A DNA stretch of 63,437 nucleotides, the filler included, from Licmophora abbreviata (lineage: Eukaryota): assembly GCA_900291995.1 (NCBI GenBank). It is 12 parts of 12 records of this genome, joined end to end, with 100 filler letters (N's around TTAATTAATTAA, not from the genome) between each part and the next. Parts side by side here need not be neighbours in the genome. Positions count along the whole stretch, not along the records: positions 42,588 to 44,207 come from OLMU01003650.1; positions 44,308 to 61,183 come from OLMU01003651.1; 10 more parts are not named here. One strand, written 5' to 3'. A program made the position numbers and the translations under genes. Every line of letters starts with the position of its first letter. Within the stretch, counting starts at the first letter, position 1. The notes below the pieces were generated by a model. The model saw only the letters and a program-made list of their open reading frames with translations, was not told the DNA's origin and did not search any database. This document shows, one piece after another, positions 1 to 63,437 of the stretch.

Positions 1-240
1 GGCTCCCATCTCCCATCTTCCTTTGCCACCGTGGGGTGCCGTGTGACAACAACACTTACTTTTGCACCCATTTTTTCTCCTTTTTGATGCTTGTTTATAC
101 CTTTACTGTCGACGTTAAGCGTGCTGCATGCTAGTGTGCAAGTGCGAGATCACGAGAGTGCCTGAAACGTCCGGTCCTGAGCGCCAACAAAACATCATCC
201 TATTTGATATTGCTGTGGCGTGTGTCTTTTGATGAACAGG

Positions 241-834
241 ATGGGCTCATCGCCGCCGGGGCATGCCAGTCCTGCTAACGAAAAGCCGCAACTCGTACTG
301 CTGAGTTCTCCCTTGACTGGAACCATTGCTAAGTAAGAACATCGCAGCTTGGTTTTAGAGGTGTGAAACGCATCTCATTGTGGTCTTATCACAATGCCGT
401 CGTCTTTCTCGCGTGCCAGGACCTCGTCCGTGCTACAACGTAATTTCAAGTTGTATGGACCGATGAATGCTCTCAAGGCTGAGGAGGGATCTAGTTGCTG
501 GAATTCGGATGCATCAGAAGACCAAAAGCGGTTTCTGATTGAATTTGGGCGGACTGTTCAGCTGCACGAGCTGAGGCTGCAATTCCAGGCTGGTTTCGTG
601 GCCGAAGTGTGCGATGTGCAGATCCGAGCGTCCAAAGATACATGGGAGGCTGTCGATGAATTCGAACCAAGTGACAACCACGATATTCAAGTCTTTTCCT
701 TGAAGCAAGGCTGCAATTTCCCAGAGGGAAAGGCTCTGAGGATTATCTTTGATGAGTTTAAGGACTTCTATGGTCGAGTGACTCTGTATCGGATAGAAGT
801 GTGGGGCACAGAACTCTGCCCTGAAGGAAGCTAA
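241..834 (+). CDS. NR2C2AP: Nuclear receptor 2C2-associated protein (TRA16)-like, galactose-binding-like fold; 2 exons (241-332, 420-834)
   Basis: Motifs SSVLQRN, CWNSD, LQFQAGF, FEPSDN and DFYGRVTLY match the family from memory. A GT-AG intron at 333-419 joins ATG 241 in frame. Confidence 0.8.
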
Positions 835-945
835 CTACCAGGCATTGTATTTGGGAGAATAACCATAATTCTTCTTGCTGATATGAACTTTTTTCTAATT
901 TTTGTCGTCGTCTTGGACAGCTTCGTTACTTCATCACGTCACGTT

Positions 946-1374
946 TTATGGGAGAACGGTTCCAGGCGTACCGTTGCCAGCTCTGAGCTTTTTCACTAGT
1001 CTTTCAGCCTCGTTATTCTCTGCCAGCTCATCGCGCACCGCATTACCGGATCTGAGATGCTTTGACACTGTTTCAAGGTCTTCCATTGCGTTCTCCAGCT
1101 CTAGTTCGACCGTATTGCGTGCCGCGGCGCCCGTTCGGAGCTGCTTCTGGATGGTCTCCAGGCCTTTCATGGCATTCTCCAGCTCGAAATCGATGTTTTT
1201 CAAAGATTCTCCCAAATATCTGTGCTCCATTTCCATCTTCAAAGTTTTTCCGCGTAGATTGTTCGCCGTGGAAACGGCACCATGCGCCGCTCCAACAAGC
1301 AGCAACGCGTGGGCCATCTCGTGGAAACTTCCCAGAAGAAGGGCAACGAAAACAGCGACTGAGCCTCTCTTCAT
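946..1374 (-). CDS. Small, probably secreted coiled-coil protein with internal ~28-aa repeats
   Basis: Signal-like start MKRGSVAVFVALLLG at 1374, within ORF 946-1701. Repeated units ELENAMxxLETxxKxLRxG. Confidence 0.55.
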   Translation of the reverse strand: MKRGSVAVFVALLLGSFHEMAHALLLVGAAHGAVSTANNLRGKTLKMEMEHRYLGESLKNIDFELENAMKGLETIQKQLRTGAAARNTVELELENAMEDLETVSKHLRSGNAVRDELAENNEAERLVKKLRAGNGTPGTVLP

Positions 1375-2230
1375 GAAGGCCACACTGAGGTTCCAGTCTT
1401 CCTTCGTGTGTTTGGAAGAGATCGGAGTACTCGTCAAGCGAATGCCGGAAACCTGTCGGTACGGAACTTCCGGTCGGATCCCACTGCTTTGAGAGCCGTT
1501 CTCGACATCACTGGTGAAGAATATATGCCGATTTCCAGAGCCAATGAGGTCCATGTGTGAGCTCACGTCGAGGGAAACCATGGTCATCGTCGAGGAGAGT
1601 TTTCTGTGATCATCGTGCGCCTTCAGTGCCACTGTTGTGCTCGAGGTGCGCGATGGCGCGAAGAACGGTCCAAAAATTGTGCGCGCCAGACTTCTACACA
1701 AAATTCAGTACATTCTGTCGTAGAAACCCAACGCAACGCATTCGTGTTCGGCGCGGTGACATCGGCATCCCCGAAATGTTGTAGCCAACGGTTGATGCAA
1801 ATACTCGTACATATTTGAAAAGGCTTTGAGACAGGTGCACCAAGAGAACAACCCCCCGCGTCGAGTGTGCCCTCTGAGTTTTGTCGCTGCGAGAGCCATA
1901 GATGCAGAACATTCCGACGTGCTTCGCTAGCGAGGTTTGGTTATCTGGCTCGAACGACGAGTGGCGTTGTGCGGTCCAAACCATACCTGGCATCACTTAG
2001 CTTCCCGATAGCTACGAAGCGCGACTACGAATTATTTTGTCAAGTGATCGATTGTTAGTTTGTTTTGTTTCAAATCCGTACATTACAGCGATCCTAAACT
2101 CTTCCTTTTGAAGAACACAAGCTCGTGGCTTTCTACATTTTCCGCAATTGCCTTTGCAGGCCACGACAAACACATTCGTGGCCTTCAAATACTACCGACA
2201 TAGCTCCTGTGTTGAGCTTCTTCTGAGTCC

Positions 2231-3528
2231 TTAATTACCGCCAGCAGTCTGCGTCTGAGGTGTACCCGGTCTGGCAGCAGTGCCAGCTCCACCTTGGTAT
2301 GAGAAGCGCTGCCTCTTCTCAGCCGGTTTTAGGATCTGAAACGAGCACATAAGGGTATCGTCAACGCTCATCATGGCCCCCGCGTTGTCGAATTCGCCGC
2401 AGTAGTTAGGGGCTGAGAAGAGTGTGACTAGCTGTCTTCGCGCGAAGAACTCGTAACCGTCTTCGACAACCTGGTGGGCGCGGCAAATGAGATCCAAATC
2501 GTGCTTGTGCAGGAACTGGGCGACAATGTCCTCGCCAAACGTGAAGGAAACACCGCGGTCGTTCTCTCCCCACCCATCAATCTCCTTGTCTGGGTCAGAC
2601 CATAGCAAGTCACACAGTAAGCCCGTGTCAGGCACGTCCGTGGGGCGTACAATTCTTTTCACCTGGTCCAAGCTAGTGAGCTCCGGGCTCAATCCTCCGT
2701 GCATGCAGAAGATCTTCTCGTCAATTACTGCAGCGCAGGGGAGGCAGTTGAAGCAGTCTGTGAACGTCTTCCAGAGCTTGATTCCAAACCGTCGTTTGCA
2801 CTCATCGTAGAAACCATAGATACGGTTGATGGAGGCGCACTCGTGGTTGCCGCGGAGAATGAAAAAGTTCTCGGGGTACTTGATCTTGTAGGCGAGCAAG
2901 AGACAGACCGTCTCCAGGCTCTGCTTTCCTCTGTCGACATAGTCACCCAAAAAGATGTAATTGGACTCCGGTGGGAACCCTCCGTACTCAAAGAGACGCA
3001 GAAGATCGTAGTACTGCCCGTGAACGTCTCCGCACACCTTGATGGGGGCCTCGAGCTCGAGAAGCATCGGCTGGCCAATCAACAAGTCGCGGCTGCGAAG
3101 ACAAAGCATCTTGATTTCCGCTTCCGACAAGTCCACCTGCTTTCCGGGACGAGCGCCTCTCACGCTGCGGGAACGGATGGAGAGAAGACACACGCGGTGA
3201 GAGCAAGATCGAGAGAACAGCCTTCAAATGAACTACGAGTACAGGAAAAATGTCTTCCGCGACGTCACGTTGAAGCAGACGAGAGCAAAATTCCAGAAGC
3301 AAAAGGGTCACTTCATCACAGTAGAAAATGTACCGGGGTCTACGATGACGATTCGTCCGATTGGTAGGATCTCGATGTGAACTTCTTTGGACGACCATGG
3401 CTCCTCTACCGAGTAATCTGTCGTCTCGTTCGATCGTACCTGAGAAGTTTGTCAATGATGACATCCGCTGGGTCATTCAGAACCGCTCCCTGGCCAGAAG
3501 CGCCGCCGTCAGCTCCGCCTCCCGCCAT
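2231..3528 (-). CDS. PP1: Ser/Thr protein phosphatase PP1 catalytic subunit; intron 3165-3439
   Basis: [32 protein letters not shown] and SAPNYC motifs. Exon 1 MAGGG...DVIIDKLL splices onto SVRGARPGK. Confidence 0.96.
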
Positions 3529-4368
3529 GTCGGTTCACGATCAGAAAAGAAGTAGAACAAAAGGCACACGCCAATCCCCAACACAGAGAGAATGCAGCAG
3601 AGAAGATCAAACGATCACAGGTAGGACGCGAGAAACCTCGGACAGAGGCGGGAGAGAACAAGCGCAACCCGGTTTGCCTGATACTCTTTCACAATGAGCA
3701 GCCAAACTTGCTGGGAGCCAAAAAGTCTTCCTACGGAAATTGTGGTACAGAAACCACGTGCCAAAATGCCGTAGGGAACACGGCAGGAACGTCATCCTCC
3801 AACCTCGCGACTTTTTGGTGCGAACACTGCATGCACACGTGATACGACGACATTGAGCCAAAAAGTGAACGCTAACGCCGAATCCTTCCTAACAGTTACT
3901 GGCACCTATCCACATACACATGACTATGTTGAAGCGACTTATGGGCGTTCGTGATGCTGGCCAGCGCACCTAGCTAGAAGTTGTAACCGACTGAGTGAGG
4001 AATTGACTTACGCTCTGCTTTTATCCAGACGGGACCTCTGGCCTCCCATATCTAGCAAACAAGTTTTTCGCGATTACGAGTGGTTTGATACCAGAAGCTC
4101 AGTAAATTGTGGGTATGCACCTGATATCAACAGTGTAGGCGGCGGTTGTATCTGCATTGGCTACTGAAGGACGACAAATTTGTCTAACACGACGAGAGCC
4201 GGCTAAGAACGGTATTCAATCCCGTGACTACTCCGCGGCATACATTACACGAATCGCACGTCCTGGCTCATGCTCAGCATGTATCATTGGTGAGACTATG
4301 GTGAAGCATTTGGTAGCTAGAGTAGAGAGCATAGTCTATCTCTCTTTACTCTCTAGAGAGTCCATTTG

Positions 4369-5394
4369 CTACTCCTGGTCCATCAAGCTTTCAACGTGGT
4401 TCTTCCGTTCTACAATCACTTCGAGGTACTCTTGAAGCAACTGGTACAGTTCTAGGAAGGGTTCGAACTCGTCACGCAGTCGAATGAGGCTCTGAATCAT
4501 GTATTCGAGCTGCACATTCGTGTACGGGTAGTCGCCTGATGGCCCACCGGATCGATGCGACTCTCTCCTTTCCTTTTCACCGGGTACATGACCTCCCTGC
4601 ACCATGACTTCCCAGACGCACAGATATTGGCTCGGTGGTATTAGGGACTCTTCGATACTGGAATGTACACTGCCGAGGAAGCGTCCAAGTCGTTCCAGAG
4701 TACCAGGGCCTGTCACAGGCGACACCAAGTATTCGTATGGCAGCAGGTGTAACTTATTCTCCGAGAGTTCTACAGACCGAAAGCTCTGTATCCACCACCT
4801 GGCGTGATTGACCCACTTGTCGACTTCTTGCTTGAACAACTCGTTTCTCCAAGCAATCCATGCTGCTATTGGTGCTCTTGTAGAGTGATTCATGAGTCCA
4901 TTGGTTTGTTCATAGACGAAATTGTGATAGCTTGGAAGAGCTGAAAGAGGATTCCGAATCAACAAGATGGCTCGCTGTATGCGTGATAGATAGTCAGCAT
5001 GGAAGATTTCGGATGGCGTATGACTCGGAAAGTGTGTTTTAACGGCGACGGCAACTCCAGCGCTTACCCGACCGTTATGGTCATGGTCGTCGCCTGTATA
5101 AATTCCAGTAATGGCTCGGATCAACCTCCACGTAATCTTGGCACCGGAACCTGGATACGATGATGTGAATGTTGCTGGTACTGGCTTTTCTTGAACCTGT
5201 GGGATATCACAGGATGGGCCTTCAGTCATTGGCATGGTGTCGACGGTGGTGATGGTGTCGTTCTGTTGAAGCGCGCGACGTTCGTCATGGCGGCGATGGC
5301 GAAGTCTTCTTGTGTCGTGGGCACGTGTTTCCAAGCTCGAACACTGCCACAGACAGCAGCAAGCTACCCAAAGGGAGAGTCCTAGTCGAGTCAT
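4369..5394 (-). CDS. Sulfotransferase-like protein (WSCD/P-loop type) with N-terminal signal or anchor
   Basis: SYPGSG 5'-PSB-like loop, VKTH and LLIRNP motifs. Hydrophobic N-terminus MTRLGLSLWVACCCLW. Confidence 0.7.
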   Translation of the reverse strand: MTRLGLSLWVACCCLWQCSSLETRAHDTRRLRHRRHDERRALQQNDTITTVDTMPMTEGPSCDIPQVQEKPVPATFTSSYPGSGAKITWRLIRAITGIYTGDDHDHNGRVSAGVAVAVKTHFPSHTPSEIFHADYLSRIQRAILLIRNPLSALPSYHNFVYEQTNGLMNHSTRAPIAAWIAWRNELFKQEVDKWVNHARWWIQSFRSVELSENKLHLLPYEYLVSPVTGPGTLERLGRFLGSVHSSIEESLIPPSQYLCVWEVMVQGGHVPGEKERRESHRSGGPSGDYPYTNVQLEYMIQSLIRLRDEFEPFLELYQLLQEYLEVIVERKNHVESLMDQE

Positions 5395-5736
5395 CAGGTA
5401 GCGAGTGAATGGATAGCGCAATCACGACAACCGTCACACTGTGCCGATGATAGCCCCAGTATGAGATTATGTCTCCCGATGTCTCGTGATGACTCGCAAA
5501 ATTTCGTCCTGGCAAGTGTCGGATGGGTCGGCTTGCGCGAAGCAGTCGAATGTGTCCCTTGGGCATTCCGATCGTTAACAATGACTTATACAAAATGACC
5601 TTTGAAATGTCGTCGGACTCACGCGGCGGCGAGTATTTATGTCCTTCATCAAGGGTCACAAAGTCCCAAGAGAGAGAATTGCTGTGCGTAAACTACCTTT
5701 TGTCGCGATAGTTCCCAAGTCAACGACGATTGCAAC

Positions 5737-7714
5737 ATGGACACGCCATTGCCGTCTGTAAATACACCTCAACAGCAGCAACAGCAGCGTCCCATGGAGC
5801 CAAGTACCCACAGAAAGAGGCGGAGACTTCGTCGGAAGAATCATGCGAGAGCGGTTCATACGGGAGGCTTTGGGATGGACACGATTCCAGAAGAGCGCAC
5901 CCTGCATCCGAGAGAGCCGCGGTCGGCTCCCCTCCTACTTATTCCGCTTCTTCTCATGGCAGCCACTGTATCCATGAGCATGGGATCTATGGGTGAGTGG
6001 AAGATGGATTTTTTTCGATGGAATCGAGAGCACCGAGCTCTCATTGCGCTGACAACGGAGCATGTCGATCAGTATCCGTTCAGTAACTTTTTGGAGGTCG
6101 GTGAAGACACTCCAAGAGGTACAGACCACATGACAGGGTTCTATTGGCAAGTGCCTCGATCCGGTGGAACGACACTGAAACACATTATGGGGACATGCCT
6201 GCGACGAGTGCAGGCAGCGAGAACTTCTTCCGATTACTGTGACATGAATAGCAATGAGCTGTCCAAGTGTCAAACACAACTTGGCACGTTCGTCAACGCC
6301 GACCCGAGTGATCATGGAGGTATACGGCGAGCCGATCAGCTGCAAATAGTTCCTTCCGGTATGGTCGACGTGATTGTTTCGTCGCGTATCCTTCATGCAT
6401 CTACACTGTACGATGAGAATCACAAGGGGAGACTCTTTACCATCTTGCGAGAGCCTATCGAACGATCCGTCAGTACATTCTACTACCTCCAGAGTGCCGA
6501 GTGGGAGCGGAACTATCGGCCAGAGTTTAAAAAGATGTCACTTCTTCAATACTCGGCGCTGCCGGATACAGCTCACAATTGGATGGTGCGATGGCTGACA
6601 GGCAAGAACTCCGAGCCGGATCTGTCAAGGGATGACCTCGACTTTGCAAAGGAGCTTCTTCGACGCAAGTTCTTGATCCTCTTGACAGACGAGATGAGCT
6701 CATCTGTACAACGGCTCTTGCAGTATATGCATTGGGGGGTAGAGCCGCAGCACTTTGACGAGACTAAACAGTGTCTTCACGAGAACATCTCGAAAGAACA
6801 AGGACACAACAAAGCAAAGCATCCAACGCCCAAGAAAGGATCCCCCGAGTACGAAGCTCTGCGTTCTATCAACCTGCTTGACATTGAACTTTACGAATTT
6901 GCTAAGGAGTTGTTCGTTGAACAGTGGTCAACTGTGTACAAGGGCACTGGCAACAAGCTCAACGATCTGTTCTTAGAAGATTACGAAGAAGTCGACGAAA
7001 CATTGGAGCCCGCCCTGTCGGAAGGATCGTCGCAAGAAGAAGATCCAGATTCATCAACTAGTGAGGAAATGCCATCACTAGCGTTAGGTGCGATCACCGA
7101 TGCTACAGAGGACGAGCCTGAGCAATCTGGCTCCCCGCATGCATCGAGTGAAGAGTCAGCAAGTCTTCTGTCGTCGACAGCAATGTCGATGAAAGAGGAC
7201 ATCACGGCTCCCATTGAGCCGACTCAATCCGACGACAACCTCGTGGAAGCTCTTAAGCAAAACTTTGTGGGAGGAACATCTACTCAGCTTGGAACTGGGT
7301 CTGAGCTTGATGCGCTAAATCAGTCCAATGCAAGAGGATGTCAAGGGTACCACAGACCCGACACCATCCGATGAGAACCTCGCAGAAGCGCCGGATCAAG
7401 GCTTGCCAGCGGACAAACCAACTCAAGAAAGATCTGGACCATTCGTGGAGTCAGCGTTTCGCCCAAATGCCGAACCGGAGCAAACGCCATCGCCATCGTC
7501 ACAAGAGGCAGCAACGGCGACGCCCGGCAATTCAACAGAAACCTCACATGCAGAATTTAGACAGTTTGAACACGCCTCACAGTCGTCTCTACAGGATGCC
7601 CTCAATCCTACTCCACTGAGGAGAGAAGGATCCTCTGATACGTCTACACTTGCAGAGACCGCACCCTCCCCACAAGATGCGACGTCGACGCAAGTAGATA
7701 CGATGGTATCCCCT
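5737..7714 (+). CDS. Golgi-type sulfotransferase-like protein with acidic low-complexity tail; apparent frameshift near 7325; runs into gap
   Basis: TM segment LLLIPLLLMAATV, VPRSGGTT (PAPS binding), ILREPIERSVSTFYYL and NLLDIELYEFAKELF. The tail repeat continues in ORF 7328. Confidence 0.75.
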
Positions 7715-7814
7715 NNNNNNNNNNNNNNNNNNNNNNNNNNNNNNNNNNNNNNNNNNNNTTAATTAATTAANNNNNNNNNNNNNNNNNNNNNNNNNNNNNN
7801 NNNNNNNNNNNNNN
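7715..7814. other. Artificial scaffold gap linker N44-TTAATTAATTAA-N44 (first of 11)
   Basis: Identical 100-nt linkers at 13354, 15915, 18963, 20184, 24821, 38322, 39774, 42488, 44208 and 61184. The core gives stops in all six frames. Confidence 0.98.
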
Positions 7815-8022
7815 TCATCCCATCTACTGGTGAAGGGTGACCAGGGAGAGTTCTGTGTGCAACTCTGTCGCTACTACCTGCTGAAAAGAGAATCGGGTTC
7901 AGCTCATGTAGCTCACGCCCGCCTTCGAGCAAGCTTTCTGCACCCTTGCAGTCTAGATGCGAACGTTGCGTCAACTGAGCTTGCTACGTAACTCATACAG
8001 ATAAGAGTAGCTGAAATGCCAT

Positions 8023-9164
8023 TTATAAACCCGTGTCCTTGGCAATTTCTTGCCATTGCTGCATATACTTGAATCCTAGACTTTGTTGTAGCTCGTCAGA
8101 CTCAAACTCTTCATCGGTAAGCTCTCGATAACCGGTGATTTTCGCGGGGACGCCACTGACTCTGGCCAAAGGAGGCACCGGTTTGGTCACAATCGACTTT
8201 GCCATGACGACCGCACCATCTCCCACAAAAATATTCCCAAGGACTGTCGCGCTGTCATGCAAGATCACCCCATTCCCAACTTTGGGATGTCGATCTCCCG
8301 CCTCCTTTCCCGTTCCCCCCAGCGTGACCCCCTGCAAGATCGTTACGTCCTGTCCCACGACGGCCGTTTCACCGATCACCACGCCACCACCAGTATTGAG
8401 ATAGATGCCTGACCCTAGTTGCGATGCTGGATGAATATCAGCGGAATACTTGCGACTCACGGTCGACTGCATAAAGTACGCCAGCCCAGTTCGTCCTTGT
8501 TCCCAAAGTCGGTGCCCGACGCGATAACAAACCAACGCATGTAGTCCCTTGTGAAACAGCATTGCAGTCATGGCGTTAACGATGCTAGGGCTGCGCATGA
8601 CAGCTGCCATAATGTCGAGATGGATGGAAATTTCATCTTCTTGGGTGAGTTGTTCCAGAAAGAGATTCTTTAGTGCCGTCGCGGCATGAGTTCTGTTTCA
8701 ATTTCATGAGAGATTACAGTCGCGACAGCTTCGATCAAAGATGGCTGGGAGAGAATTCCACCAAAAAGCTGAGGGCCCGCTTGGGGTTCGGGGAGCAGCG
8801 CATTCGCAGCTTCCATCTTGATGTGTTCCCACAAGGCATCCATGACGGGCTGCGATGCGCCATCGGGAGAATCCAGCTGTGTAAGCGTGTCCAAGAAGAC
8901 TCGCCATTCGGGTTGCGACGAATAGATACTGGAAACGCAGGATCTTGATTCCAAAGTGACACTTGGATCGTCCTCACCAAAATTTCCCAACGATGGGGAC
9001 GCATTCATGGACACTCGGCACTTCACTGATGGTTGATGCTTTCGAAATACTGAGTGCGCTCCAATGTATCGGGGAGAATCGCTCAAAAATGAAGTCACAG
9101 GCCTCAGGACAGTTCCCTGCAGGATCCAGGCCAGAACATTCGTCCAAATTCTATATCGAGGCAT
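8023..9164 (-). CDS. cysE: Serine O-acetyltransferase, probably plastid-targeted; 1-nt frameshift near 8683
   Basis: LFHKGLHAL, DIHPA, GVVIGETAVVG and QGVTLGGTGKEAGDRHPKVG hexapeptide repeats. Presequence ends VTS-F. ELMP joins ATALKNLFLEQL if one base is added. Confidence 0.9.
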
Positions 9165-9454
9165 AGTAGGACGTCCTATCGGCGCTGCAAGAAGTCGTAA
9201 AAACTGCCTACCCTGCCCATTGTCGACTTCCCTGGTGTTTTCAGGGAAGCGGCTGGAGGCGATCGAGTCAGTCGCTGCGCGGCGTCGCTTTGATTTCGCG
9301 CACGCACGCCGCATGCGTTCCAGGGTATTCGTATGTACGATTGTGCGTGCTGTTGCTCCAATAAACCCGGAGGTTTAACTTTGCTTCTAGGATATCTTTT
9401 TCGAATTTCCTGCTTCCGACGAGATCATGGCAGTTCAAAGTTTTCAGGATTGAG

Positions 9455-10396
9455 ATGATCGGCTTTGTCGCAGAAGATCTTGATTATATCCCCCAACATG
9501 AAATCGTTTTCCCACCGTACAGCCTTTTCTTTGTCGCCCTGCTGGTCTGCATGGAAAGGAGGACGGTAGACGCGTTTGGATCGTCTTCGGCGGCGCTAAG
9601 AAGCCGGGTCGCCTTGCCCTTCACTACGCGCCAACATCGCTCGTCATTGCAGAAACCGGCGACCGCTCTTAACCAAATCGACGATGACACTCTGGCAATG
9701 GAAGCGTTCGAGTGGTGCAGCAACTTGGGTGCTCCTTCGGCACTCGTGGCCGGTGCTGTGCTTGCCACGCTCTCTCAGACACGAGAAGATTTGGCTCCAA
9801 AGGACTCGGATTCACGACTGGTGAACTTTAGCAAAAAGCTCTGTCGGGCGCTGCTCTTGTCTTCCTTTGGGTTAGAAATCGTATGTATTTTTGTCACCAC
9901 TGTCACTGGCACGATGCTCTTGTCGCATGGTGACTCGCCAGCTGGTATGCATGCTGGCGTGCACTACCACAGCGCAATGGGGTTTCTCAATCACAATCAT
10001 GAGTTTGAGTACCTTACGTCTCGAGTGACGTTCCTACAAGGCCTTTTGCACTGGCTAGTCGCTGTCGCTCTTGAAATTGTAATTCCCAAACAAGGAGAGG
10101 GAGCTGCTGCTAAAAAGATGAACCAGTTCATTTCGTCTTGTCTTGTTGCCATTGTACTCATGATTATCTCCTTCTACAATGGACACATGACGTTTTACAG
10201 CAACTACAGCCAGATGCTGATGCGCTATACACTAGTGACCTTCCGCCGATACTTTTGGGTCTGGCCTCCCCGTCCCATGTCCTTTGTTTCTGGTCCCGCC
10301 TTTTTCATTGCGTCTATTCTAGGATGGAGGGCCTTTACATCGCCGCCCGATGCAGTCGCGGGCGATGAGAAAGAAGAGGGAACAACGAAATCTTGA
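9455..10396 (+). CDS. Multi-pass membrane protein of unknown function, probably plastid-targeted
   Basis: 313-aa ORF with 4-5 hydrophobic segments and a VDA-F cleavage-like motif. The true start may be ATG 9498 with a frameshift in a T-run near 9527. Confidence 0.7.
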   Translation: MIGFVAEDLDYIPQHEIVFPPYSLFFVALLVCMERRTVDAFGSSSAALRSRVALPFTTRQHRSSLQKPATALNQIDDDTLAMEAFEWCSNLGAPSALVAGAVLATLSQTREDLAPKDSDSRLVNFSKKLCRALLLSSFGLEIVCIFVTTVTGTMLLSHGDSPAGMHAGVHYHSAMGFLNHNHEFEYLTSRVTFLQGLLHWLVAVALEIVIPKQGEGAAAKKMNQFISSCLVAIVLMIISFYNGHMTFYSNYSQMLMRYTLVTFRRYFWVWPPRPMSFVSGPAFFIASILGWRAFTSPPDAVAGDEKEEGTTKS

Positions 10397-10628
10397 GTTT
10401 TATTCCTGCCTACTACTTGTATAGCTACTAGCTCTCCTGAGTGAAATGTACATGTACTCTATGATAAACTAATCCAATCTGCACGGTATGCGGGTCTACG
10501 TTTTGGCGGCGTACGCGTCGATGATCTAGACCGCACTATTCCGGCTCGATCTCATCTACAGCCTGCACAGTGTACACACTACTAGTAGCTAGGGCGCACG
10601 ATCTTACCCGTGGAATTAGGACTTGCTA

Positions 10629-11906
<1,278 letters not shown>

Positions 11907-12405
11907 CTATGAGGATAGGACGAAAGATTGATGTCGACAAGGCCGTCGTAACTCGATGATGATGATCGGCCGCTTTGTGCATTGCCCTTCTCGTAGTTTC
12001 AATGTGTGGCCATGATTCTGCATGATGATGGTCTTGTGGCCATTGGACACGCGCACAGACGAACGGAGAACGTACACAATGTGACACGGTAACTGTATCA
12101 TAAGCGTTGCTTTCTAATCTTACGTGGACTATGGTGAGAGCCGAGTCGACTGGTTGTACCTTGTTAGCTCAAACATCTACAGCGCAACTCGAATGTAACA
12201 ACGGACGTTTGCTAATAATAGAGCAACACGTTGAAGCGCGAGCCAGCCCTCGCTTCATCTTGCTATTCTTAAAGGAACCTGGTGCCACTTTTTATTTTTT
12301 TATTTTTTATGTTTTATGTTTATAGGCTCTCTTTTCACATCTTTCCCTCTCTTAGAGATAGGCGAAGAACCGCTTTGAACTTTATCAGCCAGCCATGGTC
12401 CATTG

Positions 12406-13353
12406 TCATGACGAAGAGGTGAAAGACTCGATTGCTCCGACTATCTTGGCACGAGTGCTGGTCGATAGGTCAAAAGACTCGTCAATCTCCTCCATGGCTT
12501 CAGATGATGTCGCCCACACGTATTCCAGCAGCCTTCCGATGAAATCTTGGCCCGTTTTGGTACCGGCCGATCCGCCGGCATCCAGAGTCTTGTCTAGAGC
12601 TCTGGTGGATGCGGCGAGAAGCACGACGCATGATTCCGACAAGGATCTCCCGCCTTGGCCCGGCTCTTGATGCATCGCCAATAGCCACGCATTCCGTCTT
12701 CGTGTCTGTCTTCTCGATGCATCGGTCTCCTCAGCGCCATCCATGCTAGCCGCCTGAGCAATTTCCAATCTTATTCCCTCCACAATTCTGCGAAGTGCGG
12801 GAGCATCAGCTCGACTCGCAGTATCCGCACCTATGCCCACTCTGGTGATACTTTTTTGTGGGTCCATAGGGGGGCGCTGGCCGGCACTTGCCAACTGTTC
12901 GTCCAGCCAGATCTGTCCGTCCGACATGCTAATTAGGTCATCCACATGCTGCAATGCGAGTCGCCGTTGTCCTTCTGAGACAGATGGGATGGGGATGTCA
13001 ATCTTTCGGAGATTCTCGGCTGTCAACGGAATTTTCTTTTCAGTTAGCAACTTGACGCGTTCGCGAATCTTGTCGCCAGCATGCTCAAAGTCACGTTCTA
13101 CAAAGACTGTGTACGTTTCGTCGTTGCTAGATGGAATTGAGGTGAGAAGCGTCAACGTTACGCTCCCACCTCCATTTTTCTTGTTGAACTGTGCCGCACG
13201 CTGGATCAAAGAGGAGTAGAATGCTCTCATTTCTGATGAAGCCCCACCTTCACGGTCGGCCTGCACAACTGCGTCAACCCCAAATACGTCCAATAACGTG
13301 CGTGTCGTGGCTCCCCATAGCTCCTTGTGCTGGTCAATCGAATCGACCACCAC
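12406..13353 (-). CDS. Divergent F1-ATPase alpha-subunit-like protein, C-terminal part (5' end lost in gap)
   Basis: LISMSDGQIWLDEQL...GQRPPMDPQKSITRVG resembles AtpA ISITDGQIFL...GIRPAINVGLSVSRVG. GGGSVTL resembles GGSLTAL. Confidence 0.7.
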   Translation of the reverse strand: MVVDSIDQHKELWGATTRTLLDVFGVDAVVQADREGGASSEMRAFYSSLIQRAAQFNKKNGGGSVTLTLLTSIPSSNDETYTVFVERDFEHAGDKIRERVKLLTEKKIPLTAENLRKIDIPIPSVSEGQRRLALQHVDDLISMSDGQIWLDEQLASAGQRPPMDPQKSITRVGIGADTASRADAPALRRIVEGIRLEIAQAASMDGAEETDASRRQTRRRNAWLLAMHQEPGQGGRSLSESCVVLLAASTRALDKTLDAGGSAGTKTGQDFIGRLLEYVWATSSEAMEEIDESFDLSTSTRAKIVGAIESFTSSS

Positions 13354-13453
13354 NNNNNNNNNNNNNNNNNNNNNNNNNNNNNNNNNNNNNNNNNNNNTTA
13401 ATTAATTAANNNNNNNNNNNNNNNNNNNNNNNNNNNNNNNNNNNNNNNNNNNN

Positions 13454-13733
13454 CTGAAGACTTAGACTGAGAACCTCCGGAGATGGCGGTCTGATGCGAC
13501 GGGAACCACTGATCTGCCACCATCTTGTACCATTTTCTGTCGTGCCTTTCATTGTGATCTATTGGTTCACTCAATAGAGGAGCAACACTCTGGGCTGGCG
13601 CGGTCTGCTTCTCTGGCGGGTCTTTCTGACCATCGAGCGCTACGTGGTAAATGACCCACGAACACAGGACTAGAATAGTCAAGTGGACCGTACTGCTTCG
13701 CCTCGATGACATTGTAGTTGAGGATGGCGGCAT
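13454..13733 (-). CDS. N-terminal part of a type II membrane protein (3' end lost in gap)
   Basis: ATG 13733, TM segment VHLTILVLCSWVIYHVAL, frame open to the gap. Confidence 0.45.
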
Positions 13734-14087
13734 GATCTGATATCTGATCGGTGGGAGAGCATGGGCGGCCGGATGTATAGTATGGCATATGGCATGCTGT
13801 GTGATGTGTAGGCATGAAAAAAGTGAGGGCGAAAAGTCATCATGATGACCCCACACCGCCGCATCCTTTTGTCAATCTGGCCCAATCGTTCTTGGCGTAA
13901 TGCGAGCTCGCGAGCTCCTTTTTAGCGAAGAACTATTTGAATTGCTTTCCGTGCCACACTCCAAAGGCGGGGAGCTACCCGGTTACCAGATACCTACAAC
14001 TACCGGTTTGTTGACACTCTAGACAGCAAAACTACATAAACATCCCTTTCGCAGAAAATCTCTGCGGACATTCTCAAACAATCTCAC

Positions 14088-15914
14088 TCAACATGGGGCT
14101 TGTTCTCCATTTGTTCGTCCTCTTCCGCGGAGCTTTACGAGCCCTTCTTCGATATCCCGTTTCTTTTCGTCCAGGTTCGCTTGGATGGTAACCATGGCAT
14201 TTTCACCTCGTTCCTCGTCGAACTCCCATCTCCTGTAAACAACATTTGCCGGAGGATCGCCAAGAACTCTTCGAAGAACGACTGATGCGTCATTGTCGTC
14301 ATCGATATCACGATGATAAAAAGGTGGAGCCGGTTCACCTTTTTTGTGGCACGGTGAACAGCAACCTTCAAAGCAAAAGATAAAGCCGTTCCTTCCACAG
14401 AAGCGTCTGCAGCCACAAGCTCGACAGACCGTGGAGTATTTCACGGGGCCATGGTAAGACTTCCAGGCCTCGAGCTGTTTGTTTCTCAGGACGGCATAGT
14501 CTGCATAGACCTACGGTACAAGACAGAGAACCGACAAGAATTAGCAACAACTTTACGCACCACATGAGGAAATGACGTGGGCCACCTACCTCTTTCATTT
14601 CTGTCGTGTTGAGCTCGTCGTCCTCATCGTACGGGATGTTTCGTTCGGGGTGCGTAAAATGGTAGCATGCCGTACAAGTCGGAAGGGGAACACAATATGG
14701 CTCGCAGCACACGTCGCGTTTGCGTCCCTCTGGATCGCCCTTTTGGGAAATATTTTTCTTCCAGTACTCGATGCACTTCTGCATGTCTTCTGGTGCGATC
14801 GGTCTTCCTTCAAAGTACGCCTGAAGAGCAATACTAGACACAAACGAGACTTCCTCTGGATCTGCTATGCCCGTGTACCTGTAGGAACAGAACAACATGT
14901 CGCATATCCTATGGAGAGACCATCGACAAGGAAGAACACACAGGTGAGACAACGCCACAGCCCACTGTGCGCACATTACTAAAGGCGAGCTCACCATTCG
15001 TCACACCACCACCCTCCTTTCGATATATGTATCATACAAAGCGATCAGCCGCAGGGAGTGAGAGATAGGATCCAGACTGGAGTACCACTGAAAGAACAAG
15101 ACAATGCATTCATTTGCACACTTTCACATACCGCAGTCACTCATGCGAGTACAAAGAGATCCATTGCACTGGCACCTCTGACGAGCGACGGTGCCGCCGT
15201 AGACGGGCCAAATGCAGCAGAGTTGGGAAGCGTCGCCCACGGGTACAGGCCGGAATCCGAAGGCGCCGCGATCGAACGGATGGGTGAGAATAGTATCAGC
15301 ATTCCAACTTCCACAACCAAGGAGACCCCATGGGCAACGAATGGTCGGTTGGTTTACTACGATTCGATTGGTATACCTAAGAGTTGCGTGAGTGCGTGAG
15401 CCGGAGTAGAGCACTGTAGTTAGCAACAAGGGCACAATCGTCTTTCGAAGGAGAACGCAGGCTGTGACATGCCAGACCACACGAATACTTACACTCTGTA
15501 AAATGACCTCGTAGAATACTCTTTCCGAGTCCACATGCACATCTCATCGCAAGTGCACTTTTTGAGGACTGCGCCTGCGCCATGGAATGCGGCAACTGCC
15601 ACCCAAAAGGCTGGAAATGAAAAGCAAACGACGTTGATCGGCCGACAGCATCGGTATCCATACCCTTGATCAAGATCAGCTTCATAAAGTATTGGTTCAA
15701 CGTTGCCAGCGAGGTGCTCTTCAATTTGCGTTGAGGGTAGTCCATCAATGTCATCCGGCACAGCGACAGAGCCGTTTCGAAAGTTTCCAAAGTAGCTGCG
15801 ATCGAAACAGAAGAAGGGGCAAACAGGAAACGTCAAAATATGATACCGAGAGATCACATCAGTGAACATTCTCTTCGAACGGCACCAACAGCAAGCGTGT
15901 GATCTCGAGTATTG
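14088..15914 (-). CDS. Multi-exon Cys-rich protein of unknown function (5' end in gap)
   Basis: ORF pieces 15489-15869, 15124-15540, 14368-14997 and 14088-14444 are linked by GT-AG introns. One example is GAG|gtaggt...ccgtag|GTC, giving MKE-VYADYAVLRNK. Confidence 0.65.
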
Positions 15915-16014
15915 NNNNNNNNNNNNNNNNNNNNNNNNNNNNNNNNNNNNNNNNNNNNTTAATTAATTAANNNNNNNNNNNNNNNNNNNNNNNNNNNNNN
16001 NNNNNNNNNNNNNN

Positions 16015-17128
16015 TTCCGAAGATACTGAAAGCGTTCTGCGCACACGAGATTCCACCGCCGGTTCTGAAAATGAGAAGCTGGGTGACGAGGAGAAGCGAG
16101 CGAACAGACAATCGAAAATAGGAAGTAGAACAACGAACTTCCACTCTACAGAAGACAAGGAGAATGAGGAGAAGGCATCGGCGTCGCTGATTCGGCTGTC
16201 ACGCCAAGCCCTCTATAATCGACGTGGCGATGGAGCATCGCATGTACGTGGCAATCAGATTCGGTTGCACATATACGATCTCATTCACGATGAGACCATT
16301 GTCGCTCTGCCGTTTGGGTGCCACTTTCCACTTGGTCAATGCTTCTCGGCCGTCAACAACAGCCTCCATGCTATGGGGACAGGTGCCTATCATTGTGGAC
16401 TCGAGGTAAGTGAAACGAAGGCTTCTTATGTTCGGTATTTGGTTGATGATCCTTGCTCAATGTGTTGTGTCGATGCGCAAGCACAGGTCAACGGCGTTGA
16501 GTACGCTTACGGAGCTAGCAGTATCGAAGGGGCCACTGGCGTCTTTTCCTGCATTCCGAAGCACTCACCCGGGTACCAATATCGCACTTCTCTCGACTTT
16601 GGTATTCGAGCAATCGTCCGAACTGCCTGGATCAAGTCGAAGTCAAGCTCGTCTGGCTATCGCGAAGCGAATGTTTTTGAGGACGGACGAAATATCATGC
16701 GGCAGATGGCATCAGAATATCGCGGTCTGGACTACGATTTGCTCCGAAAGAACTGTTGCACCTTTGCACGGGATGCATGCTTACGTCTTGGGATCAAAGA
16801 AAAAGAGATCCCGACGTGGTTCATGAATCTTTCCGATGCTGGGGCGGCAACGCAAGATGTGGCTATGATGGGTGTCACGCCTATTACCCACATTACCAGT
16901 ATGTTGTCGATGACTGAAAACGACGAAGAATACGAAGATGATATCGAAGAAGAGGAAACGGGCTTTGAGGTAATCGCCAAACAAAGGGTCGGAGATGTCA
17001 GCGATAAGATGACCATGGAAATTGTCAGGGTGGTGGACGCTTTGGACATTGAGCGACACTCGGGGATGAACGGCGGGGATACTGGCAGCCCAATCGCAAT
17101 GAGGCGCACCTGGAGTTGGACATACTGA
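16015..17128 (+). CDS. PPPDE/DeSI family cysteine peptidase (deubiquitinase/desumoylase), 5' partial; in-frame intron ~16406-16486
   Basis: LHIYDL, GAYHCGLEV, GVEYAYG and YDLLRKNCCTFA (His/Cys catalytic dyad). Confidence 0.88.
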
Positions 17129-17282
17129 AATCGTGATGAAGAAGCAGGCGGTTATTGAAAGTGCGGTTGTACCGCTGTTACAAGTCTTGCGAAAATAATA
17201 GCTCCTCTGTGCTTGTGAAATCAGAGCTGTTAGACTAGAACAAACTAGAAGTATAGTTTAAAAGTTATTGCTGTCTGTTCAG

Positions 17283-19964
17283 CTATGACATAGCGTCCAG
17301 CGCAAGCAGTATCTGGGCGAAAGTCGGTCGTGTAGTCGGGTTCTTGTCGAGGCACGATCGAATCAAGGCAGACAGTGCCAACGGGCACCACGCCGGGTAG
17401 GGGGCCTGAGATCTCGATTGAGAACAGCAAGGGCGCATTGAATAGCGCTCATGCCTTCATAGGGGCATTCTCCAGTCAACATTTCCCACATGATGATACC
17501 AAAGCTGAACACATCTGCTGGTTCGGCGTACGGCTGGTTCGCCAAGACTAAACGTTATACAATAGAAAGATGAATGATCAGTCAATGAACATCGAATCCA
17601 ACAGCGTTAGACCATCCTCTCCTTTCGGATAAATAAAAACTACTTACCTTCCGGTGCCATCCATTGCACAGTCCCGCAGTTCCCAGTCATGCTTCGTTCT
17701 TGGGCTTTGATTCGAGACAAACCAAAATCGCAAACTTTAGCTGTATAGCTCTCGTCAAGCAGAATATTCGCGGACTTGAGGTCCCGATGTAGAACTGGAG
17801 GTTTTCCGCTGTGAAGATACGTCATGCCCCGCGCGGCGCCACATGCAACACGCTTCACGAGAGCCCATGGCCACGTTCCTTTGGGAACAATCGGTGGTGG
17901 CCGGTTCACATGTGACGTCGGTGGTCCACCGGGTGATCGAGCAAACAACAGAGCAGGCCATGCTACTTGAGTTATTCCATCGGCAACCTGGAAGGGAGGG
18001 GATAGCGGGAGCCTCAGGGCGTCCCACAGCGATCCGTTGGCAGCAAGCTCGGTGATAATACAGCGGTTCGGTGGATCGAAGCATGCTCCCATATACAGGC
18101 AGATGTTTGGGTGTCTCATTCCCTACAAGAAAGAGCACGTTGGCAACGAAAGTTGCGATTGTTATGTGAGAACAAACGGCTTGCCTGATATCACAAAAAC
18201 AGTTCTCGATTCACAACTCACCTTGAGCATATTAATTTCCGAAGCAAATTCTTCCAGAATCGCTTTCGAAACGTTCTCCCTCTGTGCCGGCCCTGTCAAG
18301 ACTTTTACGGCAACAGGCGTTGATCGCCATATACCCTTCCAAACCTCTCCAAACCCACCACCACCAATCACCGACTGCAGCGTCACCTCAGAGAAGTCCA
18401 CAGATGACAACAAAGAGGCCTCAGCGTCGGTGCAGCTTGTAATATTCGTTCTTTTGTGAACAATATTTTTCCGTGGGTCAGCAGGATCAGACGCCTCAGA
18501 GCGTTCCATTGGCGGCGATTCCCGACGCGGAAGTCGACGAGAATCGACTGGTTCCGTCGTCAGGACCTTGGCGGGATGACGGATGCGCCCAGGATACGCG
18601 GCAGCCTGCGATTCCGAGTCAGGTTCCCATGGGGCTCCCGATTCCATCTTGACCAAATGGAGTTCTTCGAGAACTATGGACTCCGGGGGCGGTGGAGGCT
18701 TCGCTACGACGTCCGCTTCAACTGAAGGCACTTCCAAAATGGGAATGTAAGGAAATACTTTGACATTGTCATTTTGGGTCTGCACCGACTGCACAGGTGA
18801 CATGAGCGGCGGGCCCTGCAAGGCACGGCGTCCAGTCTCGGAATCCAGTGGGACTTTAACGATTGGTCTGATATTCCCGCGATGGGGTGTTACGTCGTCG
18901 GTTCCAGGAGTCAAGAGGCGGGAAGTGGTGTGCTGGACAGGAGGCGCCGGGCTCGGACCACGNNNNNNNNNNNNNNNNNNNNNNNNNNNNNNNNNNNNNN
19001 NNNNNNTTAATTAATTAANNNNNNNNNNNNNNNNNNNNNNNNNNNNNNNNNNNNNNNNNNNNCCCATTTCTTCATCGCCCTTTTCAAAAGAAGTGTTCTC
19101 GTCGCTCTTTCCGAGAGAGTTGAATGACGACGCTGGTGACAGAGGATGGACGTGCAGGGAAGGGGCCCATGGGCTTTTGGGTGTTGTATCTCCATAGGTG
19201 TTCTGCTCCTGGAATCCTTCCAGCCCCAGGCTGCCTAATCTTGGGGACGACGTGGGCGTGGGATCAGCCTCCGTTGCCCGTTTCGACCGAGAGGCGGGTA
19301 CAGGCGAGCGTTCTGAGCCATGGTGGCGTGCCGAAGACGGACTCTTGTAAGATGAAGGTCCTGTAGGCTCGACATGATAGTAGCTTCGATGCGTCAGTGT
19401 GCCGGCACGGTGCCGGTGCTCCGGGGGGACATTTCCGTAACGAGGTGAAAATGGATACTGGCCATTCCCAACCTGCATAATGTCTTCACTGTCTGCTCGA
19501 TATGCCCGATCTCCCTGCTCATCGTCACTCCAGGCGTCCTTCTTTTTCTTTTTCGTAGGAGGAGATCGCCGATGATGAGTATGCCGACGATATGTGTGTT
19601 TTCTTTCGGTTGATGATGAGTCCGTAATGAGGTGAAGAAAAATTGCAACCAGAATTCCCATGACGGCCAAAAATCCCATGGCCGTAATCTGCCACGGTCC
19701 TCCTTTCGAAGCTGGATGCGGAATACCGTCTCCACTGTTCGAAAATTCGTCGCCCTCCCTCAAAAACGGAGCACGTGTCAAGTGATGACCCGGCAGCACC
19801 GCAGCAGTTCTCGAGCGAACGTGCACGTTTGCCGCGTTTCGGATGTTATTATTCTTATTCTTGGCCAGAATCATGTCCTGTACTGACCGCATCTGGGGAT
19901 TCCCATGGACGTTTCCGTCGCCCAAGCCCGTAATGAAATGCGGCGTTCGAGGTCGTTTTCCCAT
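17283..19964 (-). CDS. TKL-group (Raf/MAP3K-like) protein kinase with N-terminal TM segment; spans the gap at 18963; two introns; frameshift near 17402
   Basis: IGGGGFGEVW, VAVK, HRDLKSAN, DFG, GTVQWMAPE and DVFSFG motifs. The C-terminus ...RPTFAQILLALDAMS* appears after a 1-nt shift. Linking ORF 19063-19964 across the gap is inferred. Confidence 0.85.
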
Positions 19965-20623
19965 TCTTCTGTTCTTGGCTCGCGGGAGTCACCGAAGAAT
20001 GGCCGAAACTGGGAGTAATCAAAATTGGCCCTTTTTTTGCTTCTCCGTTCATTCAGGCTTTTGTGGAAGTCGCTTTCGCGGCGGCAGATGGCGTCAATAA
20101 GGCTTCGGTGTCAACAGTCTCGTCCCACAAACACAACAAGCGATCATGGTGATTGAAACCAGGGGAGAAACTGAAGTGGCGACNNNNNNNNNNNNNNNNN
20201 NNNNNNNNNNNNNNNNNNNNNNNNNNNTTAATTAATTAANNNNNNNNNNNNNNNNNNNNNNNNNNNNNNNNNNNNNNNNNNNNTTCCGGCGAGGATTGAT
20301 TCATTCTGCAGGTTTCAAGTTGACGAGAGAGTGTCAACGGATCACTTAGACATTTTGATGGCTAAAACTGTCGCTTTTAGACAGGAAAGAGATGTTGGGT
20401 CGACTGATTCGAATCGGACGAATAGACTCGTGACTCAATTCTGTATTTAGGTACTCGTGACTTACGCGTGAACTAAGCACGAAAAAAATCGGAAAAAATG
20501 AACGAGCCGCGGCACGGGTGGCGAGAGAGGACGAGGGACGAGGGTGACTGTATTATGCACTCTCTCTATGGGTCAGACTCGGGGAGACTCAAGTAAGCGA
20601 GTATTCTGCTATGAGAGAGCACC

Positions 20624-22140
20624 ATGTCTACACATCGGAACGTACACTGCTCCGGTGGATGCTCGAAACTGAAGAAGGGGGTTACTACGACGACGACGAT
20701 GAGTTCATCGCTTTCGCCGCGGTCGCGACGTCGCCGAGTGGGTGCAAGATTGACGCCACTTATCATCCTACCCATTGTTGCAATTGCCGGCTATTACTTT
20801 TTTACTATGATACATGTCGCAAAGCTGAGGAGCACTGAACCGGCGGTAGTATCGTCGTCCAACCGTCACCAGACCTTATCGAAAGGAGCGGTGCCGCCGG
20901 CGGTATTCGAACGTGGTCGACAACACGAGGTCCGCGACACTTCGCAAGAGGCGACCGGAGACAAACTTCAAGAAACCCCCTCTGTCACCGTTTGTGTGAG
21001 CCGTGTAGGGCGGTCTCCATGGGATCTTGCATCACGATGATCAAACGCTACGCTCATATCGGAAATGTCAGCTTGGAAACGGCACAAAAGCTTGTAAGCA
21101 GTGAAATGGAACGATGTTCTGCCTGCGACCCAGACACATGCGGCTCAGAGACGATAACGACGGCGGATTGGTTTCCTTCGACACTTTACCATACGTGTGC
21201 TGATCAACCTTTCCCTGATCTCATGCTTGAAATATACCCCGAGCTGCGAGGGTTGCCAACACAACCGATTCACCAAAACTCCTTGCCTACTGTCATGACC
21301 AGTAGAGACTTTGTCTTCTTTGAGTTTGAGGGAAGATGTACAAAAGACTTTGGAGAACACAAGTTGACGCTCGAGTGGCTTCGAAGGCACTTTCCTGGTA
21401 CCACCGTCATTCTCAATGGCGAACCCTATCGGTTCAAGTCTTGGCAACGGGGATTTCACCTTGGCTATGGGAATGCTAACAATGTAACGAGTATGCTCGT
21501 GTACTTTTGCAGTATCTCCCTACTACGATACCCTCCAGAGGTACAGAAGCGTATCTTGGACCCCACGCAAAAGGCAGTCTCAACAAAAGAGCGATTTCTC
21601 ATCTACATCTCACGGAACTGTGTAGAATTTCGAGAGGTAGCGTTTCACCGTCTGTCTCAAATTGATACAGTCTATCACGGATCATCATGCAGTGGCATAG
21701 CGAACTCGACTGTGAGCATCCCAGAGGAGAGCCGTCCGGGCATCGACTGGAATAGAAACTATGAGATCGTTCAGCAGTATCGCTTTTGTCTCACTATGGA
21801 AAACGCCGATGAAAAGGGCTACATAACTGAAAAGATTCTTAACGGCTTCGCGGGCGGCTGCGTGCCGATTTTTTACGGAACAACCGAAATATTTTCAATA
21901 TTTAACCACAAGGCATTCATTTTCTATGATATTGATTATCCTGAACATGCCATTGGCCGAGTTAAGTATCTGAACCAAAACGAAACAGCGTACGAAGAAG
22001 TCATGGCGGAACCCATACTTGCCAATGGAAATCGAACAATTGAGGAGTCCTTTTCGCTTGCAGATGAGATTGGGGGAGGCGCGCTCAAGAACCGAATACG
22101 CAATATGATTGATATGGGACGCATGGAGTACGCTTCGTAG
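20624..22140 (+). CDS. Alpha-1,3-fucosyltransferase-like protein (GT10), type II membrane; frameshift near 20995
   Basis: GT10 motif YRFCLTMEN...GYITEKILN...GCVPIFYG. N-terminal TM in ORF 20624. Confidence 0.85.
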
Positions 22141-22372
22141 CCCATCTACAAACGCGAGAGTATCAGATACGGTGAAAATATATGTGCCGTGTGATCATGC
22201 TTCTTAACCCTTCGGGACATCTATCAAGGATAATGATCGCATACAAGTTTATCACTCTCGATTTTGGCCGCGCTATAATTTAGCTAATCCGTACCTTCAC
22301 AAAACTGGTTTGCAAGGAAGTACCTGATAATTTTGTTTAGCACGACGTGTACCAGTCGTTCTGGTTATTCTT

Positions 22373-24820
22373 CTAAAACATGAAGTACTTCTGAGCCAGA
22401 GGCAGTTCATCGAGTGGGGCGCAGGTGAGAAGCTCACCGTCGGCGGTGACCTGGTATGTTTCAGGATCAACCTTGATGTCCGGTGTTGCCGTGTTGAGTT
22501 TCATATCTTTCTTGGAAAGCCCCCGGCACTTACTGACGGGATAAAGTGTCTTAGTGAGGCCGTATTCGCTGGCAGCCTTCACGCCTACCTTAGAAACAAA
22601 CACCAACGAGCTCTTGGCAGCCGCCAGAGCTGAACGGCCAAGAAACTGCGGACGCATAAAGACAGGTTCTGGGGTCGGGATTGATGCATTGGGGTCCCCC
22701 ATCTGGGCCCAGGCGATATAACCACCTTTGATCACAAGTTCTGGTTTAGCACCGAAGAACGCGGGTCGCCATAAGCACAAATCAGCTAACTTGCCCCTTT
22801 CGACCGAGCCGATAATGTCCGAAAAGCCATGTGTAATGGCAGGGTTGATAGTGTACTTGGCAATGTAGCGCTTCGCTCGCTCATTGTCAACCGTGGCCAA
22901 GGGGCCGTCAACTCCGACCGTGTATTCGTACTTCTTGTCGGCATCTTCCTTAAGCTGCCCGCGTTGAAGCTTCATCTTGTGGGCAGTCTGCCAAGTGCGC
23001 GTGATGACCTCCCCGATTCTACCCATGGCTTGGGAGTCACTGGAGATTATGGAAATGGCCCCAGTATCATGCAAGATATCTTCAGCCGCAATGGTCTCGC
23101 CGCGGATACGAGACTCGGCAAAAGCCACATCTTCTTTCAGGCTTTTGTCAAGGTGGTGACATACCATAAGCTTGAATCGAGAGACAGATGCAGAAGTCAG
23201 AGAAACGCCCTCAGATAACTCTGCGAAACCTACAGCGCCAAGAAGACACATACCATATCCAAATGCTCGTCAATTGTGTTGCGCGTAAACGGCCTCGTCG
23301 GGTTGGTGGAGCTTGGCACGACGTTCAACTCGCCACAGACGCGAATGATATCTGGTGCGTGTCCTCCTCCAGCCCCTTCGGAGTGGTAGGTGTGAATAGT
23401 TCGTCCTTTGAATGCGGCGATGCTACCTTCACACATGGCGCTTTCGTTGAGCGTGTCCGTGTGAATGTTGACCTGAATATCATAGTCTTCGGCAATGGAC
23501 AAGCAAGTGTCGATAGTGGACGGCGTCGTGCCCCAGTCTTCATGAAGTTTCAATCCACAACAGGCTGCTTCGATTTGATCAATGAGTCCCTGAGGCTGCG
23601 ACGCGTTGCCTTTGCCAGTAAAACCAAAGTTCAGTGGCATGCCGTCGGTCGCTTGCATCATCATGCGAATGTGATTGGGAGACGGTGTGCATGTCGTCGC
23701 ACAGGTGCCCGTCGCGGGACCAGTGCCACCTCCCAGGAGAGTGGTCAGGCCCGCAGCAATCGCTTCATCGGCCAGCTGAGAGCAGATGTAGTGGACATGC
23801 GCATCAATGCCACCTGCCGTGAGAATCATGCCCTCTCCAGCGATGACTTCGGTGGTTACACCCACATAGAGGTCTGGGGATACGTTGTCCATCGTGTCGG
23901 GGTTTCCTGCTTTACCGATGCCAGAGATGAGACCATCCTTGAGTCCCACATCGGCCTTGTAGATTCCGGTGTAGTCGAGAATGGTTGCATTGGTAATCAC
24001 CGTGTCAAGTGCATCGGCCGCTCCCAAGCCCGACGCCTGTCCCAATCCATCACGCAGCACCTTTCCACCGCCGAACTTGACTTCGTCTCCGTATCCATTG
24101 CCATCCTTGCCTGCACACAAGTCATATTCGATTTCTACCACGAGACTCGTGTCGCCAAGGCGCACTCTATCACCAGTGGTGGGACCAAACGTGCGCGCAT
24201 AAATGTCCCTGCCCATGGTCGCCTGCTCCGCGGGACCAGCCTCTTGTGACTCGTGACAGAACCCCAAGGTGCTTAGCTTTTCGAGAAAGTCTGCAGGCGG
24301 CTCCCCAATCTCGATAGGACTCGTGCTACCGACGAGATTGTTTCCCCCGGAGATGATCTGCTTACCTCCAATGGGCACTAACGAAATTGTTTTCGTTTCG
24401 GAGGGTTCAAATCGTACCGCTGTCCCAGAACAGATATTCAGCCGCCTTCCATAGGCCAAAGCGCGGTCAAATTTCAAGTAAGGATTGGCTTCGACGAAGT
24501 GATAGTGACTTCCAATCTGAATGGGCCGATCGCCCATGTTCGTCGCCTGAATCGTAATGGCCTGCTTGTTTGCGTTCAACGTAATGACTGCTCCATCGGG
24601 CGTGAAGATGTGCCCCGGAGCAATTATAGCAGGGCTTTCAGTGGGCGGAAAGAGATCGTTGGGAGGAGTCGGAAGGAAGCTGCCGTACAAGGCGAGTTCC
24701 AAGTCGCCATAGTCTAGCGTCACTGGTGAGTGGACCGTGACTAGTTTGGTTCCATCCGGAAAGGTCGCTTCGACCTGAACTTCATGCAGAAGCTTTGGAA
24801 CTTCGGGCATGACATTGTGG
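22373..24820 (-). CDS. URE: Urease, eukaryotic single-chain type, 5' partial; intron 23171-23253
   Basis: [14 protein letters not shown] (gamma), [13 protein letters not shown] (beta), [30 protein letters not shown] and SSDSQAMGR (alpha). Confidence 0.97.
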
Positions 24821-25198
24821 NNNNNNNNNNNNNNNNNNNNNNNNNNNNNNNNNNNNNNNNNNNNTTAATTAATTAANNNNNNNNNNNNNNNNNNNNNNNN
24901 NNNNNNNNNNNNNNNNNNNNGATGAGACAAGGCGGCATCTCCAATCCAATGTCATTATAGACTAACGCGTCCTGGGTCTCCATTACCCCTGCTCAACCCA
25001 TGAAGCACACCACGGCTCTCCGTCAATGATTGCTGGTCGCAGCCTGTGGTTTCGCCGTCGATGTGCTCGCTCCCCTGAGTTCCTCACGATCGGGGATTTT
25101 CGTCGCGACCAAGGAAGCGAGCATCACCGCGCGCTGCGAATGACTTGTGACCCTCTAGATTTTCATTGGTCATGAGAGACGCATACAACGAGGCCATC

Positions 25199-25423
25199 TT
25201 CGATCGGAGTTGAACGAAAACAAAGTTTCCTTCGATCGGAGTTGAACGACCAAGTTTCCTTCGGTCGGAGATGAACTGTATTCAAGATTCTTTTGATCGG
25301 AGAGGAACCAAAACCAAGATTCCTTTGCTCGGAGATGAACTGTAGCCAAGAATCTTTTGATCGGAGAGGAACCATTACCAAGTTTCCTTTGTTCGGAGAA
25401 ACTGTAACCAAGATTCCTTCGAT
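25199..25423. repeat. Imperfect tandem array of about 7 units of 29-32 bp
   Basis: Units start at 25199, 25231, 25260, 25292, 25324, 25356 and 25388. Consensus TTYGNTCGGAGWNGAACnnnnnCAAGWTTCY. Confidence 0.9.
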
Positions 25424-25618
25424 TATCATGTTGATCAACGGTGAAGACCTGGATGGGAAAGGGGCACAGATGCCGCGTCCCTTATTTGCTCCACTCCTCG
25501 ACGGCAAACCCGTCGGAGTACGGGAATTTGTCCGAAGTTTGCCTGTATCGGCTCAAGGAAACACCACAGAGGTGCACACAAATCAAAATCTTGTGGTACG
25601 ACGAGTCCAAATTTAAGT

Positions 25619-27290
25619 ATGAAGCTCTTCGCAACTCTTGCGTTTCTCGCGTGTGTGCGTGCCGATTTCGGCAGCCTTCGCCGCGTACAGGAAACACCCT
25701 GTCTTGCCAGTGTCGATGACATTAACTTCAGTACCCCGTGTAGCACCTTTCGCGTTTTGAGAGATGTTTCGGCAGCTCTCCAAGGCCTTAACTGTCCTCA
25801 TGATGCCACAAAGGAGGCGATGCTTCTCACCGACACGAGTACTGCGCGTGCCGCGAAGCAGGCTCTCAAGGTGGAATGTGAGGTAGCGCCCGTTTCGGAG
25901 GGCGCTTGTCTTGATCTTGAAGATCTGTCGTTTCCATTATGCACCGGCGATGCCATCCTTGACTACATCAGCAGAGAGCTTCGCCAGGTTCGCTGCAGCC
26001 ACAACTCGATTACGGAGGCCATGCTTCTTACCGACACCAACTCCATTTTTGACGCCATGCCCTTGCTCAATTACAAATGCGAGCCATGTACTGATATTGG
26101 TGAGATCATCGAAGCCAATTTCTGTGATGCTGAGTCTATCATCGATGCGATTGATGATGCCCTATTTCCCTGCTTCCATGAAGCTACATTGGAGGTCCAG
26201 CTCTTGACAGGAACGACTTCTTTAGATGCGGCTCGCGCGTACATTGAGAACGTTTGCGCACCAGCTGTTGCTGCGCTCTGGCCAATTACACCGCTTTCCT
26301 CGTTCTCTGAAATTGATGATGTCTTCACCCCCGACTTCCTCCTGGAGTACACACAGGGTGGAACCTTCTTGAACAGTAAGTATTGGAACCCTCAATGACT
26401 CGTTTCTGCAACGCTAGCAGCCTTTCTAACTGATCTGATGTTTTGAACACCACAGCGGAGACCGGAAACTTCCAACGCAATGAGATCCTCCAGTTTCCCA
26501 CCGAGGGCGATGAATACGGCACCCGCGAGATCGGTGCAAACATTGCTGCCTTTCGTGGCGATGAAGCTACAAACACCATCATGAAGCAGAATGCCATCAG
26601 CGGCTGTCAGAACCAAGCCATCATGTGTTGCTTCGGACGCGATCGCCAGTCGAACGACAACAATGGCAACTGCGCCGCAACCGACTGCGTAGATGCTGAT
26701 CCGGCTGACAATTCTAATTTGTGCTACGTTGAAGATCCTGGGACCGGTGAAATTGATGTCTTCCCTCGCAACTCGGAAGGGGAGATTCACTGTCATGGTA
26801 TCGCCTGGGCCGACGACCTAAACCATCCTTCGTATCAATTCAAAGACAACAACTGGTTCTACGTCTCTTTGTACGATCACATGTACTCTCGTGGCTACGT
26901 CGAGAGCAGCGTGGACAAGTCTTTCCTGCCCATGTGTGGCTGTATTGAAGACATGCCTCCGGTGAGTCGTTCTGACTGCACTGAGATTGATGTCAACAAG
27001 AGTTTCTTGTCAGTCGTGATTCGGCTGATGGATATCTCAGTGTCGCGCTCAGCGACGTGGATGACTTGGAGGTTGAATTCAACTCTTGTCAAGGAATCGA
27101 TGCCAATGGGCGTCGCGAGGATAATGACTTGGCGTCCTACGTCAATAAGCTTGTCAAATACGAGCTATTGAGCACTGAAACACAGGACGAGATCTTCCAG
27201 GTTCTCGTTGGGCATGCCCAGCCGAACAACAACCTCAATGAAGAAGCATGCACTGCTGCAGTGGAGAAAGCTCTCGGAGGAAGCCCCTAA
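25619..27290 (+). CDS. Secreted Cys-rich protein with three N-terminal ~58-aa repeats and a C-terminal Cys-rich domain; intron ~26376-26455; frameshift near 27008
   Basis: Signal peptide MKLFATLAFLACVRA. CxHxxxxExxLLTxT repeats. CCFGRDRQSNDNNGNC...DPADN...HCHGIAW...PMCGCIEDMP domain. Confidence 0.8.
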
Positions 27291-27708
27291 GAGTCTTCCG
27301 CTCGACAACTGCTGTGCTTCGTCATCGTTGGCTACTACACGTTTCATTAATCGGCATCAGCACTTCTTGCTTGGTTTTGATCGATTTTCGTATTAAGCGG
27401 TTTGGATGCAATTCGGATGGTCCAACACCAAAGAAATCATAGGAAAGACTTATTGACTGAAATTATGCACTAGAGTCTAGCGTATAGGGCTGCCTACTTT
27501 GTCGCAACTACACCAAGAACACATCATGATTGGGGGGGGGGGGGTCAGTTGCGGGATAGTTCTGTCCTGCGTCCGCCAAAAGTGGGTTCCTGTCCAAGAA
27601 ACACGTCACAGTTTTCCGACGCATCACAATGGTGGAAACGACGGCTGCGCCTGTACTCCCATAGCTCACAAGAAGAAGTAACATAGACGGATCTCTGCCC
27701 CCTTCACC

Positions 27709-28522
27709 ATGAAGGCCACCACGACGCTCAGTTTTTGCTTGCTCGCTACATGTGGCTTGATAGTTGATGCTTTCGTGCCCCTGAACTCACAATCGGCGTT
27801 TTCCTCGTGGACGACGACACGGACATCGCCGCTGCACGTGGCTGACCCTACTTTCGTTGGAGATACTTTGTCGCATGCGTGGTCTTCCTACAATGAAGCT
27901 TTGGAAGCCAGTCCAATTGTGGTTAAGAGTGTTACTGCTGGTGTCATTCTGGGAGCCGCTGATCTGGCTGGTCAATCTATTGAGCAACGGCAACGTGACA
28001 CTACTTCATCGATAGAGATTGACGTGGCTAGAGCAGCTCGTTTCGCGTTCTTTGGATTCATCTTGCAAGCTCCTTGGAATCACTTTTACTATCTTATGCT
28101 GGATGGAGCTCTCCCACCCACGGCCGAACCCTGGACCCCCACTACTGCCATTAAGACCGTCATCGATCAGTTTGTGCAGGCTCCGATCTTTACGGTGCTG
28201 ATCTTCGGGTTCCTGGGCTTCTTGGAAGGGAAAACGACTCAAGACATTCAGAAGCAACTTGAAGAGGATTATACTGACACCATGCTTGCGAATTGTACGT
28301 TATGAGAGACGTCCACCAGCTTTGCGGAAGCGCGCATGATCATGTCGCCGTCTCATTCTCCTCATCAACTCTATCCTCGTGTCTTTAGGGAAGCTATGGG
28401 TACCCGCTACAGTGGTCAATATTGCCTTCGTTCCGCCATTGTTTCGTGTTTTGTACTTGAACTGCGTCTTTTTCTTTTGGTCGATATTCCTCTCGCTCAA
28501 GCTCAACAAAGACAAGTCATAG
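27709..28522 (+). CDS. Mpv17/PMP22 family membrane protein with plastid-type presequence; intron 28295-28388
   Basis: VDA-F cleavage motif, KSVTAG...DLAGQ, KTVIDQFVQAP and NWKLWVPATVVN...VPP...RV. Confidence 0.9.
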
Positions 28523-28613
28523 TCGAGAATAGGTAATCCGTCGTATTCATAGAGAGACTCAAAATTATGCTAAGCGTAACTTTCACTTCTATCATATGTC
28601 CCGAGTGTTAACG

Positions 28614-30003
28614 CTAGCTGCGCCGCAGAGTCCCTCTTGTTGCCAGCAGCGCTGCAATGGCGCCCCCCGCCGCCAGTACTCCCAATGCGATACTCTTAGA
28701 TAGCAAAGACTTTGCGCGGACACCTGAGGGTCGCCTCTGGTGCTTATCAAACTCCTCTGGGGATATCCACAAAACGCCATCCCCGCCCACAGACGAAGTA
28801 AAACATGTCAACTTCCATGGATGCCGTTCGTGCTGCAAAGCAGACTGGATCGTTTGTCCCATTCCACTCTCGCCCTTGAGACCTCCTGGTCGCAACAAGG
28901 TCATGGCACATCCACCGCCACCAGCGCCCGTCAGTTTGCAAGCCGCCTCTGTCCCAGCGACGTTGTCGACGACCCCACAGATGCAATCGAGGCTCGGGTG
29001 GGAAACACCAATTGCACGCAGCAGGAGCTGGTTGGTTCGCACAAGTGTCATGATTTCATGTCCGTGGGATTCGACATCGTTCGACAGTAAAATCTCCCGA
29101 AATTGTCTGTACGGAGGAAGGAGAAGGTGAGCTTTCCATGCTGAACTCGTGTACACATTCTCCGTTTTACAAGTACCTCGCAATAGCACCCATGGCATCC
29201 AGCATGCCCAGCACCATTGGCGTGTATTGATTGTACATGGTGCGAACGCCCGCCACGAGCTTCTTCGTCGATCGAGGGACATGCGTGTGAGTAAGTATCA
29301 GCGTTAGCGGAGGCATGGTCAAGTTTTCCATATGGATTGTGTTTGCCTCTATGTTTTTCGTAAAGACAATGGCACCGCCATAGCTCGAGACGGCATTGTC
29401 TATGCCTGACGGCGTTCCATGTAGCAATATTTCGGCATAAAAGGCGTATTGATTGATGATATCAAGGTCAGTCGATGGTGGTCTACCCAGTGGCAGTAGC
29501 GATGATGATGGGGCAGTTCTCAGCATGTTCAGTCGGTACAGTGCGGCAGTACATGCCACACTAAAGCCCGCACTGGAGCCAAGCCCTGCACCCACGGGAA
29601 GATCGTGCGAGCTTACTGCAACGTCCAGTCCCTCTTTGAAAAAATCTGGAGCAAGAACGTTCATCAAGTACACCAGTGGTGTCACAGCCGAGACACCCAG
29701 CTCGTCCAACGGCGCGTCCAATGACGATAGCCTCTGGTGTATCTTTTCCGCATCCTCCTGTGTCGGTGGCTCGTTCAACGATGAAATCTCGATCTCGCTC
29801 GATTCAATTTCCACAGAAACTGGACTCGGGAGGTCCTTCATGGATATGCGGATGGTCCCTCTTCCATTCGAAGGCACGAGTCTCACGTAAATGCGCAGGT
29901 CCGATAGAGCGGCTGCCACGGCGGGCTGTCCGTACACGACGGCATGCTCTCCAAACAAAATCACCTTTCCTGGTGCCGAGGCGCAGGCAGTCGTAGACGA
30001 CAT
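28614..30003 (-). CDS. MVK: Mevalonate kinase (GHMP family); intron 29107-29176
   Basis: SAPGKVILFGEHAVVYG, LPVGAGLGSSA, HGTPSGIDN and KLTGAGGGGC. Confidence 0.93.
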
Positions 30004-30321
30004 GGTGTCAAAAAAAAGGAACGTCGTCGTCGGCCTCCGGTCCGGTTGCCTCGCAAGACGATGCCAATGAATGGGATGGTGAAGCGTTCCTCGCGTCGTC
30101 GGTCGTCGCGTTGAGAAAGCTGCCAAAAAGGATTCAAATTTCCAGATTTAAAATTACCCAAACTTCCATTTTTTGATTTCTGTCAATGACGCACGTAAGT
30201 AGGTTCTACCTAAGGTTCTACGAAGATGTTCCAATAGATTCCGTGCAAGAATTCCGGGGAAAGTCCAATGATATGAATTTGTCAAACTCTCTCGGGATGT
30301 CACAATATCTCACCTCTCACC

Positions 30322-32509
30322 ATGACGAAGGCGGAAGAAGCGACGATCGAAACGCCCGTCGTGGCGGACGATATTGACATCGACCCCGAGGCCGGCAACT
30401 TCCGACAGGGAGATCTCCAGCGAGCCGATACGAGCGAGCTGATCCGTCATGAAGACCCTTTTGCCAAGCGCGAAGGAAAGACCCTCACCTGGCAGCATGT
30501 CAACATGACGTTGGTAAGTTTGAAAAAAGGTTGCGTCTGTGGAGTGAGAAAGTCAGTCTCTGGTGGCAATTGGAGTCTAAGCCTGTTTTCTTTCCTCTTG
30601 TTAGGCCGCAAAGAAGGACGAGCCCGAACGCAAGCTCCTCGACGATGTCTGGGGTGAAGTTCCTCAGAAGGAGACCACTGCCATCATGGGTCCTTCTGGA
30701 GCGGTAAGTTTGTTTTGTGCTAGTCAGACCACCGTGGCTAGGTTTTGCAGAGCCTAATTTGTTTGCTTCAAATTTTCCTGTAAACGCAGGGTAAAACGTC
30801 TCTACTGAACATTCTGGCTGGCCGTGCCAGTACTCATGGACGCATCACTGTGAATTCAGATCTCCGCCTCAACAACTTTGTTGTCGATACCACCAAGGTT
30901 GCCGTGCGCAAAAACATTGCTTTTGTCGCACAGGATGATTCGCTCCAGGTCACCGCGACGCCACGTGAGGCCATTCGATTCTCGGCCAAGCTCCGTCTTC
31001 CTCGTTCCACTACCGATGACCAGCTCGACAAACTCACCAAGCGTATGCTCAAAGAGCTCGGACTCACGTCGTGCGCTGATACTATTATCGGAGGTGCACT
31101 TATCAAGGGTATCAGCGGTGGTGAACGGAAGCGTACCAGCGTCGGAGTTGAGCTCGCGGTCAAGCCTGCGTTGGTCTTCTTGGATGAGCCAACCTCCGGG
31201 CTCGACAGCTTCAGTGCTGTCCAGCTTTGCCAGGTCCTAAAGAAAGTTGCCAATGCAGGTGCCAGTGTGTTGTTTACCATCCATCAGCCGGCCTCTGAGA
31301 TATTCAACTCGTTCGACCATCTCATCCTTATGAACAAAGGTCGTGTCATGTATCAAGGCGCCGTGTCGAATGTCCCTACGTTCTTTGCCGAACGCGGTCA
31401 CCCCAACCCCCCCAATTACAACCCAGCGGATTGGCTCATGAACGTGGCACAGTCGGTGGATCTTGAGCAGTTGAACAAGGATGGTTTCTTCCCCACAGAC
31501 GAGCGCAACATGCCTGAAGCCTTCACTCAAGAAGAAGGAAAGGATGAACTCGGAATTACCATCACGGGTCACGGAGCCGAGGCAGAGTGGGACGACCGTC
31601 CCGTCTCGATGCTTACGGAAATCTCAATGCTCTTTCGCCGCGAATTGACCAATTTGCGTCGTGACACTGTCGCAATCGGATCGCGCTTCGGTCTCACGGT
31701 CTTTCTTGGCTTACTGATTGGTGTCATTTTCCTCGATGTCGGAAAGACCGATCGCTCTGTAGGAATCAACGTCAACAGTACTTTCGGAGCACTAATCATG
31801 GTCCTGCTGATGTCAATGTTTGGGACTGCTCAGCCCGCGTTGCTGTACGTGACTCCTTGCTGTTATCATGCTCTGGGGAAATTCGGTCGATTTGAGAACT
31901 TGTCTCACAGAATTTCGCCCTACTTTATCTCATAGGGCCTTTCCCGATGAGCGTCCAGTCTTTTTGCGTGAATATTCAACCAATCACTACTCGGTGGTGT
32001 CGTACTTCTTGGCCAGGTTGACCATGGAAGCAGTCATTACCTTCTTGCAGGTCTTGGTTATGGTGGTCATTACGTTCTTTATGATTGGATTCCAAGGCAA
32101 TTTCTTCTATTTCACCTTGATAGTGTATGCACTAGCCATGGCAAGTACGGCCTTGGCCGTGGTCTTGGGATGTGCCGTGGAGGACCCAAAGCTTGGCCAA
32201 GAGATGTTGCCCATTCTCTTTGTCCCGCAGATGCTCTTTGCCGGCTTCTTTGTGTCGCCCGAGTTGATTCCTTCGTGGCTTCGTTGGGCACGCTACCTGT
32301 GTACGCTCACCTACGCTGTGCGTCTTGCACTTGTGGAAGAGTTTGAAGATTGTTCTTCGTCGGAGCCGAACTGCGCGAATATCCTCAAGAATGTTGAAGC
32401 CGATCCGGACGAGACTTGGTGGTACTGGCTAGTCCTCTTGCTGCTCTTTGCCGTGTTCCGCCTCGGTGCTTTGTATATTTTGCGCGTCAAGGCGACCAAG
32501 TTCTTCTAG
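30322..32509 (+). CDS. ABCG (White-type) half transporter; exons 30322-30513, 30605-30703, 30790-31844, 31936-32509
   Basis: Spliced Walker A GPSGAGKT, ISGGERKR, FLDEPTSGLD and TIHQP. NBD precedes the TMD. Confidence 0.95.
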
Positions 32510-32661
32510 AGGGGGCAAGGAATTCTTGTAAGTGGAGACGAATGTGTCTTTCATCCGATAATAGCCCGAGGGACAAAAATAAGTGAGCATGTTTACGGCA
32601 TTATTCTCTCATTTTAGTGCTACTGTAGCCGCGCCGCCCTGTTTGTGTGTCTCATATTGAC

Positions 32662-33270
32662 CTACGATGAGTGCTTATGACGCTTCCGTTCTCCAAATTC
32701 CGTCATGCTCCCTGCCGAAATCACCCCCACTCGCGCATTGACACCCTCCTGCGTTGCAAAGATGCTGTTCGTATCCGTGCGCTTCTTTCCCTTTTTCGAT
32801 TGAAAATTCTGCCAGCTCTGCTGCTTCTTTGTGGACTCGGCGTCTTTCTTCTTTGCACGCCACTTGCTCTTGAGCGCTTTCACCGCACGTCTCTTGCGAT
32901 TCGTTTCTGCTTCGGTGTCCGTATCCTGCGCCTGAAGGTGTTCCGGAATCTCAAAGTCTTTGATCTTTTTGACCTTTTTCTTTTTCAAATCCTCCGGATC
33001 TCCGGATGCTGGTGCTGGTGGTAGGGATAAAGTGGCGGCGGCTTCGAGTGGTGATTGAGCTTCAGAAGACTGTTCAATTGGCTGACGCTCCACCTCGTCA
33101 GCTGTATCAGTAGAACTAGAAGCTGCCGACGACCTGGTCAAAGCGAGGAGTTCCTCGAGATCTTTCTTGAGGCTGAGCAGGGACTCGTCTTCCGGCGACG
33201 TTGCGAGAAGGTCCGTCACGTTCGCCAGCTGGCTTTCGTATTCCTGAATTTGTGCCGCGGGAGTTTCCAT
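32662..33270 (-). CDS. SPF30/SMNDC1-like splicing factor, no Tudor domain evident
   Basis: N-terminal YESQL..V...L...P....LLSLKKDLEELLALT and C-terminal QSWQNF..K...SIFAT......RVGV. Confidence 0.7.
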   Translation of the reverse strand: METPAAQIQEYESQLANVTDLLATSPEDESLLSLKKDLEELLALTRSSAASSSTDTADEVERQPIEQSSEAQSPLEAAATLSLPPAPASGDPEDLKKKKVKKIKDFEIPEHLQAQDTDTEAETNRKRRAVKALKSKWRAKKKDAESTKKQQSWQNFQSKKGKKRTDTNSIFATQEGVNARVGVISAGSMTEFGERKRHKHSS

Positions 33271-33771
33271 TCTTCTTCAGCGATGTAAAAAGCCTTCCGT
33301 GGATTGTCAATGTAAGCAATGAAAAGAGTGCGGACTTTAGCGACAGGGTGGGGCTACAAACAGGGTGGAACGTTGCGACAGCGACGAGTGTCTCGTGGAT
33401 TCGATTCATTCAGCACGTGGCTCGTGTTCATGAGTCGAAGGAGTCACGACTATTTTTCGTTTGGCGATATCTTACGAGGTCTACCTCGTATGCCTCGTTT
33501 TTGAATTCCAAACGCTAAACATGACCGGTATACGGCTACTTCCACTCGTAGCTTCTTCGTACCCGTATGATGACAGACAGATTTTCCCTGCCCCTTCAAA
33601 ACGTACGCGTGTGTCCCGCCCATTTTTCTCGCTTTCTCACATTGAAGTCGACAGATCCATCACTTCATGACACCGCCCTGCCCGACAAGTTCTTTCCCCT
33701 TCTTGCATTGATTTCGACGGTAGCCCACATACATCAGTCGAATCTGATTGTCGCGTTCACCGGTGCTTCAC

Positions 33772-34260
33772 ATGTCGAGCAAACAGGCTCACTCCAGAAA
33801 CTTTATTGTAAGCTCGACATTCACCGGCCATTCTACTCCCACCACGACTACCACTACTAGCGCAGAACAAACTGAGCCGGACCGACCGTCACGGGAACCT
33901 TTGGAGCAGCAAGAAGATCAGGCATCGAGTACTCGCATACATCAGCATCGTGGAGAGGAGGAGCACAACGGCTCTTCATTCTCAAACTACTTTCAATTTC
34001 TTCGCAAGACAATACGGACGCTCATGAATGCCGCCGTCACCATTTTTGGCCTGGGCATCGGAGTCGGGCTCATTCTGGGAGACTCGCTCCGACATCGCAC
34101 TCCTGTGCGATTTGCAGCTGAAGTGGAGGAGCCTCGAGCAGGTGCGAATGGTCACCTTGTAGACAATAGCAGTACATCGCCGTCTTGTGGACGGCCGACC
34201 AACCGAAATGTGCAAGAAGCGCCCGTATCTACAGCGGCAGCACTGTTGCCTGCACAATAG
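33772..34260 (+). CDS. Hypothetical single-TM protein
   Basis: ORF with TM segment AAVTIFGLGIGVGLILG. No recognisable domain. Confidence 0.4.
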   Translation: MSSKQAHSRNFIVSSTFTGHSTPTTTTTTSAEQTEPDRPSREPLEQQEDQASSTRIHQHRGEEEHNGSSFSNYFQFLRKTIRTLMNAAVTIFGLGIGVGLILGDSLRHRTPVRFAAEVEEPRAGANGHLVDNSSTSPSCGRPTNRNVQEAPVSTAAALLPAQ

Positions 34261-34563
34261 CATCGCGTGAAGACGGCAAACGAAGGGATATCGTGAGGGA
34301 TTTCTGGTAAAATAGGCGTACCTGGATCGGAAACGACAATGGCTGCCACCATGTGGCGGACTGTGACGCGACGACGACCGACGACGACAGGCCTCTCTCA
34401 GCGCTCGCCAGAACATACGATACGACTACTTCTAGCTAGACCAGGCATGCGCGTAAGTCTACAAAGGACAAAATTAGCAATAACTAAGCCTTTACCGACC
34501 TTGCTATCTTTCGCTTTTGTATGCTGACATTTCAACGCGATATTATAATCTCTAGCTCAAGAG

Positions 34564-35487
34564 CTACTGTTCTTTCTTGCCGCTCGGCGCCTCGTCGAGC
34601 GTCGGTAGAACACTGTATACTGCGTCGAAACATTGCTTCTTGATGCTTTCCTTGTCTTCTGTTCCTGTTATTTGAATCGACTTATGAACTGTCAGTACGA
34701 TTGGATCTGGCGCGCCTCCAAACGGCAGTGGATACCATCGATTCCATGCATCCAACGGAATGTCAATAGAAATAGGGACAAGCGTACTCTTGTTGGCAAA
34801 CGCAACTCTGAAGGCCCCATCTTTGAATGGGAGCTGCTCTTCCATACGCCGTGTCCCTTGGGGAAAGAAGAACATGGGAATGCCTGATTGCACGGCCGCA
34901 TTGGACTTGTCGTACAGGGTCGCGACAGAAGTCTTGTTCTTCCCTGTCTTGCGGTTGATCAGGACGTGGCCAGAGAGGAACATAATTTGACCGACGCCGG
35001 GCAAGTAGACGACGGACTGTTTGGAGATCCATTTGAAACGTCGTTTCAAGAAATAGACCGATCCAATATCAATCTGGGAGGCATGGTTGGCCACGTAGAC
35101 CGGTGCAGGGCTGCTGAGCTCGTCGGGCGGTAAATTCGCCGCACCCACCACCTTGACTGGCCCTACGAATCCACGGATGCACATCCATCCAACGAAAGAT
35201 TCGACCCAACCATGACTTTCTTTTTCCGCAGATCCTATCAGTAAGTATTTCGGAAAGAGCAATACGGCGCCGACCAGACAGCAACCCATCCAGACGACGT
35301 TGAAGAGATACACCTTGAGCTGCCCGTAGAGTGACAAGGATGGCACTGATGGTGACTTCCATATCTTGTACTCCTGATACACTGAAGCTAAGGGAACTAG
35401 GAGTACAGTCGAAGCATATACCAGAAAGGCCCGCAATGTGTATTCCCCAATCGTGGATACTACGACGGAAACCGAGGAGAGAGACAT
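34564..35487 (-). CDS. 1-acyl-sn-glycerol-3-phosphate acyltransferase (LPAAT/PlsC family)
   Basis: NHASQID (HxxxxD), FFPQGTRR and PFKDGAF motifs, plus N-terminal TMs. Confidence 0.92.
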   Translation of the reverse strand: MSLSSVSVVVSTIGEYTLRAFLVYASTVLLVPLASVYQEYKIWKSPSVPSLSLYGQLKVYLFNVVWMGCCLVGAVLLFPKYLLIGSAEKESHGWVESFVGWMCIRGFVGPVKVVGAANLPPDELSSPAPVYVANHASQIDIGSVYFLKRRFKWISKQSVVYLPGVGQIMFLSGHVLINRKTGKNKTSVATLYDKSNAAVQSGIPMFFFPQGTRRMEEQLPFKDGAFRVAFANKSTLVPISIDIPLDAWNRWYPLPFGGAPDPIVLTVHKSIQITGTEDKESIKKQCFDAVYSVLPTLDEAPSGKKEQ

Positions 35488-35961
35488 GCTTTTGCTGAAA
35501 GACTATGTGTGTGTTTGCGAATGGTCTCAGCCCACTCCAAAACTAACTCCTTTTCTTTTCTTTTCTCTCACTTCCAAGCCGGACGTCCAACAGTGTTTAC
35601 GAACGGAACCGATCGTTCGAACGTTCGGTAGACTCAAAGTTCGCTCTTATTATGACAACGAGAATGTGACGATTGTGTTCACGACTTTCATCATCATCGT
35701 CATCCCGCGTTGATGAAGGCGCAAAACACGCTGTTCAATCACGTAGGATCTCTACGTGATTTTGTACTGCATTTTAAAGAAGTTAGCGTCTGGGCGTCGC
35801 TCCTATAGTCTGACCGCCGATGGCCGCGCGCGATGATGGACACAAACCTTTTCTAGATTGATTCGAATCATGCATTCACATTCGCCGTTCATTGCTGCCG
35901 CCGTCTGTGATAGAGCCTCTCATTCTCCCCCTTTTTGCCTTGTACCACCTTCATTTTCATC

Positions 35962-38211
35962 ATGTCCAAGAGATCTGCAAGCGGCTTGGGTGGAATCCTG
36001 AATAAAAAGCAAAAACAGGACGAGAAAGCAGCCTCTCATCACTCAGTCCACGCCGCTCGCAAAAACCCCTACCTGTCGCACCCCGTTGCTCCCGAGCAAG
36101 CCTTGCAGATTTTCCTAACGCAGGCGCGGGGTGCCTCCCGCAAGTTTGTTCCCAAGGACACGAAATTTCCCATACTCAAGCCCTTTGCCGAAATCGAAGC
36201 CCGTCTTGGTATTCTCACGACGCCATCGCACAATCCACAGCAGCGGGTCGCCTCGTCGGGTCCGAAACATGTGGAGAACCGAGGAGTCGCGCATGCGTTC
36301 GAGTGCAGCTCTGTTAAAACCAATATGCAGAGTGGTGTGACGAGATCTCATTTTGTACACTGGACGCAAGCGGGGCTGAGCGAAGTGAGTCCTATTTCAC
36401 AAGCGTTGGGGTGTTCCAAGGAACAGAGTCTCAAGCGGGATCTTGCCGAAGAAGTCCTGGTGGAGACAGTCTATGCAGGATACCAACAAGACTTTCGAGT
36501 CGTTTTTCCGGGATTGCATCCATTGCCGAGGAAGGAGTCTGAGGGTAGGATGGAGTACAAGGAGCGACTTGCGCAGATGGACTTGCTGCTTCCAGCGGCC
36601 AACTACGATTTGAGAATGTCGACGGCGGCCGAGAAGCAGGTCAATGATCGTGTGAAGAACGATCCGCCGCCAGGGTGGGCCATGAAGCGGGTGAAGCGAC
36701 GACGGTCCTATAGACGAAAAGACAAGACCATTGCCTGGCAGCTCGACGTGACTGAAGTAACCACGTCCTATGCAGATACGACGAGACCGAGTGATGTGTC
36801 ATACGAGATTGAAATGGAGCTGAATCAGTCCACGACCCTACAGTTGGTAAACGAGACAAACGAGGAAAAGTTGAAGAAAATGACTAAACAGCTGGCACAG
36901 CAGTTATGGTGGATGCTTCGCCAAATCAGTCCACTGTCGGATGTGCTAGATGTTGAGGAGTTTCTGCAGGATCATCCGGACTCTCACGCCGTTCGACTGG
37001 CACAGGCCCAGTGTGGTGCCCTCAGACGGTATATGGATGGTGCACGCGGTAGCTCATATGTTTCTCCGATCGCGTCATATTCGGACACCCCGTCAGCTTC
37101 TTTGTCCAATGTCAAGTTTGTCGGTTGCATGCCGGTGAACTTTTCACGGCACAACATTGAAGAGATTCAGCGCAGCCCCGAGAATGGATACTTCTTGAGT
37201 GAAAAGACAGACGGAGTGAGATACTTTCTTGTCTTTACAGGAAACACAGCTGTGCTGCTGGATCGTAAGATGGATGGAAAGCAGCCGAAGCCGCGCCCTG
37301 GGAATGACCCCAACGAGGATCCGTTGACTCCCATTCTGTCGCTCGTCAGACCTGGGACTGTATTGGACGGCGAAGTCGTGATGCATCGCAAGCTTCGCCG
37401 ACCCATCTTTATCGTTTTTGATGTGCTGACATTGTCTAGTTCTGTACCAGTGTTGCAATTGCCTTTTGAGCAGCGACTGTATCACTTGAAGAGAGCCTCG
37501 TTTCGCATGGAGACGGCGAGCCGTGACATGTTTGCCGAGACAGCTGTTGCTGACCCCAACATTCCCTTGCCTTTGGTCCGAAAGAACTTTGTGAAGCGAT
37601 ATGGCCTAGATGATCTACTGTCACACGTTACGGAGGAACAGGGAATGCGAACGTACCGCAACGGACATGTGCATAATCACTTGACCGATGGTATCATCTT
37701 TCAGCCGAACCTCCCGTACGTGTGTGGCACGGATGTGAACTTACTCAAATGGAAGTATCTCGATACCGTCACTATTGACGTGGAGATTCTTCCGGCTCAC
37801 CTGGTCGATGACGATGTTCTGCGTGTTGGTGTCATGGGAGAAGAAGGCACGACAGTCGACATGACTCGTTTTGTCAAGCTTCCGGCCAGTGAGCGCCATC
37901 GACTCGAAGCTGATCGAGTTGAGAATATGTCCAAGATTGCTGAGGTCGGTTTTGATCCGACGACGGGGGAATGGTACTATCTGACCATGCGACCGGATAA
38001 GGAGGCACCGAATCACATTAGCACTGTGTTGGGGACCCTGCTGGAGCTTGCCGAAAGTTTGACAACCGAAGAGCTGCGGTTCCGGATGACCATCCCCTTC
38101 GGCATGCGCGATACGTACACTCGTGATGTGCGAGGCATGCAACGACAGGTGTTGGAACATCAGCGGAAGAAGAACAAGTCGGCGCTCGCTCAGGGTCAAG
38201 CCCCGCGTTGA
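35962..38211 (+). CDS. Bifunctional mRNA capping enzyme: CYTH/TTM RNA triphosphatase plus guanylyltransferase
   Basis: EIEARLG and YEIEMEL (TTM motifs A and C) and LDVTEV. Nucleotidyltransferase motifs SEKTDGVRY (KxDG), LDGEVV, FDVL, DGIIF, LLKWK and RPDK. Confidence 0.9.
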   Translation: MSKRSASGLGGILNKKQKQDEKAASHHSVHAARKNPYLSHPVAPEQALQIFLTQARGASRKFVPKDTKFPILKPFAEIEARLGILTTPSHNPQQRVASSGPKHVENRGVAHAFECSSVKTNMQSGVTRSHFVHWTQAGLSEVSPISQALGCSKEQSLKRDLAEEVLVETVYAGYQQDFRVVFPGLHPLPRKESEGRMEYKERLAQMDLLLPAANYDLRMSTAAEKQVNDRVKNDPPPGWAMKRVKRRRSYRRKDKTIAWQLDVTEVTTSYADTTRPSDVSYEIEMELNQSTTLQLVNETNEEKLKKMTKQLAQQLWWMLRQISPLSDVLDVEEFLQDHPDSHAVRLAQAQCGALRRYMDGARGSSYVSPIASYSDTPSASLSNVKFVGCMPVNFSRHNIEEIQRSPENGYFLSEKTDGVRYFLVFTGNTAVLLDRKMDGKQPKPRPGNDPNEDPLTPILSLVRPGTVLDGEVVMHRKLRRPIFIVFDVLTLSSSVPVLQLPFEQRLYHLKRASFRMETASRDMFAETAVADPNIPLPLVRKNFVKRYGLDDLLSHVTEEQGMRTYRNGHVHNHLTDGIIFQPNLPYVCGTDVNLLKWKYLDTVTIDVEILPAHLVDDDVLRVGVMGEEGTTVDMTRFVKLPASERHRLEADRVENMSKIAEVGFDPTTGEWYYLTMRPDKEAPNHISTVLGTLLELAESLTTEELRFRMTIPFGMRDTYTRDVRGMQRQVLEHQRKKNKSALAQGQAPR

Positions 38212-38421
38212 TACGGCAGTCTATCGTATAATTTTTCCATCCTGCGATGCACCTATAAGGTTCAAGATGCTCTCACAGCAGAGTTATGGGCATAGCTTCC
38301 TCTATACTGAGTTTATGAGTANNNNNNNNNNNNNNNNNNNNNNNNNNNNNNNNNNNNNNNNNNNNTTAATTAATTAANNNNNNNNNNNNNNNNNNNNNNN
38401 NNNNNNNNNNNNNNNNNNNNN

Positions 38422-40099
38422 GGCTGAAAAAGTACGGCGTTACTGTAACGGCGAGCTCTACGGACGGGGGCTACACACCCATGGGTCAGGCCCGCATCTT
38501 TGACAGCACCCTTTACGACACTGAGGATCCCGATCTTGCAAGTCCCAACGCCAAGTGCTCAACTCCTGGTCCAGGACAAGGAAGTGGAGGAGCTAGTGGG
38601 CGGCCCGGAGAGAACTGTAACCCCGAGGGAGAGGGCAACATTCTCATCATCCAGGAGACAAACAAGCCGGAGCCCGATGACAACGCATACGGAGGAGACA
38701 TCACATTCTCCTTCGCTTGCCCTGCCCAGAAATTGGTCTCTGTTGGACTGATGGACATGGATAGTTCCGCACCTGACTACTTTGTGATCGAACAGAAAGA
38801 TGAGGTCACGGTGCAGGATATCGATGGCAAGGGAGATAACTCCATTCAGGACGAGAGATTTGAGGATACTACTGATGTTGACAGTCTGAAGGTAGTTACT
38901 TCCAATTCGCTAGGCATTCGCTATATCACATTCTGTCCCGGGAATTGTGCACCTCCACCGACGCCTAGCCCGGTTGAAGGCTGGCCTACGCCTCTCCCAA
39001 GTATCTGCTCGGCACCCGAGGTCTACATCGACTTCTCTGTAGATCCAAGTACTGGAAACCCCCTCAAGCATGGTGATTATGTCAGAATGGAATGGGCGAC
39101 CAAGTACGGTGTGACAGTAACGGCGAGCTCGACTGATGGCGGCTACACGCCCAACGGCGAGGCCCGCATCTTTGACACCACCCTGTACGGCACCGAGGAT
39201 CCCGATCTTACTAGTCCTAACATGATGTGTCCGATTCCTGGACCTGGCGAAGGTGGCGGTGGTGAGAAGGGAGCTGAAGGCGAAAATTGTAATCCAGATG
39301 GTGAGGGCAACATTCTCATCATCCAGGAGACCAACAAGAGCCAACCAGATGATAATGCCTATGGAGGAGCATTGACGTTTACCTTTGATTGCGCCGTGGA
39401 AATACTGTTGGGTGTTGGTTTGATTGATATGGATAATCCGGATACGGACTACTTTGAGATTTCCGATGCGAGTGGTAGGACGTCGATCCAGCCCATTTAC
39501 GGTCTTGGCAACAATGCAGTCCAAGACGAAACATTTGCATCCGCGACCGATGTCGAGAGTTTGACCATTGTCGCTGCGAACTCATTGGGAGTACGCTACA
39601 TTCGATACTGCCCAGGCATTTGTGAGGATCACACGCCTGCTCCCACACTAGGTTCTACCGTCTCACCGACCAGAGCTCCTACGAAATCGCCTACCACAGT
39701 GTCCCCAACGACGGCTCCTACAAAATCTCCCATGACACTTCCAACCAAACCACCAACTAATCCTCCTACAATTNNNNNNNNNNNNNNNNNNNNNNNNNNN
39801 NNNNNNNNNNNNNNNNNTTAATTAATTAANNNNNNNNNNNNNNNNNNNNNNNNNNNNNNNNNNNNNNNNNNNNAACAGTAACGGCCCCATCTTCTATGGG
39901 TCCTACACGTTCACCTGTCATGCCTAGTCGGGCACCTAGTCGGCCCACAGTTTTGCTTGTCATGCCATCACGAGCACCCAGTCGGCCGACTCCTCCGCCT
40001 GTGCTGCCGACCCGGGCCCCTTCGCAACCGTCACGTGCTCCTACGGCATCGAACGCATGGTCCTGGCATGAGATCCAAGCTCGCGTCTTCGATCCCTGA
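38422..40099 (+). CDS. Pro/Thr-rich extracellular protein with two copies of a ~190-aa Gly/Asp-rich domain; 5' partial, spans the gap at 39774
   Basis: Repeated ARIFD..DPDL.SPN..C..PGPG...GENCNP.GEGNILIIQE...PDDNAYGG. PTxxP stalk continues as PSRAPS repeats at 39874-40099; the join across the gap is inferred. Confidence 0.75.
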
Positions 40100-41496
40100 T
40101 ATCAGACATCCGACTGAGTTACCAATCGAACTATCATTGAACTGCGTTACATTTTTGTGTAGACTATTGAGACGAATTCACAATATCAACTGCTAAGCAA
40201 ATTCGCATCTTACTATCGCAATTACGAGCAAATGAGACGAATTGACAAGATCATACTGTCGCAACTAAGAGCAAATGGCTTGAGTAATAGTGTTCGAATA
40301 TCATAGCAGTGCCTATATTACTAATAGCTTGTACGACGAGACAAACCTCATTGCTTTGCTGTGGAGTGACTCAGACCGCTGCCTTGAGCTGGAGGATAGA
40401 GCAAAATGCAGGCCTTTCTAGAATCCTTGGTCTTCCGGAATGCAAGCAAAAAAACTCGTAGCCTACCACGACTTCACACTTGGCCGGTTGGTTCCATTCA
40501 TTCATTGGTTCGTTTGTTGGTTCGGCCTTTGGTCGCGATGCATTGGTGTAGTAGTACTAGTAGTCTAGTCGGATTGGATCGAAAACCAATCTTCCTGCCT
40601 TTCCCCCCTCACATAGACAAGGGATATCATTGAGGTCAAGAGCTACGATGTCAAATACCATTCCCGCGCCATCATGAATCGAATCAATCGTCATGCGTAC
40701 CTGGTACGAGGTATGATACGAGAGGCTCTCTCCTACGAGCTCGTAATCATACTCTCTCTCAGTCGCGCGTGCGACTCAGTCACGATATGATACTCGTGAC
40801 TAAATACGGGTTGAGGATAAGGTACATGATTATTTCGCGATGAGCGACCGCCGATCGCAGCGATAGCGATAGACGACGCCGGCTTAGTTCCTCGGAGTCT
40901 GTGTGATGTCGCATGGAGCAGCGGTTTGTTGGGAGACGTTCGAAGATCTATACACCCGTAGACAGGAGCGCCTCAACTGGTACGATACACGCAATGTTTT
41001 CTTGCGTTTGCACTATGGAAGGAAAAATACGACTAACGCGATGGGATCCGAAGAAGAGTCTGTCCCGTATTTTGGTACACGTTGCGTGATTTGGTGGGCT
41101 GCGTGATCCTCGAATGCAGTCCCTAGTCACTCTCTCCCTTTTCGATTTCGAACCAAGCGTGAATCCCCGTGACATTGGGGATTGAAGGTGCAGTCGCGGG
41201 ATCTTGTATCTGCATACGTATGTGAGACATAGGAAGATGCTAAGCCTATGGCATCCACTTCAGGTGAAGTCCATAAGAGCGAGTTTTTATCACGAGAATC
41301 CCTGTCTATGTCAATACAGTCACGGTCGACAAATGTGCATTGGCAAAAAAAAACTTTCTCGCACACTTTCTTCAAGACCGAGTCTTTTCACTTGTTGTGC
41401 ACATTGCATTCAAGACTTCTGCTTTGTGTTGATTCTATCCTTCCTGCTTCGTAGAGACTGGCATCCTAGTGCTCAAGACACCAAGGCTTCGAGATT

Positions 41497-42487
41497 ATGT
41501 TGTCTCTAACGAACCCTCAGTTGGCCCTGTGCCTCTTCATGGGACTATCCGCCGCCAACTCTGCGATGGCTTATCCGTACGAAACCTCTGAACCCAGCTT
41601 CAGCATGGCACCGAGTGCCGCTCCCGTCATGGCCACGGCCCCTCCGCAGCCGAGTGTTTGCACCCTCCCTGAGGTCACCATCGACTTTTCCGTCGACCCA
41701 GACACTGGATTGCCCCTTGTCAACGGCGACTTCGTGCGTGATCAGTGGCTGAAAAAGTACGGAATCATGGTGACGGCCGCCTCCACCGATGGAGGCTACA
41801 CGCCCGGTGGCATGGCTCGTATTTTTGATACTTCCTTGTTCAACAGCGAGGATCCCGATCTCGCAAGTCCCAACATGATGTGCCCGAATCCTGGACCTGG
41901 TGTCGGTTCTGGTGGTATCAAGGGCGCCAAGGGCGAGAACTGTAACCCCGATGGCGAGGGCAACGTTCTCATCATCCAGGAGTCCGACAAGCCGGAACCT
42001 GACGACAATGCTTACGGAGGAACGATGTCCTTCAACTTCATTGGCTGTCCAGCCGAAGCCCTTCTGTCCATCGGCCTGATCGACATTGACAACCCAGACT
42101 CTGACTACTTCTACATTGAAAAGGCTGGCGGGTCCATCACGCAAGACATCCATGGACTGGGTAACAATGCTGTTCAAGACGAGACCTTCGATAGCATCAT
42201 GGGTGTCGAGAGTGTGACTATCGTGGCCGCCAATTCTCTAGGAGTCCGCTACATTACTTACTGCCCTGGCCTCTGCGGATCTCCCACCAAGTCGCCTACC
42301 GGGCCAACGCCTGGGACCTCTGCCCCAAGCGCCAGTCCGGCACCGAGTGCAAGTCCGACACCAAGCGCAAGTCCGGCACCAAGCGCAAGTCCAGCCCCCA
42401 GCGGTACTGGTGCCACGCCCACGAAACCTCCGACCAACCCGCCGGCGCCGACCAACCCGCCCACTGATCCGCCTGCTCCAACCAAGC
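41497..42487 (+). CDS. Secreted paralogue of the upstream gene (one domain copy plus PSASPA/PTNPP stalk), 3' partial
   Basis: Signal peptide MLSLTNPQLALCLFMGLSAANSAMA, the same DPDL/GENCNP/PDDNAYGG domain, and Pro/Ser/Thr repeats. Confidence 0.85.
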
Positions 42488-42783
42488 NNNNNNNNNNNNN
42501 NNNNNNNNNNNNNNNNNNNNNNNNNNNNNNNTTAATTAATTAANNNNNNNNNNNNNNNNNNNNNNNNNNNNNNNNNNNNNNNNNNNNCTCGCGAGCTTTT
42601 TCTGGTTGCCCGTCGGCGATCCGGTGCGGGGCGTGTGGTGGGGCAGGAGGCTCACGTGTGTGTTGCGTTGACGCGAAGATGCTCTGGATCGTGAAGTGAG
42701 ACACAAGAACCAAGATTACACATTGGGCATTAGACTGCTTTTCGCACTTCAGTATCGTTTTTTCAAAGAGCATTGAGTAGAAG

Positions 42784-43978
42784 ATGACGACGCCAAGTGA
42801 AGTTGTGGAGGCGATTGAGAAGCTGAGCGCCTCCGACCAAGGTAAAACTGTCCATCGCAGCACGAGTCAATGGATCTACATGATCTGCCCTTGTGCGTAT
42901 CCCTACGGCCTCGTATGTCGACTCATTCACACCCATCTTCCTCTTCATCATAGAAACTGTCAAGGCCTACATTTCCAACATCGAAGCTGAGATACTTGAA
43001 CTCAAGGGTGGCGAAGACACACCGGAAGAAACAGAAGGAAGCGAAGATGATCCTGCTGATGACGATTGCTTCCCGCCTCTGTACTCTTCCGGCGATGACA
43101 TGGAGACGGCTGGACAGTTCAAGATGGAGGCGAGCGATCTCAAGGCGGATGGCAAATGGGAGGAAGCTCTCGAAAAGTACACGCAGGCAGTCTTGGCGGC
43201 GCCTCCCTCTGCCCTGCTTTACGCCAATCGTGCTCTGGCATTGCTCAAGCTCGAGCGCTACGACGCCGCCCAGCGGGACTGCACCGAGGCGCTCAAGATC
43301 AACCCAGATTCGGCAAAGGCGCTCCGCATTCGCGGAAAGGCCTATGAACATATGGAAATGTGGGAGGAGGCTCGTTCTGATTTGTCAGCCGCTCAGACGA
43401 TTGACTTTGATGAAGGCACTGTCCAGGACTTGAAGCTTGTTGTGGAGAAGATGAACGACATTGAAACGGGGAAGGCCAAGAAGAAGGTCGAAGAGGAAGA
43501 GAAATTGCGGAAGCGTGCGGAGGAAATCAAGAAAGCCCAGGAGGAGGCCAAACGGGAAGCATCCAGCAGCGGCATGCCTGGAATGCCCCCTGGTGGAATG
43601 CCGGGAATGCCGCCGGGAGGCAGTATGCCTGGCATGCCACCGGGAGCCGCAGGTTTGATGTCTTCTCTGATGTCGGATCCTGAACTTGCTGCAGCAATGC
43701 AAAATCCAAAGGTCACCGCGGCTCTACAGGAGCTAATGAGTGGACCTGGTGGTCCCATGGCTGCCATGTCGAATCCAGCTAGAATGCAAGAAATCATGAG
43801 TGATCCAGAAGTCGGCCCCGTCCTGCAGAAACTCATGGCAAAGGTTGGCGGTAGTATGGGAGCAGGAGGTGGAATGGGCATGGGAGGAATGGGAGGTGCC
43901 GGAATGGGAGATGATGCCGAAGAGATTCCGGATATGGGAGATGACAACGATTTCGAAGATCTGCCTGATTTAGACTAG
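42784..43978 (+). CDS. ST13: Hsc70-interacting protein (Hip/ST13)-like co-chaperone; intron 42842-42953
   Basis: TPR region (ALLYANRA...INPDSAKALRIRGKA), AQTIDFDE, charged coil, GGMP repeats and STI1/DP domain (MSDPELAAAMQNPKV). Confidence 0.9.
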
Positions 43979-44100
43979 TCGTAGACGAGTGGAAGGGTAA
44001 TTCTAGCAACAGAGTCCTCGCGAGACCAAAACGTCTCTTATGAAAACGGTAGACATTTAGTTGGAAGTGACAATAGTGAGGAGAAGAGTCGACCTTTTTC

Positions 44101-44778
44101 TCACTCTTTCTGCTGATCGGTGGTGGCGCTCACTGAAGTCTCAGCATTCCACGACCCGCCGAAGGGAGCAGTCGTTGGATCGCTAGATCCGGATTCCAGG
44201 GCCTTCTNNNNNNNNNNNNNNNNNNNNNNNNNNNNNNNNNNNNNNNNNNNNTTAATTAATTAANNNNNNNNNNNNNNNNNNNNNNNNNNNNNNNNNNNNN
44301 NNNNNNNGAAGGGAGCAGTCGTTGGATCGCTAGATCCGGATTCCAGGGCCTTCTTCTTCCATGCTGGCATATCTTCCTTCTCCTTTTTGTGATCGTGATC
44401 GTGCCCGTGGTGCTTGTGTTCATGGTCGTGACTCCCGTGATCATGGTGCTCTGGTTCGTCGTCATGGTGGCCGTGTTTGTGGTCATGGCCCTCCTCCTCC
44501 TCGTGCTTGCTATGATCGTGCCTATGTTCGTGACCACCATGAGGTTCCTCCTTGGATTCCTCACCATGATCAGGGCCGTGACCGTGGTCGCTTGTGCACT
44601 TTTCGTGACCATGGTAATGCGCGTGAGGGTCAGGTTCGTCCAACAGCGCCTTCACCCGTCCTTCGTACTCTTTGATTTCGTCGCGAAGACAAGCTACATA
44701 TCCGCGAATTACCACCTGCTGTGCTGGGGTCAAGCCAGCTAGGGTCTCTTTCACATTGTCTGGGATTGGATTCACCAT
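44101..44778 (-). CDS. Histidine-rich protein, about 176 aa if the gap is closed
   Basis: ATG 44778 and about 29 His in the central tract. The C-terminus PAWKKKALESGSSDPTTAPF-GGSWNAETSVSATTDQQKE* is recovered through the 47-nt overlap across the gap. Confidence 0.85.
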
Positions 44779-45093
44779 GGTTTCGCGGCTGAAGCATCTG
44801 TCAGGGCGGCGTTGACTGTCGACAGTCGTCGGTCATCGTCACAGCCACACGTTCAACTTCCGCAAGAAAACAGGCCTTTCCTTTATCTGAACGGCCTTTT
44901 ACTGTTGACTTGAGTCGAGTGAGTCGAATAAATCCAACCACGCACGACCCAACCCTATTAACCCGGCCCTTATATATGCACAGGCATCTGGGTCCGGTAT
45001 CATCGTGATGATGACATTTCGTAGTAATGTTAGTTTATATCGCAGCTTTATCGTACCTGGTACCTATGTCCATAACAGTAGCAAGTGGCATGC

Positions 45094-45768
45094 TTAAGTC
45101 AAACTATTGTTGGGTATTGATACGACAAGATCTCGGTCAAAAATGGCAGTTTGGCCAACACGGACTCTTTCGTCGTCGTAGACGTTCCACAGCGTAACGT
45201 TTGTCAGCTGAAAGGTCTCTCCGAACTTAGATTGTCGAGTCGCCCACGGGATGGTTCTTACCTCCTGCTGTACCACTGTTTTCATCATTTCCTCCCGATC
45301 TTGCCGCAGGAGCCCATCTGGAGCCGAGTATCGACTGGGGAGCGAGTAGACTTCTGATTCGGGCCACTGAAATTGCGAAAGAGCGCCTTTATTGAAATAA
45401 TTGTAGACTGGATCTGTCTGGTTTCCATGAGATAAGACTGCATAGCGTTGACTTTCGTGCACATCTGCAATCGAATCTACCCCCTCCATCCAGTCCAGTA
45501 GGCTGGTCCCTGTAAAGTCCTCGAGCGAATCTGACGACCATCGAATCCACTGATCTATATCATGTACTCGACCTGGTGGGACAGCGTAGACCTGGGAAGC
45601 TTTTGTTTGAGTGGCTTGTGACCGTTGTGATCGGTGCAGAAAGGCGCACCTCACTTGACCGCTGACTGCCGCAGCCGCCTGCCGCGCATGAAGCATGAAG
45701 ACGACGAGTGCGATCACCCCGCTAATCCTTCGAAGGACAAAGGGTAATTTATCAAGTTTTTGCTTCAT
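45094..45768 (-). CDS. Stand-alone MEKHLA (PAS-like) domain protein with N-terminal targeting sequence
   Basis: AVLSHG.Q.DPVYNYFN..AL..F.W......LPSRYSA...R and a TLWNV.D motif. Confidence 0.85.
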   Translation of the reverse strand: MKQKLDKLPFVLRRISGVIALVVFMLHARQAAAAVSGQVRCAFLHRSQRSQATQTKASQVYAVPPGRVHDIDQWIRWSSDSLEDFTGTSLLDWMEGVDSIADVHESQRYAVLSHGNQTDPVYNYFNKGALSQFQWPESEVYSLPSRYSAPDGLLRQDREEMMKTVVQQEVRTIPWATRQSKFGETFQLTNVTLWNVYDDERVRVGQTAIFDRDLVVSIPNNSLT

Positions 45769-46128
45769 TCTTGTCTGTCAATGGCTTCCTGTTCCGTTGC
45801 TTCTGTTCCACTCTCTTGCTGTCGCTGAGTTCCACCAACAGCGAGAAGCCAAAGATTCAAGATGAGAGTTGAGAGTCGAGTCTTCGTATTCAGTTTCGCT
45901 CGCCTCTCGTCTGGCGTGGACTTCTCCCGGGACTCAACAAGTGACTCGGGACTCACGAGGAAAGGCTCGCCACACGAGCTCTTCAACGAGCTCTATCAAA
46001 GCTCGCCGCAAATTCTGTTCGCCACCACAGCATGATGTGTCGCTGGCGGGTGGTATAGTAAATCACTTGTTCTTGGACCACTTCTAGCTATTCTACAGAC
46101 ATTGTAGGAGCCATGTATCTATAGATTG

Positions 46129-48367
46129 ATGGCGGATCTATCGAGAGACGTTGTGCTTCCAGGGAAGGAGTATCGGGTGAGAGAATGGACAGTTCGCTCC
46201 GGCTCGGCCGTGAAGTTCGGGGACACTGTGGCGCACGCTGTGCCACGAGACGCCTCAGGGGGTGACGATGTTTCATCAAGATCATCAACCAAACCTAGTT
46301 CTGTGAAACACAAGCGCCCTTCCATGAAGAATCGCAAGCCAAAGACGGATGAGGAATCCAAAGATCCGGGACCAGAGCCATCGGCTGACTCGAGCAATCG
46401 GCTACTGCCATCATCGTCAAGCATCGTATCCATTGTATCGCCATTGTCAGGGATACTGAAAATAGCCGAAACTATCGCCGAAGATGAGTTACGAATTGCG
46501 TATGTGGAACCCTGTTCACATCCAGCCATCATGGGAGGTCTTTGTGCTGTATGCGGAGAGTCAGTGGGTCCGGTTGACTCATCTCCAGGACAGAACAGGC
46601 CTTTGGCCACCCCGTTGGGTGATGCCCCCACTGCGAGCAACAAGAGCATGTCACAGGTAACAGTTTCAGGAGGCGTGACCATGACAGTCTCGGAAACAGA
46701 GGCACAACTGATATCATCGCAGTCGATGCAGAAACTGAAAGAGAATCGTAAATTGTCTCTCGTTCTTGATCTGGATCATACGCTGGTCCACGCAACGGCC
46801 GATCCTCGCGCGAAGACACAAGTGGGGCGGGAAGACGTGAGGACTTTGATTCTGCCGGCGGTAGAGAACCCAGGCCCCAACACACCGTGGATGCTGCATT
46901 ACATTAAACTTCGGCCTTACTTGAAGGATTTTTTTGAGCATGTCATACCTCTGTATGAAATCAGTGTCTATACAGCAGGCACCCGCTCATATGCAGAGCA
47001 AATCACCATGGTATTGAGTCGGTGCGTGGCGGGCACCAGCCTAGATGACGACGACATCCAACAACTCAGACATGAAGTAGAGCGGGTCAGACATGACCTG
47101 AAGAGAAAACGAGAGCTTGTCGCCAAGGGAGAAGAGGAAGCGTCCGGGCGAGTAGATGGCCCAACGAAAGAAACCGCGGATAGCCCTTCAGATGGGGATA
47201 CACAGATGAATGGAGATGACGAAAAGCCAAAGCTGATCAAGGACGATTGTGAAAACGAGACGCGAAAACGGAAACGCGTCAGCTTCGGGGAAGCTCCTCC
47301 AGAAATCAAAACCGACGAATTGACCGGTACCGATCTCGAAAGTCGCTTGAAAGATCTCGAAAAGAAATTGGAAGAGGCAGAGCGTCTAGACAAGAAGGCC
47401 CTTGCGTTCCGACAGAAGCTGTTTGGTAGTCGAATCATATCGCGGACTGATGTGGGTGACTTGGGCCGCGACGTCAAGAGTCTTAAAAGGGTCTTTCCAT
47501 GTGGCGGGACAATGGCCGTTATTCTAGACGACCGAGAGGACGTCTGGGCCAACGCCGAGAATAGCAGCGAAACGCGGAAGGGCGAGCCTCCTGACAATCT
47601 TTTACTAGTACGTCCCTATCATTGGAAGCCGTTTCAAGGGTTTGCCGACGTCAACAATGCCTCGGGCCTGGATTTGTCTGCGAACGAGCAAGGCGCGCCC
47701 GAGTCAAACGCCGGTGACGAAGAGTTCGATGATCAGCTCCAGTGGTGCGTGGATATTCTCCAACGGGTGCATGAACAATTCTATTCCGAGTCATCCGATG
47801 TTTCCGCTCCGTTACCAGTGGCACGGCTTATAGAGAAGATGCGGTGGGAGGTTTTGCAGGGCTGCAAGCTGGTTCTAAGCGGACTAGTCCCTCTTCACAA
47901 ACAGAAGCTCGATGCGAAGGCACCGCGTCCTCGGGCAATACGATATGCACAAGTACTAGGTGCACAGGTAATTGAAAACTGCGCCTACCAGCGGGCTATG
48001 AACTCGTATACTTAGGTGTGAGCATTGACCCTAGCTGCTAAATTCTCTTGTCCGTTTCACAACACAGGTCTCTGATGTAGTCGAAAGCAACACGACTCAC
48101 GTCGTTGCCACACGCGACGGTACAGATAAAGCAAATTGGGCACGTAAGATTCCCGGTTGCGCTGTCGTCAAGGCCTCTTGGCTCATGGAGTGCTATTGGC
48201 GAATCAAACGGTGCGATGTTCAGTCTCACTTATGGGAATCATCTCGGGTCTCGTCTCTTGTATCGCCAGTCAAACTGTCCGAAGCGCGAAGCGCCCACGA
48301 GGAAAGTAGCAGCGACAGTGACTCGGATGATCTGGCGGCAGAACTGGAAGCGGAAATGCTCGGGTGA
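46129..48367 (+). CDS. FCP1: RNA polymerase II CTD phosphatase FCP1-like (HAD domain plus BRCT); intron 47968-48067
   Basis: N-terminal CSHP...GLCAVCG, LVLDLDHTLVH (DxDxT), KLRP, YTAGTRSYA and ILDDREDVW. BRCT THVVA.RDGTDK...WLMEC. Confidence 0.92.
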
Positions 48368-48392
48368 ATGCATGCTTCTTCGGGGTCGGCAC

Positions 48393-49451
48393 CTAAAGCT
48401 CGTGGTGATGATGGTCGGGGTCGTGATCGTGATCGTGATGCTCATGGTGATGATGGTGGTGGTCGTGCACGTGGTGATGATGATCATCTCCACCTTCAAG
48501 CAACGACACAGCCTGCATGAAGGCAATACCTATTCCAAACGCAGTCAGCTGCAAAAGTCTCAGCTTCATCGAAGCATGCTCATCCAAAAGCTGTGGAAGA
48601 ATGGTCGACGCTGCCAAATACACAAAGCCACCGGAAGTGGCATAAATAATCTTTTCTCCACCCCAAGAGCCTTCCACAGCCCATAGCCCTAGTAGTGTAC
48701 CAATGAACGCCGCAATGGCTGTGGTGAATTGTGCAAGAATGGCCTGAAACTTGCTAAAACCTCCTTTAACCAGAATGCAGTAGTCGCCGAGCTCATGCGG
48801 AATTTCGTGAAAGAGAATTGATACCGCGGCAAGTCCTCCTCGTGATGTGAGCAACGACAATATGCCTTTTTCGTCGCCAGCTGAGGCGGCAAAGGAAGCA
48901 CCAATAGCGAGTCTGTAATATGAGACAAAACAAAATCCGGTCAGTTGATATCATTGACAGTACATGGTACCAGGTACTAGTGCTTTCATGGATGCTGCAA
49001 TGGAATGACGTACCCGTCCGTGAGATTGTGAAGTGCGTCGCCAGTTAGATTCAATACAACAGAGGAGGATAATAATGAGGGGGCCATGGTGGATCGTCGG
49101 CGTGTTCAGCGGTCTCTTTCTTGCTTGCGTTGTCACTGCCCCCATTTGAGTGGTCATGACCGTCGCTGAGAGACCGAATGACGATATCCATGACCAAAAA
49201 CACAGAAAAGCCGCCCAGTATCCACGCTCCTACTTGTTCACCTTCGTATCGACCGCATGACTGAGCGTATGCAGAAAAACATCACCCAAGAGTCCCCCAG
49301 CTGCCACGGCTTGTCCCAGAGAAAGGAAGTAGCTGTTGCTAAGAGCGTCCTGTGTTGCGTACCGCGGAAACGCGAGCAAAATCAAATTTGGTGCTAAGCT
49401 GATGAGTGTAGTCGAAGTCATTGCCGCAGCAAAGGCTGTAGACGATACCAT
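48393..49451 (-). CDS. ZIP family metal transporter, ZIP7/KE4-like, with His-rich C-terminus; intron ~48913-49013; two apparent frameshifts (~49246, ~49085)
   Basis: AAGGLLGDVFLH, LNLTGDALHNLTDGLAIGASF, FHEIPHELGDY and GGFVYLA. Ends ...HHHHEL. Confidence 0.88.
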
Positions 49452-49743
49452 GCTGGTGAGAATCAAGTGGACAAATAATGGTAACAGCGGCACCACAAAG
49501 TTGGTGGCCGATGATGATGCCTTCTGTGCTGTCTGGATCCGGCGCCGTTATCCGTAGTTTCGAAGTTGGAAGTTGGAAGTTTGGAAGTTGAGGAGGTGAA
49601 CGGGCCTGGTGGTGACGTCATAGTGCGATATCATATATCATGGGCCTCCGTGTAGTCGAAGGAGTCAAAACATGGCGCGCGAAAGATTTTGTTTCAAGTT
49701 TCATAGCATGCCTCACTTTTCACGGTTTGTTCTCCGTAGCACG

Positions 49744-50397
49744 ATGAAGAGGCAGCGCCTGGTGGTTTCCCTCCTACTGTGTCCGTGTCGGCTCGTGTCG
49801 TCATGGATCATTCCAACGCGTCAAAGTCGCCCCCTGAGCACAGCGACGTCAAGACTTTTTCATCGCACGTCGCCAGCAGCATCATTGCCTCATCGCATGA
49901 TCAGTCCTCCAGGATCCGCTGGTATTGGCAGTCGGTTGTCGCTTCACGCCAGTGCTGCTGACGACTTGTTACTGCTGAATTCCAGTGGTAATAGTACAGT
50001 CCCATTCATACTACTCAGTGCGTTACTGCTGGGATTTGGCGCCCAGTACTTTATCAATACGATGTTGTCAGGCGATCAGGGTCTAGGAGCCTTTCTCAAG
50101 GACGGCAGAGGATATCAAAAGTCTGCGTTTCAACCGGGAAAGGGATCTTCACGAGACAATGAGACGGACCCACTGCCATGGTTGAAATTGCCATCCCTCC
50201 CATATGTCGATGTCGAGGGGCAACAGTCCTCCTCGAGCAGCGATGATGTATTGTTGGCGGCAGAATTCGAGTTGGAGACGTTGAAACGGAACATGTCGAA
50301 GGAGCTGGAGCTAGGGAACGTGGAGGAAGCGACACGAATACGGGAGAAGCTAGAGGAGGTCATGTACAACCATGGTTTTCAATACGAAAAGGAGTGA
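49744..50397 (+). CDS. Hypothetical, probably plastid-targeted single-TM protein with a UVR-like C-terminal coil
   Basis: Signal sequence followed by a Ser/Arg-rich transit-like region, a TM, GDQGLGAFLKDG.GY.KS and PLPWLKLP. Confidence 0.65.
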   Translation: MKRQRLVVSLLLCPCRLVSSWIIPTRQSRPLSTATSRLFHRTSPAASLPHRMISPPGSAGIGSRLSLHASAADDLLLLNSSGNSTVPFILLSALLLGFGAQYFINTMLSGDQGLGAFLKDGRGYQKSAFQPGKGSSRDNETDPLPWLKLPSLPYVDVEGQQSSSSSDDVLLAAEFELETLKRNMSKELELGNVEEATRIREKLEEVMYNHGFQYEKE

Positions 50398-50844
50398 GCA
50401 AAGAGTACACTACTCTTACTACGCACTACGACTAGCTAATCTGGTTTATAATAGAGGCTCACAAAACACTTCACATTCTAGAGAGAGAGCACGTTGTTTA
50501 AAACTAGCAAGGCGTACGTTTCTGACTAGTATGCCTGACCAAACCATCAGTCGCTCTTGCCAAGAGTGAGTCTTGGTCGTGAGTTCTAGTCTACCCACGG
50601 AGTTATTATCGCGGTCTATATATTCCAAGCGAAAGCATCAACGAAACGGCAGGTTTCATAAATGTCCGCATGACGTCACTTTGTAGAGCATGTACCACAA
50701 TGTACGCGAATAGTCATCTTCAAGTCTTCGGAAGCTTGTTCAGAATGACCGCCGGGCTCTGTGCATCTCGTAATGCCTGGAAAGCACTGATTGCAGCTCA
50801 CTCCTGTTGAGCTGAGAGACAGAGGTTCTCCCTACTTTCCCACC

Positions 50845-53344
50845 ATGATGGCCTGCTCCTCTTCTGCTATTGCCACGCGGCATGGCATTTATCGAAGAAA
50901 GTATCACGTGAGGGCGTTGATTCAGTCGATCGCGTTCGTTGTCTTGGTCTGTGGCTTCGCCGTTTATAAGCATGTAGACGACGGTACCAGTTCTACACAG
51001 AACAAGACTGGAGGCGTTCGAATTGAGCACGCTGGCTACCTTCGATCGCATCAGCAGCACCAGTCTCCCATGGCGGTAGATGGGGATGACATGACACTGC
51101 TGGTCCCAGAAGAGCCGCTGTTCCTCTCTCAGCGTCGTCGCCGCACCGAAGTCAAGTGCGAAGACATTGAAAAGTCCGAGCCGAGATGGTTCCTGGTTTG
51201 GTACTGTATTGGAGTGGTGTACATGTTCTTGGCACTGGCAATTGTCTGTGATGAGTTCTTTGTACCGGCCCTGGAAGAAATGAGCAGCGATCGACGCTTG
51301 AATCTCAGCATGGACGTGGCGGGAGCGACGCTCATGGCTGCCGGAGGCTCGGCTCCCGAGCTGTTTACGTCTCTGTTTGGTACATTCTCGGAGAGTGAAA
51401 TCGGTTTCGGAACAATCGTGGGATCTGCCGTCTTCAATGTCTTGTTCGTCATCGGCATGTGCTCCTTGTTGGCGAAAGAAGTACTGCAGTTGACGTGGTG
51501 GCCACTCTTTCGAGACAGCTCGTACTACGCCGTTGGGTTGGTCGTGCTGGCCATTTTCACAGGAGTTGTCAGCAAGGATGAAATCGAGCTATGGGAAGCC
51601 ATTGTTCTCTTTATCATGTACCTTGGCTACATCGTCGTCATGTACTTCAACAAGGCGATCTACAAGAGGCTGACGGGCAAGGAGCTCACGTATCCTGAAG
51701 AGGACGGAGAAGACGAGGAACAAGACACGGCGCCCGAGGAGGCAGAAGATCCGCCCGCTGCCACACCCGCGGGAGATGACACGAACGGTGAAAGCGCAAA
51801 GACGCCCGCCGGCGACAAGACTGATGAAGACGACGGAGCCGTCAACGGTAATGTCGAACACCCCAAGCGTCCAGCGCTCGGAGATCGTCATTCAAGTCAG
51901 GCGTCTCTCATTAGCGGAGGGTCGCTCATTTTGGACTACCACGCCGATCATCGCCTTGCCGTAGGGCCTCGGTGGCAAGGAACCTTCAGGGCGGGTATTC
52001 TGAAGCTTCTTCGTGATCCTGAATCGTGGGTTGACACGGCTGGAGTGGGAATTGTCTCCAAGATTGCCGGTGATGCCGATCACGTGTTCAAGCAGGTCGA
52101 TATCAACGGAGATGGGTCTCTGGACAAGGAAGAACTGGGGGTGTTGTTTGAAAAGCTAGATCTACATTTGAGCTCGGAAGAGCTCGACGAAGTGTTTGAA
52201 GAGCTTGACGAAGACCAGGATGGGAGGGTGAGTCTGCCCGATGTCTGTAACCATTGCGTTCTTGAGGATTCGTCTGACTTACACTGCGCTCCTTTACGTT
52301 CTTTCATCCTTTCAGATTAACGAGAAGGAGTTTAGTGCGTGGTACGTTCGATCGGAGCAGCGCATTTTGTCTCGTGTCAAGCACATATTCGACCATTTCG
52401 ATGTTGATCACTCGGGCACCATCGATCGAAACGAGCTCAAGATGCTCCTTGAGAAACTCGAGCCGCGCGTGACCGACGAGGACGTGGAAGATGCCATTGA
52501 TGCCATGTACAAACACGGATCGCGCGACGAAATTACGTTTGATGAGTTCTCCGAGTGGTACCGTCACTCGATCATTTACGAACGGCAGAAGAAGGCCGTA
52601 GAGGAAGATATGGAGGGAGTGTGGGAAAGTCTCAAGCCGCCGCGGGGCGAGGGCGTGATGGCCTGGGCTAAGTACGTGATTTACTTCCCTCTTGTCGCTG
52701 TCATGGCAATCACAGTTCCTGACACGCAAAGACCAGGAATGGGGAGATGGTGCTATGTTTCATTCTTCATGTCGATTGGGTGGATCGGCCTATTTTCCTA
52801 TCTCATGGTCTGGTGGTCCGAGATTATCGGAAATACGATTGGAATTCCATCCGTCGTTATGGGGTATACAATCTTGGCAGCAGGAACGTCCGTTCCTGAT
52901 CTGTTATCAAGTGTGATTGTAGCACGACGTGGATCCGGTGATATGGCCGTTTCTAGCTCGATCGGTAGCAACATCTTCGACATTCTGGTGGGACTTCCCG
53001 TACCGTGGATGCTTTACATAGCTTGGCCGGACAAGCCGAATTCCATCGTGGTACGTTCTTGTTGAGAATTTTTTTCTGCAACCTCAGGGTTGTGAGACCG
53101 CTATGAATCCGTCTGACACTTTGTGTTGTGAAATGTATATTTACAGATCGGATCAGACGGACTCTTTTATTCGCTCTGCATCCTGCTAGGCATGCTGGTC
53201 TTCATCATCGTGGCAACCCATTGTCAAGGATGGAAGCTTACAAGGAGGTTGGGTGGCATGATGTTTGCTTTTTACGTCGTGTTCTTGGTCGTGGTCATTC
53301 TAATCGAACTTCCATTTGAAACATGTGTCAAGAGTGGGTCATAA
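50845..53344 (+). CDS. K+-dependent Na+/Ca2+ exchanger (NCKX/SLC24-like) with EF-hands; introns ~52228-52316 and 53051-53146
   Basis: Alpha-1 [20 protein letters not shown] and alpha-2 [13 protein letters not shown]...[17 protein letters not shown] loops [24 protein letters not shown] and [12 protein letters not shown]. Confidence 0.93.
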
Positions 53345-53536
53345 AGGGGGAGAGGGAGACAATCAAACGGCTACTCGAACTCGGGAGGGGCGGGATGTCT
53401 GCGATGCAAATTCATGACTTTTGTGAGCACTATCAGTATAAAGTCCATGTTTCTTTTTTATGAGCATAATCCTCGTTATTACTGTACTCGGAATTTCTTC
53501 CATTCGACTTGTTTACAATCGTACTAAAGGTCTGGC

Positions 53537-56500
53537 TCAAGTCGTGACCAGGCATTCCTCAAGCGATGCCAGTAATTCAGCCCTTGTCGGTGCCGTTCCC
53601 TTCAAGCCGAGGCCCTGTTAGTTCAAGAAGTGCGAATTGGATCACTACGTTAAAAGCGGAAAGAAACGACCACATGAAAGTCTAAACAAGCTGACGTACC
53701 TGCTTGAGTTCTCGCAGTTCTGGGACCGTCATCTCTAGCAGGTTCAGGCGATCCGCTTTGATCTCGTTGCTTTTGTGCGTCCAGAGGGCCAGTCTTACCA
53801 CAAGTTCGCTCTTCGTGCCTCTCGAAGCCAGCCCGGACGAATCGAGCCTAGCTTTGAGCTCTGGTACAGACAAGGATTCGAGTTGCCCCACTATTTCGGC
53901 GCCACTCTTCATGACAGCGTCGGTGTCGCCATCGTCGGCGTGTCGCAGAAACGACAAGGCATTTTTTAGTATGGTGAGGCCGTGGGAGGGACTTGTCAGG
54001 ATCGACTCCGGATGAAATTGAACTGCCGCAAAGGGAAGTGTCTTGTGCTTGATTCCCATTACTACACCATCTTCGCTGGTCGCGGTCACCTCTAGACAAG
54101 ACGGCATGTGTTCTTTGATTCCGTGCAGCGAATGATAGCGAGCCACTTCAAATGTGTCAGGTAGCCCAGCGAAAATACTGGGAATCACGGACACGACATA
54201 AGAATGAGTTTCCGTGAAATACAGAAGGTTCCTCCAAGCCTTGTCGACAGGACACACTATCTTACCTATCATCAGCCTTCCCAATAGATGCAAGGGTCAC
54301 GGACGATGGCTTCCCGTGCATTGGGTAGCTCAATATCCCAAGAGTTCCTCCAAAGTGCTCGACCATACCTTGAAGACCCAGGCAGACTCCGAAACCAGGG
54401 ATTCGATGCTTCATCAAAAACTCTATGGAATCGGAGAGACCAAAATCAGACGGATTCCCAGGGCCGGGTGATAGCACCACCTTGAGAGACGGGGCACAAA
54501 TAAGTGTGGTCAGTCACTACAAGAATCACATCCCCTGATCCAACGCGATAAGTAGACATACCATGTCCGGCTTTTCCCCTTCCGTGATCATTCGTTCTAA
54601 TCCTTTCAGTGCCGATGGTCCACTTCTCAGCGTCAGCACTTCGGCGCCTGTCTGGCGTAAGTAGTTCCCAAGTGTATGGACAAAGGAGTCTTCGTGATCG
54701 ATTAGCACAACTCGCTTTCCTTCTCCAACCTTCTTTTCTATTTGTTCGGACTCTGCGTCTTCCATGTCCCCAGGCCCTGCTTCCCTAATCGCATCGAGCA
54801 TTGCAGAAGCTTTCAGTTCTGTTTCAAGCTCCTCCGCGACTGGATTGGAATCATATAGAAGTGTCGCCCCAGATCGAACCTGGCAGTGAGGAGAATGAGC
54901 AATTGAGAGACTGTCAAAATCACAAAATTCAAATCAAGTCAAGTTCGCCTACCTCTGCAACGCCATCTTTCACTCTAACCGTTCGAAGAGTTAGTCCCGT
55001 GTTGAGACTGCCATCTAAACCAACCATACCGACCGCGCCGCCATACCAGCAGCGAGGGGATCTTTCGTTGTCCTCGATAAATTGAATCGCCCACGTCTTC
55101 GGAGCACCAGTCACGGTGACAGCCCAGGTGTGGCAAAGGAAGGCATCCAAAGCATCGAATTCTGGGCGCAGGTAGCCTTCAACATGATCAACAGTGTGAA
55201 TTAGACGACTGTACATTTCAATCTGTCTGCGCCCAATCACCTTGACAGATCCAGGCTCGCAAATGCGTGACTTGTCATTCCGATCAACATCAGTGCACAT
55301 AGTGAGTTCACTTTCTTCCTTTGCGTTCATCATGAGGCTCTTGACTCGCTGCGCATCTTCCAAGGCGTCCGCCCCGCGCGCAACGGTTCCAGATATAGGA
55401 CACGTTTCAACTCTCAGAGCACCAGACCGATATTCATTATCTTCAATCGCCTCGCATCGGACAAACATCTCAGGGCTAGCACCGACCAAATACTCCTGTT
55501 CGCCGAGATTGATGAAAAACCCATATGGGGCGGGATTGCGCTTTCGCAGCCGGCGAAAGATCTTGGAGGGAGGAGTATCTTCCAAAAGCTTTTCACGAAA
55601 CGTCTGCGATAAAACAGCTTCAAACAGATTACCAACTGCAAATTCACGTTTGGCAACTTCTACACTCCTTGAAAAATCAGAGGGTGGCGTATCACGGGGA
55701 TCGAGCACTTGGTGACCATCATCAAAAGGAGCAAAAGCTTCGGAAGTTCCAACTCGCTGCAGCCCCTGGGTCGAACGCTGATTGACGCAAAACTCGTACG
55801 AGACTCTCCAGGCATCGCGTTTGTTCTGGTCGACTACAAGAATCTTGTCGGGCAAGTACATCAGGAGATCCCGCTGCTTCGTATCACGCTCCTGCGAAAG
55901 GGTAATCGGCTCAAACTGGAACGTCAAATCATACCCGAAAGCCCCGTATAGACCCAGCTGCCCATCGCCTCCTTGATAGCCAAGCAGATCTACCAATGCT
56001 CGCACGACAGAAAACAGCGAAGGCTGCATACGTCACAGCCAAATGTTTTGAGGTCATTAGCAACTCAGCGCGTTCCGAACAAGGAAAATAAGCCTGGTTT
56101 CATAGCGTTAGTGCGTCTTCTTACCTGTCGTGATCGCTCCTCTTCGCTGAATGTTCCAACTTCTGGTGGAGGAACCACCGTGACGTCGATCTTGCAAGGA
56201 GCACTGTCCAGAATATCCCCAGTGCCGGCACACGTGGCATCCCCCGACACATCGACCTTCTCCAACACGCCCTCGCTCTTGAGAGACTCCATGGCCAATT
56301 CAATGGCCGGTAGCAAAATTTTCCCTCTTTCATTCAGTGCACGAATCGAACATTCCAAACCACTCCCTGAAATTTCCAACGGTGGGTCGACGAATCCAAG
56401 AGACCAGCGGGCGTATCGCCCCGGAAACTCGTAGCTGCTGGTTAGCAACGCACCTCGATGACTGTCCAGCATTTGAACGAGTTCTTCAATCGCTGCACCT

Positions 56501-56868
56501 GAAGTACCTTCCTTCTTGGACGAGGAGAATTCAAGTGGTTCCACGTTGGCTGTGACTTGAATACCGCCCTTGGTCAAGTAGTGTCCGCCTGTAGGTCTGG
56601 CTCTCGGAGCTCCAAGACTGAGATTTCGGTCGGCGGCTTGCTGTGAGGCTGTCTCGGCTCCTCTGCCACCAGTCTTGGCCACATGGACACCGTTAAAGTC
56701 CGGAGCAGCCTCATTTCCAACCTTAATCGAAGACATTTGCAACGTGGCTGATCGAGTCGACCAGCCGCCAGTCATGCTTCGAAAGATCGGCGAGAAGGCC
56801 AGAGCGCCGGGGGTGACTATCGAAAGAATCACGATTGCAACATCTAGCTTTCTGCTGTGTATCCTCAT
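53537..56868 (-). CDS. trpEG: Plastid-targeted fused anthranilate synthase (TrpE + TrpG) with two C-terminal SAP-like domains; multi-exon
   Basis: ALA-F presequence. TrpE motifs SSYEFPGRY, FEAVLSQ, GASPEMFV, CPISGT, CTDVDRND and TVTGAPK. GATase motifs IDHEDSFVHTL, SPGPG, GVCLGLQ, RYHSL and QFHPES. Confidence 0.95.
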
Positions 56869-57257
56869 CGTTTTTACAGGCGAATTAGAGCTTGAGCTCA
56901 GAGAGAACTCAAGCGAAAACAACAAGATGATCGAGATCAGAACTTCCGCGCTTCTGTTGTCTGTTACGCTCTCCTTCCTTGTCTTGTCCATCACCCTGAA
57001 CTATCGCGATTCTTGATGGCGGGAAATCCATTGATTTTGGCCGAAAAATGTACGGTTCCTACGAGCACACAGGATGATGGCCAGACGTAAATCATATCTG
57101 AACTTTCTGATTGGCCAAAATGCGACCAAACGAATGGAATCAGAGAGTCGAGTCGAGTCATCACTTTTTAACACTTTCAAATTTTTGATTTCGCAAAGCG
57201 CAGGGGGGAAGATGCTCCCAAAAGATGAGTTGCACTTTGTCTTGCTATCATGATGCC

Positions 57258-58790
57258 ATGACGACGAAAGGTTTCTTGGGAATCGACAATGGCACTCAGG
57301 GTCTGTCCGTGATCTTTACAGACGAGAGTCTGAACGTCTTGGCTACGGGAGAAGGCTCCTATGGCATGCTTTCTGGTCTTGAGGAGGGAAGTTACGAGCA
57401 AAACACCGAGGACTGGGATGCCGCACTCGTCGAGGCCATGTGTCATGTCCGCCATCAGCTCAACGACGACTTTCAAGTACTGGCGATTGGAATATCCGGT
57501 CAGATGCATGGAGAAGTGCTAGTTGATGAAATTGGAAACTCCTTGGGCCCCGTGCGGCTCTGGTGCGATGCTCGGAACGAGGCAGAAGGCAAAGAACTCA
57601 CCGAGGCGCTCGCTGCAAAGATGCCCAAGCGAAGTACAGCCTGTCGCTTTCTTTGGACCGTGCGGAATCGAATAGAACGAGCCAGGGCTACGCGGCATAT
57701 GACGACACCTGCGGGCTGGATCAGCTATCGGCTCACGGGTCAATGGGCACTCGGTATCGGCGATGCGGCTGGTATGTTCCCAATCGACCAGGAGACTCTG
57801 GATTACGATGAGAAACTGTTGAAGATCTACGATGATCGGGTTGCCGATCCCGTTGTTGCTCCGCTCAGGGATCTGCTTCCACGAGTGCGCAAAGCTGGCG
57901 AGGATGCAGGGGTACTTGATGCCAACGGGGCGCAGATGCTCGGGCTTTCACCCGGCATCCCGGTTGCGGCAGCAGAAGGGGACCAACCAGCGGCATTGGC
58001 TGGTTCGTTGATTGGAGAGGCCGGGATGGTTTCCATGAGCTATGGCACATCAGTTGTGTCGAATTCGGTGGGAGATCGTGCATTCCAGGGAGTGAGTGAT
58101 GCTGTGGATCACTTTTGCGCTCCTGACGGTAAGCCCATCAACATGGTGTGGCTTCGGTGTGGGACCACGTTCATGAATCGAGTAGTACAAACGTTTGCGC
58201 AAGCTTTTGATCAAGATCGAGAAAGGGGTTTTGCTGCGCTGATGCCGAAGCTTGTGGAGGCGCAGCCTGACTGCGGGGGTTTGTTGGCGCTTCCGTTTAT
58301 GGACGACGAACCAGGCTTGAGTGTTCGTCAGGGTGGCACTGCTATGATCATCGGTTGGAACTCGGAAAATGCGACACCAGGCAATGTCATTAAAGCTGCT
58401 CTGCTATCAACGGTCTTCAATCTGAAACTGGGAAGCGATGTGCTGGAGCAACAAGGCTACCCGAGGAAAGAGATTGTGCTGTCCGGTGGATTGGCAAGAA
58501 CTCCAGAGTGTGGACAGATCGTTGCTGATGTCTTCAATACACCCGTGTCTCTCCTGGAGAGCGCCGAGGAGGGAACAGCATGGGGTGCTGCTCTGATGGC
58601 CAAGTTTCGGCACGAAAAGATTGCCGGGTCCGACAAGGATTGGTCTCACTTTCTGAAGACCGTGGCGGTGGAAGGGCACACACGCTTCACACCTGAGTCG
58701 GAAGCCGTTATCGTATACGAACAGGTATTTGAGCGATACAAGAAGCTAGTAGCGCTACAATCCATGCTAAATCAAGCAATATCGAGGTAA
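57258..58790 (+). CDS. xylB: FGGY-family sugar kinase, xylulokinase-like, intronless (alternative ATG at 57225)
   Basis: LGIDNGTQG, ISGQMHG, LWCDAR, GDQPAA, MSYGTS, LSGG and EGTAWGAA. Confidence 0.85.
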   Translation: MTTKGFLGIDNGTQGLSVIFTDESLNVLATGEGSYGMLSGLEEGSYEQNTEDWDAALVEAMCHVRHQLNDDFQVLAIGISGQMHGEVLVDEIGNSLGPVRLWCDARNEAEGKELTEALAAKMPKRSTACRFLWTVRNRIERARATRHMTTPAGWISYRLTGQWALGIGDAAGMFPIDQETLDYDEKLLKIYDDRVADPVVAPLRDLLPRVRKAGEDAGVLDANGAQMLGLSPGIPVAAAEGDQPAALAGSLIGEAGMVSMSYGTSVVSNSVGDRAFQGVSDAVDHFCAPDGKPINMVWLRCGTTFMNRVVQTFAQAFDQDRERGFAALMPKLVEAQPDCGGLLALPFMDDEPGLSVRQGGTAMIIGWNSENATPGNVIKAALLSTVFNLKLGSDVLEQQGYPRKEIVLSGGLARTPECGQIVADVFNTPVSLLESAEEGTAWGAALMAKFRHEKIAGSDKDWSHFLKTVAVEGHTRFTPESEAVIVYEQVFERYKKLVALQSMLNQAISR

Positions 58791-58898
58791 CTTTCAAATT
58801 CTAGAGTCCAGTACCGCAAATCGCTCTACAGCTCTATAAGGACCACACCGCACACAGACGGCGAGCACAAAATAGCTAGAATGGCCTAGATTCGTCTT

Positions 58899-59192
58899 TT
58901 ATTTCTTGTCGGGACTGGGCAATGGCGGGAGCTTTGCCTTTGCTTCCTCTATTTCCTATTGAGCAGAATAAAACAGGTATGCAGGTGAGACGGCTGCACT
59001 CGTCTACAGTCACATACAAATCAAGGCTCTGGTGGGCTCTACCGCATTGCGGAAGAATAACATCAATTCACATCGATTTATCCTTACTTCTGGCGTCTTT
59101 TCGCGAGACTTGTGGTAGTCTGTCCCACGAACAGTCTTGCACTTGGCAAGCTGCGTCTCTAACTGCGCTGGAACGGGCAGGGGGTCCACCAT
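58899..59192 (-). CDS. Predicted 53-aa spliced microprotein (exons 59192-59088 and 58955-58899)
   Basis: Phase-0 intron GAA|gtaagg...ctcaatag|GAA gives MVDPLPVPAQLETQLAKCKTVRGTDYHKSREKTPEEIEEAKAKLPPLPSPDKK*. Confidence 0.55.
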
Positions 59193-59595
59193 CGTCGATC
59201 GTCGAGGAAGGAATGCGCGAGTGCAGCTCACAGCACCGACGGTGCTACCGCGGGGGGAGGTGTGGCTTCGCGCGTGGCGCGCCACGTGGAACTGGATGTG
59301 TTCTCCTTTGTGCAGCTTCACATTAATTGCGGTCCCTTAGGTCTAGCGAAGGTCTGCCTACCCTCGCAACTACAAGGACGTGGGCTCGAGTCTATAGCCG
59401 GTGCCGGCGATGAAGGAAACCACTCCTTCGAAGGTTCGCCGCATTCGTTTTCTGAGTGTCTAGCTCAAAAAGTACTAGCTACACCTTTTGACACCGGGAT
59501 CGAGCGCTTACATCCTCATATGAGAGTTGTTCTAACCATAAGCTCGATCCTGTCTTCCATACAGTTCGCGATGTCTTAGCTACTCCTCACAAAAA

Positions 59596-60826
59596 CTAGA
59601 CGACACCAGCATCTTCCTTCAATCCTTTGTTGCTTGAGAGACGACGCACAAATCCTTTCACACCTCCACGCTTACGAGGAGCTTCGGCAGCATTCGGTAC
59701 TGCCCATTCTTCTGCAACGTGGGCGTCGCCGCCGTGAACTTCATGGAGGCTTTCCCTGAGAGCTTGCTGAAGTAGCTCCTCCTCTCTTTCGGCCAGCTCG
59801 TTCGTTGTAGTCGACGTCGGCTTCGCAGGCATTTTTTGGTTCATCCAGTCTTCAGTACTGACAGAGTCGGATTTTGTAGGGAGCTTGCGATCCGAGGTGC
59901 TTGGAGAATCATCGATGCCCAGGAAGTTTTCGTCTTCCATGGGAGGTGGTGCCTTGGCGACCATACCTGATTGGCTCTCTTTCACAGCACGGTGAAACAT
60001 TTCTTCTTCAGTCAGCGCGTCGGCAGGACCGGCGCCTGCGTTCGAGCGCCCATCTGCCTCGGAGAGACTGAGAGCCATAACCATTGCCATGGCTTCTTCA
60101 TCGTCACGGTAGGTAATCTCCGACCGAATCACGGGCTCCTCCTCCTCATTTTCAGTCTCTTCCGATCCTTCATGCGTTGTTTCGCGCACACTTAGGGCAA
60201 TCGCCTGCTGCAGTTGCGGATCGAGGCTTTCGTCTCGCTTACTTTTCCTTCTTGGACTGCGAAAGAAAGCTTTCGGGCTTGTACTCAATTTTGCGCTGCT
60301 CAGCCGATTTCTTCGCATCATCTTTAGCTTTGCCTCGCCGAAAGAAACCTCCTTTCTTCTTCTTGGGCCTTCCTTCTTCCGGAGCTGCGCCCGCGTCCGG
60401 CACGTGTCCAGTGACAATCTGCATCTCCAACAGCTGAATGTTGGCCATACGACGCATCTCCTCGGTGGCAGGGAGGACCCGAGATGCTCCCGAAGGAGGC
60501 TCATCCCATGCTCTCTGTTTGGTCCGTGTGTTGGTGTAGTAGGATCGAATCACAAGCTTGTTGTCTTTGGCTTCGCATACTGCCAGCGTCTCTTGCCATG
60601 TATCTCCGTCAGACTGGGAATACTTGGCATTCACACGTGTCGAACGACGAGCTTCGAAACTATCGTTTGTTGACTTTTTGGGCGAAACCTTCGCGGCCTT
60701 TCCTTCCGGTTCTTTTTCCTTCTTTCTCCACCCAAGACCGCGTCGACCTTCCTTGCCGTCCGACGATTTCGTTGACGCACCATTCTCGACGTCGCCCATC
60801 ATTTGTTTTTCTCGTTCACTTGACAT
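59596..60826 (-). CDS. WW-like domain protein with about four ubiquitin-interacting motifs; frameshift near 60245
   Basis: W..(x)..YYTN..T....WDEP (WW-like). UIMs DPQLQQAIALS, EEAMAMVMALS, EEEMFHRAVKES and EEELLQQALRES. Confidence 0.75.
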
Positions 60827-61395
60827 TATTTGTTCAAATTTTAGTTCTTCTTCCACTCCTTGTTCTTCTGCTTGTTCTGTGGTAGGGAGGATTCGAAGGG
60901 TGTCTTGGTTGCTGGAACAGTGAGAACTTCCAATGTCGATCAAGACTCAAAGCTTTTTGAACTTCACTCTTTCTGACCTGGGACTTTTCGAACCCCGCCT
61001 CAAGGTTTTTTCACGGAGATTTTGTCAGTTGCAACCTCTCGAGTCGCGCGGGGCGCAATTTAAGATATCTTCAGCGCTGTATGTTTACATAAAAATCAGA
61101 ATTGGGCGAGCTAATGCTTCGGTATCTTTCACTGGAGCTCGCGCGTCTGTTCCTCTCCTTTTCTTGCATCGTCTACGAGCTCCNNNNNNNNNNNNNNNNN
61201 NNNNNNNNNNNNNNNNNNNNNNNNNNNTTAATTAATTAANNNNNNNNNNNNNNNNNNNNNNNNNNNNNNNNNNNNNNNNNNNNAAAATTACCTCGTAGCT
61301 GTGCACCGCGATTATATCACCATGACGATAATAGGCTTGTTGTTAACAACTTGTTGAGGACTCTGGCGTGCGCTAGCTACAAGGCAGCTTCAAAA

Positions 61396-62436
61396 ATGTC
61401 GAAGTACTTGACGGCTGCACTCCTGCTGGCCTTGATAGAGTCGTCAAGGGCACTCACTATCGGAAAGTTCAAGTCCCCGCCGTCAAGCTCACTGTTTCGA
61501 CGCGACGCGGCGTGTGCGACGACACTGCATGGTAGTATGGGACATGAAAGCGACGTTTCAGATTTCTCTCTCGCGTCTGCATTCGACGCTACCGTTCAAG
61601 GGCGCTATGCGTGTACTCGGTTTCAACGATTTGATGGAAACTCCACCACCACAACGGACCCGTCGCCGTCGGATCCCGCTGTGGTCCAACTAGCTTGGGG
61701 CTGTCTCAATCTGGCGCGCCGGGCACCGTCTGGCTTCAATGTACAGCCCTACAAGTTGCTTTTAGTCCACTCGGCGGAACAGAAGAAAGTTCTTGCGCGT
61801 TACTGCATCGGCCACAATGCGCATCGCGTGCGTGATTCGGACTGCACTGCCATCTTTTTGGCAGATCGGGAAGCTGTGCGGAGTGTAGGGACCTATATTT
61901 CCTTCTTGAAAGAAAACAACCCCAAGTTGCAGGATAGAAAAAGTGCTCTATTCAAGATTCGGGCGCTAGTTGCCTTGTTCTCCTCCGGTTACCCACTACC
62001 GCGCATTTTGGCTGCTCCAATCTCGTTCCTTGTTCGGACTGCCATGTCGCTCTTCAGCGTATTGACACTTCGGCGTGTTCCAGTGCCAAGTTTGAGTAGT
62101 GCTGAAACATGGAGCTCAAAGAATACCATGTTGGTGGCCATGGCTTACATGCTGGGATGCACTTCACGAAACTTGGCCTCCTGTCCGATGGAGGGCTACA
62201 ATGCCGGCGGCATCCGACGAGCGCTCGGTATTCCGCGTCGATACTCCATTCCCCTTATTGTCAGTACTGGAAAGGCCTACATTCGACCGACGACTGTGTC
62301 CAAGACGAAAAGAGACAGTGCTGATGATGTGGGAATGAGTCATGGGCCTGAGAAAGGAAGGACGACCTTACGTTTCCCCACCGAAGATGTGCTATACACG
62401 GACAAGTTTGGTGCGTCGGGGCCTTTACCAGGATGA
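61396..62436 (+). CDS. Nitroreductase family protein with N-terminal targeting sequence
   Basis: RYACTRF, ARRAPSGFNVQPY and LASCPMEGY FMN-binding motifs. Confidence 0.88.
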   Translation: MSKYLTAALLLALIESSRALTIGKFKSPPSSSLFRRDAACATTLHGSMGHESDVSDFSLASAFDATVQGRYACTRFQRFDGNSTTTTDPSPSDPAVVQLAWGCLNLARRAPSGFNVQPYKLLLVHSAEQKKVLARYCIGHNAHRVRDSDCTAIFLADREAVRSVGTYISFLKENNPKLQDRKSALFKIRALVALFSSGYPLPRILAAPISFLVRTAMSLFSVLTLRRVPVPSLSSAETWSSKNTMLVAMAYMLGCTSRNLASCPMEGYNAGGIRRALGIPRRYSIPLIVSTGKAYIRPTTVSKTKRDSADDVGMSHGPEKGRTTLRFPTEDVLYTDKFGASGPLPG

Positions 62437-62491
62437 GAAGCCAGAACTGTAGAAGGCGAAAGTCGTGATTGCTAGTTTACTTGTTAGTGTT

Positions 62492-63412
62492 TCATTTTAT
62501 GTCGACAGTCGGCTTGCGAAAGATCTGCTTCACTCCCTGCGGTCTCGAATGAACGGTGCTACTACCATTAGACAGACTCGTTTACTTTGGTGCTGCAAGA
62601 ATCAGGTCAGCAGTCACATACAACTTACCTCCCAGGGATTAATCTCCCATGATTCTTCGTGGCGGGTGATCAAGCATGTATCTGGGTCAATCTCGTATGT
62701 CACTCCCCACGGCCACGCTAGTACAGGCTTCCATGGGAGATTCAATTGTAGCTTCACCATCACCTTGGAAGTTACATCGTACAAGCACAATAATAAGTCA
62801 CATTGCGATGTGACGACAATTGGAGCTATGTGTCCCACCCTGCCTTACCTTGGTCTTCACTGTTGCGTCGTCGACGGCGTCGTAGTCCAGCATTCTGGCG
62901 CTGTACTTAGTGATGAACGACCCGAGATTGGCAAGGTTTTCAACGAACCTGTCTCGTCCAGCAAAAGATACGAATGGATCCGCAAAGACACAATTCTCTT
63001 CGTAGATCAGTTTGTCTACTTCGCCCGAGAGAAAGTACGATCGATCATTGTCTAGCTGGATCCGTTCAAGTGTTTCCGTCAACGAGCTCGGTGGCTTCGT
63101 GAGGTCTAGCGTTCCACCCACAGATGCAGACTGTTTCGAATTCTTGGAGCCAAAAGCTTTCCCAAAGGCTTCTACTGCATACCAGGACGCCTTCGTAAGG
63201 GGATTCATATCATCTTGCGTGCCAGTCTCGTCCTCGTCGTCGTTCGCCATTGCGAGTTTCATCGCGACAACAGCAGGCCGACCCGAAGTTTGGCGCTCGG
63301 AAACGCATCGCTGGGTTGCTGGCGCGAAGCCATTCGTGCGAGGTACCCTGCTCAGAACAAGCGCCCAGCATGACAAAACAGAGGCCCATAGTGGCACAGT
63401 GAAAAGCGCCAT
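62492..63412 (-). CDS. SnoaL/NTF2-like (DUF2358-type) protein, probably plastid-targeted; 3 exons
   Basis: TNG-FAP presequence, YFLSG....IYEENCVFADPFVSFAGRDRF..N, LNLPWKP and ITRHEESW. Last exon GVKQIFRKPTVDIK*. Confidence 0.82.
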
Positions 63413-63437
63413 TGTCACAATGATCGCATGGTCGCAG

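Follow-up and report, generated by a model that had tools for sequence, protein, structure and literature searches.

A Hip-type co-chaperone and a convergent histidine-rich protein of the diatom Licmophora abbreviata carry homologous N-terminal modules

Hip is a conserved co-chaperone of Hsp70, whose canonical traits are binding to the Hsp70 nucleotide-binding domain and slower release of ADP. Histidine-rich tails or extensions occur on metallochaperones for nickel and zinc and on folding helpers, including SlyD, UreE, HypB, and plant UreG. In ZIP transporters, histidine-rich regions are said to matter for the transport of divalent metals (PMC9873189). According to a preprint (bioRxiv 10.1101/2025.11.03.686288), human Hip contains an N-terminal dimerisation domain, Hip_N, and trypanosome Hip is said to be devoid of Hip_N. 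The same preprint describes a stable complex of Hip with the trypanosomatid SGT-like protein PEX38/LdSGT, which links Hip to another pathway.

The window analysed here is a stretch of 63,437 nucleotides of DNA from Licmophora abbreviata (assembly GCA_900291995.1). It contains a Hip gene on the plus strand and a gene for a histidine-rich protein (HRP) on the minus strand, which are convergent, with stop codons 122 nt apart. The features of the locus, with the shared N-terminal module designated as the N-module, are the following:

42784..42841, plus strand: Hip exon 1, with the ATG at 42784 and codon phase 1 at its end; encodes Met and the first half of the N-module
42842..42953, plus strand: Hip intron of 112 nt, GT..AG, inside the N-module
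42954..43978, plus strand: Hip exon 2, with the second half of the N-module, acidic linker, FPPLY motif, TPR, charged helix, GMP/GGMP-like repeats, DP domain, acidic tail, and TAG
42793..43009, plus strand: Hip N-module, residues 4-38, with the intron inside it (shuffle test and profile-profile match)
43097..43501, plus strand: Hip TPR domain, residues 48-182 of P0001 (TPR families; aligned to residues 37-171 of rat 4j8d_A)
43655..43840, plus strand: Hip STI1/HOP DP domain, residues 234-295 of P0001 (PF17830, E 1.1e-11)
43979..44100, no strand: spacer of 122 nt between the two convergent stop codons
44101..44160, minus strand: last 19 codons of HRP (second part of the APFGGSWN motif and tail) and TGA; the tail agrees with the family consensus
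44161..44307, no strand: assembly artefact, in which the 47 nt of 44308-44354 occur a second time ahead of the N/TTAATTAATTAA gap (44208-44307), as shown by flanks with the same 47 nt
44308..44778, minus strand: first 157 codons of HRP (P0002; 48 homologues, family alignment)
44659..44763, minus strand: HRP N-module, residues 6-40 (shuffle test, profile-profile match, and AF2 model)
44578..44625, minus strand: HRP HAHYHGHEKCTSDHGH box, residues 52-67, with invariant A53, H54, H56, G57, C61, and H65 (family alignment and pattern)
44374..44631, minus strand: HRP histidine-rich run, residues 50-135, with 29 His among 86 residues (composition)
44308..44367, minus strand: first part of the HRP PAWKKKAL...DPxxAPF motif, residues 138-157, continued at 44122-44160

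The unspliced frame of Hip closes at a stop codon (ORF 42781-42990), and after splicing the product (P0001) is 360 amino acids long. The spliced N-terminus is supported by the fact that uninterrupted diatom proteins, such as P0003, align with it without gaps across the splice junction, and by the exon 1 ends in two syntenic metagenome loci (L001 and L072), which fall at the same place in the module. The single 241-nt contig from run X1 (share 0.10), covering 42655-42895, extended unspliced into the intron and was uninformative about splicing or expression. The HRP gene begins with an ATG at 44778 on the minus strand, and its reading frame runs into the gap at 44208-44307, which consists of Ns and the TTAATTAATTAA linker. 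The two flanks of this gap, 44161-44207 and 44308-44354, are the same 47 nt, and when this overlap was collapsed HRP was 176 amino acids long, with its stop codon at 44101-44103. All 29 of its histidines are located between residues 50 and 135.

The identity of the plus-strand gene was examined with domain families and structural profiles. P0001 matched TPR_2 (E 3.7e-13), TPR_1 (E 3e-12), and the DP domain family PF17830 (STI1-HOP_DP; E 1.1e-11, 44.8 bits against a cut-off of 29.1), and the DP domain is preceded in the translation by Gly/Met/Pro repeats. The best match of its TPR region to a chain with a single TPR domain was rat Hsc70-interacting protein (4j8d, E 5.9e-21), which was outranked by SPAG1 and RPAP3 solely because these are multi-TPR chains. 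The diatom homologues are annotated in their source records as "suppressor of tumorigenicity protein 13" or "Hsc70-interacting protein". Like the Hip/ST13 proteins of animals and plants, the predicted product contains an N-terminal module, an acidic linker, a three-repeat TPR domain, a charged helix, Gly/Met/Pro repeats, and a DP domain. By its domain order, the plus-strand gene is that of a Hip/ST13-type co-chaperone.

The initial annotation of this locus had claimed that Hip and HRP share an N-terminal module of 35 gap-free aligned positions, 10 of them identical, and this claim was borne out by randomization. The alignment of the two N-termini has a BLOSUM62 score of 52, which was attained by 0 of 100,000 shuffles in fixed register and 0 of 20,000 shuffles of the first 50 residues in free register; the 10 identities were attained by 15 of the 100,000. 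The comparison of the two orthologue sets by hidden Markov models, which had been suggested as a check, gave the same answer. When 34 modules of standalone HRP-type proteins were aligned by hhalign with 38 modules of short Hip proteins, the probability was 98.2% with an E-value of 3.8e-14 over 34 columns, and an equal probability of 98.2% was obtained for the standalone modules against 7 modules of long Hip proteins (both forms are described below). In the column-shuffle control (n=100), the best probability was 10.7% and the best score 14.5, as compared to the real score of 52.7. The mean identity between the standalone and Hip module sets was 31%. Judged by these comparisons, the similarity of the N-modules of Hip and HRP is homology.

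The N-modules had no Pfam family in common, and for 32 isolated modules no family matched more than four members among the best 25 of 32 families. The expectation that this N-terminus would not resemble the animal Hip_N domain also held among the families listed: Hip_N was matched neither by P0001, nor by 42 diatom Hip proteins (best 25 of 103 families), nor by the 32 isolated modules, in searches run without a canonical Hip as a positive control. The profile of the N-module found no Hip chain among 26 PDB matches at E<=10. The best of these PDB matches, a sigma factor (E 0.0054), was rejected as being at chance level, with a per-domain E-value above 4.

In HRP, the N-module is followed by an HxHxHGHxKC..DHxH box, a run of His, Asp, Glu, and Lys, and a PAWKKKAL...DPxAAPFGGSWNxExS motif; the box, the run, and the motif are together referred to as the cassette. 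The standalone HRP family comprises 48 proteins of 86-275 amino acids at E<=0.01, including those of Thalassiosira pseudonana and Cyclostephanos tholiformis, and transcript-derived complete ORFs are found among the homologues. In the family alignment, 18 columns are invariant in 26 sequences, among them A53, H54, H56, G57, C61, and H65, and the residues of the module that are specific to HRP are strongly conserved. The general form of the terminal motif, PxWKK[KR]A[LM]...DPxxAPFGGxW, is present after the histidine-rich run in the HRP of the window, where it is split by the gap. At E<=1e-3, the family was also matched by 183 cluster representatives among 1.84 billion. A word-indexed search with HRP residues 1-50 alone gave no match (4 candidates, none scored), while the whole HRP as a query did match. 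The model of an orthologue, P0130, has a small β-hairpin at the box and a helix at PAWKKKAL, and the histidine-rich run is predicted to be disordered, with pLDDT below 50 for residues 72-113. Both HRP and Hip are predicted to be soluble, with no transporter domain found in the domain-family search.

The cassette is also present inside the Hip proteins of many other diatoms. In this long form of Hip, a HAHYHGHEKC box, a histidine-rich run, and a PAWKKKAL...APFGGSWN motif are located between the N-module and the TPR and DP domains. Examples are P0057, P0060, P0063 (Ditylum brightwellii), P0068, P0075 (Skeletonema menzelii), P0085, P0118, and P0217, and 26 of 77 metagenome loci contain a long Hip. 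The predicted Hip of the window is of the short type, which has no cassette and in which the linker follows the module immediately. Hence, the diatom proteins differ from the Hip/ST13 of animals and plants in two respects, which are an N-module without a Pfam Hip_N match (among the families listed) and, in many of them, a histidine-rich cassette after this module. The possibility that long Hips are chimeras of assembly or gene modeling is unlikely, because 26 independent loci contain them, and so do transcript-derived records. HRP P0002 aligned by BLASTP with long Hip P0068 (residues 6-157 versus 7-125) with an E-value of 1e-18, although E-values of cassette matches, here and below, may be inflated by the histidine-rich composition, and the motif was confirmed by pattern and by eye. 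By alignment, HRP is the counterpart of the N-terminal half of long Hip, and HRP and Hip are old paralogues.

The age of the split was assessed with trees. A branch with support of 100/97 separated 30 standalone proteins from the N-terminal halves of 7 long Hips, with Thalassiosirales-type standalone proteins on the standalone side, in an unrooted tree that includes low-complexity columns. The Hip tree implies 7 changes of cassette state, at least 3 of which are forced by well-supported branches; long and short calls were made there by simple patterns, and 74 of 114 rows were uncallable. The distribution resembles gene fission with subfunctionalisation, in that one paralogue keeps the module with the cassette and the other the module with TPR and DP, while the all-in-one form survives in other species. 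It differs from it in that the direction of change is unproven, since the trees are unrooted, and in the 7 changes of cassette state. A further candidate, in which long Hip would be a chimera that combined Hip exon 1 with HRP by exon shuffling, was considered because the first half of the long-Hip module is nearer to short Hip (42.8% versus 34.3% identity) and its second half nearer to HRP (39.6% versus 35.0%). It was not adopted, because these differences are small and an ancestral long form fits equally well. As to the local duplication proposed in the initial annotation, the duplication itself is upheld by the match of HRP to the whole N-terminal half of long Hip, while the adjacency of the two genes suggests that it was local.

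The cassette motif was also found in diatom proteins of metal metabolism. These include Cation_efflux (CDF) proteins P0279 (8.5e-32), P0286, P0308, and P0316, the ZIP protein P0296 (8.4e-17), the UreG proteins P0281/P0310 (TIGR00101, 7.3e-78, above the cut-off), and the LarC proteins P0302/P0311 from Proboscia alata (TIGR00299, 1.9e-53). Because the cassette recurs in UreG, LarC, CDF, and ZIP proteins, it suggests that HRP takes part in Ni/Zn handling. The earlier idea of a metal-chaperone and folding pair gains from this recurrence and from the existence of the fused forms, while its pairing part is still conjecture. The cassette resembles the extensions of SlyD, UreE, HypB, and plant UreG in being a disordered histidine-rich stretch on a protein of folding or metal delivery, and diatom UreG and LarC themselves carry it. 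The differences are that the run of HRP is framed by the HAHYHGHEKC box and the PAWKKKAL...APFGGSWN motif with a Hip-type module ahead of it, and that the diatom host is a TPR co-chaperone of Hsp70 rather than a PPIase or GTPase. The presence of the motif in the diatom ZIP protein and in the four CDF proteins is similarly reminiscent of the histidine-rich cytosolic loops of ZIP and CDF (ZnT) transporters, but HRP and Hip are soluble, and PxWKKKAL...APFGGSWN is not known from such loops, as judged by a full-text literature search in which the cassette motif strings had no match. Among the matches listed in a literature search on diatoms and histidine-rich or Hsp70-interacting proteins, there was no report of a Hip with a metal-type cassette, and no diatom paper was among the matches listed in a search of the zinc-transporter literature. 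Histidine-rich, Hsp70, and TPR proteins are not mentioned in the passages covered of the article on ZCRP-A/B (PMC9010474).

The structure and pairing of the N-module were predicted. The AF2 model of the HRP N-module is a confident helix–turn–helix, with helices at 7-14 and 18-44 and a mean pLDDT of 91.9. In Hip, the module is at the extreme N-terminus as a short helical hairpin, with the acidic linker after it. Foldseek returned 0 matches at E<=0.001 with the module model, and the wide VIA-align search gave a best Z of 5.6 to generic helical hairpins, with no Hip entry in the best 50 rows; a hairpin of 45 residues holds little signal for such fold searches. The ESM Atlas search with the module gave no usable match. 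The equation of the N-module with the Hip dimerisation domain is thus one of position and shape, because no family, PDB-profile, or fold match connects them. The prediction of a complex between residues 1-45 of P0002 and residues 1-46 of P0003, an orthologue from another organism standing in for the Hip of the window, gave a score of 0.35 versus 0.02 for the best of 3 controls, a result graded by the method as "weak support" and lying in a range in which a pass is wrong more often than not. Of 78 solved complexes, 51 attained the mark, as did 2 of 108 mismatched pairs; with scores of 0.60 or below, it was attained by only 5 of the 78 and by each of the 4 mismatches (among 180) that passed. The contacts agreed between runs by at least 94% and the pLDDT of the partner was at least 73, in predictions that made no use of alignments and do not distinguish homo- from hetero-pairing. 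The earlier proposal that the module is a dimerisation domain pairing HRP with Hip is therefore favored by this prediction to the extent just given, but it lacks a sequence or fold link to Hip_N.

The genomic linkage of the two genes was compared among metagenome loci. HRP and Hip were convergent, at distances of 409-594 nt, in 7 of 77 loci, which make up 3 lineage groups once loci of 95% or higher identity are merged, and in these linked loci the intron in the Hip module is at the same place as in the window. On the other hand, no Hip was present beside the standalone HRP in 16 loci, representing 11 of the 14 lineage groups in which 1.5 kb or more of sequence was available downstream, although some of these 16 may be transcript contigs or cassettes of other genes. 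The conserved linkage that was looked for thus extends to three further lineage groups, but not to most of those with enough flank.

The explanation that we prefer, and regard as rather probable, is that Hip and HRP are old paralogues, that the cassette binds Ni or Zn, and that the N-module serves oligomerisation. The cassette would bind metal ions of the Ni/Zn type in the cytosol, and its C-terminal PAWKKKAL...APFGGSWN motif may dock on a factor common to all cassette-bearing proteins. Oligomerisation is attributed to the N-module because of its N-terminal place, which in animal Hip is taken by the dimerisation domain, and HRP would be at least a homodimer. Long Hip would be an Hsp70 co-chaperone with a tethered metal-binding arm, and in species with short Hip this arm would be supplied by HRP as a separate protein. 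That the module similarity arose by chance or by convergence of amphipathic helices, with the HRP ORF being a decaying, functionless remnant, seems to us most improbable. The window pair shares no more than 10 of 35 identities, and no known family matches either module, as such a view would have it, but this is outweighed by the shuffle controls and the profile-profile E-value of 3.8e-14, by the collinearity of the whole HRP with long Hips, and by the 48 conserved, intact homologues, including transcript-derived ORFs, with their 18 invariant columns.

If the two proteins are old paralogues, HRP could act together with Hip or apart from it. The model of the initial annotation, extended to the fused forms, would have HRP heterodimerise with the neighboring short Hip through the N-module, rebuilding long Hip in trans with a metal-binding and an Hsp70-binding arm; we consider it a tentative possibility, more doubtful than credible. 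It fits with the homology of the modules and their position at the extreme N-terminus of both proteins, with the fused forms, in which both functions would cooperate in one molecule, with the tight convergent linkage in the window and 3 other lineage groups, and weakly with the complex prediction (0.35 versus 0.02). A precedent for a small lineage-specific protein in complex with Hip is PEX38/LdSGT, although, in the available part of its description, this is not a paralogue of the Hip N-terminus and a metal link is not described. Since the old split (100/97; 31% mean identity), the standalone modules and those of Hip have each stayed conserved in a way of their own, which counts against the heterodimer, because paralogous homodimers tend to show this pattern. 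Moreover, Thalassiosirales such as T. pseudonana and Cyclostephanos have standalone HRPs and relatives such as Skeletonema have long Hips, and therefore HRP is more than a substitute for a lost cassette; the prediction, made with a stand-in orthologue, would also suit homodimers. HRP may instead be an independent, homodimeric cytosolic buffer or metallochaperone for Ni/Zn, serving UreG, LarC, CDF, and ZIP proteins without a physical link to Hip, in which case the adjacency would be a relic of duplication. We give this somewhat less than an even chance. The cassette is common to Ni/Zn proteins, no Hip neighbors HRP in 11 of the 14 lineage groups whose flanks are long enough, HRP coexists with long Hips in the same diatom order, and its own module residues are strongly conserved, all of which argue for such independence. 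Yet the tail-to-tail arrangement, 122-594 nt apart, survives in at least 4 lineages counting the window, and the 7 changes of cassette state on the Hip tree, at least 3 of them forced, suggest that the cassette is dispensable in Hip where a separate copy exists, pointing to overlapping function.

Under the preferred explanation of old paralogues with a Ni/Zn-binding cassette, diatoms offer three natural states, which are the fused form (long Hip), the split form (HRP and short Hip, often neighbors), and relic forms. The predicted built-in metal-binding arm of Hip has not been described before, as far as the literature search shows, and the conserved C-terminal motif of the cassette is a ready bait for a reader protein. 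In its widest form, which we consider improbable though worth stating, the portable cassette would mark an undescribed cytosolic metal-trafficking network of diatoms, comprising UreG, LarC, CDF, ZIP, HRP, and Hip, in which metal insertion is coupled to Hsp70-assisted folding, with HRP and Hip pairing through the N-module in short-Hip species. The fused and split forms of Hip bear on the question of whether metal insertion is coupled to chaperone-assisted folding. By tying Hip to urease and LarC maturation factors and to Zn/Ni transporters, the cassette may provide a testable route into the allocation of Ni and Zn in diatoms, which matters for urea use and for the carbonic anhydrase-type demand for Zn in the ocean.

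The window is diatom nuclear DNA, in which the Hip gene, on the plus strand, is composed of two exons and converges with the gene of a His-rich protein (HRP) on the minus strand:

42784–42841, plus strand: Hip exon 1, with the ATG at 42784
42842–42953, plus strand: Hip intron, 112 nt, GT..AG
42954–43978, plus strand: Hip exon 2
44208–44307: assembly gap, Ns around the TTAATTAATTAA linker, splitting the HRP gene
44778 into the gap at 44208–44307, minus strand: HRP open reading frame

The spliced Hip product is 360 aa long and contains TPR repeats (Pfam, best E 3.7e-13) and a C-terminal STI1/HOP DP domain (Pfam, E 1.1e-11). Its TPR domain matched rat Hsc70-interacting protein (4j8d) with an E of 5.9e-21, and its diatom homologues are annotated as ST13 or Hsc70-interacting protein in their sources. 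The assignment of exon 1 and its splice, which joins the N-terminal module (N-module), is backed by homologues without interruption, which align across the junction, and by the syntenic metagenome loci L001 and L072, where exon 1 ends at the same N-module position. The gap in the HRP gene has identical 47-nt flanks on both sides (overlapping contig ends), and when these were collapsed, a 176-aa HRP was obtained, which ends at 44101, with 122 nt between its stop and that of Hip. All 29 of its histidines are within residues 50–135, and no Pfam family was found for it. A second gap, also of Ns around the TTAATTAATTAA linker (42489–42587), cuts short an upstream open reading frame (41497–42488, plus strand) with a hydrophobic N-terminus, C-terminal Pro/Ser/Ala-rich repeats (PSASPA-type, then TNPP-type) and no family in Pfam. 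On the other side of the pair are a MEKHLA-domain open reading frame (45097–45777, minus strand, E 7.8e-25) and a NIF/FCP1-like phosphatase (46129–48012, plus strand, E 2.7e-16), with no evident link to Hip and HRP.

The initial annotation had proposed that Hip and HRP begin with the same module of about 35 aa, and this was confirmed by a gap-free alignment of 35 residues, in which 10 positions are identical and the BLOSUM62 score is 52. This score was matched in none of 100,000 fixed-register and none of 20,000 any-register shuffles, and 10 identities were attained by 15 of 100,000 shuffles. Hip exon 2 matched 411 proteins (E ≤ 1e-5). Several proteins of 435–507 aa among the best 120 of these 411 have three additional elements between the N-module and the TPR domain, which are a HAHYHGHEKC..DHxH box, a His-rich run, and a [DE]xP[AE]WKKKAM...DPxAAPFGGSWNxExS motif. 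Such long Hips, among the matches listed, include P0057, P0060, P0063 (Ditylum brightwellii), P0068, P0075 (Skeletonema menzelii), P0085, and P0118. The window Hip is a short form, in which the N-module is joined straight to an acidic linker. The same additional elements are present in the window HRP in identical order, and HRP matched the long Hip P0068 in BLASTP with an E of 1e-18 (residues 6–157 versus 7–125); therefore, HRP corresponds to a long Hip's N-terminal half.

The HMM–HMM comparison of orthologue sets, which the initial annotation had called for, was made with hhalign and showed significant similarity. The modules of 34 standalone proteins (HRP-type) aligned with those of 38 short Hips with a probability of 98.2% and an E of 3.8e-14 over 34 columns, and with those of seven long Hips with a probability of 98.2% and an E of 3.9e-14, while short-Hip versus long-Hip modules gave 98.8% and 4.1e-17. 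In 100 column shuffles of the Hip set, for which the 31 of 38 rows free of insertions were taken, the best result was a probability of 10.7% and a score of 14.5, versus 52.7 for the real alignment, and a reversed alignment gave 0.5%. Hip and HRP are almost certainly paralogues, and HRP is a conserved protein, the parts of which other diatoms have fused to Hip. In its first half, the long-Hip module resembles short Hip more closely (42.8% identity versus 34.3% to the standalone family), and in its second half it resembles the standalone family more closely (39.6% versus 35.0% to short Hip); the boundary is at the intron position in the N-module of Hip.

The long or short state is distributed patchily, requiring seven changes on the Hip-core tree. 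At least three changes are forced by the starred (well-supported) branches of an IQ-TREE quick tree of 39 rows, and at least five by a FastTree of 114 rows, 74 of them uncallable. The window Hip clusters with the short P0003, and the long P0057 follows as the next nearest in path length. P0095 retains the DPHVHYHGTEKCTGDHGH box without the His run or motif, while in P0062 and P0084 the cassette position is occupied by degenerate acidic/Trp stretches, and all three look like cassette relics. As we read these sequences, the patchy state would more likely reflect repeated loss of the cassette from an ancestral long Hip than its gain.

A search with the whole HRP returned 48 proteins of 86–275 aa at E ≤ 0.01, including Thalassiosira pseudonana and Cyclostephanos tholiformis proteins and complete ORFs derived from transcripts. 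When 26 of the 48 were aligned, 18 columns proved invariant, among them A53, H54, H56, G57, C61, and H65 in the box and P138, W140, K141, A144, D151, A155, P156, and F157 in the motif. The family is small: when 1.84 billion cluster representatives were searched with a profile, 183 matched at E ≤ 1e-3, of which 116 remained at E ≤ 1e-10 and 11 at E ≤ 1e-30. In an unrooted tree with low-complexity columns included, the branch separating 30 standalone proteins from seven long-Hip N-terminal halves had a support of 100/97, and on the standalone side the Thalassiosirales-type proteins formed one clade (99/98); therefore, the split took place before those diatoms diverged from the relatives of the window. 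Directly behind the HYHGHE(K) box, the standalone genes of several other diatoms seem to contain an intron: the gene models of P0159, P0161, P0162, and P0167–P0169 read past the box into junk, and the tblastn matches at L016, L024, L053, and L062 are split, as with an intron there. The window HRP has no break at this place. The C-termini are mostly ...DKMEE or ...DKMKE in the standalone relatives of the window HRP, ...DATK in Thalassiosirales-type proteins, and ...QQKE in the window HRP (44101–44160). An acidic standalone C-terminus beside a TPR protein could, as a thought only, be reminiscent of EEVD-type TPR ligands.

The linkage of the two genes was assessed in 77 loci from one metagenome scan, sorted by tblastn. 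Fused long Hips were found at 26 loci, and a standalone gene convergent with Hip at seven, with a spacing of 409–594 nt. Collapsing those at least 95% identical left three groups (L001/L002, L024/L072, and L062/L064/L065); the Hips next to the standalone genes of L001 and L072 are short, with the intron at the same N-module place. The other 44 loci had a standalone match and no Hip; at 16 of them (11 groups), the downstream sequence extends for 1.5 kb or more, although some of these may be transcript contigs or cassettes of other genes. For both the standalone P0130 and the Hip P0026, 69,364 bp is given as the length of the longest contig, with the same source, and so they may be on one contig. 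Hence, the linkage is recurrent, not universal.

The initial annotation had also suggested that the N-module may be a dimerisation domain. An AlphaFold2 model from a 32-module alignment consisted of helix 7–14, a turn, and helix 18–44 (mean pLDDT 91.9). In the whole model of P0130, an HRP orthologue, the same helical hairpin recurred (pLDDT 85–96), the box folded into a small beta-hairpin and PAWKKKAL into a short helix, and the His-rich run was disordered (pLDDT <50 in residues 72–113). For human Hip, a preprint describes an N-terminal dimerisation domain, Hip_N (bioRxiv 10.1101/2025.11.03.686288). The diatom N-module has the same position and is a helical hairpin, so that the likeness is one of place and shape; sequence and structure searches linked it neither to Hip_N nor to a particular fold. 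Because the window Hip module is intron-split, the complex of the HRP module was predicted with that of P0003, the closest Hip orthologue, without alignments. The prediction lent the complex weak support, with a score of 0.35, versus 0.02 for the best of three controls, and with homo- and hetero-pairing indistinguishable by prediction. Among solved complexes, 51 of 78 attained the mark for this score, as against 2 of 108 mismatched pairs, but at scores of 0.60 or below it was attained by just 5 of the 78 solved complexes, yet by all four passing mismatches (of 180). The runs had at least 94% contact agreement and a partner pLDDT of at least 73. The N-module may well mediate oligomerisation; pairing of HRP with Hip through it is a more tentative proposal.

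Among the representative matches, members of other protein families also carry a His-rich run with the motif of HRP and long Hip behind it. These were the CDF transporters P0279 (Cation_efflux, 8.5e-32) and P0286 (with ZT_dimer), with their cluster mates P0308 and P0316, the ZIP transporter P0296 (8.4e-17), the UreG P0281 (cluster mate P0310, TIGR00101 7.3e-78, above the curated cut-off), and the LarC P0302 (cluster mate P0311 from Proboscia alata, TIGR00299 1.9e-53). In all four families the motif comes after a CxxC element, and the His-rich run plus PxWKK[KR]AL...DPxxAPFGGSWN often has a G[ED]DCxxCxP element in front of it. Hip as a co-chaperone and His-rich metallochaperone extensions are already known. 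A full-text search with four motif strings returned no paper, nothing relevant was found on diatom His-rich and Hip proteins, and passages of the ZCRP paper (PMC9010474) make no mention of them; in the literature searched, neither a Hip with a metal-binding cassette nor the cassette and motif themselves were found described. The run and motif are a portable cassette of diatom CDF, ZIP, UreG, LarC, Hip, and standalone proteins. Because the CDF, ZIP, UreG, and LarC carriers all handle Ni or Zn-type ions, the cassette would be a metal-binding module and PAWKKKAL...APFGGSWN a common docking element, and HRP itself quite likely binds metal.
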